A stretch of 64,000 nt of DNA from Bacteriovoracaceae bacterium. GTDB taxonomy: Bacteria; Bdellovibrionota; Bacteriovoracia; Bacteriovoracales; Bacteriovoracaceae. The stretch is from NCBI GenBank assembly GCA_965206965.1, contig OZ242254.1, forward strand, positions 1,619,466-1,683,465, written 5' to 3'. Numbering within the stretch: position 1 is the stretch's first letter; each line of letters begins with the position of its first letter. The notes beneath the pieces were generated by a model, which was not told the DNA's origin, ran no database searches, and saw nothing but the letters and a program-made list of their open reading frames with translations. The position numbers and the translations under genes are program-made. Shown here one piece after another: positions 1 through 64,000 of this stretch.

Positions 1-1158
1 CTCACCATCTAAAGTGCCTGAAGGACCTGTAAAATTGGCATTAGCTTCCAATGAAAATTTTTGTAAGAATTCCTCGTGAGGTACTTGAGGGTTGTCTTTT
101 GTTTTTGAAAAAAATACTTCCTCGGATGTGCTAGTTTTTATTTTTTCAAGTGAGCTTTTAATAGAGCCATGTAGGAGACTATGGACTAAGCTTTGTTTAA
201 AAAATTTTATTTGGATTTTATTGGGGTGTACGTTGACATCAATAAGCTCTTTTGGAGCTTCTATGAAACATAAATAATGACCGACTTCTCCTGGTGGCCA
301 AAAATCTTCTAGAGTTTTTAGAAGGTTTTGATGGAGTTGGCGATCGTTGAAAAGTCTAGTATTGGCGAAAAGAAAGTGATGCTTTCCTGCATTTCCCTTT
401 TGGCTATATTTCGAAAACCAACCGTGGACACGGTGGTCTTCGTAGGAACCTTCAAAGTAATGAATTTCTTTTTGAGCTTCTTTCTTTTTAAAAAAGATTT
501 GAGTTATTCTTTTTTCAAGGTTTTCGACTTTTGGAAAGAGTACTTTTTCTTTTTCGTCCCAGCGAATAGAGAATTGGATTTGAGGGTTGGCGAGGAGAAA
601 TGAGTTTATGATGCGTTTGAGAGAATTTTTTTCTGAAGTTTTAGAGCGAACGAATTTAAGTCTTGCCGGTGTATTATAGAAAAGATCTTTTACGGTTAGG
701 GTTGTTCCTGGATTTTGGCTTTTAAAAGGCGTGTGAAGAATTGTTTGACCTCCATGGATTTCAATTTTTCCTCCACCTTCTTGAATGCTATCTTTTTGAG
801 ATGGGAGAGTGTTGCAAATGAGCCTACTTATAGAAGCGATGGAAGCCAGGGCTTCACCGCGAAATCCAAAGGTTCTAAGTGCATAAAGATCTTCATAGCG
901 TTCTATTTTGGAAGTGGCATGTCGACAAAAGGCCATGGGAAGATCGTCAAAACTCATACCTTTTCCATTATCATGGCATTGGATAAGATCGAGACCATTA
1001 TTAACAAGGTAGAGTTCTATTCGACTGGCTTTTGCATCAATAGCATTCTCTAAAATCTCTTTAACTAAGCTTGCTGGTCGCTCGATGATTTCACCAGCTT
1101 TGATTTGATCGATCAAATGTTCGGGTAAAAGTTGGATTTTGGCTTTGGTTTGCGCCAT
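1..1158 (-). CDS. mutL: DNA mismatch repair protein MutL, N-terminal ~386 codons (3' end runs off the window)
   Basis: My own minus-strand translation from the ATG at 1158-1156 reads MAQTKAKIQLLPEHLIDQIKAGEIIERPASLVKEILENAIDAKA...DNGKGM...FGFRGEALASI. These are the GHKL-ATPase motifs of MutL. The frame stays open to position 1, so it is missing from the complete-ORF track. The + strand ORFs at 92-1053 are its shadows. Confidence 0.9.
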   Translation of the reverse strand, partial: MAQTKAKIQLLPEHLIDQIKAGEIIERPASLVKEILENAIDAKASRIELYLVNNGLDLIQCHDNGKGMSFDDLPMAFCRHATSKIERYEDLYALRTFGFRGEALASIASISRLICNTLPSQKDSIQEGGGKIEIHGGQTILHTPFKSQNPGTTLTVKDLFYNTPARLKFVRSKTSEKNSLKRIINSFLLANPQIQFSIRWDEKEKVLFPKVENLEKRITQIFFKKKEAQKEIHYFEGSYEDHRVHGWFSKYSQKGNAGKHHFLFANTRLFNDRQLHQNLLKTLEDFWPPGEVGHYLCFIEAPKELIDVNVHPNKIQIKFFKQSLVHSLLHGSIKSSLEKIKTSTSEEVFFSKTKDNPQVPHEEFLQKFSLEANANFTGPSGTLDGE

Positions 1159-1165
1159 ATGCTGG

Positions 1166-2077
1166 TTAGTCTGCACGATAAAAATTAACCTGGTTTCTGC
1201 CTCCTTCCTTGGATTTATAAACAGCTTCGTCGGCGCGTTTGAAAAGATCCGTTCCGTTGGATACCCCTTGCCTGTAATCGGCAACCCCTATTGAGGCGGT
1301 GACTGGCAAACGCTGATTTTCGTAAATAAATTCGTGTTGCTCGACAAGCTTTCTCAATCGCTCAGCGATTTCAAAGCCTTGCTTGAGATTTGTATTGGGG
1401 AGAAGAATAACAAACTCTTCTCCTCCATAGCGGGCAAAAACATCATTTTCTCTAACGCCGTGGTTACGGATGACTTCAGCCATTTCTTTGAGAACAAAAT
1501 CACCAGCGTCATGACCGTAATTATCGTTGAGTTTTTTAAAGTGATCTAGGTCGAAAATAACTAGTGAAAGGGGCTGTCCATTAACTTTTGATTTTTTAAC
1601 CTCTAAATCGATGCGGTTGTTAAAATAGCTTTTATTATAACAACGGGTAAGCCCATCAGTGTTGGCTTCATGTTGAAGTTTGTCGTAAGTGAGTCTCTCA
1701 GGATCTCCTTTGGGGAGATACTTAAGGGCGATAGAGCCAATTTTAATGGTGTCGCCTTTTTGGAGCAGGGATTCCCCTTCAAGTTTTTTATTGTTTAAGT
1801 AGGTACCATTTTTTGAACCTGCATCCATAACGACATGCTCTGTTTCACCTTTGCAGACTATTTTAAAATGGTAGCGAGAGATACCATTAAATTCGAGAGG
1901 GATGGTGTTATCGGCACTGCGCCCTGCGGTGACCTCTTTGCCTGTTAGATCAAAAATAGTTCCATTAAGTTCTCCTCCAACAACTAAAAGGGAAGCTGGC
2001 TTTTTAGCAGCTTCACTTTCTGCTGCGCCAAGAGCAGCTTGGATATCGGTGAGAACAATTGTTGAATCGTCACTCAT
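1166..2077 (-). CDS. FHA-domain diguanylate cyclase (FHA + GGDEF, DgcB-like architecture)
   Basis: The N-terminal region is FHA-like (GRSADNTIPLEFNGISRYHFKI...GSKNGTYLNNKKL). The C-terminal GGDEF domain has an intact GGEEF site and an RxxD I-site (REND) five residues upstream. Confidence 0.9.
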   Translation of the reverse strand: MSDDSTIVLTDIQAALGAAESEAAKKPASLLVVGGELNGTIFDLTGKEVTAGRSADNTIPLEFNGISRYHFKIVCKGETEHVVMDAGSKNGTYLNNKKLEGESLLQKGDTIKIGSIALKYLPKGDPERLTYDKLQHEANTDGLTRCYNKSYFNNRIDLEVKKSKVNGQPLSLVIFDLDHFKKLNDNYGHDAGDFVLKEMAEVIRNHGVRENDVFARYGGEEFVILLPNTNLKQGFEIAERLRKLVEQHEFIYENQRLPVTASIGVADYRQGVSNGTDLFKRADEAVYKSKEGGRNQVNFYRAD

Positions 2078-2217
2078 GGTTACCGTCTCTTCCTTTTTTT
2101 CTCAAGAGCTTAAATAAGATTTAATCATCTCAGATTTTAATCCTAAGCACGGCCTAATTCAACAGGATAGGTTTAATGCTTAGAGTAAATAATTCCTTAA
2201 CAAAATTTTGGAGAGAT

Positions 2218-3504
2218 TTAGTTTATCTTTTCCAAAAATTCAAAAGCGTATTTTTTTCCAGCTTCAACGCCTGGCTGATTAAAAGGGTCAATGTTGAAGT
2301 ATTCTCCCATAATTGCAGTAAGTCCTTCAAAATAAAAGATTAATGCTCCTAGAGATTTTTCAGAAAGACGAGGTATTTTCAAATGGATATAAGGCCTGTC
2401 GGCTTCTTGAAGGGCTTTGAGGGTTCCCTGTAATTCTGCAGTGAGAAGTTGACTTAAGGTAAAGGGACTCAATTTTTTGAGGGAATTGGTTTGCCCGGAG
2501 TTAGAAAGGGAAAAATCAGTATCGAAATTTTCTATTTGTAAGACAAAAAGGCATTTATTTTTTGGCCCTTCCATAAAAAGTTGGACTTGAGAGTGTTGGT
2601 CGGTGGGGCCGTAGGCAGAAATAGGAGTAAGGCCTGTTTGAGTTAATAGACCCTCACGGTCATACTTTTTGCCTAGTGATTCTGCCCAGAGTTGAACAAA
2701 CCAAAAGCTGAGGTTTTTGAGGCGGCTGGAATAGGGCATGAGCACTGTTTGATCAATCCCTTTTTGTTTCCACAATTCAAAAATAGTTGAAGCTCCACGT
2801 AGTAAGGGGTTACAAAGGTGGGTTTTGGTTAGCATTTCTTTTTTAATTTCTTCAGCGCCTTGGCAGAGTTGGTCGATGTCGATATTAGCAAAAAGGGCGG
2901 GAAGAAAACCAACAGGCGTGAGAACTGAAAAGCGTCCTCCTATATTGTTAGGGATCTCTAGTGTTTCAATGTCCCAAGCCTGGCTAAGGTCAAGGAGTTG
3001 TGATTCTGTGGGGTTTGTCGCAAAAACAAAAAAGTTTTTAAATTGATCTTCTCTGTATCCTTCTTTTTTGAGGAGGTTCATTACGATGGCTAAATTAGCT
3101 GTTGTTTCGGCGGTAGTGCCTGATTTGGAGACAAAATAGAAGAGAGTTTCTTCAAGTTTGATGTCTTTGATTTGCTTGGCTAATTGGTCTGGGTCAATAT
3201 TATTGATAAATTTAAAGTAAGTGTCAGATTTTTTGAGAGCCGAAACTAGCATCTCAGGACCTAGAGATGAGCCTCCTATACCAATGTGAAAAAAGTTTTT
3301 TTTAGTTTTAAATTTTTGAAAAACTTTTCGGCAAGAGTCTCGAAGCTCTATCCTCTCTGTAACTTTAATAAATCCAGTTTTTGGGTTTTCTACAATTCTT
3401 TGAAAAGCTGCAAGCTTTTCTTTGAGGAAGGTTTCAGCAAAAGAGTGTGCTGTCGTGTCGATTTGGTAAATGCCATCGAAAGAAAGAGAGAGGTGTTGAC
3501 TCAT
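2218..3504 (-). CDS. pgi: glucose-6-phosphate isomerase (short ~430-aa type)
   Basis: PGI signatures GIGGSSLGP, FVSKSGTTAET and NIGGRFSVLTPVG are present. The track start is TTG at 3510; the first ATG is at 3504, so the start choice is uncertain. Confidence 0.9.
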   Translation of the reverse strand: MSQHLSLSFDGIYQIDTTAHSFAETFLKEKLAAFQRIVENPKTGFIKVTERIELRDSCRKVFQKFKTKKNFFHIGIGGSSLGPEMLVSALKKSDTYFKFINNIDPDQLAKQIKDIKLEETLFYFVSKSGTTAETTANLAIVMNLLKKEGYREDQFKNFFVFATNPTESQLLDLSQAWDIETLEIPNNIGGRFSVLTPVGFLPALFANIDIDQLCQGAEEIKKEMLTKTHLCNPLLRGASTIFELWKQKGIDQTVLMPYSSRLKNLSFWFVQLWAESLGKKYDREGLLTQTGLTPISAYGPTDQHSQVQLFMEGPKNKCLFVLQIENFDTDFSLSNSGQTNSLKKLSPFTLSQLLTAELQGTLKALQEADRPYIHLKIPRLSEKSLGALIFYFEGLTAIMGEYFNIDPFNQPGVEAGKKYAFEFLEKIN

Positions 3505-3511
3505 ATACAAC

Positions 3512-4645
3512 CTATGAAGAATGCTCTTTTTTAAGACTGCGAGCGATGAGAACTCTCTGGATTTGATTTGTCCCCTCTACAATTTGGAGGACTTTGGCAT
3601 CTCTCATCATCCTTTCGACAGGGTATTCAGAGGTATAGCCGACACCACCCAATATTTGAACAGCATCGGTGGTGACCTTCATGCAGGTATCAGTTGATTT
3701 CAGTTTGGCCATGGAGGAAAGCTTGCTATTGGGTTTTCCCTGATCGTAGAGTTGGGCGGCTTGTTGGACGAGAAGTCGGCTAGCTTCAACCTCAGTGGCC
3801 ATGTCGGCTATCATGAACTGAAGGCCTTGAAAGTCAAAAATGGGTTGGTTGAATTGTTCTCGGTTAAGGGAGTACTTGATGGCTTCTGAGAGGGCCCTTT
3901 CTGCTAGTCCAACAGCAATTGAGCCAATGGTAATGCGGCCTTTATCTAGCGCTGCCATGGCGACTTTAAACCCCTCGCCTTCACCGATTAAACGGTTTTC
4001 TTCGGGAATTAAACAATTGTCGAAAATAACTTCACAAGTTGGGCTGGCCCTCCATCCCATCTTTCTTTCTTTCTTGCCAAACTTGAGACCTTCAGTGCCT
4101 TTTTCAACAATAAAGGCACTGACGCCTTTTCCGCCCTCTCCTCCCGTTCTGGCCATGACGATATAGGTTTTGGCAATTCCGCCTGAAGTGATCCACATTT
4201 TGGTTCCATTCAAGAGATAGCCATTGGCTGTTTTTTTGGCTGTCGTTTTGAGGCTAGCAGCGTCTGTACCGGCAGAGGATTCACTTAAACAGAAGGCACC
4301 GATTTCTTGTCCTGAAGTTAAAGGGGGAAGGTATTTTTGTTTTTGTTCCTCGGTTCCAAAGTCGTTTAAAATTCCTTGAACCATTGTTGAGACGGAGATA
4401 GTGACGGCGTAAGAGACACTTGATTGAGCGATTTCTTGAAGAGTAATACAGAAGTCTTGAACGGAGAGATTGGCTCCACCGTACTGCTCGGGGAGTGTTG
4501 TTCCGCAAAACCCTAATTTGCCCAATTCTTGAAAAATTTCTTTGCGAAAGTGCTCATTGCGATCATCCTCTTCCGTAAAAGGCTCGATCTTTTGAAGGCA
4601 GAATCTTGTGAGTTGATTTTTCAGTTCGAGCTGAAATTCGTTCAT
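3512..4645 (-). CDS. acyl-CoA dehydrogenase (short/branched-chain type)
   Basis: ACAD motifs GAFCLSESSAGTDA and MWITSGG, plus the C-terminal catalytic-Glu motif QIVEGTNQIQR. Length is 377 aa. Confidence 0.85.
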   Translation of the reverse strand: MNEFQLELKNQLTRFCLQKIEPFTEEDDRNEHFRKEIFQELGKLGFCGTTLPEQYGGANLSVQDFCITLQEIAQSSVSYAVTISVSTMVQGILNDFGTEEQKQKYLPPLTSGQEIGAFCLSESSAGTDAASLKTTAKKTANGYLLNGTKMWITSGGIAKTYIVMARTGGEGGKGVSAFIVEKGTEGLKFGKKERKMGWRASPTCEVIFDNCLIPEENRLIGEGEGFKVAMAALDKGRITIGSIAVGLAERALSEAIKYSLNREQFNQPIFDFQGLQFMIADMATEVEASRLLVQQAAQLYDQGKPNSKLSSMAKLKSTDTCMKVTTDAVQILGGVGYTSEYPVERMMRDAKVLQIVEGTNQIQRVLIARSLKKEHSS

Positions 4646-4677
4646 TTAGTCACCGTGCATTATTAAAAAGAAACTTT

Positions 4678-5130
4678 TTAATCAATAGTTTTACATCGAC
4701 TTTTGTAAGTTAAACCATTTTTCATGCGAATTTTTGAAGAGAGGGCCCCTGGGTAGTCCAAAACCAAATTGACGGAAGCGATAGGGCTTTGCTCTCGATC
4801 GAGAGGGACAAGTAGAAGCTGGGTAAAAGGTTTTACTGTCCAGTCGGGATCGGCGATATAATGCAAGTTTCCTTGGAGAGATTCGAGGGAAAGGGTATGA
4901 AGCTCGGTGTTGTAGCCAGACTTTCTCACTTCAGCGGTAAGGCCATTAATTTGTTCAATCACTTGCTCTCTTTCGATACTTGGATTTTCCCAGAGCTTAA
5001 TTTCACCTTTCATTGAAAATTTATTGATGTAGTGGGCTTTCGGTCCGTTGCATTGAAAAGTTAAGGCTGTGGCTTCGGCCATGAGGGAAAATGAAAATAG
5101 TCCCATTAATACTATTGCTAAAGATTTCAC
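4678..5130 (-). CDS. hypothetical exported protein (150 aa)
   Basis: N-terminal signal-peptide-like segment MKSLAIVLMGLFSFSLMAEA. It fills the gap between the two ACAD genes on the same strand. I recognise no motif. Confidence 0.55.
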   Translation of the reverse strand: MKSLAIVLMGLFSFSLMAEATALTFQCNGPKAHYINKFSMKGEIKLWENPSIEREQVIEQINGLTAEVRKSGYNTELHTLSLESLQGNLHYIADPDWTVKPFTQLLLVPLDREQSPIASVNLVLDYPGALSSKIRMKNGLTYKSRCKTID

Positions 5131-5220
5131 GGCTTCTCCTCGTTTTTAGGGGGGTCCAATTTGAGGAGCACCCTATCAATAAAGAGGAGAAAAGAATATC
5201 GGAATGAGTCAACCTTTTGT

Positions 5221-6360
5221 TTACAGAGTCTTTTGGAGAAGGTTTTTAGCAATGATTATGATCATGATCTCATTGGTTCCCGCTCCGATTTCATTGAGTT
5301 TATTGTCTCTCATAAGCCTCTCGAGGGGGAATTCTCGGCTATAGCCGTAACCACCGTGTAGTTGAATGGCATCTAGGGCAATTTTAGTGGCCATTTTGGG
5401 GAGGGCCAATTTGGCCATGGCAGCGATGGCGGGTCCTTTTTCTCCTTGATCGTAGCGGTAGCAAGTATTGTAGAGAAAATTGCGCATCATTTCAGTTTCT
5501 GTTGCCATCTCAGCAATCATTTTTTGAATAAGTTGAAAGTTGCCAAGGGTTTTTCCGAATTGCTTTCTTTCATTGGCGTATTTTAGACACTGATCGACGC
5601 AGGCTTGGGCAATACCCAAGGAGATTCCGGCAATAGTGATGCGTTCTGCTTCAAGGTTTTTCATCATATGATAGGTTGACGAGCCCTCTTCTCCAACTCG
5701 GTTGGCGACGGGGACTTTGACGTTATCGAAAATGAGCTCTCCAGTGGGAGAGCCTCGCATGCCCATTTTGTGAATGGGTTGGCTAGTCATATAGTGGTTT
5801 TTGCTTTTCTCAAGAATAAAAGTTGTGAGGTTTTTTTTCTCTGGTCCTGTTCGAGTGTAAACATAGGCGATATTAGAGTACTGAGCGTTGGTGATCCACA
5901 TTTTAGTTCCATTGAGTGTGTAGTAGTCTCCTTTCTGCTTAGCTTGAGTTTGAATTCCCAGCGCATCACTACCATACTCAGGCTCACTCATGCCCATGCA
6001 ACCGATATGATCACCGCTAATAAGTTTGGGAAGGTATTTAGCTTTTTGCTCTGTACTGGCATTGTTTTGAATATTGTTGACGGTGAGAATAGTATGGGCG
6101 AGGTAACTAAGTGTGAGGGCCGGACAGGCTTTGCCAAACTCTTCCATCACAATAGTGGCGGCCAGAATACCCATTCCTGCACCCCCGTATTCAGGGTCTG
6201 CAGTGATGCCTAAGACGCCTAAGTCACCCATTTCGCGAAAAGCCTCAATATTGAAAGTTTCTTGGGTGTCGTGCTTTTCTGCGAAGGGGGCTATTTCGTT
6301 TCGAGCAAATTCTTGACAAAGACGAGCCAACTCTTTTTCTTCAGAGCTGAAGTACCACAT
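5221..6360 (-). CDS. acyl-CoA dehydrogenase, isovaleryl-CoA dehydrogenase-like
   Basis: ACAD motifs CMGMSEPEYGSDA and MWITNA. The C-terminal motif EIGAGTNEI resembles the EIGAGTSEV of isovaleryl-CoA dehydrogenases, which have Gly at the usual catalytic-Glu position. Confidence 0.8.
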   Translation of the reverse strand: MWYFSSEEKELARLCQEFARNEIAPFAEKHDTQETFNIEAFREMGDLGVLGITADPEYGGAGMGILAATIVMEEFGKACPALTLSYLAHTILTVNNIQNNASTEQKAKYLPKLISGDHIGCMGMSEPEYGSDALGIQTQAKQKGDYYTLNGTKMWITNAQYSNIAYVYTRTGPEKKNLTTFILEKSKNHYMTSQPIHKMGMRGSPTGELIFDNVKVPVANRVGEEGSSTYHMMKNLEAERITIAGISLGIAQACVDQCLKYANERKQFGKTLGNFQLIQKMIAEMATETEMMRNFLYNTCYRYDQGEKGPAIAAMAKLALPKMATKIALDAIQLHGGYGYSREFPLERLMRDNKLNEIGAGTNEIMIIIIAKNLLQKTL

Positions 6361-6476
6361 AAAAACCCCTTACTTAGGATGGATTTATTTCAAAAGATCT
6401 GACTGCTAGAATATAGCAAGCCTTGGAAAAAGGTGACAAGGAAACTCCATCGGAGAGCTTGATGCCGCTTATGGGC

Positions 6477-6506
6477 TTGTCATGAAATTCTGCAAATTGT
6501 TAAAAT
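6477..6506 (+). promoter_or_regulatory. candidate sigma-70 promoter for the 6528 gene
   Basis: TTGTCA (6477-6482), an 18-nt spacer, then TAAAAT (6501-6506). A purine-rich RBS AAGAAGGA and the ATG at 6528 follow. Confidence 0.35.
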
Positions 6507-6527
6507 ACTAAAAAGAAGGATTTTGGC

Positions 6528-8309
6528 ATGCTTGAACATGATGTTCCCGTACCTCTAACAACTCCGGCAGTTAAAGATTTTGACTCTGCTTTCCCTGGAG
6601 AAAACTGGTTTTTTTACTGGAAAACGAGCTCCTCTCTGTGGGAGAGAAAGCTTCGCCAGCTTCCTAAAACCTCGCGAGTTATCATTCCTATAAATTGGGC
6701 TTTTCATTCTGAAACCGGTAATTCTTACGATTTTGCCAGGATAAAACCAGAAACCGATTTAAAAAAACTACTGCAGGTAGCCCGTAGTGTCGGTAAGGAG
6801 CCTGTTTTTTTTCTTCCCTTGGGCCCTTGTCCCTTTCTTCCCAACGGAGGTCTTCCAGCGTTATTGGCACGAACTCCGGCCCTTGATGAAGATCTTAGGA
6901 ACCGTGTTTTTGTTGATCAGGATGGCAATATTCATCGTATGTATTCTTTTTTTGACAATCGCATTTTTAAAGGTTTTTCAAAATTTGTAAGGGAGCTGGG
7001 TCAGTATTTTTCTCAAGCAGGTTTAGATTGCGATCTTTTGGGGTTTGAACCAGGCTATATTGATTTAGATGGATTTAAATCTTATCTATTGGATCACTCT
7101 AAAGTTTTTAAGCAGGGTTTTCTGAAATACATAGAGGCTCGAAGAGAAAACCAAGCTCTTCAAGAGGGAGGAGATTTTCTTAGAGAGAAGGAACAACTTA
7201 CTCTTGAACAAGAGTATGAGTGGGAATTAAGTTTTGTGAATACTATTCGTCGCCTTTACTGTGAAGAAGCTAAAACTGCTCTTATGGGGAATTGGGAGGG
7301 ACATTTAAAAGTAGGTTTTCTTGGGGGAGCTTCTGATGCTATTTTTTCACGAATGTATGATAAGGATAAAACCTCTGCTTATTGTCAAGAACTTGTCCAA
7401 ACTTTATCGCTCGATGTTTTACCGAGCTCTATTTTACTTCCTGCGCGTTTAAAGCAAGGTGTTTTAGGAAGAATGCTCGCAGATTTAGTCATCGACTCCT
7501 TTCTCGAATTAAAACTAGATAATAGTCATATTGCTGATGATTTCGTTAGCCACTTTCGTCCTCTTTCCTTTTTTGAAGTCTTTGATCTTAGTAGTAAACG
7601 AAACTCTAAAGCTGCCGATTGGAGCGACTTGGGGCTTTGGGATTATTTAAAGAAAGCCTACTCTTGGTGTTTTTTCGATCGAAGTAATACTACTTTTCAG
7701 TGGAGTGAGACAACTGAAGCCCATAATAGGATCTTTTTTTTCCATGGCTTTGATGTCGATAAGGACCTTTTTCATAATATTTTAAAAACATTTATGAGTG
7801 GAGGAAAAGTAGTTCTTAATCGATCTGGTTTGAGAGAAGAGTATCTTAGGAAACTCGAAACTTTTTTTCTTGAAAACTCTTTAAAAGTAGAAAAAGTTAA
7901 TTTTCATTGCCCTGTTCACAATGTGACCTTGGGGGAAGGGCGTATGTTGATTTTAGAAGCGAGCAAACTAACAAACTTAGGGTCCCATGAAACTCTTTTG
8001 TTTTGGAGTAAGCTTCTTAATACATTTCAAATTAATTATTTAGCTATTCCTGAAATGGAAGGTATTTTAAATTGTTGGAGATTTAGAGCGACTGGTTATC
8101 ATGAACTTAATTATGAAGAAATCCGTCGTCTTAGTTTGTACAACCCAACTTCATATAAAAGAAAAGTAAGAATCCCAATCCCTAAGAGATTTCGTCTTCT
8201 TAAAATTGTTGATGAAGTTAACACTAGAGCAAGGAGTCATTCTCATGAGTTGGAAGTTGAGCTATTGCCTGAAGCGAGTGTTGCGATTGATTTTGGGGTA
8301 TTTTCATGA
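6528..8309 (+). CDS. hypothetical protein (593 aa), no family recognised
   Basis: Long ORF with a good RBS and no signal peptide. The aromatic-rich N-terminal region (ENWFFYWKTSSSLWERKL, IIPINWAFH) is vaguely like a TIM-barrel glycosidase, but I cannot assign it. Confidence 0.7.
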   Translation: MLEHDVPVPLTTPAVKDFDSAFPGENWFFYWKTSSSLWERKLRQLPKTSRVIIPINWAFHSETGNSYDFARIKPETDLKKLLQVARSVGKEPVFFLPLGPCPFLPNGGLPALLARTPALDEDLRNRVFVDQDGNIHRMYSFFDNRIFKGFSKFVRELGQYFSQAGLDCDLLGFEPGYIDLDGFKSYLLDHSKVFKQGFLKYIEARRENQALQEGGDFLREKEQLTLEQEYEWELSFVNTIRRLYCEEAKTALMGNWEGHLKVGFLGGASDAIFSRMYDKDKTSAYCQELVQTLSLDVLPSSILLPARLKQGVLGRMLADLVIDSFLELKLDNSHIADDFVSHFRPLSFFEVFDLSSKRNSKAADWSDLGLWDYLKKAYSWCFFDRSNTTFQWSETTEAHNRIFFFHGFDVDKDLFHNILKTFMSGGKVVLNRSGLREEYLRKLETFFLENSLKVEKVNFHCPVHNVTLGEGRMLILEASKLTNLGSHETLLFWSKLLNTFQINYLAIPEMEGILNCWRFRATGYHELNYEEIRRLSLYNPTSYKRKVRIPIPKRFRLLKIVDEVNTRARSHSHELEVELLPEASVAIDFGVFS

Positions 8310-8701
8310 ACGGTAAAGATAATCTCATTGCTATTGTTACTGATGGATCGGATTCTTTTTCTGGCTTTTATCTTTCGGCGCTTTTTTCTGGTCAAGGTCC
8401 TGTTGACGATCAATGTGTAAAGAAGGTTTTTCTCTCTCTTAAGAATGCAGAGCCGGCAATGTTAGAGTCGGGAAAAATAGGCTTTTTTGCTTCTTTAGAA
8501 GAAGTTCAAAAATTTTGCTTTATTTTAGGTCAAGAACTAAATTGTGCTCAAATGAATATTTTGAATAATGATGAGTATGCCCATATTCTCGATTTTTCTC
8601 GAAATACTCAAGAATTAAAAGAAGCTCTTCTTTCGGCAGGTAGTGTTATGAAAAACCCCGAAACTTCTTCTCGGAAAGGGTTTTTTGGGAGGATATTTTA
8701 A
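8306..8701 (+). CDS. hypothetical protein (131 aa), translationally coupled to the 593-aa gene
   Basis: Its ATG overlaps the upstream stop codon (ATGA at 8306-8309). No motif recognised. Confidence 0.55.
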   Translation: MNGKDNLIAIVTDGSDSFSGFYLSALFSGQGPVDDQCVKKVFLSLKNAEPAMLESGKIGFFASLEEVQKFCFILGQELNCAQMNILNNDEYAHILDFSRNTQELKEALLSAGSVMKNPETSSRKGFFGRIF

Positions 8702-8775
8702 GTTCCCTCCACTGCAGATAAGTCATTGTTACATTGGCCCTTGTTGAGTGGGTAGAGAGTCGGTATGACTCCGGT

Positions 8776-9885
8776 ATGAATTTTCTTCAACCTGGCAGAG
8801 AACGACTTTTGAAGGGTGAAAAATCCCTGCTTTGGGGTTTACCTCTCAATCAAATGAGGAGCTTGTTGAAAGAACAGGGGTTCACTCCTTTCTCCGCTGA
8901 TCAAATCTATCACTGGGTTTTTAAAAAAGCAGTTTTTGAACAAGAGGGGTGGGGTAATGTCTCAAAAAAGGTCAAAGCTTACTTGGAGGAGAAGTTTGAT
9001 CTTTTCGTTCCCAATATCGTTTGGAGTGGTCTTAGTCGAGATGGAACTAGGAAGTTTTTGATTGGCATGAGCGATGGGCATACTGTTGAGACAGTAGCGA
9101 TTCCTGCTAGAGAGCGACTGACTCTCTGCCTTTCCTCCCAGGTGGGGTGTGCTATTGGGTGCACTTTTTGCCACACTGGGACCATGGGTTTGAAGCGCCA
9201 CTTGAGTGCGGGAGAGATTGTTGGACAATTCATGGCGGTGGCTCGATGGCTTAAAGAAAATGAGGGTGAAGAAAAGAAGTTAACAAATATCGTTTATATG
9301 GGGCAGGGTGAGCCCCTTCACAACTTTGATGAAGTTAAAGAGGCAACGCAAGTTTTTATGGAGGATAAGGGTTACGGGCTCTCCCAGAGGAAAATCACTT
9401 TATCGACATCAGGTTTGGTGCCCCAGATCGAAAGGCTTTGGGACTTTCCCCCCGTCAATATTGCCATTTCACTACATGCGGCTCATAACAATATTCGATC
9501 TGAATTGATGCCTATTAACAAAGCCTACGATTTAGAGCGATTATTTGAAGCCATCAGAAAAATCCCCTTGAAGGCCCACAGGCGAATTACCTATGAGTAT
9601 TTACTGATTAGAGATTTAAACGATCGAGTGGAAGATATTCATGGTCTGGAGAGCTTAGTTTGCCGTAGGGAGTCTAAGATAAACTTAATTCCTTTTAACG
9701 AATACCCTGGCTCCCGTTTTAAAAGACCTTCGGAACAAAAAATTAATTGGTTTCAAGAGGAGCTTCAAAAGCGAGGTTATATTTGCACCGTTAGAGTGAC
9801 CAAGGGTGATGATATTTTAGCTGCTTGCGGACAACTTAAGTCTTCCCTAAAGGACAAAGTGAATATTTGGGAGCCAAAGCTTTAG
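8776..9885 (+). CDS. rlmN: 23S rRNA/tRNA adenine-C2 methyltransferase RlmN (radical SAM)
   Basis: Radical-SAM cluster motif CAIGCTFCHTG, plus MGQGEPLHN, LSTSG, ISLHA and a C-terminal GDDILAACGQL, colinear with E. coli RlmN. The track start is TTG at 8734; I prefer the ATG at 8776, but this is uncertain. Confidence 0.9.
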   Translation: MNFLQPGRERLLKGEKSLLWGLPLNQMRSLLKEQGFTPFSADQIYHWVFKKAVFEQEGWGNVSKKVKAYLEEKFDLFVPNIVWSGLSRDGTRKFLIGMSDGHTVETVAIPARERLTLCLSSQVGCAIGCTFCHTGTMGLKRHLSAGEIVGQFMAVARWLKENEGEEKKLTNIVYMGQGEPLHNFDEVKEATQVFMEDKGYGLSQRKITLSTSGLVPQIERLWDFPPVNIAISLHAAHNNIRSELMPINKAYDLERLFEAIRKIPLKAHRRITYEYLLIRDLNDRVEDIHGLESLVCRRESKINLIPFNEYPGSRFKRPSEQKINWFQEELQKRGYICTVRVTKGDDILAACGQLKSSLKDKVNIWEPKL

Positions 9886-10241
9886 GGTTTTGTTTTGGAC
9901 TTACGGGGTGGACGCTTTTTATGTCGGTGACCCTTCCGAGGAGGGCGCCAATACTTTGGTTTGGGTCCCTTAGGGTCAGAAGCCAGCTTTCTTCGTGAAC
10001 GGGGTGCTCTTTTAGAATCATTTTCAGTATCGTGTTGATTTTCTTTGTCAGAAGCTAGAGAGCGTTCTCTGGCAGGCTTTTCTTGGATTTTGTATTCGGT
10101 TTCATCGAGTTGAGAAGCACTTTTTACAACCGGTTTAAGGCGGAGATTGCGCTTGAGCTTTATTTTGGGTGCTTTGTACTCTTCTGCTTGTATACTTGTC
10201 ATAGTCATAAATAGAGCTAAGGCAAAATTGATTATGAGCAT
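9882..10241 (-). CDS. hypothetical exported, highly basic protein (119 aa)
   Basis: Signal-like N-terminus MLIINFALALFMTMTSIQA and a Lys/Arg/Pro-rich C-terminus. It is convergent with rlmN and overlaps it by 4 nt. Confidence 0.5.
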   Translation of the reverse strand: MLIINFALALFMTMTSIQAEEYKAPKIKLKRNLRLKPVVKSASQLDETEYKIQEKPARERSLASDKENQHDTENDSKRAPRSRRKLASDPKGPKPKYWRPPRKGHRHKKRPPRKSKTKP

Positions 10242-10430
10242 TTCTTGTTCCTTTTTCTGGCAGGAAAGTTATTATCTCTCTGCCCTTATTTATTTTCGGA
10301 TTATTTTGAATTGACTTTAATATTTGACCTTTGAAGTTGGTTAAAGGGACCCATTGTGTTTACGTTAACTCTAGATTTTGGGAATATATTAGGAACGTTT
10401 AATTAGGGTTAGAGAACTCGGGGAGCTAGC

Positions 10431-11396
10431 TTGACTGAAAGGAAAGATCGCGCTGTTGTTGGAATTTTATTGCTTGTTTTTGTCTTCTTTATTGTTTTGA
10501 TGATTTTTGCCTCTTATACCATGAGTTTGTTTCATCAGGGTCAGGGCGATGGTGGAGGAATCAGTCGGTTTGCTTCAAAGAGGAAGGGCAGTGTCGCCGT
10601 TGTCGAAGTTAAAGGTGTGATTATGGAAGCCAAAAGTACCATTGAACTTCTACAAAAGGCAGAGGAAGACAAAGTGACAAAAGCGATTTTAGTTCGCATT
10701 AACTCCCCTGGTGGTGCTGTTGGGCCAACCCAGGAAATTTATGATGAAATCCGCCGCATTGAGGGTGAGTATAAATCTTCAGAGGGAAAAAGTGGGAAGC
10801 CAGTTTATGCTTCTTTTGGCAGTGTTGCTGCTAGTGGTGGTTATTATATTGGGGCAGCAACTCGTAAAATTTTTTCTAATCCAGGGACAATTACAGGTTC
10901 TATTGGCGTCATTATGGAATTTGTCGATTTAAGTGAGCTTTTTAAATGGTTGAAAATGAACCCTCAAAAAGTAAAAGCTGGTCGTTATAAAGATATGGGA
11001 AATCCTGGTCGCGCTATGACCGCTGAGGAGAGGTCCATGCTTGGGGGTATGGTGGAAGGTGTTCGCCAACAATTTGTTAAGCATATTGTGGCGGTAAGGG
11101 GTCAGCGAATTAAGGGAAATATTCAAGAGATCTCTCAAGGTCAAATTTTTTCAGGAGAGCAAGCTATGGCGCTAGGTCTTGTCGATGAATTAGGTGGGCT
11201 TTATATGGCTGGACGTAAAATACATAAAGAGCTTGGTTTCGAAGGGGAATTTGGTTTGAAGTTTATTAAGAAACGGAAAAAAACTAATTTTTTTGAAATT
11301 ATTGAGAGCTTGGAAGAAGCCATAACTCGCTTAACAGATTTAGAATCGATGAAAGGTATTTTTTCAGGGAAAACCCCCATTTTAATGTTTAAATAA
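10431..11396 (+). CDS. sppA: signal peptide peptidase SppA (36K type, S49 family)
   Basis: N-terminal TM segment, then the S49 motifs RINSPGGAVG and GSVAASGGYYI. TTG start preceded by GGGGAG. Confidence 0.85.
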   Translation: MTERKDRAVVGILLLVFVFFIVLMIFASYTMSLFHQGQGDGGGISRFASKRKGSVAVVEVKGVIMEAKSTIELLQKAEEDKVTKAILVRINSPGGAVGPTQEIYDEIRRIEGEYKSSEGKSGKPVYASFGSVAASGGYYIGAATRKIFSNPGTITGSIGVIMEFVDLSELFKWLKMNPQKVKAGRYKDMGNPGRAMTAEERSMLGGMVEGVRQQFVKHIVAVRGQRIKGNIQEISQGQIFSGEQAMALGLVDELGGLYMAGRKIHKELGFEGEFGLKFIKKRKKTNFFEIIESLEEAITRLTDLESMKGIFSGKTPILMFK

Positions 11397-11408
11397 TAAG
11401 GGGATTTT

Positions 11409-12638
11409 TTGGAAATTTATACAATTTGGTTTCAAGACCATTTACTGGCTATTGTAGCGGTTGGTCTTACGATGATTCTCATCTATCACTATCTTATTGA
11501 AAGAGATACAGGGGTTAAACTCTCAAAGCGTTACCGCAATTCTATTTTTGAAGCCCAATCAAAAGTTTTTTTAAATGCTACTCAATATTTGATTTCTGGA
11601 AATAAGGACTTGGCGATTAAGGAGTTCTTAAATGCTGTTGATATTAATCGAGAAACAATCGATACTTATTTTGCTTTAGGTGGGCTATTTCGTAGTAATG
11701 GGGAGATTGAAAAAGCTATTTCTATTCATCGATCTTTAATCGCTCGTGAAGATATATCTGAGCCGGATCGTTTACGTGCTTTGAAGGAACTTGCGGTTGA
11801 CTTTGATAAAGGTGGCTTTATTGATAAGGCTATTGATACCTATAAGGATGTTCTTAAGATCAATCGAGATCAGTACGAAGTGCTCCAGTCTTTGTGTCGT
11901 ATCTGCGAAGATACTGAAGATTGGGATCAAGCCTATAATTATCGAGTTATGCTTTCTAAAGTTAGCCATGAAAATCAAGCTGAAACGATTTCCCATATTT
12001 TAGTTCAGAAGGCTAAATTACTTTTTAAAAAAGGTGACTTTGCAGATTGTCGAGAGGATCTTGAAGATGCTTTTCGTTTTGCTCCCTCTGTTTCGGCAAA
12101 AATCCTCAGGTTAAGATTGCTTTTGGGGTCGGGGCAAATGGAGGAATCCAAGCAACTTCTTGTTGAACTCCTCAAAGAGCATCCAATGTACACGTCTTTT
12201 GCCTTTGAGTCTCTTGAGGAGGGCTTTGAAGGGCAGGAGGAGGGTCATCAGCATTTTAAAATGAGATGCCAATTGCTTAAGGATTTCTTTTTAAAGATGA
12301 ATGATAGCGAGTTGCTATCTTTTCCTTCCGTTATTTTGACTAAAGTAAGGCTGTTGAAGCAGGGAGGAAAGAGACAAGAAGCTTTAAAAACAATGAATGA
12401 GTTTATGGCCGTTAATCTTAACCCTAGTGAAGTGATGAAGGCAGAGTATATCAAACTTCTTATTCAAGAGGGTGAGATTGAAGATGGTGTCAAGCATACT
12501 CAGGAGTTATTGAACAATCTACACCAGAGTTTGACAAAACATTTTTGTAATAATTGTGGATATAATTCAGACAAAATTTTCTGGCGTTGCCCCCAATGCT
12601 ATGAATGGGAGACAATTGAGTTCAGATGGAAAGTTTAA
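11409..12638 (+). CDS. lapB: LapB/YciM-like LPS assembly regulator (TM + TPR + rubredoxin-type zinc finger)
   Basis: N-terminal TM helix, TPR-like repeats and a C-terminal CNNCGYNSDKIFWRCPQCYEWETI motif (CxxC...CxxC), as in LapB. Confidence 0.8.
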   Translation: MEIYTIWFQDHLLAIVAVGLTMILIYHYLIERDTGVKLSKRYRNSIFEAQSKVFLNATQYLISGNKDLAIKEFLNAVDINRETIDTYFALGGLFRSNGEIEKAISIHRSLIAREDISEPDRLRALKELAVDFDKGGFIDKAIDTYKDVLKINRDQYEVLQSLCRICEDTEDWDQAYNYRVMLSKVSHENQAETISHILVQKAKLLFKKGDFADCREDLEDAFRFAPSVSAKILRLRLLLGSGQMEESKQLLVELLKEHPMYTSFAFESLEEGFEGQEEGHQHFKMRCQLLKDFFLKMNDSELLSFPSVILTKVRLLKQGGKRQEALKTMNEFMAVNLNPSEVMKAEYIKLLIQEGEIEDGVKHTQELLNNLHQSLTKHFCNNCGYNSDKIFWRCPQCYEWETIEFRWKV

Positions 12639-13069
12639 TAAAGAGATTTTTGTATATTCTTGCTTTTGGGATAACAGCTTTTAATTTAGAGGCTGCTCCT
12701 GCGGGTTTTAAGAAAAGGCTTCTCCATGTGGCTTATTACAAAAATATATTTGGCCACATTCATAAAAATCCATCTCGTTACTCACAGTCTCTATCAACCA
12801 TTGAATGTGGCCATCCTGTCAAAATTTATGTCCTTGTTAATTTGCAAAATAAGTCAAAACAAGAGTTATTTGAAGGAAGGTTTCATTATGTAAAGGTAGG
12901 TCCTTATGAGGGCTATATAGATAAGTCTTATCTCACTTTAAAAAGAGGAGATTGTTTTCAGGATAGGTTTCCAAGGTTTTTTGACCATTTAGAATTAGAA
13001 TTAACAGACATGTACTATTGGGGAAAGCTCTATGATCAATATGTATATGGAAAATCGAGGGTTCAATGA
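12626..13069 (+). CDS. hypothetical exported protein (147 aa)
   Basis: Signal-like N-terminus. Overlaps the lapB stop by 13 nt and the next gene by 4 nt, consistent with an operon. Confidence 0.55.
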   Translation: MESLIKRFLYILAFGITAFNLEAAPAGFKKRLLHVAYYKNIFGHIHKNPSRYSQSLSTIECGHPVKIYVLVNLQNKSKQELFEGRFHYVKVGPYEGYIDKSYLTLKRGDCFQDRFPRFFDHLELELTDMYYWGKLYDQYVYGKSRVQ

Positions 13070-13938
13070 AGTTCTCGTTTATTTTTGTGATACTTGGTTT
13101 TTCTATTGCAGCTAGTAGCTCAAATAGGCTCAGCGATCGCGAAGAATTTGTAGATTTTAAAAATATTCAACAAGTTTTGAAAAATGACAGGCTTGATGTT
13201 GAAGTTAAGAAAGAGAAATCTAAAAGAGAAAAGAAAAAGAGAAAAAAGTTGCGAAGGCAAATTCGAAAATATCAAATTCCACGAGAGCAAGAATTTTGGA
13301 CTTTTTTTTCTGAGTACTGGATGGTGAAAAATGCAACTATTTTAAAATGGGATTTCAAGAAGCCTGACTATGGAGTAGAGTCTGCTTTTCGTATCTTTCT
13401 TGAAACTCTAGGCATTTATGAGAAAAGATTTAAAATTCTTTTTACAAATACTCCAGACATAACTCATTTTGCTTTGCCTTCCGATAATGGTGAAACTATT
13501 TTTTTACTTTCTATTCCTTTTATTAGAACTCTAGATTTATCAAAATTAGAAATATCTCTTCTCCTTTTGGAGGATTTTTTGAGGGCGAAGCAGGGCTATT
13601 TTAAAAACTTTGTTAGAAGCGCTAAACTAGACAAGTTTTTAGGCGGGAATTTCTTTGGGAAGAAATTAGAAAAAAATTTTTTAAAGAAAACTTCTGAAAA
13701 ATATGATCAAATAATTTTTGATAGAGGATTCAATTTTCAACAGCAATTTGAGGTAACAACTAAGATGAATTCTATACTTAAATCCGATCCTAAGTTATGG
13801 AATGCTTACTATCAAATGATCGGTAAAATCGATAATTTAGTTAAATCAAATATTCTTTATAAAAAATACCTTAAAATTTACCCTTCTCCAGAGTTGCAAC
13901 TTAGTTGGTTGAAGCCTAAAAAGGGAAAAATTCTTTAA
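13066..13938 (+). CDS. hypothetical exported protein (290 aa) with a Lys-rich segment
   Basis: Signal peptide MKFSFIFVILGFSIAASSS, then KKEKSKREKKKRKKLRRQIRK. No catalytic motif recognised. Confidence 0.6.
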   Translation: MKFSFIFVILGFSIAASSSNRLSDREEFVDFKNIQQVLKNDRLDVEVKKEKSKREKKKRKKLRRQIRKYQIPREQEFWTFFSEYWMVKNATILKWDFKKPDYGVESAFRIFLETLGIYEKRFKILFTNTPDITHFALPSDNGETIFLLSIPFIRTLDLSKLEISLLLLEDFLRAKQGYFKNFVRSAKLDKFLGGNFFGKKLEKNFLKKTSEKYDQIIFDRGFNFQQQFEVTTKMNSILKSDPKLWNAYYQMIGKIDNLVKSNILYKKYLKIYPSPELQLSWLKPKKGKIL

Positions 13939-13942
13939 GCTT

Positions 13943-14758
13943 ATGAGAACAGATAAAAAACCAAATAAAATTGAAAGGCACTTTCTTTATTTTACTAGTT
14001 ATCAAGCCCTGAATTTGATTAATTATATTGTGCTTGTTTCGATGGCTGCTTTTTTCCATTTTTTACTAGATCATCGACTTTCAGATATCGAAGATTGGGT
14101 TTTTGATAAGAGTTGGGAGATCCTCGGTATTGGAAGAATTGTATCTGTGTATTTTGTGTTTAAGTTTTTGAGTGTTAGGTTTGAAGAACGAGCACCTTTT
14201 CGAAAAATATTATCTCAATTTAAAAGACGTCCTCGTATTGAAGTTTTATCTTCTATATTTTTTCTTTTTGCAGCCCTGCTTATCTTAGGGCAGCCAGAAG
14301 GAGGGGGGCGTAATCCTGCTAGCTTTTCAAAAACAATAACTTCTTATTTTGGTTCTTCGATGATGATATTAAGTGATTGCTTGATTATTCTTATTTTGAA
14401 TCTTGTTTACCCTTTAAAAGAAAAGATGTGGCGATTGACCACTATTGCGTTAGCGTTGCTGTCAACACTAATAACTGTAATCCTCTTTCAATCCGTTTTT
14501 ATTGATGCTTTTTTTCTTTTTTTTGGAATGATTATGGCCTATCTATTATTGAAGTATGATGGAGAATTCAGCTATGTTCACTCTTTAGTGTTCTGTCTAA
14601 CATTCTTTTCTCCTATGGTTTCATTATTTGGGCTCGATCCCTTATGGAGAAAGGCGTACTCTTTTTTACCGATGAGCCAAGCGATTGAGAGTTTGCCATT
14701 GTCTATTCTTGGTTTGGTTGTTTTGATCTATTTGACTTTAAAAAGAAAGCTTATCTAA
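13943..14758 (+). CDS. hypothetical polytopic membrane protein (271 aa)
   Basis: Six or more hydrophobic helices. No motif recognised. Confidence 0.6.
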   Translation: MRTDKKPNKIERHFLYFTSYQALNLINYIVLVSMAAFFHFLLDHRLSDIEDWVFDKSWEILGIGRIVSVYFVFKFLSVRFEERAPFRKILSQFKRRPRIEVLSSIFFLFAALLILGQPEGGGRNPASFSKTITSYFGSSMMILSDCLIILILNLVYPLKEKMWRLTTIALALLSTLITVILFQSVFIDAFFLFFGMIMAYLLLKYDGEFSYVHSLVFCLTFFSPMVSLFGLDPLWRKAYSFLPMSQAIESLPLSILGLVVLIYLTLKRKLI

Positions 14759-14841
14759 ATAGGTCATACTGTGGTGATTGAAATTTTGAAGATAGGCTTT
14801 GTAAAGAGTTTTTAAAATACAATTTAAATGGAGGTAAAGAT

Positions 14842-15537
14842 ATGGCTACTGGTGAATTAGATCTCCTAAAAATAATTTGGGAATCTGGATATGTCGTTAA
14901 AGGGGTTCTCTTAATGCTTATTGCAGCTTCTATAGCTTCTTGGGCAATTGTTTTTTTTAAGAGAAAGTCGCTACTTGTACTTGAGGAAAGTAATCAAATG
15001 TTTTGGGATGTCTATCTCAATGCTGAAGATTTAGATGAAGTGTTTGAGCGTTCTGAATGCCTTCCTTTTTCTCCCTATAAAGCTGTTTTTGATATGGGGT
15101 ACCGTGAATTGGTAAAAGTTCGGGAGACAATGGGGGGAAGGGATAAAAGAATTAAAATGAGGGAGCATTTTAAGGAATTTGGTCTTGGTGTGATTGAAAG
15201 GGCCATGAAGCGAGGGATAAATCGCTCTAATGAAGAGATGGAGAAGTCGTTATCAATTTTAGCTTCTATTGGCTCTGTATCACCATTTGTTGGGCTTTTT
15301 GGAACAGTTTGGGGAATTATTGACTCCTTTACAGCACTTTCAGGAGGCGGTGGGACCTTAGAGGCCGTTGCCCCAGGAATTGCCGAAGCGCTAGTGGCTA
15401 CAGCAGTGGGGTTAGCAGCGGCTATTCCTGCCGTTTGGTTTTTTAACTATTTTAATGATCTTATTGGGAGTATGAACTTAAAGCTTGATTCTTTTGAGCA
15501 GGAGTTTCTTAATACTATTGAAAGGAGTGTGGCTTAG
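14842..15537 (+). CDS. tolQ: Tol-Pal system protein TolQ (MotA/TolQ/ExbB proton channel)
   Basis: Motif SPFVGLFGTVWGIIDSF, three TM segments, and context directly upstream of tolR, tolA and tolB. Confidence 0.85.
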   Translation: MATGELDLLKIIWESGYVVKGVLLMLIAASIASWAIVFFKRKSLLVLEESNQMFWDVYLNAEDLDEVFERSECLPFSPYKAVFDMGYRELVKVRETMGGRDKRIKMREHFKEFGLGVIERAMKRGINRSNEEMEKSLSILASIGSVSPFVGLFGTVWGIIDSFTALSGGGGTLEAVAPGIAEALVATAVGLAAAIPAVWFFNYFNDLIGSMNLKLDSFEQEFLNTIERSVA

Positions 15538-15619
15538 ACTGCAGTTTTGTTTTTGAGATAAAGAGATTGTGACCTTTATCAATGTTGATGTGTTTTGATG
15601 AAGGCAGGGAGGAAGAGGA

Positions 15620-16045
15620 ATGGGAATGTCTGGATCCCCTCAGAAAGGCAAGAAAAACTCAATTAGCGAGATTAATGTAACTCCTTTAGTTGATGTGATG
15701 CTGGTGCTTTTAGTTATATTTATGATTACAGCACCTCTAATGCTCAATGGGATTAAGCTTGAGCTTCCTAAGACAAAAGAAGTCAATCCGATGAGTTTGA
15801 CGACCAAGCAAGTTGTTTTGAGTATGACTCTCTCAGGTGAGCTTTTTTTGGGGAAGGCTAAAGTTTTAAAGAAAGAGGTTGTTGCTTTGGTTAAACAAAA
15901 GTTTAAATCTCAAAATACTGATACGCTTTATTTGAGAGCTGATTATGGTTTAAAGTACGGTAGAGTTGCTCGCATTATGTCTTTTCTCAAGAGAGGAGGA
16001 ATTCAAAAAATTGCTCTTGTGACTCAGATAGAGGGGAAGAGATAG
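15620..16045 (+). CDS. tolR: Tol-Pal system protein TolR (ExbD/TolR family)
   Basis: Motif EINVTPLVDVMLVLLVIFMITAP, typical of ExbD/TolR, plus context. Confidence 0.85.
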   Translation: MGMSGSPQKGKKNSISEINVTPLVDVMLVLLVIFMITAPLMLNGIKLELPKTKEVNPMSLTTKQVVLSMTLSGELFLGKAKVLKKEVVALVKQKFKSQNTDTLYLRADYGLKYGRVARIMSFLKRGGIQKIALVTQIEGKR

Positions 16046-16047
16046 GA

Positions 16048-16821
16048 ATGGAGACTGGTTTTAGAATCAGACCGTTAACAAGCTATCTAAAGAGATCTTT
16101 TGGTGTTCACCTTTCTTTAATATTCTTAATGGCTTTTTGGTCTTTTTTTTGGGGAAGGCATTTAATAAAAAGAAAGGCTTATAATCTCAACTTGATAAAG
16201 GCTTCTGTTAAGGTTGATGTGGTGGCGATGCCTAAGCTGACCTTTCGAGAGCTCAGGACTTTAGAGAAGTCCGTAGGAACACCTCAGGGTGAAAGGGCTA
16301 GGCAAGAAGTTCTCAATGAAGCCGCAAAGGCAGGAACTTTTATAAAAACAAAAAAGAAGTTAAGTTTTCAAGAAATGATGAAGAGAATGGCACGAAAAAA
16401 GACAAAAGGTGAGTTGGGGGATAAAAGTAGTGGTAAGATATTATCCCGAGCAGCACAGAAAAAGTTACGCAATCTTGTTCTTGCTGGAAATAAAGTGAGT
16501 GAGGGAACGAATTTCACTGGAACTGTTAGTGATAAGGCAACAAAAGGTCTTGCTATTTATATGAGTTCGCTCCCCGAAAAGGTTCGACCTCATTGGAGAC
16601 TTCCTAGTTTTTTGAAGGAAAAGGGTTTGCGTTGCAGGATTAGAGTTTTTTTGGATCCTCGTGGAAATCTAATTAAGACTCAAATAATAGAGAGAAGCGG
16701 AGAACCTGAATATGATAAAAGAGCACTTGAAGCTATTAAAGCAACTAAATTCCCTCCTCTCGATTTAGCTTACCAAAGTGAGGGTTCAAGAGGGGCAATT
16801 GTTCTTGGTTTTCCTCTTTAA
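16048..16821 (+). CDS. tolA: TolA-like protein (TM anchor, Lys-rich linker, TonB/TolA C-terminal domain)
   Basis: N-terminal TM segment, a charged linker and a C-terminal RIRVFLDPRGNLIKTQIIERSGEPEYDKRALEAIKATKFPPL. It sits between tolR and tolB. Confidence 0.7.
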   Translation: METGFRIRPLTSYLKRSFGVHLSLIFLMAFWSFFWGRHLIKRKAYNLNLIKASVKVDVVAMPKLTFRELRTLEKSVGTPQGERARQEVLNEAAKAGTFIKTKKKLSFQEMMKRMARKKTKGELGDKSSGKILSRAAQKKLRNLVLAGNKVSEGTNFTGTVSDKATKGLAIYMSSLPEKVRPHWRLPSFLKEKGLRCRIRVFLDPRGNLIKTQIIERSGEPEYDKRALEAIKATKFPPLDLAYQSEGSRGAIVLGFPL

Positions 16822-16879
16822 ATAAATTGAAGGAGCTGTGTTGGCTAAATGCCATAAGCACTTACTAAAGGATGAGAAA

Positions 16880-18205
16880 ATGAGGGCCTTATTTATCTTT
16901 ATTTTTACATTTATGGGATCAGCTTTTCTTACTTTAAGTTCAAGCGTTGATGAATCTAATATTGTTGCAGTAGGTGAAGCTGAATTAGAGAAGGATAAAA
17001 TAACTTTTTTAGCTTATGATGTGCCCAAGGGCTTGAGTATTAAAAGACAAGCTCTCATTAATGAATTTCACTCCATTTTGTTCAATGACTTTTCATTTTA
17101 TCGAAAGCGCTTTGAGGTTATTAAGACAAAGAGGCTGGGGAGGAGCTTCGGTTCTCCTAATATGGCTTATTGGGAGGGAAGGGTTCGCTATTTAGGTCAG
17201 ATGCGCTATACCAAAGAGAGTTATGAGGCCAAGGTTTACGATATGAAATCTCAAACTATTATTGCGAGTTTATCGGGAAGCCTTAGGAAGAAAGATATTC
17301 GTTTTGCTGCTCATGAATTAACACATAATGTCTATAAAGAAATAACGGAGAAAGATTCGATTTTCTTAAGCAAAATTATCTTTGTTAGCGATCGCCACGG
17401 TAGTAGAAAAAATCCAGTCAAAGAGCTATATATTATGGACTTTGATGGAAAGAATGCTAGGCGATTAACCTATCACCGCGGAACGGTGATTTCTCCAGCC
17501 TTTAGCCTTGATGGTAAAAAGGTTCTTTATAGTTTAATTCGCAGTGATAGGAAAAAGAGGAATGTGAACTTGCGAATTTTAAATATAAAAAGCGGAAAAA
17601 CAAAGCTGATCTCTAAAAGATCTGGAATCAATTCAGGGGCTGTTTTTATGCCTGATGGAAAACATATTATGCTGACCTTAAGTCATCAGGGTAATGCAGA
17701 ACTTTATCAAATGAACTTGAGAACAAGAAAGCACAGAAGGGTTACCAAACATTATGCACCAGATGTCGATCCCTCTATTAGTGTGGCTGGTAATAAAATG
17801 GCTTTTCTTTCTGGTCGTTCGGGAAGGCCGATGATTTATACGATGGATCCGCGACAGCTAGAAAAAGATGTGAAAAGGGTGAGCTTTGTAGGTCAGTTCA
17901 ATGCGACCCCTCGATTTACTCCAGATGGCCAACAGATTGCCTTTTCTAGTTGGTTAGACAATCGTTTTGATATTTTTAGAATTGATGCCGATGGAAGTAA
18001 CCTGTATCGGCTGACTAAAGATTTTGGCTCTAATGAAGACCCAACCTATTCAAATGATGGTCAGTTTATTGCTTTTTCGAGTCAGAGAGTTCTCTCTAAA
18101 AGCAAGGCCGTCCAAAATATTTACATTATGACGTCCGAGGGGGAAGTTTTGGGTAAGCTTACCAATGGGATTGGGAACTGTATAACTCCTAGATGGTCTA
18201 AGTAG
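16880..18205 (+). CDS. tolB: TolB periplasmic beta-propeller protein
   Basis: Repeated PD40-type blades (SPAFSLDGKKVLY, FMPDGKHIML, PRFTPDGQQIAFSS, PTYSNDGQFIAFSS). The track start (GTG 16838) sits only 2 nt after AGGAG; the ATG at 16880 gives a clean signal peptide MRALFIFIFTFMGSAFL. Confidence 0.85.
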   Translation: MRALFIFIFTFMGSAFLTLSSSVDESNIVAVGEAELEKDKITFLAYDVPKGLSIKRQALINEFHSILFNDFSFYRKRFEVIKTKRLGRSFGSPNMAYWEGRVRYLGQMRYTKESYEAKVYDMKSQTIIASLSGSLRKKDIRFAAHELTHNVYKEITEKDSIFLSKIIFVSDRHGSRKNPVKELYIMDFDGKNARRLTYHRGTVISPAFSLDGKKVLYSLIRSDRKKRNVNLRILNIKSGKTKLISKRSGINSGAVFMPDGKHIMLTLSHQGNAELYQMNLRTRKHRRVTKHYAPDVDPSISVAGNKMAFLSGRSGRPMIYTMDPRQLEKDVKRVSFVGQFNATPRFTPDGQQIAFSSWLDNRFDIFRIDADGSNLYRLTKDFGSNEDPTYSNDGQFIAFSSQRVLSKSKAVQNIYIMTSEGEVLGKLTNGIGNCITPRWSK

Positions 18206-18353
18206 CTGTAATTAAATGATTAACTGCTAGTTTTTTCAACAACCAACCATTTTGGTCTTGTAAATTATTTAGACGCAGTGTATTATTGTGTTGGATTGCG
18301 TAAAGAAAAAACTCTTTTCTATTAAGCCTTTTTGCCTAGGAGTTAAACAAATC

Positions 18354-19901
18354 ATGGAAACAGTGGCTAAAAATCTATCGGATCTTAAAAACCTTTCGTC
18401 CATTCTTTTGTCATCATTAGATGAAACGGTGTTTTTTCCCCAGTTGGGAAAGTTCTTATCTAAAGTTTTACCTGCAGATCGAATATTGATCTACTTGGTG
18501 AGGGACAATGGTTCTGTTTGCTTGCTTTCTAAGGCAGGGAAATATCGTAAAAGAGAAGTGATCTTAGAAAAAGGTGAAGGGCCTGCCGGACATGTTATTC
18601 GCACCCGTAAGCCTTATTTTTGTAATAATACTGAACGGGATCCTTTGTTCAGTCGCGCTCGAGAAGAAGGAGTTCATGCAGAACTGGCTATGCCCATTGC
18701 TCACGAGGGTATTGTTATTGCTACAATTCATTTTCAATGTACGAAAAGTAAGCATGAGTTTTCTCGAGAAGATATTACTAAAGTTATGGAAATTTTAAGC
18801 GAAATTAAAACACCTTTAGCCAATATGAAGATGTATCTTGCTGCTAAGAACCTAAACTCTTCTTTATTAAAGAGAGTTGAGGAAAAAGAGCGAGAGCTTC
18901 AGAAGAAGAGTAGCGGAATTAATATTGCTGATAATTATAAGATTAAAGAAAAAGAAATTGTCGGCAAATCAGAAGCCATGAAACAGATTCTTAGAATTGC
19001 CGATAAAGTGGCTATGGCGGATGTCAATTGTTTGGTGATAGGAGAAAAAGGTGTTGGAAAAGAGATGATCGCTCGTCGCATTCATTGCCGCAGTTCTCGT
19101 CGCCAAAAAGCTTTCATTAGTATTGATTGTTCTGCCTTCGATGATAAAGCTTTAGAAGCTGAAATCTTTGGTGAAGAATCAGGCAATTTTAAGGAGGAAA
19201 ATATTAAAAATGGCCTTCTTGAAATAGCTAATGGAGGAACACTATTCCTTAATAATGTAGATCGTTTGAATTTGGCTTTACAGTCAAAACTTAATACTTA
19301 TCTTAGTGAGAAAATGACCTTTCGTTTAGGTGGCTATAAACCTTATCGTGCTGATGTGAGGATTATGGTCGCTTCTAATTTAGATTTGAGCATTCTTTCT
19401 TCAAATGGTAAGTTTCGCGAGGATCTGCTTTTTTCTCTCAATACAATGATTTTACGTGTTCCTTCTTTAAGAGAAAGGTTAGAAGATATCGAGACTTTAG
19501 CGACTTACTTTCTTAATATGGGTCGCTCAGTAGAGGAACAAAAATCTCTATCTCCAGGTGTTATTAAGGCTTTAAATGAATACAATTGGCCGGGTAATGT
19601 AAGAGAACTTCAGAGCACTATAGAGAGAGCTTATATCCTTTCTGATGGAATGATTGTTGAAAGGGATCATATTGCTGACCATATTGTCGAAGTAAGAGAG
19701 GAAGAAATTGTAAGTGAGGAGCCCTGCACTCAGTTTTCCGAACTTACTCTAGATGAACTTGAAAAGCGTCATATTTGCATGGCCCTTGAATATCTGGGCG
19801 GAAATAAAACGAAAACGGCTAAGATGTTAGGGATAACGGTAAAGACTCTTTACAATAAACTTCATAGCTATGGCATGATTGGAAACAAAGAGGCTCTATA
19901 A
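18354..19901 (+). CDS. GAF - AAA+ (sigma-54 activator family) - Fis-type HTH regulator with degenerate Walker B and GAFTGA motifs
   Basis: Walker A GEKGVGKE, arginine-finger region FREDLLFSLN and PSLRERLEDI, WPGNVREL, and a C-terminal HTH (NKTKTAKMLGITVKTLYNKL). The usual GAFTGA reads GNFKEE and the usual TLFLDEI reads TLFLNNV. The track start is GTG at 18288; the ATG at 18354 follows AGGAG. Confidence 0.85.
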   Translation: METVAKNLSDLKNLSSILLSSLDETVFFPQLGKFLSKVLPADRILIYLVRDNGSVCLLSKAGKYRKREVILEKGEGPAGHVIRTRKPYFCNNTERDPLFSRAREEGVHAELAMPIAHEGIVIATIHFQCTKSKHEFSREDITKVMEILSEIKTPLANMKMYLAAKNLNSSLLKRVEEKERELQKKSSGINIADNYKIKEKEIVGKSEAMKQILRIADKVAMADVNCLVIGEKGVGKEMIARRIHCRSSRRQKAFISIDCSAFDDKALEAEIFGEESGNFKEENIKNGLLEIANGGTLFLNNVDRLNLALQSKLNTYLSEKMTFRLGGYKPYRADVRIMVASNLDLSILSSNGKFREDLLFSLNTMILRVPSLRERLEDIETLATYFLNMGRSVEEQKSLSPGVIKALNEYNWPGNVRELQSTIERAYILSDGMIVERDHIADHIVEVREEEIVSEEPCTQFSELTLDELEKRHICMALEYLGGNKTKTAKMLGITVKTLYNKLHSYGMIGNKEAL

Positions 19902-20030
19902 TTAAGACTAATTTGCTTTGAGGAGCATTGGGTCAATAAACCTAAAGTTTGTTTTTTTACTTTTGTGTACGTAGAATTGTTTAGGTCAAATGTAAGGCGT
20001 TTTTCAGACGCAGTGAATGAAGGAGCTCAT

Positions 20031-20264
20031 ATGGTAAGAATAGCAAAAGCGAATAAAGTTGCTCAAGAAGAAAGTGCTGCTGAAACGGCAAAAGGTGGCT
20101 TGCGTGCTTTTCGAAAATCGTCTGATTTAGAGCAATTTTATCGCTTTGTTCACGAGAATGGATTAAGACGAGAAGCTTTTCATGCTCTCGAGTATATCGT
20201 CCATAAGCTGACTCCTCCTAAGAAGAGGAGAGGGCGTGGTAAGAAAGCTAAAAAGCTTCAATAA
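20031..20264 (+). CDS. hypothetical small basic protein (77 aa)
   Basis: AGGAG lies 5 nt upstream of the ATG at 20031. Lys/Arg-rich C-terminus PPKKRRGRGKKAKKLQ. The longer track ORF (19965) has no RBS. Confidence 0.5.
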   Translation: MVRIAKANKVAQEESAAETAKGGLRAFRKSSDLEQFYRFVHENGLRREAFHALEYIVHKLTPPKKRRGRGKKAKKLQ

Positions 20265-20291
20265 AAAAAGCTAACTTTTCTCCCTGGTAAC

Positions 20292-21743
20292 ATGGAAGTT
20301 AATCAAAAGCCTTTTGTTATTTTTGATCCTCTTTACAGCTTTATTCACCTCACTCCCGTGGAGAGAGAGGTTCTTCATTCCCCTTTCTATCAAAGATTGA
20401 GGTGGATTAGACAACTTGGCTTTAGCAGCTATGTATTTCCTGGGGCTGAGCACTCTCGGTATGGTCACTCTATTGGTGTTATGTACAATGCCCACCTCAT
20501 TTTGAGTTCTGTCGGTCGTGCTGTTAGCGACTCTGAATTAATGGATCCCAATAACTTATCTAGGGCCAAGGTGTACCACCAATCTGTTAGGTTGGGGGCT
20601 TTAATGCATGACCTGGGAACCTTTTGTTTTTCTCACACGACAGAAGCCGCTTATATTGCGTTTGGGGAAACGACGAAAACTAAAGGGGGCAAGGGGTTAA
20701 AAGATGATCATGAAAACCTAGGCTCTTTTATAATTAAAAACACAGACTATCCTGGTGGTATTACTCATATTCTTGAAAATTATGGTTATGATCCACAGAT
20801 GATCTCTGATTTAGTTAAAGGTGTTGACCCCTCAATCATAGCTAATCAAATCTTACATTCTGAGATTGATTGCGACCGTATGGATTATTTATTAAGAGAT
20901 GCTCATTATACTGGCCTTAAATATGGTTCTTACGATCGTGATTATTTGCTTTACCATTTTAAGGCTCGTCGTGTAGGCGATCATGAGATACTTACTATTA
21001 AGCACAATGCCCTTCATTGTGTTGAAGATTTTTTGAGCTCGAGGTTTGCTTGGTACTCCCAAGTTATTCGTTCTCCGCGAGGCGCTAAGTATGATGCGAT
21101 TGCTGAGTATCTTTGCTTTCATTTTTTAGAAAAAGGATGGATTTATCGTTACAGTGATTTATTGGAGATGATGAGCACAAAGCCAGAGCAGTTTTGGGGA
21201 TTTAATGATGGATATTTTATGAGTTTGGTCCACCAGCGCTATATGGATGGAAGCCTTGATAAAAATCCTGATATAAAGGATATGGCTGAGACTCTTCTTT
21301 TTGCTAAAATTGCCCGTCATATTAGGTGTGAAGAATTTCGCCAGCGTTTGGTTGATCAGGATGACCCAAAAGGGAGCCAAAAGATATATCAGCGTGCCGA
21401 GGCTAAAGTGAGAGAAATTAAGGGTATTTTAGAAAAGAAGGGAAAGCGGTCTGATTGGATGATTGCTGACCTTCCTAAAAAAGAGATTATTTTTGTTAAA
21501 TCTCACAAATCTGTTGTTGATGATAAAACATCATCGAATGTTCTTTATAAAAGAGATCCAGTGAAGATTTCTTATGAGAATGGGGATATTAAACTTTTGG
21601 CAGAAGTTGAAAACAGTGTTATTTCAAAGCTCCATCGAATTAGTAATTTCATTCCTAATGTTTTTGTTAATCAATCGGCTTATGACCTTCTTGTTAAAGA
21701 GGGACTAACAGAAGATGTAAGACCGAGTGAGCAACTTAGTTAA
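20292..21743 (+). CDS. HD-domain phosphohydrolase, SAMHD1/dNTP triphosphohydrolase-like
   Basis: The N-terminus FDPLYSFIHLTPVEREVLHSPFYQRLRWIRQLGFSSYVFPGAEHSRYGHSIGV aligns by eye with the SAMHD1 HD-domain start (DPIHGHIEL...FQRLRYIKQLG...VFPGASHNRFEHSLGV). HDLG and DCDRMDYLLRD motifs are also present. Confidence 0.8.
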   Translation: MEVNQKPFVIFDPLYSFIHLTPVEREVLHSPFYQRLRWIRQLGFSSYVFPGAEHSRYGHSIGVMYNAHLILSSVGRAVSDSELMDPNNLSRAKVYHQSVRLGALMHDLGTFCFSHTTEAAYIAFGETTKTKGGKGLKDDHENLGSFIIKNTDYPGGITHILENYGYDPQMISDLVKGVDPSIIANQILHSEIDCDRMDYLLRDAHYTGLKYGSYDRDYLLYHFKARRVGDHEILTIKHNALHCVEDFLSSRFAWYSQVIRSPRGAKYDAIAEYLCFHFLEKGWIYRYSDLLEMMSTKPEQFWGFNDGYFMSLVHQRYMDGSLDKNPDIKDMAETLLFAKIARHIRCEEFRQRLVDQDDPKGSQKIYQRAEAKVREIKGILEKKGKRSDWMIADLPKKEIIFVKSHKSVVDDKTSSNVLYKRDPVKISYENGDIKLLAEVENSVISKLHRISNFIPNVFVNQSAYDLLVKEGLTEDVRPSEQLS

Positions 21744-21961
21744 TTTTAAGCATTTGAAATGTGTTTAATACTAGGATTCTTGACCGCTTTACTTTGATCA
21801 AATCTCAGGGTTAAAATGACATCTAGGGAAATAAAATTTCCCCTTAAATCAGGACGATTTAAGGTAATGCCTTAGGATTGGTCACCATTATGCTCCAGAA
21901 CTCTTGGTCACTGAGAAAATTGGGTAAGAATTCGATTCGCAGGGGTTTATTAAATGGAATA

Positions 21962-22609
21962 ATGTCCCTCGAAAATGTTTCCGTAAAATTTGGAAATTTA
22001 ATGGCTTTACAAGATGTCCACTTCAAAGTGGATAAGGGTGAAATTGTTTTTATAACAGGTCCTTCTGGTGCTGGGAAAACAACATTATTACACCTTTTAG
22101 GGGGAGGGCTCTCTCCTTCCCAGGGAAAGGTTTACTCTCCAATTCATGACTCTAAAAGTTCTTGTTTTATTGCCCCTATTTTTCAAGATTTGAGATTAAT
22201 CCCTCATTATAGCTTGGAAGCAAATTTAATGGCTTCTTTTGATCCCAATTTTTACCGTGATAGAGGTGAGTTTTTAAGCGATATGATTGAATTGTCTAAA
22301 ATATTGGGTATTAAAGATCGTCTTCATTTAAAGGCATCAAAAGCCAATGGTGGTTTAAAACAGCAGATAGCTTTTTTAAGGGCGATTTTATCGCGACCAG
22401 ATATAATTTTGGCTGATGAGCCAACGACTAGTTTAGATTATGAAAATGCAAAAAAGATATATGATATTTTTAATTTATATAATATCAAGAGAGGTCTTAC
22501 AGTCGTTTGGGCTTCTCATAACAAAGATTTAGTTAAAAAATTTTCTGGTCGTATTGTTCATTTGGAGAAGGGACGTCTTATTTATTCAGGGCATGCATGT
22601 TTTATTTGA
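21962..22609 (+). CDS. ftsE: cell-division ABC ATPase FtsE
   Basis: Walker A GPSGAGKTT, ABC signature NGGLKQQ and Walker B ILADEPT. It is followed by ftsX. The track start at 21878 adds 28 non-conserved residues, so I prefer the ATG at 21962. Confidence 0.8.
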   Translation: MSLENVSVKFGNLMALQDVHFKVDKGEIVFITGPSGAGKTTLLHLLGGGLSPSQGKVYSPIHDSKSSCFIAPIFQDLRLIPHYSLEANLMASFDPNFYRDRGEFLSDMIELSKILGIKDRLHLKASKANGGLKQQIAFLRAILSRPDIILADEPTTSLDYENAKKIYDIFNLYNIKRGLTVVWASHNKDLVKKFSGRIVHLEKGRLIYSGHACFI

Positions 22610-23385
22610 ATCAATTTTTTTCTCATGTGAAAAAATATCCTTTGAGAGGATTCATTTTTTTTTCTTTTGGTGTTGTTGCTGTATTTTTTTCTTTTCAAAA
22701 GGAGGTTTTGAATTCACGTATAAAGGATTTAATTCAAAATTCTGAGAGAAGATCTTATTTCTATGCTTTAGTCTCTTCAAAAAAAAATATGGGGAGATTA
22801 CAACGTAAATTGCGAATTCTTCCTGGGGTTAAAAAAGTTCAGCTACTGGACTCCAAAGTGGTACAGGACAAAGCAAGTCTTTTATTAAAAAGTTATCCCA
22901 TGGAGATTAAAGAAGAGATTTTTAATTTGAGTTACTTTGGATTGAAAGTAGTTTTTGATGAAAGGGCGCAGAAAAGAGCTCAGCAACTGATTAGGGACTA
23001 CCTCGTTAGGTTAGTTGGAGAGGATGATATTATTTTGGGGGCAGTAAAAAGGTTTGATCCTCAAAGAAAAGCAAAAAAAATATTGAAATGGATCGATATT
23101 AGTGGGAGTTATCTAATTTTAAGCACTTTGTTTTTTGTATGGTTACTCTCGGGAGTATGGATTTCAAGGCCAATAAAGAGAGTGGCTTATTTAATGGAGC
23201 AGTTTCAACGTCGTTCAAATATAGCTCTGAAAACCTATGCAGCAGGAGTTGCTTTAGTTATTTTGTTGGGCACTACTCTAGCGCTGTTTTATGGTAAAAC
23301 TCCATGGTCAGGATGGGCAATATCCTTCGCCTTTATCTGTATTAGCTTTATTACTGTGTGGAAAAAATATCAATGGAACGATTGA
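22597..23385 (+). CDS. ftsX: FtsX-like permease
   Basis: TM1, a ~130-aa periplasmic loop, then three TM segments. Overlaps the ftsE stop by 13 nt. Confidence 0.7.
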   Translation: MFYLNQFFSHVKKYPLRGFIFFSFGVVAVFFSFQKEVLNSRIKDLIQNSERRSYFYALVSSKKNMGRLQRKLRILPGVKKVQLLDSKVVQDKASLLLKSYPMEIKEEIFNLSYFGLKVVFDERAQKRAQQLIRDYLVRLVGEDDIILGAVKRFDPQRKAKKILKWIDISGSYLILSTLFFVWLLSGVWISRPIKRVAYLMEQFQRRSNIALKTYAAGVALVILLGTTLALFYGKTPWSGWAISFAFICISFITVWKKYQWND

Positions 23386-24419
23386 ATTTTATTTTGTTAG
23401 CACTTTTCTTTTCACTTCCAATCTTATCATCAGTTCGACCTGTAAGAAAAAATATAATTTCTTTAAATTCTGAAATCCGAATGAAAAGAAAAATTATTTC
23501 TGAGTTAACAAAAGAATTGAACTCCTTTGAGAAAAATTTGGGAAAAAAAAATAGGAAATACATAAGAGTTGTTGAAAAGAGAAAAAATCTAGAAGAAAGG
23601 TCTTTTTTATTAAAAAAATCTATTACGTCTCAAGCCGCTGATACTAAAAATGAAATTCATGAAATTAAGTCATTGCTGGGCAAAATGGTAATTTCTAAAA
23701 TGGAAAAAGAAGATGAACCCTCTGATCTTTTAGCGAGGAAAATCCTAAAGGAAGGCTTTAAGAAAAAATTGATAGAGTTGCAGGGCAGTTTTGAGCAAAT
23801 TCAAGCACTCCAAAATGAAGTGGATTCATTGACTACTCGTTTAAAAGAATATTCACAACTTGAATTACAACTGGCTTCTTTAATTAACCTTATGGAAAAG
23901 AAAAAGAATTCTAAGGTCCATGCGTATCTCAAACAGAGAGAGGCTTATGGCCGGCTATCGCAAAAAGTAGATAGTCAAAAGAAAAAAAAATCTTTAAAAA
24001 ATATAAATAGTAGCAAACTTCAAAGGGAGTTAGGAGTTTTTAGTTCACCTTTAAAAAAACATGAAAAACTTGAATATGGAAAAAAAGGTGTCACCTATGT
24101 CTACCGAAAACGTCAACCTGTTTTAGCGACTAGGAAAGGGAAAGTTATTCATTCTGGTACATTGTCGACATTTGGTCATGTTGTTATGATTGACCACGGT
24201 CAAGAGACTCGAAGTATTTTACTCGGTCCTTTTGAAACTAAAGTGAAAAAAGGAATGCTAGTTCGAGAAGGAGATGTTCTAGGATATACTATTGGGCAGC
24301 CTCATGGATCAGGTAAATTTTATTTTGAAGTAAGAAAGAAAAATAAGGTGCAAAATACGATATATTTATTAAACACTAAGCTAATAGCAGAAGGGCGTTC
24401 TTCCCAGGAGAGCTCTTAG
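23373..24419 (+). CDS. EnvC-like coiled-coil protein with a degenerate LytM (M23) domain
   Basis: Signal peptide, a long coiled-coil region, and a C-terminal M23-like fold (GHVVMIDHGQETRSIL...GDVLGYT) that lacks the HxH metal motif. Its position after ftsEX matches the FtsEX-EnvC arrangement. Confidence 0.7.
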   Translation: MERLNFILLALFFSLPILSSVRPVRKNIISLNSEIRMKRKIISELTKELNSFEKNLGKKNRKYIRVVEKRKNLEERSFLLKKSITSQAADTKNEIHEIKSLLGKMVISKMEKEDEPSDLLARKILKEGFKKKLIELQGSFEQIQALQNEVDSLTTRLKEYSQLELQLASLINLMEKKKNSKVHAYLKQREAYGRLSQKVDSQKKKKSLKNINSSKLQRELGVFSSPLKKHEKLEYGKKGVTYVYRKRQPVLATRKGKVIHSGTLSTFGHVVMIDHGQETRSILLGPFETKVKKGMLVREGDVLGYTIGQPHGSGKFYFEVRKKNKVQNTIYLLNTKLIAEGRSSQESS

Positions 24420-24435
24420 TTTTTGGAGATAGTTC

Positions 24436-25824
24436 ATGTACTTTAAAAGAAAATTCCAATTATTATTTCTCGCTTTGGGATTTTTTTTTCTCACAACCTT
24501 TAATTCAACTATAGCAAGTTCTCAAAAATCTAGATTTGAGAAGTTAGAGTTATTTAATAAAGTGCTTTTTCTTATTGAAAACCAGTATTATCGCGATGTT
24601 GACACTGAAGTTCTTATTCAAGGGGCGATTAAGGGCATGATGAACACTCTTGATCCTCATTCTTCTTTTTTGGATAAAAAAGTTTTTGCCAAAATGCAAG
24701 AAGATACTTCTGGAGAGTTCGGAGGGTTGGGTATTGAAGTTAGTCAAAAAGACGGTGTCCTTGTTGTGACAACTCCTATTGACGATACACCTGCTTTTAA
24801 GGCTGGGATAAAGCCAGGTGATAAAATTGTTGAGATTAATGGGGACAGTACAATTGGGTTAACATTAGAAGAAGCTGTTCATAAAATGCGTGGTAAATCT
24901 GGGAGTAAAATTACAATAGGCGTAAAACGAGAGAACGTTGAAGGCATAAAGCTTTTTACTCTAAAAAGAAAAATTATCAAAATTTCAGCAGTAAAGTCCC
25001 AAATAGTGAGAAAGCACTATGGTTATATTCGGTTAACTCAATTTCAAAAAAATTGCACAAAGCAAGTTATTAAGGCTATCAAAAAACTTCACCATAAATC
25101 TAAAGGAAAACTTGAAGGACTTGTTTTGGATTTACGTTTTAATCCGGGAGGGCTGCTTGACGAAGCTGTCGATCTTTCAAGTGTCTTCCTAAAAGGTGGT
25201 GTTGTTGTTTCAACAGAGGGAAGAGATCCCAAACACAAAGAAATCCGTTATGTTAAGAAAACAGGTTATAAAGAGTTAGATATACCTATTGTCATTCTTG
25301 TTAATGGTGCTTCAGCTTCGGCTTCTGAGATTGTCGCTGGAGCTCTACAGGATTCTAAGAGGGCCCTGGTTATGGGCACTCAAACTTTTGGTAAAGGGTC
25401 GGTGCAATCTGTCGCTAAAATTGATAATACTCAAGGGGTTAAATTGACGATTGCCCAATATATGACTCCTTCTGGTAAAAAAATTCAAGCTGTTGGGATT
25501 AAACCTGATATTGTTGTTGATGAATTTGAAGGACCTTGGGTAGAGAAAAATCGCAAAGAGAGTAATTTTGTTCGCGAGATTGATTTGAGAAACCATCTAA
25601 CGGCAACAATTGAAACTAAAGAGGAAAAAAAATCTCGTTTGAAGCGCGAAAAAGAGGAGCGTCGGCGGAGAGTGAAGAATATTCGTGAAGCACGCAAGAA
25701 GAAAAAAGTTTCGAAGAGTAAGCCAAAACGTTATGACCCGGCTTCTGATTACCAAGTGATTCAAGCCGTTAATTATTTGAAAAGTTTTAAATTGATTAAA
25801 AAACTTGAAGTGGTTAAATCGTAG
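24436..25824 (+). CDS. carboxy-terminal processing (tail-specific) protease, S41 family
   Basis: PDZ region (GIKPGDKIVEING), catalytic Ser motif NGASASASEIVAGALQD and Lys motif TFGKGSVQ. It has an unusual Lys/Arg-rich C-terminal tail. Confidence 0.85.
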   Translation: MYFKRKFQLLFLALGFFFLTTFNSTIASSQKSRFEKLELFNKVLFLIENQYYRDVDTEVLIQGAIKGMMNTLDPHSSFLDKKVFAKMQEDTSGEFGGLGIEVSQKDGVLVVTTPIDDTPAFKAGIKPGDKIVEINGDSTIGLTLEEAVHKMRGKSGSKITIGVKRENVEGIKLFTLKRKIIKISAVKSQIVRKHYGYIRLTQFQKNCTKQVIKAIKKLHHKSKGKLEGLVLDLRFNPGGLLDEAVDLSSVFLKGGVVVSTEGRDPKHKEIRYVKKTGYKELDIPIVILVNGASASASEIVAGALQDSKRALVMGTQTFGKGSVQSVAKIDNTQGVKLTIAQYMTPSGKKIQAVGIKPDIVVDEFEGPWVEKNRKESNFVREIDLRNHLTATIETKEEKKSRLKREKEERRRRVKNIREARKKKKVSKSKPKRYDPASDYQVIQAVNYLKSFKLIKKLEVVKS

Positions 25825-25868
25825 AAAATATCATTGTATCGATGATTTTAGCTTGATAGATTTATGAT

Positions 25869-27167
25869 ATGCAAAAAGCACCCAGTGTTAGTGTTCTTAT
25901 CAACAGTATAAAAAACTGCTTAGAGAACCAATTCAAGTTTATTGAGGTTATTGGAGAAATAACTAATTTTTCCAAGAGTGGTTCTGGGCATTTTTATTTT
26001 AACTTGAGTGATTCAGAGGCGAGTCTTAATTGTGCTCTCTTTCGACTTGATGCTCTTAGGAACTCCCAAGTCCGAAGATTGAAAGACGGTGATAAGGTAG
26101 TAGCTTCAGGTCCTATTGGTGTTTATAGCAAACGTGGGAGCTTCCAATTAATTGTTAAAAGAATTATCCCTGTTGGGAAGGGTGACTTTAAGGAGAAGTT
26201 TGAAATTTTAAAGAAAAAATTGGCTGCTGAAGGGCTTTTTGATCTTGATAGAAAACAAAAAATTCCAAAATTTCCTAAGCGGATAGGTGTTATTACAGCA
26301 GAAGGTGGTGCTGCTCTCCAAGACTTTTTAAATGTAACAAGACGCCGAACAATGCAGATGGATATTCTTTTGTCCTCGGCTTTAGTTCAAGGGGAGGAAG
26401 CACCCCAATCGTTAAGAGATGCGCTTTTTCGGCTAATTAAATACCATCGTGAGGCACCAGAGGAGAAAAAGCTTGATGTTATCGTTTTGACACGTGGTGG
26501 GGGAAGCTCAGAGGACCTTTGGGCCTTTAATGATGAAGCTCTCGCTTGGGATTTATTCAATTGCCCTATTCCTACTATTAGTGCTGTTGGACATGAGGTT
26601 GACTTTAGTATTTCTGACATGGTGGCTGATCAAAGGTGTGAAACACCCTCTGCAGCGGCAGAAGTTCTCTCTTCCGGGCAGACCCACTTAAGGGAAATTT
26701 TTAGTCGATTAGAGCAAGGTCTTCGTCGAACAGGTCGAGAGGTTTTATATAGACTTCAAGAGAGGCTCGATCAGAATCACCCACGTTTAATTCTTAATAT
26801 TATTAAAGAGCGGTGGAATCATCTTGAAAGAAGATTGGAGAGAGCTAATGTAAATGAGCGTTTGATGGAGTTTACTGGTTATCATGAAAAAACTTTGAGG
26901 CTAGAAGATTTAAGCCATCGACTTCTACAAACTCTACCACGAAAGTCAAGTGAGTTGTTGGCACAGCTTAAAAAGAATAATGAAATGTTGAGAATTCTTA
27001 ATCCAGAAAGTGTTTTAGGTCGTGGTTATAGCTATTTACAGGACTCTCAGAAAAATGTTGTCACTAGCAAAGAAATCTTTGAAGGCCTTTGCGGAGGAAC
27101 AATTCTTTCGGTAAAATTTCATGATGGTACAGGTCATGTACAAAAAACAGAGATAGCAAAGAGTTGA
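25869..27167 (+). CDS. xseA: exodeoxyribonuclease VII large subunit
   Basis: N-terminal OB-fold region (IGEITNFSKSGSGHFYFNL), motifs GVITAEGGAALQDF and TRGGGSSEDLWAFNDE, and a coiled-coil C-terminus. Confidence 0.9.
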   Translation: MQKAPSVSVLINSIKNCLENQFKFIEVIGEITNFSKSGSGHFYFNLSDSEASLNCALFRLDALRNSQVRRLKDGDKVVASGPIGVYSKRGSFQLIVKRIIPVGKGDFKEKFEILKKKLAAEGLFDLDRKQKIPKFPKRIGVITAEGGAALQDFLNVTRRRTMQMDILLSSALVQGEEAPQSLRDALFRLIKYHREAPEEKKLDVIVLTRGGGSSEDLWAFNDEALAWDLFNCPIPTISAVGHEVDFSISDMVADQRCETPSAAAEVLSSGQTHLREIFSRLEQGLRRTGREVLYRLQERLDQNHPRLILNIIKERWNHLERRLERANVNERLMEFTGYHEKTLRLEDLSHRLLQTLPRKSSELLAQLKKNNEMLRILNPESVLGRGYSYLQDSQKNVVTSKEIFEGLCGGTILSVKFHDGTGHVQKTEIAKS

Positions 27168-27172
27168 GAGAT

Positions 27173-28105
27173 ATGAATATCTTTTTTCAAATTTTTTTAA
27201 CTTTAATCTTGTTTGTTTCTTGTGCCAATCGTTTGAAATCAGTATCTCCTGCATCGGTTGTTGATTCATTAAAAGCTTCTGAATCAAATTTATCAATCTT
27301 TGAAAATTTAAAACCTATTAATATAGAGATACGCCCAGGTGAAGTAGTTTATTTTAAATTAGAGTTTCCCAAAGATATATTTGGTGAACTTCATTGTAGA
27401 AATAAAATAACCGCTGTTTTTTTTAATGATGGTTATCAAGTTCTTTTGTCTGAAAGTTATTTTAGTTCTCTAGGTTCTTATCAGTGTAAGTGGAAGATCG
27501 AAAGCGAAGAGTTTGTAGTAGCTAATATTAAAGTTAGTTCTAAAAAATTTCCTTCAGAAAGACTTTATGTGGATAAAAGAAGAGTTACTCTTGAGCCTGA
27601 AGATATAGAGCGAGTAGAAAATGAAAATGAGTTTAAGAAAAAAATCTACTCTCGTAGCTCTCAACATCCTCTTTTCAAAGAATCATTCGAGTTACCTATT
27701 AATTCAGAAATAACTTCAATTTATGGCTCACAGAGGATTTTCAATAATAAAAAGAAGACACAGCATTTGGGAACTGACTACCGCGCTAGAGTTGGGACAC
27801 CTATTAGGACTGCTAACTCTGGTAAAGTTGTGATTGCTCGAGATTTATTTTTTTCTGGCAATACTGTTGTCATTGATCATGGCTTAGGAATCTTTACTAT
27901 GTATGGGCATCTCTCTAAGTTAGAAGCTTCAGAAGGTAGCTATGTTTCCAAAGGTGATATTTTGGGCCTTTCTGGTAAGACTGGAAGGGTGACAGGACCT
28001 CATTTACATTGGGGGGTTATTGTCAATGGATTGGCTGTTGAAGGCTCATCTCTTATCCGAGCTACGAGAGAATATTTTCAATTAAACTCCTTTAATAATG
28101 ACTGA
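27173..28105 (+). CDS. M23 family metallopeptidase lipoprotein (catalytically intact)
   Basis: Lipobox-like LILFVSC, HxxxD motif HLGTDYRA and HxH motif TGPHLHWGV. The ATG at 27173 is preferred over the TTG at 27164. Confidence 0.85.
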   Translation: MNIFFQIFLTLILFVSCANRLKSVSPASVVDSLKASESNLSIFENLKPINIEIRPGEVVYFKLEFPKDIFGELHCRNKITAVFFNDGYQVLLSESYFSSLGSYQCKWKIESEEFVVANIKVSSKKFPSERLYVDKRRVTLEPEDIERVENENEFKKKIYSRSSQHPLFKESFELPINSEITSIYGSQRIFNNKKKTQHLGTDYRARVGTPIRTANSGKVVIARDLFFSGNTVVIDHGLGIFTMYGHLSKLEASEGSYVSKGDILGLSGKTGRVTGPHLHWGVIVNGLAVEGSSLIRATREYFQLNSFNND

Positions 28106-29771
28106 TCTTTTCTCTTTAAAATTTGAATTTTCAAATCTTAAGTTTTTTTATTCAGATAAGTTGAATAAGGATGATTTTTCTACTCGAGAGTTAGCCATGC
28201 TTGAATGGCAAGCAATTTCTTTTAATTCAATACTAGAGCTGAGTGGTGCTGTCATTCTTCTTCATGATGATGATTTGAAGTTATTGAAAGCTTTAAAAAA
28301 AGAGGAGAGGTTGATATTTTTTCTTTCTTTAAGTGATGTGCCTGAAGAGTATCATGAATTGGTTTATTCTATTAAAGGAAAAGAGAGTCATGAATACTAT
28401 GAATTGTTTAATATTTTCGACAAACTAATTTCTCAAGTTGATCAAAAAAAAATAATAGCAAATTCTTATATTGCTCTGGAAAAATATCTTAAGCGGGCTC
28501 AACTTTATCAAAGTAATCAAAATAATGAGCCTGAGGGTTGTTATTTAGAGATTTTAAAAACTTATATTGAAAATGAAGAAAGAATTTTAAAGAAAAGTAG
28601 TTTTAAGCAATTTCTTAAGAAAATAGAAAAGTGTTTTGAAGCTTTTGAATTGTTTTACAATTTGAAAATTATTTGTTTTGAAGATATTTCTTCAAATGAG
28701 AAGGGTTTGATTTTTCCTCTTTCAGGACAGAAATATTTTCTTTATTTTGAAACAAATAAACCTGATGAGGATTTAACGGCTTTTGCTTTTGGGCTAATTC
28801 TTGATTGGGTAGAGCGTTTTTTGATTTTATATGATCAATCAGGAAAAACAGAGAAGGGACTTTTTCTATGGGAAGAGGCTTTTTCGAGTGTTCCAGTTGC
28901 TACTGCCTTATTGTCTTTTCAAGGTGATCTTATCTTACATAATGAAAAATTCTCTTTTCTTGAGATTCTTCCCTCCGAGTGCTTAAGAAGAGAGGATGGG
29001 CAAAAAGTAGAAATTAAAGGGCAAACCTATAAAGTTGCAAAGATATCTATTGACGATGAACTAAGTGAACTTTTTCTTATCCTATTTTACAGAGATCAGG
29101 ATTTTGTTAATGAAGATTGGTCACTAAAGACTGTGTCTGGACAAGAGTTAGGTATTATTTCCAGTTCAATTGCTCATGAACTAAATAATCCTTTGGCTGG
29201 AATTTTGGCTGCTATATCGTTACTGGAGTTGGAGAATAAGGTTGGAGATAATAAATTGTCTTTAGAAGAGATGAGGGAAAGCGCTAAACGTTGTAAAAAT
29301 TTAGTCGAAATATTTCTAGGTTTTTCTAAAGCTGGAGGAGTATTGAGATTGGAGAAAAACTCTTCTTGTTCAGCTCGTGATGCTTTTGATCAGGCTCTTG
29401 ATCTGTTACGCTTTAGAATGATTGAAGCAAATCATAAATTAAAAGTGCAATTTGAAGAACCTAAGCAAGAGTGCTCATTTAATAAACCAGTGAACTTATC
29501 TATTATGACAATGGTTTTTTATCTTATTTTAGGAGAGGTTCTGACTCAATTTGCCCACCTTGGTCTGGTAAGAGAAGACAAAGAAGAAAATGCACTAAGA
29601 GTTTTATTTGCTGAAGAAAGGGATAGGATTTTCTTAAAATTTGAGGATGAATCAATATTTTTAGAAAGAATTTTAGAATTTAAATTGATCCGCTACCTTG
29701 TTGATTTAGAAGGGTTGAGTTTAGATGTAAAAGAAGAGAGTGTATTTTTAACTGAATGGAAATTAACGTAA
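28098..29771 (+). CDS. HisKA-domain protein with no recognisable ATP-binding boxes (pseudo-kinase or phosphotransfer protein)
   Basis: Clear H-box SSSIAHELNNPLAGILAAISLL. The last ~150 aa lack N, G1 (DxGxG) and G2 (GxGxG) boxes. There are no TM segments. Confidence 0.7.
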   Translation: MTDLFSLKFEFSNLKFFYSDKLNKDDFSTRELAMLEWQAISFNSILELSGAVILLHDDDLKLLKALKKEERLIFFLSLSDVPEEYHELVYSIKGKESHEYYELFNIFDKLISQVDQKKIIANSYIALEKYLKRAQLYQSNQNNEPEGCYLEILKTYIENEERILKKSSFKQFLKKIEKCFEAFELFYNLKIICFEDISSNEKGLIFPLSGQKYFLYFETNKPDEDLTAFAFGLILDWVERFLILYDQSGKTEKGLFLWEEAFSSVPVATALLSFQGDLILHNEKFSFLEILPSECLRREDGQKVEIKGQTYKVAKISIDDELSELFLILFYRDQDFVNEDWSLKTVSGQELGIISSSIAHELNNPLAGILAAISLLELENKVGDNKLSLEEMRESAKRCKNLVEIFLGFSKAGGVLRLEKNSSCSARDAFDQALDLLRFRMIEANHKLKVQFEEPKQECSFNKPVNLSIMTMVFYLILGEVLTQFAHLGLVREDKEENALRVLFAEERDRIFLKFEDESIFLERILEFKLIRYLVDLEGLSLDVKEESVFLTEWKLT

Positions 29772-30133
29772 TGAAAGAGCTTCTAATAAAATCTTTTCCA
29801 TTAGTATTTTTAGGTGGAGGTTTAGGCGCTTGTTTGAGATGGTTTATTTCTCTTGGGGCCAATGCTTTAAACTTAAAAATTTGGATGGGAACTCTAGTGG
29901 CTAATTTATTGGGCTGTTTGATTTTTTTTGGAGGTATCAAATATTTTTGGTTTGAAGGGAAAGTGACTCCTTGCCTCGTGCGAATTGGCTTTTTGGGAAG
30001 TTTAACAACTTTTTCAACTTTTGCTTACGAGCTTGTTTATCTTATTCGAGAGAATAGGTGGGGTGAATTTGGGTTTTGTTTAGTTCTAAATATACTCTTT
30101 GGGGTATTTATAGGAATTGGGATTTTGCGTTAG
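29771..30133 (+). CDS. crcB: fluoride channel CrcB/FluC
   Basis: GGGLGACLRW and GFLGSLTTFSTF motifs with four TM helices. The ATG at 29771 overlaps the upstream TAA (TAATG). The track start at 29756 is less likely. Confidence 0.85.
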   Translation: MKELLIKSFPLVFLGGGLGACLRWFISLGANALNLKIWMGTLVANLLGCLIFFGGIKYFWFEGKVTPCLVRIGFLGSLTTFSTFAYELVYLIRENRWGEFGFCLVLNILFGVFIGIGILR

Positions 30134-31480
30134 AAATTGATTGAGTTGTTTGAAAAATTCCTCTGGTTGATTTATCGGTATTTTTTTCTTAAAGATGAAT
30201 AGATTGCTATTTTCCTTTTTTCCCTTAAGTAAATAATGTTCAACAAATTGTTCTAGTAATGGATGAAAGTAATGTTTATTCAATTTATTGTTTGAGATTC
30301 TAGAAGATTTTGAATTTATGTACTGGAGTAATTTTTTCTGATGACTAGAATGTCGAAAAATAAGCTGATTTTTTAAGCTCAAAGATTGAATAGGGTAAAT
30401 AATCATTTGCTCTGGCACTAAGTGATTTGTAATTATAAAATCTCCAAATTCTTTATCTATAAGTGGAGAAGATATTTCATTTTCAGTAAGTTGTGACTGG
30501 TTAACATTTGGAAGATGTTGCCTCCATAAAAAAGTGATGACTTCTCTTCTTACGTTGTTTTCTAATTTACAAAAGAAATTATTGAAATGAATTAAGCTTT
30601 CGATAAAAGGGCCAAAAAGTTTAATGGTCGTGATTTTCCAATCTATATGATTTAGTTTTTGGTGAATAAGTTCTACTTCTTCCTTTTTGCCTTCACAAGG
30701 TAAAGCAAAAAGAATGACACCATTTTCGCCTTTGATCGTAATGAGGAAGGGTGAATGAATTTGTTTAATTTTATTATATACAGAATTTGATTGTTCAGTA
30801 GTTTTTTGGGAGTGATTTTCTTGCGTGCATTTAAAGTGGATTCGATCTAGTTCATAGCGGTTTCTTGGGTAATAAAGATGATTGATTTTTTGGATGCCCT
30901 TATCAATAAAGATCTTCAAGTATGTCTGCAAGAGGAACGCTGTCGCTCTTGCATCGTCAAGGGCTCGATGGGCTTCTTTGTGGGGAATATTGAAGATTTT
31001 ACTCATATAGTTGAGGTTACTATTGAGTAAATTAGGTATGAGATATTTAGTCATTAAATTTGTACAAATGCTTTTATTTTGAAGTTCCTCGATATTGAGC
31101 CTTTTTAAAACAGAGTTAAAAAAAGGGACATCAAAAGATGTATTGTGGGCGACTAAGATTCTGTCCCCCATAAAGTCGAGAATTTCATTAATGACATCCT
31201 CTATGCAAGGTGCTTGCTCTACATCGGCTTGTTTGATACTTGTTAGTTTTTGGATAAACTCAGGAATTTTAATTTCTGGGTTTATAAGAAAATTCTTTTC
31301 CTCGACAATTTCTAGTTTTTCGATTTTAACTAATCCAATTTCAATGATTTTATCAGATTTATGATTACCTCCTGTTGTTTCTAAATCAAAAATACAAAAT
31401 TTAAGATTTTTGATTAGTTCTAGTGGATTTGTGTTGGAAGCGGCAGTGTTTTCTAATTGGATTTGTTTTTTATTATTCAA
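30086..31480 (-). CDS. DEDDh (DnaQ/epsilon-like) 3'-5' exonuclease fused to a ~270-aa uncharacterised C-terminal region
   Basis: Exo I FCIFDLETTG, Exo II ILVAHNTSFDVPF and Exo III HRALDDARA in the first ~190 aa. The rest has no motif I recognise. TTG start. Confidence 0.8.
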   Translation of the reverse strand: MNNKKQIQLENTAASNTNPLELIKNLKFCIFDLETTGGNHKSDKIIEIGLVKIEKLEIVEEKNFLINPEIKIPEFIQKLTSIKQADVEQAPCIEDVINEILDFMGDRILVAHNTSFDVPFFNSVLKRLNIEELQNKSICTNLMTKYLIPNLLNSNLNYMSKIFNIPHKEAHRALDDARATAFLLQTYLKIFIDKGIQKINHLYYPRNRYELDRIHFKCTQENHSQKTTEQSNSVYNKIKQIHSPFLITIKGENGVILFALPCEGKKEEVELIHQKLNHIDWKITTIKLFGPFIESLIHFNNFFCKLENNVRREVITFLWRQHLPNVNQSQLTENEISSPLIDKEFGDFIITNHLVPEQMIIYPIQSLSLKNQLIFRHSSHQKKLLQYINSKSSRISNNKLNKHYFHPLLEQFVEHYLLKGKKENSNLFIFKKKIPINQPEEFFKQLNQFLTQNPNSYKYPKEYI

Positions 31481-31593
31481 GTATCCACCAGGTAACCAAT
31501 CATTCGATTGGGGTTAGGAGTTCTTCCCTATTATAACCTTAACTTATTTTTAACTGAAAACTCCGGCAAGATTTTTTCCTAGTGTTTTTTAAA

Positions 31594-32421
31594 CTATTTT
31601 AATTGCGAGATTGTATTAACGATAAGTTGATGAAAAGCTTGTTTGGCTTTGAGTGCTTGATTTTTAATATCTTCATGCCGAAGCTCTCTTTTTTCGATAC
31701 CTGTTGCCATGTTGGTAACACAGCTAATGGCTCCAATTTTAAGTCCGTTGTGATGAGCTGCAATGGCTTCAAAAATAGTACTCATTCCTACTAAATCGGC
31801 ACCTAAAACACTCAACATTTTGACTTCGGCAGGGGTCTCATAAGAGGGACCTAAAACTCCGGCATAGACTCCCTGCTTGAGTTGGTAATTGCTTTTAAAG
31901 GCCGCTTCTTGCAAGGCTTCCTGGATGTCGGGATGGTAAATATGTCCCATGTCGGGAAAGCGAGGGCCAAGGTCTTCTTCATTTGGTCCCTCTAGAGGGT
32001 TTTTTCCTGTAAGGTTAATATGGTCGGTGATCATGACCAAATCACCTGGGCAATATTGAGGATTGATTCCCCCTGAAGCATTGGTGAGGAGAAGATAAGA
32101 ACAACCGAGTTTTTTTAGAACTCTTGTTGGAAAAACGACCTCTTGCGGAGTATGCCCTTCATAGCAGTGAATACGTCCCTGTAGGCAAGCAACTTCAGTA
32201 TCATTAATCTTTCCTAAAACGAGCTTTCCAGTGTGACCAGTTACTGTGGTTTTTTGGAAATGAGGAATTTCGTGATATGAAATTTCTTTTTTATCCTTAA
32301 TAACATCAGCAAAATCTCCAAGTCCTGAGCCAAGAGTGATTCCTACCTTGGGTTGAATTGAAGTCTTATTTTGGATAGCTTTTGATGACTCATTTAGTTT
32401 TTTTGTGAGCTCAGTGATCAT
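31594..32421 (-). CDS. punA: purine nucleoside phosphorylase (trimeric PNP/PunA type)
   Basis: Motifs LGSGLG, HTGKLVLG, GRIHCYEG, TNASGG, SYETPAE and VGMSTIFEAI...SCVTNMA, typical of PNP family I. Confidence 0.85.
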   Translation of the reverse strand: MITELTKKLNESSKAIQNKTSIQPKVGITLGSGLGDFADVIKDKKEISYHEIPHFQKTTVTGHTGKLVLGKINDTEVACLQGRIHCYEGHTPQEVVFPTRVLKKLGCSYLLLTNASGGINPQYCPGDLVMITDHINLTGKNPLEGPNEEDLGPRFPDMGHIYHPDIQEALQEAAFKSNYQLKQGVYAGVLGPSYETPAEVKMLSVLGADLVGMSTIFEAIAAHHNGLKIGAISCVTNMATGIEKRELRHEDIKNQALKAKQAFHQLIVNTISQLK

Positions 32422-33775
32422 AAATTTCTCTTTTATAAGCAGTCTTTGGTGCCCAGTTGGTATCTACCTGATAGATGAGAGGGGGAATTGATTTAGGTTT
32501 TTGTGCTGATATTTTAAAGTTTTCTTCTAAAAAGCTTTGTTCAATTTCAGCCACTTTTTCTTCTTGTCCATCGTTGAAGTGAATTCTGGCAAGGCATTCA
32601 CCAGTTTTGATTTGATCGCCTATTTTTTTGGGAAAGAGAAAGCCGACACCAAAATCTATTTGATCTCCAGCTTTTTTTCGTCCTCCTCCAAGGGAAACAC
32701 AGTGGAGGCCTAAGGCGTGATTGTTAACTTGAGAGAGGTAACCTGTTTTGGTGGCGAGTACTTCCTTAATGTTTTTGGCTAAAGGAAGATGAGAATAATC
32801 ATCAACGACTTTAGGATTGCCCCCTTGATTGACCAGGAGCTCACGGAATTTTTTGAGGGCTGCTCCTGTATCGAGGGCTTCTTGGGCTTTTTTGATTCCA
32901 AGCTGATGGGTTTTAGCTAGGCCTGCTAGATAAATCATTCCACCTGCTAAGCTTAAAGAAAGCTCTGTTAAGTCTTGAGGCCCTTGTCCTTTAAGGGTTT
33001 CGATACTTTCAATAATTTCCAGAGAGTTTCCAACTGCTTTTCCTAGTGGTTGGTTCATGTCTGAAATAATAGTCATCATATTGCGATGGAAGCGAAGGCC
33101 TGTTTCTCTTAGGCTTTTTGATAAGGCTTGAGCTTTGTCTTTAGTGCGCATAAAAGCCCCATTGCCAACTTTAATATCCATGACAATTCCATTGGCTCCC
33201 TCGGCGAGTTTTTTTGACATAATGGAAGCGGTGATGAGGGGAATGGACTCAACTGTGGCGGTCACATCTCTGAGGGCATATATCTTTTTGTCGGCAGGGG
33301 CTATTTCTGCCGTTTGACCGGTGAGGACTAAACCGCGTTTTTCGACAAGGTCTTTGAATTGGCTTAGAGGAAGAGATGTTTGAAAACCGGCGATAGATTC
33401 AATTTTATCTATAGTACCGCCCGAATGGCCAAGGCCTCTTCCGGCCATCATAGGAATTTTAACACCACAAGCAGCCGCTAGAGGGGCCAGGATAAAGCTC
33501 GTTTTATCTCCAACCCCTCCCGTTGAATGCTTATCGATAACATTTTGGCCTTCAAAGGAAAGGGTTTCTCCTGAATAGAGCATGGCATCAGTGAGAAAAG
33601 CCGTCTCTCGCTGAGAGAGACCGTTGAGATAAATGGCCATGAGGAGGGCACTCATTTGGTAGTCTGCTACCTCTCCGTCTAGTAGGCTTTGTATAAACCA
33701 TTCGATCTCTGCCCAGGTCAGCTCTTTGCCGTCTCTTTTTTTGGCAATTAGGTTGTAAGCGCTGTGACTGGCCAT
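32411..33775 (-). CDS. pdp: pyrimidine-nucleoside (thymidine) phosphorylase
   Basis: Motifs DKHSTGGVGDKTS, MAGRGLGHSGGT and KKLAEG are colinear with DeoA/Pdp. The ATG at 33775 has AAAGGAG 5 nt upstream. The track start at 33802 adds 9 residues. Confidence 0.9.
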   Translation of the reverse strand: MASHSAYNLIAKKRDGKELTWAEIEWFIQSLLDGEVADYQMSALLMAIYLNGLSQRETAFLTDAMLYSGETLSFEGQNVIDKHSTGGVGDKTSFILAPLAAACGVKIPMMAGRGLGHSGGTIDKIESIAGFQTSLPLSQFKDLVEKRGLVLTGQTAEIAPADKKIYALRDVTATVESIPLITASIMSKKLAEGANGIVMDIKVGNGAFMRTKDKAQALSKSLRETGLRFHRNMMTIISDMNQPLGKAVGNSLEIIESIETLKGQGPQDLTELSLSLAGGMIYLAGLAKTHQLGIKKAQEALDTGAALKKFRELLVNQGGNPKVVDDYSHLPLAKNIKEVLATKTGYLSQVNNHALGLHCVSLGGGRKKAGDQIDFGVGFLFPKKIGDQIKTGECLARIHFNDGQEEKVAEIEQSFLEENFKISAQKPKSIPPLIYQVDTNWAPKTAYKREIYDH

Positions 33776-33912
33776 CTTGACTCCTTTAGAAAAAGGCTTC
33801 ATTGTTTTAAAGAGGATTCTGGATCCGCCAAGATTCTAAAGACTGAAAAGACATAAGACAATGAGTTCCCCTTTGTCCACTGAGATGTCGTTAATTAAAG
33901 GGATTCTTGTTT

Positions 33913-34347
33913 ATGAGAAAAGCCATTTTCTTTTTTGTTATTAGCGTAGCTCTATCTTTGTGTCCAGTAGCTAGTCACGCTCAGGCTGGGGCGCCGCCGC
34001 AAAAGGATCTCCTTGATGATTCCTTTAGAGATATGTATACGGTGGTGGGGTTTGGACTCGGTGGGGCTATTCTTGGTCTTTCGACACTGTCTTTTGTCGA
34101 CGAGCCTTCTGAGCATCTTAGGAATATTGTTGTTGGAGGAGCTGTTGGAGTTATCATAGGTGTGACTGTTATTGCGTGGCAACAGGCATATAAATCGAAA
34201 AGCTTCTATGATGATAATGCTTTTTTCCCTCAAAAGAATATGACGACTACTGATCGAGTGAGTTGGCATCGCATAAATCACTCGCAATTTAACCCTTCGA
34301 GTGGTACTACCTCTTCAAATAGTCTTTCGTTTTCTTTCGCTTTTTAA
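33913..34347 (+). CDS. hypothetical exported/membrane protein with Gly-rich hydrophobic segments
   Basis: Signal peptide MRKAIFFFVISVALSLCPVASHA and two Gly-rich hydrophobic stretches. It lies immediately upstream of nupC. Confidence 0.5.
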   Translation: MRKAIFFFVISVALSLCPVASHAQAGAPPQKDLLDDSFRDMYTVVGFGLGGAILGLSTLSFVDEPSEHLRNIVVGGAVGVIIGVTVIAWQQAYKSKSFYDDNAFFPQKNMTTTDRVSWHRINHSQFNPSSGTTSSNSLSFSFAF

Positions 34348-34368
34348 CGCTGAAGTTCGAGGAGTTTC

Positions 34369-35589
34369 ATGGAACGTTTGATTTCGTTAGTTGGCCTCTT
34401 GGCCATGGTGGGTTTTGCTTTCCTTTTAAGTGGCGATAAAAAGAAAATTAATTGGAAAACTGTTGTTTCAGGGGTGCTTTTGCAAGTCGTTTTGGGGCTC
34501 TTAATCCTAAAAACAGATACCGGCCAAGCTATTTTCGAAGGAGCTAGGGGATTTTTTGCTGGAATTTTGGCTTACACTAACCAAGGCTCTTCTTTTGTTT
34601 TTGGGTCTTTAGCCGATAGTAAAAGAGTAGGCTTTGTTATTTTCACTATGGTTCTTCCCACTATTATTTTTACCTCTTCTCTGATGAGTATTCTCTACCA
34701 CCTCGGAGTTATGCAAGTTGTGATTAAAGGGACGGCTTGGTTGATGGTCAGAGTTATGGGAACTTCTGGTGCTGAGTCTTTGGCTGCGGCAGCTAATATT
34801 TTTGCTGGTCAGACGGAAGCACCTTTAATGGTAAAACCTTTTATTGAAAAGATGACACGCTCTGAACTTATGGCTTTAATGACAGGTGGGATGGCTACTG
34901 TTGCTGGTGGTGTTCTTGCCGCTTACGTAGGAATGGGAATTGATGGAGGGCATTTGTTGGCTGCTTCGGTGATGTCTGCCCCTGCGGCTCTGGTTTGTGC
35001 CAAACTTATGGTTCCAGAGAGAGAGGAATCGACGACTCAAGGTGAAGTTAAAATTGAACTGAAAAAAACTACGGCGAATTTAATTGATGCTGCAGCTACT
35101 GGTGCAGGTGAGGGCTTAAAACTGGCTATCAATGTAGGGGCTATGCTTTTGGCTTTTATTGCCCTTATTGCTCTTATGAATGGTGTTTTGGGATGGCTCG
35201 GTGGATTTTTTGGTTATCCTCAATTGTCGATGGAGTTGATTACAGGCTATTTATTTTCACCCTTAGCTTTTCTTATGGGAATTCCTTGGGAGGATTCTGT
35301 TCCAGTTGGGGTGCTGCTAGGAAAAAAATTAATTCTTAACGAATTTGTAGCCTATCTTGACCTTAAGCAATTGACTCAAGCGAAGGTGATAAGCGAGCGC
35401 TCTATTATTATTTCTACCTATGCCTTGTGTGGGTTTGCCAATTTTGCTTCTATCGCTATTCAAATTGGAGGTATTGGGACAATAGCTCCTGGTCGACGCA
35501 AGGAGCTTGCTTTATTGGGGATTAAATCGTTGATTGGTGGAACACTAGCTTGCTTAATGACTGCTTGTATTGCTGGATTATTGGTTTAG
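34369..35589 (+). CDS. nupC: concentrative nucleoside transporter (NupC/CNT family)
   Basis: Polytopic, with CNT-like motifs (GSSFVFG, AAANIFAGQTEAPL, GGMATVAGGVLAAY, LCGFANFASIAIQIGG). Confidence 0.85.
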   Translation: MERLISLVGLLAMVGFAFLLSGDKKKINWKTVVSGVLLQVVLGLLILKTDTGQAIFEGARGFFAGILAYTNQGSSFVFGSLADSKRVGFVIFTMVLPTIIFTSSLMSILYHLGVMQVVIKGTAWLMVRVMGTSGAESLAAAANIFAGQTEAPLMVKPFIEKMTRSELMALMTGGMATVAGGVLAAYVGMGIDGGHLLAASVMSAPAALVCAKLMVPEREESTTQGEVKIELKKTTANLIDAAATGAGEGLKLAINVGAMLLAFIALIALMNGVLGWLGGFFGYPQLSMELITGYLFSPLAFLMGIPWEDSVPVGVLLGKKLILNEFVAYLDLKQLTQAKVISERSIIISTYALCGFANFASIAIQIGGIGTIAPGRRKELALLGIKSLIGGTLACLMTACIAGLLV

Positions 35590-35616
35590 CTTTTATTTCA
35601 ATAAGTAGGACTGTCA

Positions 35617-37200
35617 ATGGCAAAAGAACTTTTTATCAATCAAACTCTTAATGAGTGTCGAGCAGCTCTTGTTGAAAATGGAGAAATACTCGATTTTTTG
35701 ATGGATCGAGGAACGGATAAATGTGAAGAGCATCCCTCCGTTGGAAATATCTATAAGGGCAAAGTACTAAGAGTTCTTCCTGGGATGCAGTCAGCTTTTG
35801 TTGATATTGGATACACGAAAGCAGCTTTCTTGTATGTTGATGATGCTTATGTCCCAACTTTGGAAGAGCAAAGAGAGATTGCTGATCGAACTCGGAAGGA
35901 GCTAGAGAATCTAAAAGAACTTTCCGGAGAAGTAATACCCGATGAGCTTTCGACACTGTCTGATCACGTTAATATGCGCTTTCGCCCCGATGTTAGTATT
36001 GAGGATTTCCTTAAGGAAGGAGATGAAATTCTCGTCCAAGTTGCTAAAGAGCCTATCTCGACAAAAGGTCCAAGAGTCACTCGGCATGTAACGATGGCTG
36101 GTCGCTATATGGTTTTTATGCCATTCATTGAACACGCTGGAGTGTCTCGAAGAATTGAAAATGAGGAAGAAAGAGAGCGCCTTAAAGAAGTTTTGGAGAC
36201 AATTAAGCCCGATGGGAAAGGGGTTATTGCTAGAACGGTATCAGAAGGTCAAAGTTATAATACTCTCAAAGCTGACTACAATATGTTGGTTAAGCTTTGG
36301 AAAGAGGTTGCCCGCCGGGTTGAGAAAGCGCGAGCACCTGAACTTTGTCATAAAGATCTTAATTTTGTTCAAAGGGTTCTAAGGGATATTACGGATGAAA
36401 ATATTGTCAAGATAACTCTCGATAGCAAAGATCACTTAAGAGAAGTTGAAAAATTTACTAGTAAATTTACACCAACACTTAAAGGAAAGTCTTTACTCTA
36501 CGATGGGGAGATTCCTTTATTTGAAAAGTTTGGTCTCGACATGGAAATTGAGAGAGGGTTGTCGAATAAAGTTTTCTTAAGGAGCGGTGGTTCTCTTAAT
36601 ATTGATCAAACTGAAGCGCTGGTTTCTATTGATGTTAACACCGGAAAATTTGTCGGTCGCAAGACTTTAGAGGAAACTATTCTACGCACTAATCTCGAAG
36701 CGGTTAAAGAAATTGCTTATCAACTTCGGCTGCGAAATTGTGGTGGGATTATTATTGTCGATTTTATCGATATGGAAAAAGAAGAGCATCGAAACCAGGT
36801 CTACAATACTTTTTTAGAGGCTTTAAAAAGGGATCGAGCTAAAACAAGTGTTCTTCCTATTTCGGGGCTGGGCTTAGTCGAGATGACTCGCAAGAGAACT
36901 CGTGACACTTTGACTCGTGTTATGTGTACACCTTGTCCCTATTGTGAGGGTAGTGGTGTTGTGAAGTCTACTCTAACAGTTTGTTATGAACTCGTGCGGG
37001 AGTTGATGAAGGTTCTTAAACAGAATCCAAAGGGAAATAAAGTGTATATTTATGCTCATCCTGAAGTGACGGCCCAGCTCGCAGGCTCTGATTTGGACAT
37101 GATTGAAACTGTAGAAGAAAAGTTCGGACAAAGCGTTATTATTCGCTCAGAAAATAACTATCATATTGAGCAATACGAAATCTTTCCCCAAGACAACTGA
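35617..37200 (+). CDS. rng: ribonuclease G/E family (Rng/CafA-like)
   Basis: S1 domain VGNIYKGKVLRVLPGMQSAFVDIG, catalytic region SIDVNTG...IIIVDFIDM, and a Zn-link-like CTPCPYCEGSG. Confidence 0.85.
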   Translation: MAKELFINQTLNECRAALVENGEILDFLMDRGTDKCEEHPSVGNIYKGKVLRVLPGMQSAFVDIGYTKAAFLYVDDAYVPTLEEQREIADRTRKELENLKELSGEVIPDELSTLSDHVNMRFRPDVSIEDFLKEGDEILVQVAKEPISTKGPRVTRHVTMAGRYMVFMPFIEHAGVSRRIENEEERERLKEVLETIKPDGKGVIARTVSEGQSYNTLKADYNMLVKLWKEVARRVEKARAPELCHKDLNFVQRVLRDITDENIVKITLDSKDHLREVEKFTSKFTPTLKGKSLLYDGEIPLFEKFGLDMEIERGLSNKVFLRSGGSLNIDQTEALVSIDVNTGKFVGRKTLEETILRTNLEAVKEIAYQLRLRNCGGIIIVDFIDMEKEEHRNQVYNTFLEALKRDRAKTSVLPISGLGLVEMTRKRTRDTLTRVMCTPCPYCEGSGVVKSTLTVCYELVRELMKVLKQNPKGNKVYIYAHPEVTAQLAGSDLDMIETVEEKFGQSVIIRSENNYHIEQYEIFPQDN

Positions 37201-37304
37201 GCTAATTTGTCCAATCGATTTGATCAAATTGTATTTAACAGAATTTAATTTAAAGAAGAGAAGATATTCTCCGATACATCACTGAAGTTGAGGGAGGAGA
37301 TTTT

Positions 37305-37655
37305 ATGATTCAATTCAATGTTGAAAGGATGAAAAGCTATTTTGGAGATATTGATCTTTTTAAAGAAGTTTTTAAAGAGTTTAAAAAACAATACCCAATT
37401 CAATTAGAAAATCTCAATCAATCTATTTTAAATAAAGATGGTCTAAACATTGAAAGAATGGCTCATAAACTTAAAGGTTCAGTGGCGAGCTTTATGGCCG
37501 AAGAGGTTTTAGAGAAATTGAGCCTTATTGAAAATGCTGGTTCCAATCAAGACTTCAGTAATCTTGAGGGAATGTTTAATGAAGTTAAGGATTTGATCAC
37601 TCAACTTGCCAATCAAATTGAGGATTGGTTAAAAAATGCTCAGCAAGCGGCTTAG
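37305..37655 (+). CDS. stand-alone Hpt (histidine phosphotransfer) domain protein
   Basis: Hpt signature AHKLKGSVASF in a ~115-aa helical protein. GGAGGAG RBS upstream. Confidence 0.75.
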   Translation: MIQFNVERMKSYFGDIDLFKEVFKEFKKQYPIQLENLNQSILNKDGLNIERMAHKLKGSVASFMAEEVLEKLSLIENAGSNQDFSNLEGMFNEVKDLITQLANQIEDWLKNAQQAA

Positions 37656-37883
37656 TTTTTGGAATGTTGAAGTTTATTAGGTCAAATTTTTTGTCGTGAT
37701 AAGGAATATCTTTATTTCTTTGCATTAAAAACCTTATTGGCACTTTTTATAGGTGTCAAAACGATTTCTTATTGTCTATAGGGACAAAACGACTCCGAAA
37801 AAAAAACACAAAAGACTTTGAAATAAAAGAGTATTGATTTCTGAAAAGGAGAAAATGCTGGTTCCTCACGTTTTTTTTATTTT

Positions 37884-37899
37884 TGGTATTAAGTTTGCA
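37884..37899 (+). promoter_or_regulatory. candidate sigma-54 (-24/-12) promoter upstream of the 37983 gene cluster
   Basis: TGGTAT-N5-TTGCA has exactly the TGGCAC-N5-TTGCW spacing, with the GG and GC dinucleotides conserved. It lies 84 nt upstream of the ATG at 37983. A chance match is plausible in AT-rich DNA. Confidence 0.25.
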
Positions 37900-37982
37900 A
37901 ACTAAGGCCCAATCTCGAGCCTTGAGGACGAAAGGTTTTGAGATGGCCAATGTTAAATACTTAATCAGGGAGAGAAACTGGC

Positions 37983-38843
37983 ATGAAAAAACAAAATTGG
38001 AAAAAAGTGATGAGCGCTGGGTTATTAGCGACTGTTATGATCTTAGAAAGCTGTGGTGGAGGCAATGGACCGGGAGGGGTTTTTGTGCCGGGAGTGACGG
38101 CCCAGCAATTTGTTAATGCCCTCAACGATTTTGACGGAGTTCCCATTGGTGGAGGGGAGTCGCGAGTTATTCTTAGAACTGATGAAACTTATAGGGGAGG
38201 TTTTGCTGGTGAGGATGAATGGTTTGTTATTTACGACGCACTTCACGATCAAAATAAAGCTGTTTCTCTACAATACCTTCGCTCTATTGTTTATTTCGAC
38301 TACTACTCTGATGCTTATGCCGTTGCCGATGAGTTCCGTGCCATTGAAAGAGACGATATCTTAGATGGCTATGGTGATGGTGATTCTCTCGGTGATGATT
38401 ATGAAGTTGTCGATTACAACAGTTATACGGGGTATTTTGAAGGACGCAACTCAGATTGGGATTACGAGGATGAAGCAGAGACGATGGATGTCGCTTTAAT
38501 GGCCGGTGAAAAGGAGAAAATGGCTTTTTTCAAAAAAGCTTCACAGGTTTCCTTTGCCTTTAGCGTTAGTATTGAAGCGGCGATGTCTTTAGTCACTTTG
38601 GGGAGTAAGGTAGAAAAGATGTTGGGTAAATCCCAAGGGGAGCTAACAGAGGAAGATCAAAAGGCCCTTATGGGGGATTTTCAAAATTTATCTGGAGTGA
38701 CTTTAGAGGAAGTGATCGAAGCTGCTGTCGATGACGAGAAAAAAGAGGCTATGATTTCTAAAATCGCCGACAAAATTGGAACAACTGCTGAAAACTTGGA
38801 AGCACGTATTCTACCCAAAGTCTTTGGCTTAGAACTTCAATAA
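37983..38843 (+). CDS. hypothetical acidic lipoprotein (286 aa)
   Basis: Signal plus lipobox-like LATVMILESCGGG. The mature part is very Asp/Glu-rich (DGYGDGDSLGDDYEVVDYNSY...DWDYEDEAE). No family recognised. Confidence 0.65.
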   Translation: MKKQNWKKVMSAGLLATVMILESCGGGNGPGGVFVPGVTAQQFVNALNDFDGVPIGGGESRVILRTDETYRGGFAGEDEWFVIYDALHDQNKAVSLQYLRSIVYFDYYSDAYAVADEFRAIERDDILDGYGDGDSLGDDYEVVDYNSYTGYFEGRNSDWDYEDEAETMDVALMAGEKEKMAFFKKASQVSFAFSVSIEAAMSLVTLGSKVEKMLGKSQGELTEEDQKALMGDFQNLSGVTLEEVIEAAVDDEKKEAMISKIADKIGTTAENLEARILPKVFGLELQ

Positions 38844-38853
38844 AAAAATGAGA

Positions 38854-38878
38854 GGGGCGCGTTTGGTGCCCCCCTTTT
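38854..38878 (+). terminator. GC-rich hairpin plus short T-tract between the lipoprotein gene and the large ORF (partial terminator/attenuator)
   Basis: GGGGCGC (38854-38860), loop GTTTG, GTGCCCC (38866-38872): 7 bp including one G-U pair, followed by CCCTTTT. It is locally far more GC-rich than its surroundings. Confidence 0.45.
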
Positions 38879-38892
38879 CGAGGAGGGCGGTT

Positions 38893-41800
38893 TTGGTTCG
38901 ATTGGGAAAATGTAGGCAACGCATTCGCTTCAGCTTAGCTGTTTGGCTTCTTTTCATAAGTTCACCTTGTTTGGCCAATCAAGTGGCGATTCCTCTAGAA
39001 CCGATTCGGCAGCCATCTGATGACCTTTGGTTTGAGGGAAGGGTTTTGACTTCGGAGGAGGCTTGGGAGCTCTCTCATCGCCTAGCTGATCCTATTGATT
39101 TAGCGGCAATTAATCCACGAGAGAGTGAAGTTTGGAGAAATTTTTTTCCTGGAAATCTAGCGGGACAAGACGATTTCTTCCTTGATGAAGAAACTATTGT
39201 TCAGTTTAAAGGAGTACTTATCTCCTACTCTGGTTTGATGAGGTTTAATGTTCTTCCTGTAAGGGGTGAGAACAATAAATTTTTTACTGTTATTATGCAA
39301 AAGACGTTACATACAATGCTTATGCGTAAAAATTTATTGAGAAAATTAGGTTATAAAATACCTAAGATAAAATATCTCAAATCACTTAAAGTTCAATTTG
39401 AAAGTATTGGAGAGAGAGACCGTTTTTTAAAACACCAAATTCCTCAGAATACTTATGGAGCTTTTACTCGTTGGACGGATAAAGAGCTTGACTCTCTGGG
39501 GAATCAGCTTGTTATCGAATTTAAAGATATCGCCGTTATGATGCCTTCAGAGGAGGATCATTACAATGTGGCGATGGGTGTTCCCCCCAAACGATTAACT
39601 GGTCGTACTTTGCGGGCGCTGGCGATTCCCTACGCTCTTTTAAATGTTGGAGAATCGATTAACAAACTATCTTGGCACGTAGGACGTCAAGACAATCAAT
39701 CGATTATTTTGCCTCACTTTGTGTTAGCAGATATGAATACAACATTGGATGATGCCAAATGGATGTTGAGGCGACTAGAGAAATTAAATCGTCGCGATTT
39801 AGAAGAGATCGTTGAATTGGCTCATTATCCACCAGCCGTGGCTAAAATTTTAGTAGAAAAGATAATTTCTCGTCGCAATTCTCTTTTTCTTTTGTTTCAG
39901 TTGAACTCACCAGCATTGGCTTTTGATCCGAAAGTTTCTTTTGGTGAAGAACTAGAGGAAGGAGTTGTTTTAAGAGAAAATTGGGAAGGTTACGCTTCTC
40001 GTTTTGCCCATGGGAAACCAGATGGCCCTTTTCAAGATTTTCAATACTTTGTTTTTAGCAAGATCCGAAGTGGAGTTATTGAAAACCTGGTGAATCTAGT
40101 CAATGGCAAATTGAGGGCCTTCAAACCTTCTGATCGGCGCCTTCGGTTTCACCAAGAGCAGTTTGAAACGGGTCTAAATCATTTTGTTGATACGGGTGAA
40201 TTTAGAGAGTTTGGAATTGGTGCTTGGGCAAGCCCTATTCTCAGCGGACAGTTAATCCTTTCAAGAGATATTGTGGTTGGTAGTTATCTTGGTACTGATA
40301 ATTTGGTTCAATTAGCGGATACCTTTGGAATAGCCGTTGATGTAGGGGTTCACGTGGGTATCGAAAATGTGAGTCAAGCTCCAGATCTTTTTTTACGAGC
40401 AGGGGTTCAAGCTGTCAGGACTTACACTCATTTAAAGCCAGTAAAAACACTCAAAGCTTCTTTTAAAGAGCCTTATCAAAATATCATGGTTCCACTAGTT
40501 AAATTACAGCTGAAAAAGCGTTTGGATCAATTGGCAAATTTTGAAAGTGAGTATGAAGAAGGTCACTCTAGTGATAGAAGTTTAGAGGAGAGAAGAGAGG
40601 CTAAAAAGGAGGCTTTTGAGGAGTTAGTTAGGCATTTTAATAAAAAACTAGATGTTGGTGAATCTCTTTTGATTACTGACCGCTTGATACCCAACGTTGG
40701 GATTCAGGGGGCTTTTAATTTGATGAAGACTAAAGTTTCGGTAGGAGGGATAAAAGATTATGCTTTAGTTAAAAGGCTTCACGTTTTTAGGAAAGATGCG
40801 GAGACAATACAGGTTTATGAGGACAAAGGGCGAGGTTGGGGGCTTAGCTTCAATGTTGGAGTCGATCACTATATTCCAATTTTAAGGTTTCAGACCCGGC
40901 GTCACTCGGGAAAATATAATGTTAAGGTGCATACTGTTAATATAAATACCGACTTAGAGGAAAACCCCAACTTTTATACTAATGCGCAAGCACTGTATTA
41001 CTTATTTGAAGAGGGATCGAGTGAACTCTTGGAAAGTCTTGAAAAACCTTATGAAGTAAAGGCTAAATTCGTTGATAAAAGTAGCAAGTTTGCTTTCCTT
41101 GTTTGGAGGGCAAAATACTTAAATGGTGATGCTCACATTAAAGTGAAAACGCCTCAACAAAAAGAATCAGATTATTTGAGTTTGAGTTTGAAATCGCAAG
41201 AAGGGATTAACTATCAAAGTTTTGTCACTGATGTTGTCAATTATTATTTAGGAAAATTTTGGCAAGGACTTAATCTAGGAATTGATCCAGAGAGGTATAA
41301 AAATCCTGCTCATTCTATTCATGGAGTTGCTAAAACTTACTTAGCACGCTATGAAGCACGACTTTCTAATGGGTCCGGGAAAAGTAAAGTTTCTCATCCT
41401 TTTATTAATCTTACTGTTAAAAATGAAGGATGGAGTGCTACTAGAGAAAAAATTAAAGGTATTATTAAAGAAATTAATAAAAGATATGGAACAATTCTCT
41501 TTAACCCTCAGTCTTTGGATAATGCTCAAGGACTGAGACTTTTTGATATTTCTGTGAAGATTAACCTTTATGAATCGGCTATCGCTCGACTTGCCAGTAT
41601 TAAAGATTCAGAGTTGAAGATCATTCAGAGAAGGTATCTCAATGAGCGTAGAGTTGATTGCACTTCTCGTCGGACGAGAAGAGTCCGTGGTCCCCGTTAT
41701 TTTAAAAATTGTGGTTATTTAATTAAGGCGAGAGAAAAAAACCGTGAATGCCAACGAACATTTAAGGACAAGGCTCGTGCACAATGCTTGCTGCAATTGG

Positions 41801-42048
41801 CTGCTAAGCTTAAAAAAGACCTTGAGTTTAAAGATTTTAAAAATCTTTTGGGGGAAAAGAATTTATATGTTTATGGGACGATCAATGGATTTCAGCACGA
41901 GTCGGAAGTATTAAATGAGCCAATATATTCCCATTCGATAGGGGTAATTTCGGGGCGCTATAGAAATGGACCTGTTAGTGCTTTGAAGAAAGTTTTAGAT
42001 ATTCAAAATGGTGAATTTCATGGCTCTTGGATAAGGGAGACGTTGTAG
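38893..42048 (+). CDS. large exported protein of unknown function (~1050 aa)
   Basis: Uninterrupted ORF. I prefer the TTG at 38893, which lies 6 nt after AGGAGG and downstream of the hairpin. It gives MVRLGKCRQRIRFSLAVWLLFISSPCLANQ, a classic signal peptide. The track start at 38848 lies before the hairpin. No motif recognised. Confidence 0.75.
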   Translation: MVRLGKCRQRIRFSLAVWLLFISSPCLANQVAIPLEPIRQPSDDLWFEGRVLTSEEAWELSHRLADPIDLAAINPRESEVWRNFFPGNLAGQDDFFLDEETIVQFKGVLISYSGLMRFNVLPVRGENNKFFTVIMQKTLHTMLMRKNLLRKLGYKIPKIKYLKSLKVQFESIGERDRFLKHQIPQNTYGAFTRWTDKELDSLGNQLVIEFKDIAVMMPSEEDHYNVAMGVPPKRLTGRTLRALAIPYALLNVGESINKLSWHVGRQDNQSIILPHFVLADMNTTLDDAKWMLRRLEKLNRRDLEEIVELAHYPPAVAKILVEKIISRRNSLFLLFQLNSPALAFDPKVSFGEELEEGVVLRENWEGYASRFAHGKPDGPFQDFQYFVFSKIRSGVIENLVNLVNGKLRAFKPSDRRLRFHQEQFETGLNHFVDTGEFREFGIGAWASPILSGQLILSRDIVVGSYLGTDNLVQLADTFGIAVDVGVHVGIENVSQAPDLFLRAGVQAVRTYTHLKPVKTLKASFKEPYQNIMVPLVKLQLKKRLDQLANFESEYEEGHSSDRSLEERREAKKEAFEELVRHFNKKLDVGESLLITDRLIPNVGIQGAFNLMKTKVSVGGIKDYALVKRLHVFRKDAETIQVYEDKGRGWGLSFNVGVDHYIPILRFQTRRHSGKYNVKVHTVNINTDLEENPNFYTNAQALYYLFEEGSSELLESLEKPYEVKAKFVDKSSKFAFLVWRAKYLNGDAHIKVKTPQQKESDYLSLSLKSQEGINYQSFVTDVVNYYLGKFWQGLNLGIDPERYKNPAHSIHGVAKTYLARYEARLSNGSGKSKVSHPFINLTVKNEGWSATREKIKGIIKEINKRYGTILFNPQSLDNAQGLRLFDISVKINLYESAIARLASIKDSELKIIQRRYLNERRVDCTSRRTRRVRGPRYFKNCGYLIKAREKNRECQRTFKDKARAQCLLQLAAKLKKDLEFKDFKNLLGEKNLYVYGTINGFQHESEVLNEPIYSHSIGVISGRYRNGPVSALKKVLDIQNGEFHGSWIRETL

Positions 42049-44960
42049 TGAAGGCAAGGTTGTTTTTATTTTCATCGATATGGATGGTCTTCTCTTTTGG
42101 TGCAACTGATTTTGCCGATACTCTTTTTACAAAGCAATGGGCATTGAAGAATACTGGGCAAGGGATTCTCTATGCCGAAGATGAGCTCTCTCGAAACCTT
42201 GTAGAGGGAATTCCTGGTGTGGACTTAGACTGGGTTTCTCTTGGTCCCTATTCTATTCCAGTTGACCGTGAAGTCATCGTTGCTGTTATCGATTCTGGTC
42301 TGGATATTTATCATCCCGATCTCAAAGGGAGAATTTGGCTTGATGAAAAGCGTTGCCCGAATGGTTCAGACTCTGTGGAATCGCAGGGATTGCCTTGTCA
42401 TGGGATGAATTTGTTGGAGAGCAATGGGAATATTGCCGATGATACTGGTCACGGCACTCACGTCGCTGGGATTATAGCTGCTAACGCCAATAGTATTGGA
42501 ATTGTTGGAGCTGCCGATTCTCGCGTGAAAGTTATGCCTGTCAAAGTTTTAAGTCAGGAAACGAGAAGCTTTGTTTATAAGGGTCGTCTTATTACAGATA
42601 TCATCGCAGACGGAATTCATTATGCTATCGCCAATGGTGCTGATGTTATTAATATGTCGCTGGGCTGGCCTAAAGTCGTTGAGACTCCCAAAGTGAAAAA
42701 AGCGCTGCAAATGGCTGTTCAAAAAGAAATACCGATTATTGTTGCTGCTGGAAATAATAATAAAAATATTCCTGTTTTTCCCTGCTCTAATAAAGGTGTG
42801 ATTTGTGTTGGTTCTATTGGCAATACTGGAGAGATATCAGAGTTTTCAAATTTTGGAGGGAAGATTGATTTGCTCGCACCTGGTGAATTTATTGTTTCGA
42901 CTTATCCAAGTGTTGATATTGAGTCACGTATTTTGAGAATGAAAGGCTATGAAGCGAAAAAAGGTACCTCTCAGGCTGCACCTTTTGTGGCGGCTATTGC
43001 TGCTAATATGAAGTTGATGAATCCCGATATAAAACTTGGTGAGCTCAAGGCGAAGCTATTGGCTTCTCCTTATGGAGAGAGAAAAGGTTTAAAGCAAAAA
43101 GTGAAAAGAAGTAAGTTTGGGATAGTCAGTATGCGGAGGGCTCTTCAAAAGACCCCTTCTGTTTTTATAACTCCTGATTTTAAAAATCTTTTAGATATAA
43201 AGTTTAATCGCAATACAGGTTCTTTTTCTTTTGAGCTTCCTATCGAGTCCCTTATCGGAGTAGCTGAAAATGTAGAAGTAGCGCTGGAGTTTAGTGGAAG
43301 CCAAGTGTTGCTAGAAAAAGGTTTATTTCAATTGGATAGAATAGAGGAAGGGGAGAGTAAAAGAATTTTTATTAGAGGAAAAGTTGTAAATTTATTTGCT
43401 GATAATAATGTGGATCTTTTTGTCTCTATTAAAACTGGTGATTTTCAACAAAGAACTTCAACAGCACTAATGTTTGCGCGAGATTTGAAGAGAGAAGAAA
43501 ATATAAAGAAATGGAAATTTACTGATCTGACGGCTCATGAAGTCACTTTCTTTAAAGGAATTCGTAAATTATCCAAACTTAAAACGATAAGTGATATTTT
43601 TCATCAAAAAAAGAACCCTGAGTTTTTTGTTGTGCTTAAGAAAAGGCAGACAGATCGCTATACGGTCGTAACTATTGTCGAAATGAAAAACAATTACCAG
43701 ATGGTTAGTAGAGAGCTGAAACTTCCCAAGCTAAATCAAGTATTGGCTATTTTTATAAACGATACAAATAGAGATGGAAAACTTGATTACTTTATTTATG
43801 GTCTGAATGAGAAAAGAACACACTTGACCTTTGATCACTACACAAGAGAACTCCAGCCTTTATTTGGAAAATATAGTCGTTGGGAGTTTAAAATTTCTGA
43901 ATTTGAAGGTCTTCCTTTGAAAAATGGATTTCAAGAGAATTTTTTATGGTTGGCTCAAAAAGTGGAAGGGTTGGGGAATGTGACAATTCCAGCAATTTTT
44001 AAAAAGTATAAATTACCTAGCGAGGACAATACGGAAGATATCTTGGATCGTTATCGAGAGGACCTGAAGGCTCCCCATCTGTATTATTTGAACCCTGTTT
44101 TGAGAAATGGAAAAGTGACCATTTCCTTGAGAGCATTTGATAGTTTTGACTTTCTGGAGAGCTTGAGAAGAAAGTTAAAGATTGGTTTTCGTTCTTCTAT
44201 CCGGATGGAAAAACCTTTTTTTCAAAGCCGTGAAGATCGATCTAGAGGGAGAGTAAAGGCTCTTATTTCCTATGGTCGAGAGTTTAAAAAGAGTTATCTT
44301 CTTATTGATATTACTGAGGTTAGTAAATTTAAGCTTCAACCTGTTCCAATCAATGGGAGATTGCTGGCAGGTAACTCTATTTTTGCCGTAAGGGATATTA
44401 ATGAGGGGGGAAGTTATTTAAATAGCGCTACCTTTTTGGCTCTTTTGAACCGCTCGCAAGCCAGGGCTTATGTTTACAACCCCAATAATAATTCCTATCG
44501 AGCAACAGTATTAAAAACGGACTCTTGGTCAGATCCGATCTTTAATTATATTGCTGGATTCAATGACCCTAAAGGAACTTTTTTTTTAGAGTCTCGCTAT
44601 TTTGTTCACGCTGTGGATAGTGAGGGCAATCGCCAAAAATTGCCGATTAATCGCGATAGTACTTTTCCTGGGGTGAGTTTTTCTGAAACCCTAGAACCTA
44701 TAGTCGTCAATTATCGAGAAAGGTCTCGCCCGGGCATTTTTATTAACTCAACTCTCATTTTTGGCGATCGCCTCTACACTATGGTGAAAACAGATGGTGA
44801 TTTTATTCGCCCTATCGAATTGAGTGTGGCCATTCCCGATAATTGTGCTTATCTCGCCCCCCATTTTTTGGGGGAGAAAGCGAAGGCTCACTATATGATG
44901 CTTTGCAGAGTCGGGAGCTCTGAGGTGGAAATGTGGGCCCTACCTATTGAGGTTAACTAA
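42048..44960 (+). CDS. secreted subtilisin-like serine protease (S8) with a ~600-aa C-terminal extension
   Basis: Catalytic triad motifs VAVIDSGLD, HGTHVAGIIAA and GTSQAAPFVAA, plus oxyanion AAGNN. The GTG at 42048 overlaps the upstream TAG (TAGTG), lies 8 nt after AAGGGAG, and gives signal peptide MKARLFLFSSIWMVFSFGA. The C-terminal part contains a DxNxDGxxD (FG-GAP/VCBS-like) motif, NDTNRDGKLDY. Confidence 0.85.
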   Translation: MKARLFLFSSIWMVFSFGATDFADTLFTKQWALKNTGQGILYAEDELSRNLVEGIPGVDLDWVSLGPYSIPVDREVIVAVIDSGLDIYHPDLKGRIWLDEKRCPNGSDSVESQGLPCHGMNLLESNGNIADDTGHGTHVAGIIAANANSIGIVGAADSRVKVMPVKVLSQETRSFVYKGRLITDIIADGIHYAIANGADVINMSLGWPKVVETPKVKKALQMAVQKEIPIIVAAGNNNKNIPVFPCSNKGVICVGSIGNTGEISEFSNFGGKIDLLAPGEFIVSTYPSVDIESRILRMKGYEAKKGTSQAAPFVAAIAANMKLMNPDIKLGELKAKLLASPYGERKGLKQKVKRSKFGIVSMRRALQKTPSVFITPDFKNLLDIKFNRNTGSFSFELPIESLIGVAENVEVALEFSGSQVLLEKGLFQLDRIEEGESKRIFIRGKVVNLFADNNVDLFVSIKTGDFQQRTSTALMFARDLKREENIKKWKFTDLTAHEVTFFKGIRKLSKLKTISDIFHQKKNPEFFVVLKKRQTDRYTVVTIVEMKNNYQMVSRELKLPKLNQVLAIFINDTNRDGKLDYFIYGLNEKRTHLTFDHYTRELQPLFGKYSRWEFKISEFEGLPLKNGFQENFLWLAQKVEGLGNVTIPAIFKKYKLPSEDNTEDILDRYREDLKAPHLYYLNPVLRNGKVTISLRAFDSFDFLESLRRKLKIGFRSSIRMEKPFFQSREDRSRGRVKALISYGREFKKSYLLIDITEVSKFKLQPVPINGRLLAGNSIFAVRDINEGGSYLNSATFLALLNRSQARAYVYNPNNNSYRATVLKTDSWSDPIFNYIAGFNDPKGTFFLESRYFVHAVDSEGNRQKLPINRDSTFPGVSFSETLEPIVVNYRERSRPGIFINSTLIFGDRLYTMVKTDGDFIRPIELSVAIPDNCAYLAPHFLGEKAKAHYMMLCRVGSSEVEMWALPIEVN

Positions 44961-45101
44961 GCGCCTTGTTCTAAGTTACTAATTTTTAGAAAATAGGTCC
45001 TCTTTCTTTCCCAGGCAAATGGTGCTATGTTTCTGCCTTAATCGCAATCTCGCTCCGCACGGTTAACTGGTGTGGGTGCCGAATAGACCAGGAGGTTCGC
45101 A

Positions 45102-45725
45102 GTGATCTATGAATTGTCCCTTGTGGCAAAAGCTGATCTTAATGAAAAAGATCTAGCTTCTTTTAAAAAACTCGTCCACGAAACAGTCAAAAGTTTTGCC
45201 GGTGAAATTCTCGTTGAGGATGACTGGGGTCGGTTGACATTGGCTCAGCCTACGAAGAAAGGTTTGGAGAGTGGGCATTTTTTGTATTTTCTTTTTTCGG
45301 CAAATAATCAATGTAATGTCGAGCTGATTCGTCGTTTTCGAATTAACGAGAATCACCTTCGCCACATGATTGTTGTCGCAGGGGATGAGTCTCAACGTGA
45401 AGCTATTGTCAAAGCTTATAAGACACCCTTCTCCAAGACTTATCACGGAAGTGTAACAGATGTTGAAGGTAAGGGTAGTGAGGACAATAATCCTCGTAAG
45501 TTTGCTCGGCGCAAAACTTGCTATTTTCGCGCCAATGATATTCGCGCTGATTGGAAGGATCCAGCCACTTACTCTTGGTTGGTTAACGAGTTTGGTAAAA
45601 TCTCTCCGGCTCGGATTTCAGGGGTTTCAACAAAATATCAGCGCTTTGCTACAACGGCGGTTAAAAGAGCTCGTCAAATTGGACTTATCAGCCATGTAAG
45701 CAATCAGGTAGCCTATAAAAGATAA
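45102..45725 (+). CDS. rpsF/rpsR: fused ribosomal proteins S6 (N-terminal) and S18 (C-terminal) in one 207-aa ORF
   Basis: The N-terminus MIYELSLVAKADLNE...EDWGRLTLAQP...HFLYFLF matches S6. The C-terminus RRKTCYFRANDIRADWKDPATYSWLVNEFGKISPARISGVSTKYQRFATTAVKRARQIGLISHV matches S18 (compare E. coli RRKFCRFTAEGVQEIDYKD...[34 protein letters not shown]). There is no stop between them. GTG start 6 nt after AGGAGG. Confidence 0.85.
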   Translation: MIYELSLVAKADLNEKDLASFKKLVHETVKSFAGEILVEDDWGRLTLAQPTKKGLESGHFLYFLFSANNQCNVELIRRFRINENHLRHMIVVAGDESQREAIVKAYKTPFSKTYHGSVTDVEGKGSEDNNPRKFARRKTCYFRANDIRADWKDPATYSWLVNEFGKISPARISGVSTKYQRFATTAVKRARQIGLISHVSNQVAYKR

Positions 45726-45748
45726 AATTTTGATGGGAAGTTAGCTAA

Positions 45749-46774
45749 ATGACAAAAGGTATGGTCGAAAAACCAAAACTTGAAGAAGATAAGGAGCAAG
45801 TGAAGGTTAACGCTTCTCGACGCTTTGGTATAGATCAAAGTAAAGGGCGTCTTTTTTTTCTTATTCTTCTTTCTTTGGCTCTGACAAATTTGGGCTTTGA
45901 TGGCTTTTTGGGCATTGGTCAATACTTTGGTTTACTTTCTTTCTTAGCACCTGTCCCTTTGGCCATGGCCATTCTTATCTATGGGAGGAAGCTTGCTCTG
46001 AGCTTAGCTTTTGGATTGGTTGCATTGTTGGCTTTGGGGGCTTGGTTTGTTCCTCAAGTTGGGGTTGTCGCTGGAGCTTACTTTTTTACTGCCTTTTATG
46101 CTTTTCTTGTAACGGTTGTTATCCAGAATGATGTGAGCCCTATTAAGGGTGTTCTCTACATTGGAACAGTTCTTGTTATAATTTTGTGGATTATGATAGG
46201 AGGGTATAATCTGGCTGTTGAAGGTGGTATTCATCAATATATTACCCAAATGGTGGATGCTAGTTTAAAGCAGGTTCCCAATCAGAAAATTGATCCTAAG
46301 GTTTTAGTAGACTATATCCAAACAATGGGACCTATCTACATAACAATCGCCCCTTTTCTTGCCTTGTGGGCATGCTTCTTTTTAGTTATGAGGAATTCTA
46401 TTTTTTGGAACCATAGAGTTAGTTACTCCTATTCTGGTAAAGATATGGTTTCCTTTAGGGCGCCAGATTACCTTATTTATCCTTTGGCTGCAGGGTTGGC
46501 TTTAAGCTTGACAGGTGGCTATTATGAGATCGATAAAATGGCTTTGATAGGCAATATCTTACTTAGTTTTGTTGGGGTTTTCTACTTTTTTCAAGGGTTT
46601 GGTGTTTTCTTAGATTCTTTGAATCACTTTAAAATTGCAGGCTTCATGAGAAGTTTTCTAGTTGTCTTTGTTATTATCCTCGCGCAAGTTTGGCTTGCTG
46701 TTCTGGGGGTTCTTGATACTTGGTTTGATCTTAGAAAATTTTTTCGAAAAAAATTAGATGAAGGAGATATATAA
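45749..46774 (+). CDS. polytopic membrane protein, DUF2232/YybS-like by topology and position
   Basis: About eight TM helices. It sits directly upstream of rplI-dnaB, as yybS does in Bacillus. The family call is tentative. Its stop overlaps the rplI ATG. Confidence 0.55.
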   Translation: MTKGMVEKPKLEEDKEQVKVNASRRFGIDQSKGRLFFLILLSLALTNLGFDGFLGIGQYFGLLSFLAPVPLAMAILIYGRKLALSLAFGLVALLALGAWFVPQVGVVAGAYFFTAFYAFLVTVVIQNDVSPIKGVLYIGTVLVIILWIMIGGYNLAVEGGIHQYITQMVDASLKQVPNQKIDPKVLVDYIQTMGPIYITIAPFLALWACFFLVMRNSIFWNHRVSYSYSGKDMVSFRAPDYLIYPLAAGLALSLTGGYYEIDKMALIGNILLSFVGVFYFFQGFGVFLDSLNHFKIAGFMRSFLVVFVIILAQVWLAVLGVLDTWFDLRKFFRKKLDEGDI

Positions 46775-47391
46775 TGAAAGTCATTCTTACTGAGAAAGTG
46801 TCTACTCTGGGTAGTGTTGGTGAAATTGTCAATGTGAAGCCTGGCTACGCTAGAAATTTTCTCATTCCTAACAGTAAGGCCATTGTTGCTGATCAAAGTA
46901 ATCAAGCTCAGCTTAACCATATGGATAAAATGCTAGCTAAAAAAGTAACTGAGGAGAAAACCTCTGCTGAATCTATTAAAGCAAAACTGGATGGACTAAG
47001 CCTTGAGTTGATTAAAAAGGTGGGAGCTTCAGGAAAGCTTTTTGGAACAGTAACAACCAATGACCTCTCTAAAGAGTTGGCGGCTAAAGATATTGTCATT
47101 GAACGTCGCCTTCTTGTGGTTGATAAACCGATCAAAGCTTTGGGTACTTACAGTATCAAAGCTAAATTATTTAAAGACGTAGAGGCTAATTTCACTGTTA
47201 AAGTTGAAATAGATCCAGCTCAAGCAGAAGAGCTTAAAAAGAAGGCTCAACAAGCTGCTAAGAAAAAGAAAGAGATGGAAGCCAAGGCCAAAGAAGAAGA
47301 AGGAAAAGAGAAAACTGAAGAAGCTCAACCACAAGAGCTAACTGAAGAACAGAAACTAGCGAAGGAAGCCGCAGAACTTCTGAAAAGCTAA
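46774..47391 (+). CDS. rplI: 50S ribosomal protein L9 with a ~55-aa Lys/Glu-rich C-terminal tail
   Basis: MKVILTEKVSTLGSVGEIVNVKPGYARNFLIP is the canonical L9 N-terminus. The protein is 205 aa against ~149 aa typical; the tail reads AEELKKKAQQAAKKKKEMEAKAKEEEGKEK. Confidence 0.9.
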   Translation: MKVILTEKVSTLGSVGEIVNVKPGYARNFLIPNSKAIVADQSNQAQLNHMDKMLAKKVTEEKTSAESIKAKLDGLSLELIKKVGASGKLFGTVTTNDLSKELAAKDIVIERRLLVVDKPIKALGTYSIKAKLFKDVEANFTVKVEIDPAQAEELKKKAQQAAKKKKEMEAKAKEEEGKEKTEEAQPQELTEEQKLAKEAAELLKS

Positions 47392-47439
47392 AATTGATAT
47401 TTTTGATTTAAATTCTTTGGAAATTGAGGAAGCAGGATA

Positions 47440-48819
47440 GTGACTACCCCACAGCAATCGAATCCATTTTCAAATCCGAAAAAGCAAATTCGAGAGCTTC
47501 CTCACGACCTCTTAGCTGAAAAATCTTTGTTAGGATGTCTCATTATTGACGGTCAATCTTTTGCTGAAATTTCAGATTTAAAGATGAAGAGTGAGGATTT
47601 TTTTCATCCACAATATGGAGCCATCTTTGAAGCTATTTCTGACTTAGCTTTAGGCAATCATCCTGTCGATTATGTCACTGTCGCCTCTAAGTTAAATGAG
47701 TTTGGAAAGCTAGAGGAAATTGGAGGTTCCTCCACCATAAGTGAATTGGTTGATGAACAGGCTTCTTCTGCCAATATCTATGCCTACGCTAAAACGGTTA
47801 AGGATAAATCTTCATTACGAGAGATTCTTCGCACATCGATGAGAGTGACGGAGATGGGGATGGGTTTCCAGGGCTCAACAGAGGATTTTATTCAAGAAGT
47901 TGAGGGTGCTTTTTTTAAACTCACTAATGAAGCGAAATCAGGCAAGATGGTCAAGCTCAACTCATGTTTGAAAGAAAATCTTAAAGAATTAGAAGATACA
48001 GAGCGGAGTGCTGGTGAGATACAAGGGCTTTCAACAGGGTATCCCAAACTTGATGAGCTTCTTTTGGGTATGCAGCCGGGTCAATTAGTTGTTTTGGCGG
48101 CACGTCCCGCTATGGGTAAAACAAGTTTAGCTCTCAATATTGCCACTAATGCCTGTGCTCATCATGCTCAACCTGTGGCTATTTTTTCTCTTGAGATGCT
48201 TTCTCAAGAATTGAGTATGCGTTTGCTTTCGAGCAAATCAAAGGTTGATTCTAGACGCCTTCGAACAAAAAATTTTTTAGACACTGATCTTCGTTCGATT
48301 GGTCGAGCTGTGCAAGAGCTTTCCAATTTTCCTATTTTTATTAATGACTCAGGAGATAGTACGCTATTAGATATTCAATCTCAGTGCCGAAAAATTCAAA
48401 CTGAATATGGTTTGGGCTTAATTGTTGTCGACTATCTTCAGTTGATGAACCCTCATAATAAAGTTATTTCCCGCGAGCAACAAATTTCAGAAATTTCTCG
48501 AGGTCTTAAAATTTTGGCTAAAGAGCTTGAATGCCCAGTCATTGCTCTCTCTCAGCTCAATCGAGGGGTTGAAACGAGACCTGAAAAAAGACCTAACACT
48601 GCCGATTTAAGAGAGTCTGGCGCTATCGAGCAGGATGCCGATGTGGTGATGTTTGTCTATCGAGACGAGTACTATGATCCCAATACAAAAGAGCCTGGGG
48701 TAGCCGAGATTATTGTAGCCAAAAATCGAAGTGGTGAGACGGGAACGGCGAAACTTGCTTGGGTGGGAGCCTATACTACTTTTGAAAACTTGGCCTTCGG
48801 AGATGCACCTCGACAATAG
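47440..48819 (+). CDS. dnaB: replicative DNA helicase DnaB
   Basis: Motifs LPHDLLAEKSLLGCLI, Walker A ARPAMGKTSLALN, VVDYLQLM, LSQLNRGVE and RESGAIEQDADVV. Confidence 0.9.
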   Translation: MTTPQQSNPFSNPKKQIRELPHDLLAEKSLLGCLIIDGQSFAEISDLKMKSEDFFHPQYGAIFEAISDLALGNHPVDYVTVASKLNEFGKLEEIGGSSTISELVDEQASSANIYAYAKTVKDKSSLREILRTSMRVTEMGMGFQGSTEDFIQEVEGAFFKLTNEAKSGKMVKLNSCLKENLKELEDTERSAGEIQGLSTGYPKLDELLLGMQPGQLVVLAARPAMGKTSLALNIATNACAHHAQPVAIFSLEMLSQELSMRLLSSKSKVDSRRLRTKNFLDTDLRSIGRAVQELSNFPIFINDSGDSTLLDIQSQCRKIQTEYGLGLIVVDYLQLMNPHNKVISREQQISEISRGLKILAKELECPVIALSQLNRGVETRPEKRPNTADLRESGAIEQDADVVMFVYRDEYYDPNTKEPGVAEIIVAKNRSGETGTAKLAWVGAYTTFENLAFGDAPRQ

Positions 48820-50011
48820 CCTTATTCGCTGTTTATTTCCCTATAAAAAAACTTTCATTGAGTGGTCTCATCCCTGTCTGGCTCGAGCTTTTACTCTTCG
48901 TAGAACGATCGATCTTTTGTCGGGAATAAATACACAGGGAGGAGTTGAACAACTTTATGCTGCTTTAAAAGAAGAAAAATTAAATGCTAAAAGGAAGAAG
49001 CCAAAAGTTTTTCATTTGTTCTATGAATTGGGTTATGTCTTTCAAGAGCTTGAGGAATACCTTAAAGATGATGAAGTTATAGGTATAGAAATTGAGTTTG
49101 CTCATTATAGAAAAATCAAGCTTCCTGAGTTAAAGACAAAAAGGTTTAGTTTAGTTCCTATCGATCAATGGAGCCAAGGTGAGTACAAAAGAAGGTTTGA
49201 ACTTGGAAAATCTTATTTAAAAAACGGTGATTGTTATCAATACAATTTGACATCACCTTTTTGTTTTGAGGTGAAGAATAAGGAATCTCTTGAACTTGAA
49301 GATTTTGCTGACCCATTGTGGAATGGTCTAAGTCCTCCTGGTGCTTATGCTAGTCTGACGGATTTAGGACCATATTCTCCTTGTGGGCGCTTTCTTTTGA
49401 GTAATAGTCCGGAGTGTTTGTTCCAAGTCGGTACGTTGAATGAAGGAGGAAACCGCCTAGAGACAATGCCTATTAAAGGAACTCTCGCACTCAATGAGGA
49501 TTTAGAAAAAGCGTGGGCTCAATTGAGTTCTTCCCTGAAGGATGAGGGAGAGCTCTTTATGATTGTGGATTTGCTTCGAAATGATCTTTCAGCTATTGGT
49601 AAGGATTTTTCTTATATAGTGACAAAAAAGGCTCCTCTCGTTGTTCACGGTCTTCTCCATCAATACGCCAAGGTGGCTTTGGTGACGAAAGAGAGGTTGG
49701 ATCTCTTTTCTGTTATCAAAGCAATGTTTCCTGGGGGATCGATTACGGGTGCTCCGAAGAAGAGAGTGATGCAAATTCTCAAGAGTTTAGAGAATCGCTC
49801 GCGAAGCTTTTATTGTGGTTCTACCGTTTTACTGCACAAAGATTTGCAAGCTGCTTCTCTTAATATTCGCTCTGCTGTTTATCAGGAGTCAAAGTTGGTT
49901 TATCAAGCTGGGGGAGGGATCACGTTGCTTAGTGATGTAGACTCAGAGTATCGAGAAATGCAGCTCAAAATGAAATCATTTGTTGAACTCCTATGCAATA
50001 GCCTCATATAG
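48803..50011 (+). CDS. chorismate-binding enzyme, aminodeoxychorismate/anthranilate synthase component I family (short form)
   Basis: Motifs YQYNLT, VDLLRNDL, PGGSITGAPKKRVMQIL and GGGI. The ATG at 48803 overlaps the dnaB 3' end by 17 nt. The track start at 48731 would lie 89 nt inside dnaB. Confidence 0.75.
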   Translation: MHLDNSLIRCLFPYKKTFIEWSHPCLARAFTLRRTIDLLSGINTQGGVEQLYAALKEEKLNAKRKKPKVFHLFYELGYVFQELEEYLKDDEVIGIEIEFAHYRKIKLPELKTKRFSLVPIDQWSQGEYKRRFELGKSYLKNGDCYQYNLTSPFCFEVKNKESLELEDFADPLWNGLSPPGAYASLTDLGPYSPCGRFLLSNSPECLFQVGTLNEGGNRLETMPIKGTLALNEDLEKAWAQLSSSLKDEGELFMIVDLLRNDLSAIGKDFSYIVTKKAPLVVHGLLHQYAKVALVTKERLDLFSVIKAMFPGGSITGAPKKRVMQILKSLENRSRSFYCGSTVLLHKDLQAASLNIRSAVYQESKLVYQAGGGITLLSDVDSEYREMQLKMKSFVELLCNSLI

Positions 50012-50098
50012 AGTCTATTGCTTGATTTTTTACTAACAATTTCAGGTGTTTACTTATCTAAAAAAAACTTACAATGCTCTGTTTCAGGAGGTGCTTTG

Positions 50099-50128
50099 TT
50101 GACATGGGAAAAATGGGCTAGATATGAT
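50099..50128 (+). promoter_or_regulatory. near-consensus sigma-70 promoter for the small ORF at 50229
   Basis: TTGACA (50099-50104), an 18-nt spacer, then TATGAT (50123-50128). Confidence 0.5.
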
Positions 50129-50228
50129 TTTTGAGTCACGTAAGGAAATGTGATCCTTGGCAAGGAATAGTTTTTGACCAGAGCGTGGGTTTAAAGGCTA
50201 GCCAAAGTAGGACAAAGGAGCGTTTAGG

Positions 50229-50477
50229 ATGGCAAATAGCGCAGAAGTAGCCTCAGGATGGGGCGAAGATGAGGTCCGAGAAACTGCAACTCTAGAAAAG
50301 GAGATTACGGAGGATCAAAAGGTTCCTGTGGCATCTCTAAGTGAAATGACGGGCTTTCCAGTTGACTTCATTAAGACAGAGCTTCTTTTAGAGGGAAATG
50401 AACTCTCTATGTCTGAGCTTAGACAGAGAATGGTTAACTATATAGAAAAGACCAAAAAGATTTTATTGGAAGACTAG
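50229..50477 (+). CDS. hypothetical small acidic protein (82 aa)
   Basis: AAGGAG lies 8 nt upstream of the ATG. The gene has its own promoter and an intrinsic terminator. No family recognised. Confidence 0.6.
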   Translation: MANSAEVASGWGEDEVRETATLEKEITEDQKVPVASLSEMTGFPVDFIKTELLLEGNELSMSELRQRMVNYIEKTKKILLED

Positions 50478-50532
50478 ACATTTCTATTGGTGCTCAATTG
50501 CCAGGATAGGCTACTGAGTAACATATGAAAAG

Positions 50533-50568
50533 GCCCTGAAATTTTTTTCTCAGGGCTTTTTCTTTTTG
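50533..50568 (+). terminator. rho-independent terminator
   Basis: GCCCTGA (50533-50539), a 10-nt loop and TCAGGGC (50550-50556), followed by TTTTTCTTTTT. Confidence 0.75.
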
Positions 50569-50765
50569 GAGTTATCTCTTGATTTGCCAATGCAGCTCTA
50601 CTGAGTTGGCAAAAAGCTTATCAATGGTGAGGCTTTAACGCCGAATAACTTTGATTACCTAAGGCTTCTATTGGTGAATGGATTTTTTTGCCGGATTACC
50701 AGACTAAATTTATTCGTCTCTCTTTGAAAATCACCAAAATACAAAAGCTTATTTCATTTTTTCCT

Positions 50766-50792
50766 TAAGGCGTGGAGTTAAATAGCCGATTG
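50766..50792 (+). promoter_or_regulatory. candidate sigma-28 (FliA-type) promoter upstream of motA
   Basis: TAAG-N15-GCCGATTG against the consensus TAAA-N15-GCCGATAA. It lies 65 nt upstream of the motA ATG. Confidence 0.35.
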
Positions 50793-50856
50793 TAGGAGTG
50801 AACGGAGAGACGGACAAGGATAAGTTCTTGGCTGTTCCAAGGGCAGGGAGGAGTGT

Positions 50857-51627
50857 ATGGATATTGCCACGCTGGTTGGCTTAGTCCTCTGTATCGGTGC
50901 TGTGATAGGTTCAATTTTAGCTGGTGGTGATATCATGGCTTTTATTGATATCCCTTCAGTCATTGTTGTGGGTGTTGGTGTCGTTGGTGTGACTTTTACT
51001 AAATGGCCGATTGAAGTGGTGATGAAAGTGGCCAATATGGGAATGAAGGCCATATTTTTCACCCCTACAGATCCTAAAGAAACTATAGAGGAAATTGGAA
51101 AATTAGCTGAGACAGCGAGGCGAGAGTCAGTCTTTGCCCTTGAAAAACAACCGATTGATGATCCCTTTATGAAGAAGGCCATGACCCTAGCTGCTGATAA
51201 CCGACCTCCAGAGGTTATTAGCTCTATTCTTCAACTTGAAATTGATGCTATGGAAGAGCGGCACAAAGTTGGTGTTGATGTTTTTCAAGGGATGGCCGAC
51301 GATGGTCCTGCTTTTGGAATGATTGGGACCCTGATCGGTTTGGTGATCATGCTTGGGAACCTCTCTGATCAAGCAGCTATTGGTCCGGCGATGGCGGTGG
51401 CTCTTTTGACGACTTTTTATGGTGCTTGTCTCGCTAATATTTTCTGTAACCCCATTAAAAATAAGCTGTCTTTTCGATCTAAAGCAGAGATCACTAAAAT
51501 GTCTATTGTGGTCGCTGGAACATTAGGGATTGTTGCTGGAGAGAATCCACGTCTTATTAAAGAGAAACTCAATTCATTTTTGGCTTCTGCTGATCGCGAT
51601 TCTGATAGCGGTGGCGGAGAGGAGTAA
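50857..51627 (+). CDS. motA: flagellar stator protein MotA/PomA
   Basis: MotA/TolQ/ExbB channel motif GPAFGMIGTLIGLV...AVALLTTFYG, four TM segments and 256 aa. It is followed by motB. Confidence 0.8.
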   Translation: MDIATLVGLVLCIGAVIGSILAGGDIMAFIDIPSVIVVGVGVVGVTFTKWPIEVVMKVANMGMKAIFFTPTDPKETIEEIGKLAETARRESVFALEKQPIDDPFMKKAMTLAADNRPPEVISSILQLEIDAMEERHKVGVDVFQGMADDGPAFGMIGTLIGLVIMLGNLSDQAAIGPAMAVALLTTFYGACLANIFCNPIKNKLSFRSKAEITKMSIVVAGTLGIVAGENPRLIKEKLNSFLASADRDSDSGGGEE

Positions 51628-51633
51628 AGGGCC

Positions 51634-52494
51634 ATGGCCGAAGATGCCAAAGAAGGAGAGGGTGGTACCGTATCAGGGCAGCAGGATGGTGCACCAGTAA
51701 AATGCCCTGAATGTACTCCTGGTCTTCCCGGTTGGATGGCGACTTTTTCCGACTTGGTGACTCTCTTACTTACCTTTTTTGTTCTCTTATTATCTTTTGC
51801 TAAGACGGAGTCAGCGAAGTATGAAGCAGCTTTAGGTTCTATTCGCAATGCTTTCGGTGGGAATGTACTTCGGCAAGGTGAAGTGATTCAGAGAGGGAAG
51901 TCTCCAGATGATAGTCCAACTATGCTTGAGTCTCAAGAACCGATTCGTCCTTTTCCTATTGATTTTTTAACGATGGAAGGGATTTTAGATAAACATGAAA
52001 TCAATAGAGAGTCGGATGAGGATTTGAATGTAATGAAGGATGATCTGGCTGAGTTTAATCTTGCCGATAACGCTAACATTTATGAAATGCCAGAAGGGAT
52101 TCGGGTTCAAATTAAGGATAAAATTTATTTTGAAGAAGGGAGTATAGCCCCTTCAAAAATTGTTATTGAAGTTTACGATCGATTGGTGAAAATGCTTTCG
52201 AGCAAGGGATGGACTGTCTATGTTATGGGTTACGCTTCACCTGGTGAAGTAAGTGCTGATGGCCAAAAAGATGCTTTTGCTTTATCTGCTGCGAGAGCGG
52301 CGGCGGTAGCCCGGAGTTTGGTAAAGAGAGGAGTTTCACCTGAAAAGATTACGACAAGCTTTTATGGAGATGCTAGAGCTAGCGATCTTAGAGGAGAGCT
52401 GCGCCAAGATGATCTCTCTCTTCATCGTCGGGTGGAGTTCATGATTCGCAAAATTGATATATCGAAGGGGGGTCATAAAGTTGATTCCCGTTAA
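51634..52494 (+). CDS. motB: flagellar stator protein MotB (OmpA-like peptidoglycan-binding C-terminus)
   Basis: WMATFSDLVTLLLTFFVLLLS contains the conserved proton-path Asp. The C-terminus is OmpA-like (LSAARAAAVARSLVKRGV...RRVEF). Confidence 0.8.
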   Translation: MAEDAKEGEGGTVSGQQDGAPVKCPECTPGLPGWMATFSDLVTLLLTFFVLLLSFAKTESAKYEAALGSIRNAFGGNVLRQGEVIQRGKSPDDSPTMLESQEPIRPFPIDFLTMEGILDKHEINRESDEDLNVMKDDLAEFNLADNANIYEMPEGIRVQIKDKIYFEEGSIAPSKIVIEVYDRLVKMLSSKGWTVYVMGYASPGEVSADGQKDAFALSAARAAAVARSLVKRGVSPEKITTSFYGDARASDLRGELRQDDLSLHRRVEFMIRKIDISKGGHKVDSR

Positions 52495-52503
52495 AATAGC
52501 TAA

Positions 52504-53373
52504 ATGAAAACGCAATTTTGTTCTTTGGAAGAGAAAGCTTCTTTTCGTGAATATCTTATTGATAATTTTGATGTTTCAAAATCACAGTTAAAAAAATGGG
52601 GATTGTCGAAGGTTTATTTGGCAAAAGAAGTACGTCTAAAGGATCAATGGGAAGTCCCAATCGAGGTAACTAATAGAGGCATCATTTCCCCTTCCTACTC
52701 GGGCACTCCTATTACTATTTTAGAGGACTGTGAGGCTTTTTTAGCTGTTTCAAAACCTTTTAATATTCACTGTCACCCTTTGAGGTATGAAGATTCTAAT
52801 AATATCTTGAGTTGGTGTCGAGCCAATAATTATTGGGAGCCATTGAGGATTAATCAACAGCACTACGATCGTGGTTTAGCCTATCGGTTAGATTATGAAA
52901 CTTCTGGTGTTTTAATTTTGCTAAAGAACGAACTGCTACGCACTTGGATAAGGGAAAATTACAGTAATGTGAGCAAACGAAAAGTTTATTTAGCTATTGT
53001 AAAAGGTGAAATTAAGGATGGCTATTTAGTGCATCAATTGAGTTCTTCTGGAAAGAAGATAAAGGAAGAGAAGTCTGGTCAAAGGGCACAGATTAGTATT
53101 AAGAAGCTTTTATCGGAAAACTCTTACTCTCTTATCGAGATTACTTTATTTGAAGGATTGCGCCACCAAATACGGGCCCAACTTTCTTTAGCTGGCTGTC
53201 CAATAGTAGGTGATCGTTTGTACGGAGGAGAATCAGCTTCAAGATTATTTCTTCACGCTTATTGCTACCAAATTGAGACTCCGAAGGGAAATATCGAAAT
53301 AAAAGATAAGAGTTTAGCCCTATTTCATTCGCTCTTGGACTTGAACTGTGGTTTGAAGATGTTGGGCAATTAA
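52504..53373 (+). CDS. RluA-family pseudouridine synthase
   Basis: Catalytic motif YRLDYETSGVLIL (a variant of HRLDxxTSG), GLRHQIRAQLSLAGCPIVGDRLYGG and LFLHA. Confidence 0.8.
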   Translation: MKTQFCSLEEKASFREYLIDNFDVSKSQLKKWGLSKVYLAKEVRLKDQWEVPIEVTNRGIISPSYSGTPITILEDCEAFLAVSKPFNIHCHPLRYEDSNNILSWCRANNYWEPLRINQQHYDRGLAYRLDYETSGVLILLKNELLRTWIRENYSNVSKRKVYLAIVKGEIKDGYLVHQLSSSGKKIKEEKSGQRAQISIKKLLSENSYSLIEITLFEGLRHQIRAQLSLAGCPIVGDRLYGGESASRLFLHAYCYQIETPKGNIEIKDKSLALFHSLLDLNCGLKMLGN

Positions 53374-53865
53374 ACGTTTATCTTTGAGAGTGGCTAATTT
53401 CACAATAAAGCGCCCTTCTGATATCGCGTTGATTTCTATTTGAGGGTGAATAATTTTAAGGCGGACAATATCAGTTCGCTCTAAGTTGTCATCAGGGCTG
53501 TTTTTGGCGATGTGGATAAGGTTGTTAGCCATTTCTCTATAGAGGTAGGCTTTTAGATCATTTTTTTCCTTGAATTTTTTTTTGAGAGAAAGCTTGATCA
53601 AGATAGCCAAATTGTTAAAACTTTGGCCTTCACAATGGGTTTTCCAGTTTTCTGGGATCCTTCTATCGAGTTTAACTTGGACGGCTTTACAGCTACTTGG
53701 AGTGAGTTTGGCCCTTCTCGATTCAAAGAAGCCTTTTTTATTAAGTTGAAATAACAAGATCACCATCATTAAGATGCCAATAGCCAAGAGGGGGTTTTTC
53801 ATCAATGAATTCAAGCGCATAAGCTTATTATGAACTTTTCTTATTGAAAAAGCATTAAAGTTCAT
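53320..53865 (-). CDS. hypothetical membrane-anchored protein (up to 181 aa)
   Basis: Single TM segment NPLLAIGILMMVILLF. An alternative start at 53802 gives MKNPLL. The 3' end overlaps the convergent rluA-like gene by 54 nt. Confidence 0.45.
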   Translation of the reverse strand: MNFNAFSIRKVHNKLMRLNSLMKNPLLAIGILMMVILLFQLNKKGFFESRRAKLTPSSCKAVQVKLDRRIPENWKTHCEGQSFNNLAILIKLSLKKKFKEKNDLKAYLYREMANNLIHIAKNSPDDNLERTDIVRLKIIHPQIEINAISEGRFIVKLATLKDKRLIAQHLQTTVQVQERMK

Positions 53866-53954
53866 CGGATTAATACCCGATCAGAAAGCTATGAATTATG
53901 AGAGGGAGTTTATCTCGCTTCCTGTTTAAGATGATTGTCTGAGGACTTTAAAAA

Positions 53955-54953
53955 ATGGGCTCAAAAGCTTCTATTCGATCTAAAGATTTCTGGCGAGTTC
54001 TCAAATATATAGAATCGATGGAAGAATCCCAGTTCCTCGATGAGTTGAAGGGGAATTACCAAACTCTCTATAGGGTAGAAATTGACGAAAAGACTTTGGA
54101 GGAAGCGGTTAATTTTTTAAAGAAATTAAGTTATCCCGTTGTTTTGAGCTCCAGTAAGCTTGGAACAAAGCTGTCTTTTACAGGTAAAAAACCTATTTTT
54201 AAGTTCGAAATGAGCTTTGCCGAGTGGATTTCGTTTCAAGCTCACTTTCCTCTTTTAAAGGAATATCAAGATCAAGTTTTTCATGAATGCTTGGCGGTAA
54301 AGCTTCAAGAAGTTGAAAAGAGCTATTCAAAATTTAATTTAAAAAATTATTTGATAGAGGAGAGTAAGCGAAGGAAAGTTAGTCGAATATTTTCAGAGAG
54401 AGGGCCTTCCGTTGTAAAAGCTGTAGAGAGAGCCATAGAAATTGGAGGAACAGTATTGTTAGGCTTTGATGATGGTAAAATGTATGAAGTTTTTTCTCAT
54501 CGTCTTCTCATCCTCGACGGACGTTTAAATATAATTGGAGAGGATGTTATCGATCGTTGCTTAGTTTCCTTCTACGTAGAAAATATTACCCAGTGTGACC
54601 TTTGTCCTCAGCAAGAATATAAAGCTAATTTTTCTCAAGTTGAAATTGAAGATTTTATTTATGCCATGCGATCAGTTGATGGAAGTGAAGAGAGGTTAGT
54701 TTTAAAAATAGCCAATCCAGAAAATGTCAATTTACGGCCCCCTTATCATTTTTTAGGTAATCCCTATATGACAACTAATATGGATGGAGAACTTATATGG
54801 GCTGCCTCTGTTGAAGTGAGCAAAGAGCTTTTTCGCTGGCTTGATAAGATTCAGGATGATGTAGAAATTGTTGATCCCCAGGAAGTCAGATTAAAGTTTG
54901 AAGAGCATTTAAAAAACAAAAAAACACGAAATTTATTGAAAAAATCTTCTTAG
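53955..54953 (+). CDS. hypothetical protein with WYL-like and WCX-like C-terminal regions (possible ligand-sensing regulator)
   Basis: The central segment MYEVFSHRLLILDGRLNIIGEDVIDRCLVSFYVENI follows the WYL-domain pattern (V.P..L....g..YL.a.......R.FrldRI) with the WYL triad degenerate. The C-terminus ELFRWLDKIQDDVEIVDPQEVRLKFEEHL resembles a WCX domain. This is my pattern match only. Confidence 0.45.
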   Translation: MGSKASIRSKDFWRVLKYIESMEESQFLDELKGNYQTLYRVEIDEKTLEEAVNFLKKLSYPVVLSSSKLGTKLSFTGKKPIFKFEMSFAEWISFQAHFPLLKEYQDQVFHECLAVKLQEVEKSYSKFNLKNYLIEESKRRKVSRIFSERGPSVVKAVERAIEIGGTVLLGFDDGKMYEVFSHRLLILDGRLNIIGEDVIDRCLVSFYVENITQCDLCPQQEYKANFSQVEIEDFIYAMRSVDGSEERLVLKIANPENVNLRPPYHFLGNPYMTTNMDGELIWAASVEVSKELFRWLDKIQDDVEIVDPQEVRLKFEEHLKNKKTRNLLKKSS

Positions 54954-54971
54954 TTTTTTATAAGCAATGAG

Positions 54972-55565
54972 ATGGTATTCAAGTCTTCGAAAATTTTTTT
55001 CCTTGTCAGTTTTTTACCTGCACTTGCTTACTGGTATCTTGAAGAGAATTATCCAATTCAAATTGCCGTTACGGGAGGAATAGCTTTAGCTATTTTTGAA
55101 ATTCTATTTGAACGTTTTTACACAAAACATATTCATACTCTTTCAAAGTTTAATTTTTTTCTGATTTCTTTTCTTGGAGGATTAAGTCTTATTGGGAACG
55201 AGGGCATTTGGTTTAAATTACAGCCAGGTTTGACTGGTGTAGGTATTGGAGCTTTTTTATTTTATCGACTTTTTACAAGTGAAGGTTTGATGAATGAGAT
55301 TATTCAGTCTATTCACAAAAATCCTCCGCCAGAATTTATTATTAAAAGATTAGAAAAGCATTCGGCAACTCTTTTTACCTTTTATGGCTTTTTTATGATC
55401 TATGTGGCTTTTTCTTTAAGTACTGATCAATGGCTATTTTTTAAAACTTTGGGTTTTTATATTGCTTTTGGTTTTTTTATGATTTTTGAATTTTGTTGGA
55501 TTCGAATATCAATGAAAGAGTGGGTTGAAAATCAAAGGAAATGGGACACTATCAAAAGGTGGTGA
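54972..55565 (+). CDS. polytopic inner-membrane protein, YciB/IspZ-like (tentative)
   Basis: Five hydrophobic helices, ~197 aa, with an N-terminal layout resembling septation protein A. Weak assignment. Confidence 0.4.
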   Translation: MVFKSSKIFFLVSFLPALAYWYLEENYPIQIAVTGGIALAIFEILFERFYTKHIHTLSKFNFFLISFLGGLSLIGNEGIWFKLQPGLTGVGIGAFLFYRLFTSEGLMNEIIQSIHKNPPPEFIIKRLEKHSATLFTFYGFFMIYVAFSLSTDQWLFFKTLGFYIAFGFFMIFEFCWIRISMKEWVENQRKWDTIKRW

Positions 55566-55590
55566 TAAGTGCCCATTTCTTTGTTGATTA

Positions 55591-55902
55591 TTAAAGTGAG
55601 GCTAAAAGAATTTCTCTAATTCGGGTCGGTTTTTTCAAGATTTCGCAGTTATGACTCAATTTCACAGTATAAATGATTTCGTCAGCATCATTAGCACTGG
55701 CCAATTGAACTTCCCATATCTGTCCATCTTCTACAGTATTGATGAGTTGAATACTAACGGGCTCGCTAAGTCCAAATGGGTCATGCTTTGCCGTTTCAGC
55801 TTCGATGGTAGCTCTTAGGGCCTTTGTTAGACATTTCGTTCTTTCACTAGAGAATGAGCTAACTGAAGCCAAAATTAAAAAGAGAGAAACTATTTTTTTC
55901 AT
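55591..55902 (-). CDS. hypothetical small exported protein (103 aa)
   Basis: Signal peptide MKKIVSLFLILASVSSFS and two Cys residues. No family recognised. Confidence 0.5.
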   Translation of the reverse strand: MKKIVSLFLILASVSSFSSERTKCLTKALRATIEAETAKHDPFGLSEPVSIQLINTVEDGQIWEVQLASANDADEIIYTVKLSHNCEILKKPTRIREILLASL

Positions 55903-56054
55903 TTTGATCTCCTGAATTGTGAGGTTTTTAGCCTTTATACCAAAGGTTGGGAGTTTTTTGACGCATAGTGTAAATGTTTTAGGCTTTGGCGATTAGGGAT
56001 AGGGTGAAAAAAGCTAGTGGTTCTTTAGTTCTCATCTCTTTGGTTTTGGGCTTT

Positions 56055-57209
56055 TCAAGAGAGGAGCTGCTTAATTAAGTTGAGCCCCGTTGTAATGTCT
56101 TCGAGGCGAGAAGCGAAGCATATTCGTAGAAAGCCAGGGGTTCCAAAGTAAGTTCCAGGTAAAAGGGCTACACCTGTTTCTTTTAAGATGTATTCTGCCA
56201 AAGCTTCGTCGTTAGGGATTTTTTGGCTGAAATAGCTTTCAACTTTAGGGAAAAGATAAAAAGCTCCTTGAGGTTTTTCGACCTCGAAGATTTGAGAAGT
56301 GAGCTCAAAAGCTAAGTTTCGACGCTCTTCCATTTTTTGAACCATATGCTTAACGATTTCTTGGCTATTTTCAAGGGCAGCGAGGGCACCATATTGAGCA
56401 AAGGTACAGTTGTTTCCGCTAAGATGGCTCTGTAGTTTATTGACACCCTTAATAATAGGAGGCGAAGCCACCATATAGCCGAGTCGAAAGCCCGTCATGC
56501 AATAGCTTTTAGAAAAGCTTTGAACTGTAATAGTTCTCTGGAAGGTTTCCTCATCAAAGGCGGCAATATTAATATGCTTTGAATTGTCGTAAACGAGGGC
56601 TTCGTAGGCCTCATCAGAGATAATGAGAAAATCTTTCTCTTTAGCTAACTTGGCTAATTCTCTAAGAGACTCTTCATGGTAAATAGCACCTGTGGGGTTG
56701 TTGGGGCTATTGATGAGAATGGCTTTAGTTTTAGGGCTTAAGGCTTTTTTTATATTCTCAATACAGAGCTGGTTTTTAGTGGTGTGAACAAAAACAGGTG
56801 TTCCACCGGCTAGTTTAACGCTCTCGGGAAACGTTACCCAATAGGGAAGGGGAATAATGACTTCATCCCCTGGGTTGATCAGGGTTTGAAAGATATTGTA
56901 GAGGATATGTTTTGAGCCATTGCCGACAAAGACGTGATCTGCGGATATTTTTAAGTTGTGATCGCTTTTGATTTTAGCGGCAATAGCTTCTCGTAGTTCC
57001 TGGATTCCTTCAACGAGAGAATAGCGTGTGCAATCGGCATCGAGGGCTTTTTTTGTAGCTTCTACAATGGCTTGGGGGGTGGGAAAGTCGGCTTCACCTA
57101 CATTTAAGCTAATGATTTTTTTACCTTGCTGGCGAAGGTGCCATAAAACTTCTGCTAGCTTAATGGATCGGCTTTCTTGAATATTGCTGATTCTATTGGC
57201 TAATTCCAT
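56055..57209 (-). CDS. class I pyridoxal-phosphate aminotransferase (aspartate/aromatic type)
   Basis: PLP-Lys motif SFSKSYCMTGFRLGY, plus NSPNNPTG and GFLRICFA. Overlaps the upstream DAHP synthase gene by 17 nt. Confidence 0.85.
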   Translation of the reverse strand: MELANRISNIQESRSIKLAEVLWHLRQQGKKIISLNVGEADFPTPQAIVEATKKALDADCTRYSLVEGIQELREAIAAKIKSDHNLKISADHVFVGNGSKHILYNIFQTLINPGDEVIIPLPYWVTFPESVKLAGGTPVFVHTTKNQLCIENIKKALSPKTKAILINSPNNPTGAIYHEESLRELAKLAKEKDFLIISDEAYEALVYDNSKHINIAAFDEETFQRTITVQSFSKSYCMTGFRLGYMVASPPIIKGVNKLQSHLSGNNCTFAQYGALAALENSQEIVKHMVQKMEERRNLAFELTSQIFEVEKPQGAFYLFPKVESYFSQKIPNDEALAEYILKETGVALLPGTYFGTPGFLRICFASRLEDITTGLNLIKQLLS

Positions 57210-58317
57210 AAGGATTCCTTTCCTCTTGATGAGTGATGGATTTGGCCCTCATTATCTCGGTTTGTTGTTTGACTGATTCCTCGTGAATGACATGATAGAC
57301 TTCTTGAATAAATTCTTTGCGCAAGCCGATCCTTTCGGCTAGTTCTATACGATTTTTTATCATTTGATCCATGCGATGAACTTGAAGGGCGGTGACGTGA
57401 TTTTCCTTTTTGGCTCTTCCAATTTGTTCGACGATGTGAAATCGCATTCGTAAGGCTTCAATGATTTCCTGGTCGAATTGATCAATTTGACGGCGCAACT
57501 CTTCTAGCTCGGCTTCAAAGTTTCGATCTGGACAGTATTCAGTTCGGCAATTGAGTGAATCAATAATTTGGCGAAGTGTATAGGGGGTTATTTGTTGGGC
57601 GGCATCACTCCAAGCTTTTTCTGGTTTGATATGGGTTTCGATCATCAGTCCATCCATGCCGATATCTATGGCCTTTTGGCAGATATTGGCGATTCTATCC
57701 CTTCTTCCCGTGATATGAGATGGGTCGCAAAGAATGGGTAATTGAGGCAGTTGGCGCCTAAGTTCAATGGGAATTCTCCAAAGGGGACGATTGCGGTACT
57801 CTGTTTTTTCATGGGTAGAAAAACCCCTATGGATGGCCATGAGCTTGCGAATACCAGCTCGTTCAATGCGCTCGAGAGCTCCCATCCAAAGGGCCAAGTC
57901 GGCGTTTAATGGGTTTTTCACCATAATGGGAATATTAATACCCTTAAGAGCATCGGCAATTTCTTGGACAGAGAAGGGGCTAACAGTCGTTCTCGCCCCT
58001 ATCCAGAGAATGTCGATATCGTGCTTGAGGGCTTCCTCAACATGGTAAGCGGTAGCGACTTCTGTGGTGGTGAGAAGGCTTGTTGTAGTTTTTACTTTTT
58101 TGAGCCAGGCCAATCCTTTTTTCCCGACCCCCTCAAAAGTGTTGGGGCGAGTGCGTGGTTTCCAAAGTCCGGCCCTAAAAATTCGAACATTTTCAATTTG
58201 AGCTAACTCTTGAGCCGTTTTTAAAACTTGCTCTTCAGTCTCGGCGGAACAGGGACCAGCGATGACTAAAGGTTTTTTCAGGTTAGGGAACCACTGGTGT
58301 AAAGGGGTGATGTTCAT
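57193..58317 (-). CDS. bifunctional DAHP synthase (type I-beta) / chorismate mutase (C-terminal AroQ domain)
   Basis: N-terminal DAHPS/KDO8PS fold motifs (IAGPCSAE, RAGLWKPRT, LCDPSH, GLMIETH). The C-terminal ~90 aa match the AroQ helix pattern (LEELRRQIDQFDQEIIEALRMRFHIVEQIGRAKK...R...E). Confidence 0.8.
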   Translation of the reverse strand: MNITPLHQWFPNLKKPLVIAGPCSAETEEQVLKTAQELAQIENVRIFRAGLWKPRTRPNTFEGVGKKGLAWLKKVKTTTSLLTTTEVATAYHVEEALKHDIDILWIGARTTVSPFSVQEIADALKGINIPIMVKNPLNADLALWMGALERIERAGIRKLMAIHRGFSTHEKTEYRNRPLWRIPIELRRQLPQLPILCDPSHITGRRDRIANICQKAIDIGMDGLMIETHIKPEKAWSDAAQQITPYTLRQIIDSLNCRTEYCPDRNFEAELEELRRQIDQFDQEIIEALRMRFHIVEQIGRAKKENHVTALQVHRMDQMIKNRIELAERIGLRKEFIQEVYHVIHEESVKQQTEIMRAKSITHQEERNPYGISQ

Positions 58318-58526
58318 ATCTTAATAACTCTTTTTTAGAAGAGAGGTGAGGATAATAGGGAAATGACGCAAAGTCTATATTTGAATTCTGAAGCCTTTTT
58401 GCTCGGGCCATACGAAGAATTGAACTGGTGTTGAATTGAATTTGGGCGTTTTTTGAGTAATGAATTTTCTTAAGGTTTATTTGTGGGCATAATGATGCCA
58501 CTCAAACCTTAAATTAGGATAAAATA

Positions 58527-59177
58527 ATGCGATTTGTTGATCAATCTATTGAAGAATATGCTTTAAAAAAATCGACCTTGCCTGGGCCTGTTCCGGCTGA
58601 GTTGGCTCAATTTACTCGCGATCGCGAGGAGATGAGCCGTATGTTGGTGGGCGAGATGGAGGGCTCCTTTTTAGGGTTTTTACTTAGGGCTACTCGAGCA
58701 CAGCGGGTTCTCGAGATTGGAACTTTTACTGGTTATAGCGCCCTGGTGATGGCCGAAAATCTTCCTAAGGAAGGAGAAGTTCACACGATCGATATTGAAC
58801 CTAGAGAGTACACGTCTGGCTTTTGGCAGAAAAGTCCGCATGGTCACAAAATTACCGCCCATATAGGGCAGGCTTTAGAAGTGATCCCAACGCTAGGGGG
58901 GCTTTTTGATATGGTCTTTATTGACGCTGATAAGGTGAATTACGAAAGTTATCTAAAATTGGCACTGGAGCGTCTGACGGTGGGGGGAATGATTGTGGTA
59001 GACAATGTCCTCTGGTCCGGCTTGGTTTTAAAGTCAGAAGAAGAGCTGGGGGAAAGTGAGCACTCGGCTAGGGCCATCAAAAGGCTCAATGATTGGGTGG
59101 CTTCGAGAGATGATCTCTACAGCACTCTCCTTCCCATTCGAGATGGAATCCTACTGATTTGTAAAATGTCCTCTTAA
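58527..59177 (+). CDS. class I SAM-dependent O-methyltransferase (caffeoyl-CoA OMT / YrrM-like family)
   Basis: SAM-binding motif VLEIGTFTGYSAL, FDMVFIDADK and GMIVVDNVLW. Confidence 0.8.
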   Translation: MRFVDQSIEEYALKKSTLPGPVPAELAQFTRDREEMSRMLVGEMEGSFLGFLLRATRAQRVLEIGTFTGYSALVMAENLPKEGEVHTIDIEPREYTSGFWQKSPHGHKITAHIGQALEVIPTLGGLFDMVFIDADKVNYESYLKLALERLTVGGMIVVDNVLWSGLVLKSEEELGESEHSARAIKRLNDWVASRDDLYSTLLPIRDGILLICKMSS

Positions 59178-59188
59178 TTGTTGGGCTT

Positions 59189-60127
59189 TTAAAAGCGATC
59201 GGTGGCTTCGATGAGAGCTTTGGTGATGCCTTTTTCCGAGAGGGAGTGGCCAGCATCGGGGACTATTACAAACTCTGCTTCAGGCCAAGCTTTGTGGAGT
59301 TCCCAGGCTGATTCAGGTGGGCAGACGACGTCGTATCGACCTTGGACGATAATGCCGGGAAGGTGGCGAATTTTAGCGATGTTGTCGAGTAGGTAGTTAT
59401 CGGTTTTAAAAAACCCTCGGTTAATAAAGTAATGGCATTCAATACGGGCGAAAGTCTCGGCAAATTGATCGGCTCCAAAGCTTTCCATTAATTCTTGGCT
59501 TTGAATGAGCCTGGAGGTCGCTGCTTCCCAGACCGACCAACAGCGAGCTGCTTCATGGCGAATTTGAGGGTCAGAGTCAGTCAGGCGCTTGTAATAAGCT
59601 TGGATTAAATTCCCCCTTTCACTCTGAGGAATGGGGGCTAGGTACTTTTCCCAAGCGTCGGGGTACATTCGACTGGCTCCCTCTTGGTAGAACCAATGAA
59701 TTTCTTTTTGTCTAAGCATAAAGATCCCACGCAGAAAAAGAGCACTGACTTTTTTGGGATGGGTTATGGCGTAGCTGAGCGCCAGCGTGGAACCCCAAGA
59801 GCCGCCAAAGATTCCCCATCCGTTTAGGGAGAGGTGGACTCGCAACTTCTCAATGTCTTCAACTAGATCCCAGGTCGTATTTTCGCGAAGTTCGGAAAGT
59901 GGCTGAGAGCGGCCACAGCCTCTTTGATCAAAGAGAATGATACGCCATTTTTGAGGGTCAAAATAGCGTCGGTAATTTTCTATACACCCTCCACCTGGAC
60001 CACCGTGGAGAAAGACAACGGGTTTTCCTTCAGGGTTTCCACACTCTTCGTAATAAAGGGTATGAATTTCGGAAACTTGCAGTTTTCCTGTTCGATAGGG
60101 TTGAATTTTTGGGTAGAGATTGTGCAT
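59189..60127 (-). CDS. pip: prolyl aminopeptidase (proline iminopeptidase, S33)
   Basis: Motif HGGPGGG, nucleophile elbow GGSWGSTLAL and a C-terminal GHS. It is colinear with Pip proteins. Confidence 0.9.
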   Translation of the reverse strand: MHNLYPKIQPYRTGKLQVSEIHTLYYEECGNPEGKPVVFLHGGPGGGCIENYRRYFDPQKWRIILFDQRGCGRSQPLSELRENTTWDLVEDIEKLRVHLSLNGWGIFGGSWGSTLALSYAITHPKKVSALFLRGIFMLRQKEIHWFYQEGASRMYPDAWEKYLAPIPQSERGNLIQAYYKRLTDSDPQIRHEAARCWSVWEAATSRLIQSQELMESFGADQFAETFARIECHYFINRGFFKTDNYLLDNIAKIRHLPGIIVQGRYDVVCPPESAWELHKAWPEAEFVIVPDAGHSLSEKGITKALIEATDRF

Positions 60128-60220
60128 AGAAGCCTTTACCGTTGGGGATTGAGCTTTATACTATGAAACCTCTCTAGGCTTGCCTAGAGTGGGAGCGTCT
60201 AGGCGAGGAGAGGTGAAGTT

Positions 60221-62557
60221 ATGGCTCAGGTGAGGCAAGGTTATATTCTCACATCCCATTGGGAGGATAAGCCTAATGGACATATCATTCGTTTTTTTGG
60301 GCAGGGTTCGGAGGGGCCCTTTGAGCTGGTTATACAAGATCAAAAGCCCGTTCTTTTTGTAGAGAGATCAAGTGAGACGAACTTTTTGAGAACTCCCTTT
60401 GAGAGAAAGCCTGTTGGGTTAAAAAATTTCCAAGCTAAAGATGTCGATGCTCTCTATTTTCAAACGCGCAAGGAGCTTTTTGAGGCTTGTGATGAGTTGA
60501 AGGCTAGAGGAGTGCGCACTTTTGAAAGTGATATATCAACTCCTGAACGCTTTTTGATGGAAAGGTTTATTAAGGGAAGTATTGAATTTATAGGAGATTC
60601 TAGAGGGGAAGAAAAAGGGGTCCACATCTTTGTTAATCCCAAAGTAAGACCAGGGAACTATACTCCCTGCTTATCAACAGCTTCGGTTGATATTGAAACT
60701 TCGAGGAGTAATGATCTTTTTTCGATTGCCACTCATTTTTGTAGAGGAGATGAGGAAGTCCGGCGTGTTTATATGGTGGGAGAGGATCAAGGGTCTCTCA
60801 GTGCAGAAGCACGTGGAGAGCTTTTTTATTTTCCCGATGAAAAGGGTTGCTATGAAGCTTTTTTTAGGGATTTCCATCGACTTGATCCCGACATTCTGAT
60901 TGGCTGGCATGTTGTTGGTTTTGACTTGGCTTTTTTGGAAAGAAAGTGCCGTCATTGGGGGATAGAGTTGGCTCTTGGGCGCAAGCAAAGTAGGGCTGTG
61001 CTGAAAGAGAGAGCCAGCGGACAACAAGTGGCTCGGTTGCGGGGAAGAGTTGTGGTTGATGGTCCACCGGCTCTTCGTGCCGCTTTTTATCAATTTGAGG
61101 ATTTTAAGCTCGACACGGTCGCCTCGGAAGTTTTAGGGGTCTCTAAGGATATCTCTAGTACCGGTCTTGAGAAGATTGCTGAAATTGAGCGCCGCTTTCG
61201 GGAAGATAAGCCCTCTCTAGCGAAATACAACCTGCTCGATTGTGAGCTGGTGACTCAAATTTATGAAAAGGTTGGGTTGCTTGACCTTATTGTTAAACGG
61301 ACTCTTATTTCAGGACTACTTTTTGATAGAGTAGGAGCTTCCGCGGCAGCTTTTGATTTTATTATGCTGCCCCAAATCCATCGTAAGGGTTTTGTTGCCC
61401 CCAACGCTGTAGATGTGGTTCGAGGTGCTCATACGGCCGGTGGTTATGTTTTAGAGCCAAACGTTGGGAATCACGATTATGTGGCTTTGCTCGATTTTAA
61501 AAGTTTATACCCTTCAATTATAAGAACTTTTAAGATTGATCCTTATTCAAGAATGAAAGCAGAATCCAATCCCTTGAGTACACCAGCGGGAATTAGGTTT
61601 TCGAAAACAGACCACATACTCCCTCTTTTCGTTGAAGAGCTCATGGAGAGAAGGGAGGAAGCTAAAAGCCGTGGTGAAACAGACCTCTCCCAAGCCATTA
61701 AAATTTTGATGAATAGCTTTTACGGTGTTATGGGTTCGGCTAATTGCCGTTTTTATCATGCTGATTTGCCAACGGCAATTACCGGAACGGGTCAATGGGT
61801 TTTAAGAGAAGCGGTCGATTTTATTCAAAATGAAGGCTATCAAGTAGTTTACGGAGATACCGATTCTGTTTTTGTTAAGCTGAAAGAAGAAGATCGCACC
61901 CGTTTGTTTGAGAAAGGGGAATCTTTAGCAAAGAGAACGACAGCTCATGTAGCAAAAATTTTAGAGAAGCATTTTCAGGTAGAGTCAAAGCTTGAAATGG
62001 AATTTGAAAAACTTTTTAAAAAATTTTTTCTTCCAGAGGCTCGTCATAGTGATAGAGGGGCTAAAAAGAAATACGCAGGGCTTCTTCTTTTGCCGGGAGG
62101 GAGAGAAGAGTTGTACTTTTCAGGAATGGAATTTGTTCGAAGTGACTGGACATCACTGGCAAAAAAATTTCAGTGGAAACTCTTTGAGCGTTTTTTTCAA
62201 GGACAAGATGTTGAAGATTGTATTAAAGATATTGTGGGTGAGCTCAAAGAGGGACTTCACGACAGTGAACTCGTTTATAAAAAACGCTTAGCCAAAAAAT
62301 TAGAAGAGTACACTAAATCCATCCCTCCTCATGTTAGGGCGGCTAAGAGGTTACAAGAAGAGGGACGCCCCGTAGGGCGGGATATTTATTATGTTATGAC
62401 TCGACGAGGTCCTATACCGGTGGATTTAGATCACTCTGATTTGGATTATCAACACTATATTGACAAACAGATCCGCCCTATTGCTGAAACAGTCTTACTA
62501 GGATTAGGAAAAAATTTTGATAATATTATTATAGGAGATCAGTTGACTCTCTTTTAA
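60221..62557 (+). CDS. polB: DNA polymerase II (family B)
   Basis: Colinear by eye with E. coli Pol II from the first residues (MAQ...GYILT.HW.D). Motifs present: Exo I SVDIET, FKSLYPSIIRTFKIDP, KILMNSFYGV, polymerase motif VVYGDTDSVFV and KKKYAG. Confidence 0.95.
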   Translation: MAQVRQGYILTSHWEDKPNGHIIRFFGQGSEGPFELVIQDQKPVLFVERSSETNFLRTPFERKPVGLKNFQAKDVDALYFQTRKELFEACDELKARGVRTFESDISTPERFLMERFIKGSIEFIGDSRGEEKGVHIFVNPKVRPGNYTPCLSTASVDIETSRSNDLFSIATHFCRGDEEVRRVYMVGEDQGSLSAEARGELFYFPDEKGCYEAFFRDFHRLDPDILIGWHVVGFDLAFLERKCRHWGIELALGRKQSRAVLKERASGQQVARLRGRVVVDGPPALRAAFYQFEDFKLDTVASEVLGVSKDISSTGLEKIAEIERRFREDKPSLAKYNLLDCELVTQIYEKVGLLDLIVKRTLISGLLFDRVGASAAAFDFIMLPQIHRKGFVAPNAVDVVRGAHTAGGYVLEPNVGNHDYVALLDFKSLYPSIIRTFKIDPYSRMKAESNPLSTPAGIRFSKTDHILPLFVEELMERREEAKSRGETDLSQAIKILMNSFYGVMGSANCRFYHADLPTAITGTGQWVLREAVDFIQNEGYQVVYGDTDSVFVKLKEEDRTRLFEKGESLAKRTTAHVAKILEKHFQVESKLEMEFEKLFKKFFLPEARHSDRGAKKKYAGLLLLPGGREELYFSGMEFVRSDWTSLAKKFQWKLFERFFQGQDVEDCIKDIVGELKEGLHDSELVYKKRLAKKLEEYTKSIPPHVRAAKRLQEEGRPVGRDIYYVMTRRGPIPVDLDHSDLDYQHYIDKQIRPIAETVLLGLGKNFDNIIIGDQLTLF

Positions 62558-62619
62558 TATCGTGATTTACGCTTCAAGCTACGTTAGTTGATGGCTTAGC
62601 AGAAAGCGGAAGATGGAGT

Positions 62620-64000
62620 ATGAAAAAGACCCTAACAAATTATTTAGAAGAGATTTCCGAAAAGACATCGGTTTCGGGTCTCTACGCTTTCCGCGGTCAG
62701 GGGAAAGGGGATTGGTTACTTTGTTCAGGGGCTACGCGCCGTTTGCTGAGTCACTATCAGGTTAAGGCCGAGAGCGAAGTGCCCAATTTTCAAACTCGCT
62801 ACATTGATTATCATCGCCATGTGCTAATTGAACCAGCTCGAACCAATGGATGGGGTTTAGAAGAGGGGCGTCGGCTTTCCGATCTTGAGCTCCTCGCTAA
62901 ATTGCAGCACTTTGGAGCGGCGACGGGGTTGCTCGATTTTACTCGCAACCGCTTGGTGGCCTTATGGTTTGCTTGTCATAATGATCGTGATGATGGAAAG
63001 CTCTTTGCTATTAATACTAACAATCCTTTGAGTTTTAAAAATATTACTTATGATCAAACTGAACAGAAAATTTCGGATATTCTCTCTGCCGATTTGGCTG
63101 AGCCATTGTGGTATTGGGAGCCTATTGCTTTTGGCGAAGCGAAAACGAGAATTTTATGTCAGCATAGTCTGTTTGTGATTGGCAGCCGTCCTCTCATTCC
63201 TAAATCCATTGTCCAAGAGATCACTATCGCTAGAGAGGATAAAAGTTCTTTGCTTGAGGAATTAGAGAAGGCTTATGATATTAATGAAGAGTCTCTATTT
63301 AGGGATTTGTATGGTTTTGCTTCGGTCAATCAATCATCTTGTCTTATTCACCACTTTGATTATCCAGTAGATTATTTTCAATTAGGGAATCGAGAGTATC
63401 AAAGAGGTCATCATTGTGAAGCGATTGCTCATTATGACAAAGTTATTGGTCTCGATCCCGATTATTTAGAAGCTTACTTTAACCGAGGTAATGCTAAAGC
63501 GGCTCTGGGCCGGTATCATGATGCGGCAAGGGATTACACGAAGGTGATTGAAGGTGCTGGTTCTAAGGTGACTGAACCTCATAATCGTAAAATTCTTTGG
63601 CAAGCTTATTTTAATAGGGGGAATGCTGAGGCTTCCCTCGGTCACTATCCTGAGGCGATAGCCAACTATGATCAAGTCCTTTCTGATGCAGGGAAAAGTA
63701 AACTTCTCAAAACGACTCGAGGCCATGTTTTCTTTAATCGAGGCAATGCTTATTTTTTTCTTAAGAAGTATTTCGAAGCAATAGACAATTACAACTGTTC
63801 TCTCGATTGTGAATCAATGCCTGCGTACTGGTTTAATCGAGGCAATGCTGAGGTGAAACTGAATCATCTTGAAAAGGCACGGGAAAGCTATCGCTGTGCG
63901 CTTAAGATCAATTCCGAGTTTGACCCTGCTGATAAAAACCGCAGTGTTGTCCGTATGGTTCTTAACGGTAAGAGGGGCAGCTTTGTCGGCAATGCCGGGA
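62620..64000 (+). CDS. FRG-domain protein fused to C-terminal TPR repeats (3' end off-window)
   Basis: My own translation from the ATG at 62620 reads MKKTLTNYLEEISEKTSVSGLYAFRGQGKGDW...LAKLQHFGAATGLLDFTRNRLVALWFA, which carries the FRG motif and the QH.G..T.LLD.T motif. From ~63400 there are at least five TPR units with a recurring FNRGNA core. The frame is open to the window end, so it is absent from the ORF track. Confidence 0.8.
   Translation, partial: MKKTLTNYLEEISEKTSVSGLYAFRGQGKGDWLLCSGATRRLLSHYQVKAESEVPNFQTRYIDYHRHVLIEPARTNGWGLEEGRRLSDLELLAKLQHFGAATGLLDFTRNRLVALWFACHNDRDDGKLFAINTNNPLSFKNITYDQTEQKISDILSADLAEPLWYWEPIAFGEAKTRILCQHSLFVIGSRPLIPKSIVQEITIAREDKSSLLEELEKAYDINEESLFRDLYGFASVNQSSCLIHHFDYPVDYFQLGNREYQRGHHCEAIAHYDKVIGLDPDYLEAYFNRGNAKAALGRYHDAARDYTKVIEGAGSKVTEPHNRKILWQAYFNRGNAEASLGHYPEAIANYDQVLSDAGKSKLLKTTRGHVFFNRGNAYFFLKKYFEAIDNYNCSLDCESMPAYWFNRGNAEVKLNHLEKARESYRCALKINSEFDPADKNRSVVRMVLNGKRGSFVGNAG

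Follow-up and report, generated by a model that had tools for sequence, protein, structure and literature searches.

A fused rpsF-rpsR gene encodes ribosomal proteins bS6 and bS18 as one chain in Bacteriovoracaceae and their relatives

Ribosomal proteins S6 and S18 form a textbook pair whose members must pair up before they bind ribosomal RNA, and they are canonically encoded by separate genes, as in the E. coli string rpsF-priB-rpsR-rplI. Reading the open frames of a 64-kb stretch of DNA from a Bacteriovoracaceae bacterium (the window, by which we mean the whole stretch analyzed) revealed one open frame, at 45102..45725 on the forward strand, that begins with GTG and encodes both proteins in a single polypeptide of 207 amino acids. 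This frame is a true in-frame rpsF-rpsR fusion, very probably the organism's regular rpsF-rpsR locus merged into one coding sequence, and comparison with related genomes shows the fusion to be nearly clade-wide in the Bacteriovoracaceae/Halobacteriovoraceae-type lineage of Bdellovibrionota. The features on which the analysis draws are the following, each given with its supporting evidence:

45048..45104, + strand: 5' leader element (covariance model R1, alignments)
45102..45725, stop codon included, + strand: rpsF-rpsR fusion gene, encoding a bS6-bS18 single chain (Pfam, NCBIfam, homologues)
45102..45383, + strand: bS6 core domain, residues 1-94, with a beta-alpha-beta-beta-alpha-beta fold (PF01250, TIGR00166, AlphaFold2, Foldseek)
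45384..45461, + strand: conserved S6 C-terminal extension, residues 95-120, comprising a helix (96-105) and a motif (conservation, pLDDT)
45462..45497, + strand: variable acidic joint, residues 121-132, VEGKGSEDNNPR (lowest conservation, indels, pLDDT)
45498..45722, + strand: bS18 domain, residues 133-207, KFARRKTCYF...AVKRARQ... (PF01084, TIGR00165)
45749..46774, + strand: DUF2232 membrane protein gene (Pfam; position constant in relatives)
46774..47391, + strand: rplI, encoding L9, whose start overlaps the stop of the DUF2232 gene (Pfam)
47440..48819, + strand: dnaB, encoding the replicative helicase, last gene of the conserved string (Pfam domains of orthologues)

The open frame, its two domains and its neighbors

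An earlier note on this DNA had described an uninterrupted 207-codon frame carrying S6 and S18, a description that holds in full, as both domains are complete and score above curated cut-offs. Searches against Pfam place Ribosomal_S6 (PF01250) at residues 3-91 (E 3.7e-17, 62.7 bits against a cut-off of 27) and Ribosomal_S18 (PF01084) at residues 147-196 (E 1.6e-15, 57.4 bits against a cut-off of 21); the NCBIfam equivalog models agree, with TIGR00166 (S6) matching residues 1-92 at 48.8 bits (cut-off 42.9) and TIGR00165 (S18) matching residues 134-200 at 58.3 bits (cut-off 38.75). The product has a computed mass of 23.7 kDa and a computed pI of 9.7. Its GTG start codon is preceded, at a spacing of 6 bases, by AGGAGG (45090-45095), and the homologous start codon in relatives is ATG, with an identical N-terminus (MIYE...).

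Residue conservation was assessed throughout on an alignment of 141 distinct fusions (A3). Within the AVKRAR segment of the S18 part, K188 and R191 are invariant in all 141, and R189 is nearly so. Our own alignment of this motif with its E. coli counterpart (AIKRAR against AVKRAR) equates K188 and R191 with K60 and R63, the residues with which E. coli S18 reads C719 and C720 of 16S rRNA (PMC4647458).

AlphaFold2 run with 141 sequences yielded a compact model of the chain (mean pLDDT 83.6, pTM 0.80); when given 21 sequences only, it left the S18 half unfolded (pLDDT ~40) and the S6 half folded. The model places strands at residues 2-10, 35-46, 57-66 and 85-94 and helices at 15-31 and 69-81, which together make up the split beta-alpha-beta fold of S6. 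Confidence is highest in the S6 core (pLDDT 91-95), runs at ~82-92 through the S6 extension, and falls below 50 at residues 123-129, to which disorder is limited. A pTM of 0.80 for a two-domain chain suggests that the modeled domains may sit in a defined mutual arrangement. Foldseek matched solved S6 chains with target TM-scores of 0.8-0.94 (best 8buu_f), these matches covering at most 45% of the query, and a profile search of all PDB sequences aligned solved bS18 chains with profile positions 134-204 (E ~5e-17). The chains found by that search match S6 or S18 only, with none spanning both parts, and no solved ribosome with a fused chain was found among PDB sequences.

Upstream, the fusion gene is flanked by a large subtilase gene; downstream, a gap of 23 nt, in which no terminator-like site was found, separates it from the DUF2232 gene, which occupies the same position in every related locus that reaches far enough downstream. 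The order fusion-DUF2232-rplI-dnaB is invariant in all related loci long enough to show it. The DUF2232-rplI-dnaB string resembles the Bacillus yybS-gdpP-rplI-dnaC region minus gdpP. Neither ssb nor priB is present around the fusion gene, in keeping with what had been stated from the sequence beforehand. The L9 protein of the window (46774-47391) is 205 residues long and ends in a Lys/Glu-rich C-terminal tail of ~55 residues.

Spread of the fusion and the making of the joint

Single-genome fusions of adjacent short genes are often artefacts, and frameshifted or truncated database versions of this one exist (P0121, P0136, P0141, P0149), both of which would fit a sequencing or assembly indel that joined two separate genes. 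The earlier note had proposed a check for such an indel at 45380-45500 and a comparison across the clade. Two scans of species-representative genomes, together with two loci obtained by exact protein look-up, brought 164 related loci in all, a few of the 164 being the same contig fetched twice. These loci answer the check for an indel: an uninterrupted S6-S18 frame of 197-215 amino acids is kept in 156 of the 164 loci, with length variation that is always in frame. Every one of the 156 fused loci has the conserved CCAGGAGG, and each starts with ATG or GTG at one and the same codon. Many different studies and sequencing platforms contributed them; among the sources are the isolates Halobacteriovorax sp. 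CON-3 and Bacteriovorax sp. DB6_IX and BSW11_IV, the chromosome of Peredibacter sp. HCB2-198, which is complete, and long-read chromosomes. Among 5.8 billion proteins searched, 401 fused homologues, all with both domains, came to light down to ~50% identity. As a control, the same test was applied to 80 Geobacter and Bacteroidota loci in which rpsF and rpsR are adjacent, and it classed all 80 as split. With parts that are distinct proteins in other genomes and an open frame free of internal stops, the gene is a fusion of the Rosetta-stone type. Logan contigs from two public runs of one sample also agree exactly with the window over a 1-kb stretch, an agreement that is weak by itself, as this may be the source sample. 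Comparative data across the related loci thus rule out a sequencing or assembly artefact; the notion of two indel-joined genes is refuted by them, and we give it next to no chance.

In the four database versions just named, the frame is lost after the S6 part and the remainder is nonsense; they are probably assembly frameshift errors and possibly pseudogenes. Separately, a typical Bacteriovorax-type fusion locus occurs in MAGs labelled Sulfitobacter, Epsilonproteobacteria and Flavobacteriaceae (L025, L049 and L085/L111), an indication that these bins are mislabelled or contaminated.

Relatives with separate rpsF and rpsR number 8 fetched loci on 7 distinct contigs (L086-L091, from MAGs labelled Oligoflexia, together with L094 and L155), plus one JGI contig listed without DNA. 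These split loci resemble the fused ones in their location and gene order (rpsF, rpsR, DUF2232, rplI, dnaB), in the VKxYKxP motif at the C-terminus of S6 and in the S18 signature DWKDPxxYxWLVNEFGKISP. Unlike in the fusion, S6 (113-115 residues) stops 5-6 residues past VKxYKxP, and a gap of 15-150 nt precedes a separate S18, which bears a longer acidic, Gly-rich N-terminal extension ahead of ...DKDRKMF(A/S)(K/R)K.... Since the separate S6 and S18 of these relatives carry the same extensions, the fusion joined two terminal extensions that already existed. The rpsR genes of L094 and L155 encode Asp in place of the otherwise invariant Cys of the N-terminal S18 motif RRKxCxF (KKRSDWF).

The same division is visible within the fused chains. 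Across the 141 fusions, conservation is good in the S6 core and in the S18 domain, and the region between them falls into two parts. The first, the S6 extension, contains the motif (I/L)VKxYKxP, present in the window as IVKAYKTPFSKTYHGSVTD, with K104 conserved in 98% of fusions, Y106 in 94% and P109 in 100%; the window has the form TPFSKxYxGS, which is typical of the subgroup it belongs to. The second, residues ~121-132, is acidic, Gly-rich, variable in both sequence and length, and the least conserved part of the protein. The distance from G94 to R136 ranges from 33 to 48 residues, and the indels lie mostly in the joint, clustering after residue 124, every one of them in frame. The fusion is under purifying selection through the joint. 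The ~35 residues that had been read beforehand as a linker do connect the two domains, but they are not a neutral tether, as residues 95-120 are conserved and confidently modeled. Only residues ~121-132 form a variable, acidic, disordered joint, which matches the N-terminal extension of the separate S18, and the conserved VKxYKxP motif, judged by its presence in the separate S6 of relatives, belongs to S6.

A tree of L9 and DnaB requires at least two changes of state, with one split pair nested among fused lineages, although this is a quick tree whose deep branches are weak and whose outgroup sits on a very long branch. The AU test does not reject one fusion event that leaves every split lineage outside it (p = 0.43), and the tree therefore does not fix the direction of change, that is, one old fusion as against later splits.

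The split relatives also bear on whether the fusion might be an extra, specialised copy, with canonical separate rpsF and rpsR genes located elsewhere in the genome. We consider this very unlikely. The fusion stands at the canonical locus with rplI and dnaB, behind an rpsF-type leader (described below), and it is at this same locus that sister genomes have their separate rpsF and rpsR. Both domains, including the RNA-reading residues, are strongly conserved, which makes a spare copy less likely still. A word-based search for the S18 domain, a weak method, detected no stand-alone S18 on the window's 2.9-Mb contig; it gave three short proteins, none of them on that contig and one of them a mis-called fragment of a fusion (P0137). 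The corresponding word-based search for stand-alone S6 relatives brought up nothing but shorter fusions and fragments that were truncated or frameshifted. Our reading of the gene remains the regular locus of the organism, its rpsF and rpsR merged into one frame.

A conserved leader and the fate of the fused product

The S6:S18 complex of E. coli and B. subtilis binds a leader ahead of rpsF (PMC3895269, PMC4647458), and S18 residues K60 and R63 read a conserved CC within it (PMC4647458). Inspection of the region 5' of the fusion gene revealed a candidate counterpart. A hairpin at ~45050-45082, of the form CUCGCUC-stem-loop-stem-GGGCY, is followed by a spacer and by a conserved CC (45088-45089) that abuts AGGAGG (45090-45095), after which comes the GTG. 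Nearly all related loci present the same succession, in which CUCGCUC is followed by a variable stem with its loop and return strand, then by GGGCY and, after a short A/U-rich spacer, by YCCAGGAGG.

A covariance model (R1) built from 90 related leader sequences has a single match in the 64-kb window, at 45048-45104 (25.3 bits, E 6.6e-6), and at most one match per related locus, always just 5' of the gene. R1 also matches the split loci L094 and L155 and, weakly, an unrelated fusion locus (L167); it has no match at the Oligoflexia-labelled split loci or at the Gemmatimonadota locus L165. In the leader alignment, whose fitting to R1 favors structure, 93.9% of cells in the stem are paired, and double-sided changes occur in 181 cells, as compared with 58 in shuffles, and in 6 of the 8 stem pairs. 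The covariation score of 0.604 compares with 0.181 in shuffles and with at most 0.20 when the partners are slid, and it was reached in 0 of 500 shuffles. At least 90% of the sequences have the CC just before AGGAGG; its placement in a bulge rests on a 3-bp, non-varying CUC/GAG pairing. Support for the leader structure is comparative only: folded by itself, the leader of the window does no better than shuffles of it (z = 0.34), and Rfam gave no match in 44800-45900 at E up to 1.

Set beside the published description of the rpsF leader (Fu et al., 2014, PMC3895269; Babina et al., 2015, PMC4647458), the element shares these features with it: a location directly 5' of rpsF, a covarying stem-loop followed by a conserved CC beside the Shine-Dalgarno sequence, and a short 5' CUC that could pair with the GAG of the Shine-Dalgarno sequence, as in the published H1 stem. 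It differs in its presumed ligand, which here would be a single chain rather than a two-chain complex. We regard 45048-45104 as a candidate lineage-specific form of the S6:S18 leader. The earlier note had anticipated consequences of the fusion for autoregulation of the operon. Given that the covarying hairpin has been kept upstream and that K188 and R191 are invariant, the circuit has probably been retained rather than lost, with the single chain probably repressing its own translation through the leader as the S6:S18 complex does in E. coli.

Taken with the domain and joint analyses, these observations suggest how the product may work. Single-chain bS6-bS18 most likely adopts the fold of the S6:S18 pair, which in other bacteria comes together from two chains, and most likely attaches as a unit to the central domain of 16S rRNA once S15 has primed it. 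The C-terminal extension of S6 (the helix and VKxYKxP) was joined to the acidic N-terminal extension of S18, leaving ~12 variable residues as the only part to act as a flexible tether. Such an arrangement would fix the stoichiometry at 1:1 and make dimer formation intramolecular. We infer that the chain stays uncleaved in the ribosome and that it is what binds the leader; that the mature chain is fused is supported indirectly, in that the indels are all in frame, no internal start is conserved and the two-domain model is confident.

Two other fates of the product can be weighed on the same data. In one, a single chain is translated and then cut in the disordered joint, a mini-polyprotein that would deliver separate mature S6 and S18 in equal amounts. 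Residues ~121-132, being variable, acidic, Gly-rich and disordered, are of the kind that proteases reach, and some lineages live with separate genes broken at exactly that place. The joint, however, has no conserved sequence able to direct specific cleavage, and K104, Y106 and P109, which might otherwise suggest a processing signal, occur in the separate S6 of relatives as well, and hence are not one. We also know of no such processing for bacterial ribosomal proteins, and altogether judge cleavage unlikely.

In the other, S18 is additionally made on its own from an internal start. On two contigs, those of L072 and L074, the NCBI annotation has just an 81-residue S18 that starts at an internal Met (P0137), and a Met stands at position 133 in ~46% of fusions. 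The joint of the window, however, has no in-frame ATG, GTG or TTG; a start codon with a Shine-Dalgarno-like 4-mer upstream is found in just 10 of the 141 relatives; and in the separate S18 of relatives the same Met is internal, and therefore no old start codon. Both contigs (L072, MEQB01000001.1; L074, MEPW01000052.1) have an uninterrupted 206-residue S6-S18 frame despite the P0137 annotation, and the 81-residue S18 is therefore a gene-calling choice. Separate production of S18 accordingly seems scarcely credible to us.

The uncleaved single chain that we favor can be taken a step further, to a combined proposal in which the tethered chain, with its structured, lineage-specific S6 extension, is never cleaved in the ribosome and alters the 30S platform, the same chain represses its own leader, and the repeated origin of the fusion reflects selection for coupling. 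As a whole this proposal is doubtful. Were it true, the altered platform could act on the order or kinetics of assembly, or on the chamber close to the mRNA exit and to the anti-Shine-Dalgarno sequence, and the fusion would have arisen repeatedly and independently, in unrelated bacteria, through selection for coupling the members of an obligate ribosomal heterodimer covalently.

Independent fusions and known counterparts

The earlier note had called a covalent fusion of the two proteins unusual, and that judgment needs tempering: the fusion is not unique to this lineage, and Gemmatimonadota are among the other bacteria with an S6-S18 fusion of independent origin. These more distant examples came from a profile search of 1.84 billion representative proteins. 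One, from Gemmatimonadota/Longimicrobiales (L165, L166), has 207 residues and is found on 19 contigs; another (L167) has 205 residues and lies on a 2.9-Mb contig between pth and rplI-dnaB. Further fusions are of gamma- or alpha-proteobacterial or Bacteroidota-type sequence, and some of these may be single-genome artefacts. The fusions of L165, L166 and L167 resemble that of the window in domain order, in similar total length and in their placement before rplI; they differ in sequence, which shows no relation outside the two domains (E 1e-12 to 1e-24 against the profile). Their different linkers and neighboring genes indicate separate events, and S6-S18 fusion has thus arisen independently in Gemmatimonadota and in at least one other lineage. 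In L165/L166, a 311-residue protein without a Pfam match stands where DUF2232 stands in the window, followed by L9 and RsfS.

The literature that we searched yielded no mention of a natural S6-S18 fusion, and we met no discussion of one on consulting the main survey of prokaryotic ribosomal proteins (Yutin et al., 2012). Databases do register the architecture, as the automatic JGI names "ribosomal protein S18/ribosomal protein S6" attest. Annotation pipelines variously name the fusion "S6", "S18" or "hypothetical", or reduce it to an 81-residue fragment, and such mixed annotation can distort marker-gene counts for these genomes.

What the fusion offers is a ready-made, natural single-chain S6-S18, kept in a large bacterial lineage and reinvented elsewhere. 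It is a variant of a well-known pair that alters no major concept, and it provides a natural system for examining how covalent coupling bears on assembly of the 30S central domain, whether a single chain can replace the two-chain repressor of the rpsF leader, and how the chain is routed across the platform.

A close point of reference is the canonical bS6:bS18 heterodimer, represented by the T. thermophilus S15-S6-S18-rRNA complex (PDB 1G1X). In E. coli, RimK glutamylates the C-terminus of S6 and RimI acetylates the N-terminus of S18; neither modification would be able to occur at the fused ends. The fused chain resembles the canonical heterodimer in its complete and conserved domains, in the S6 fold, in the cytosine-contacting residues of S18 and in the presence of rplI in the gene order, and differs from it in that the two partners of the window are one polypeptide.
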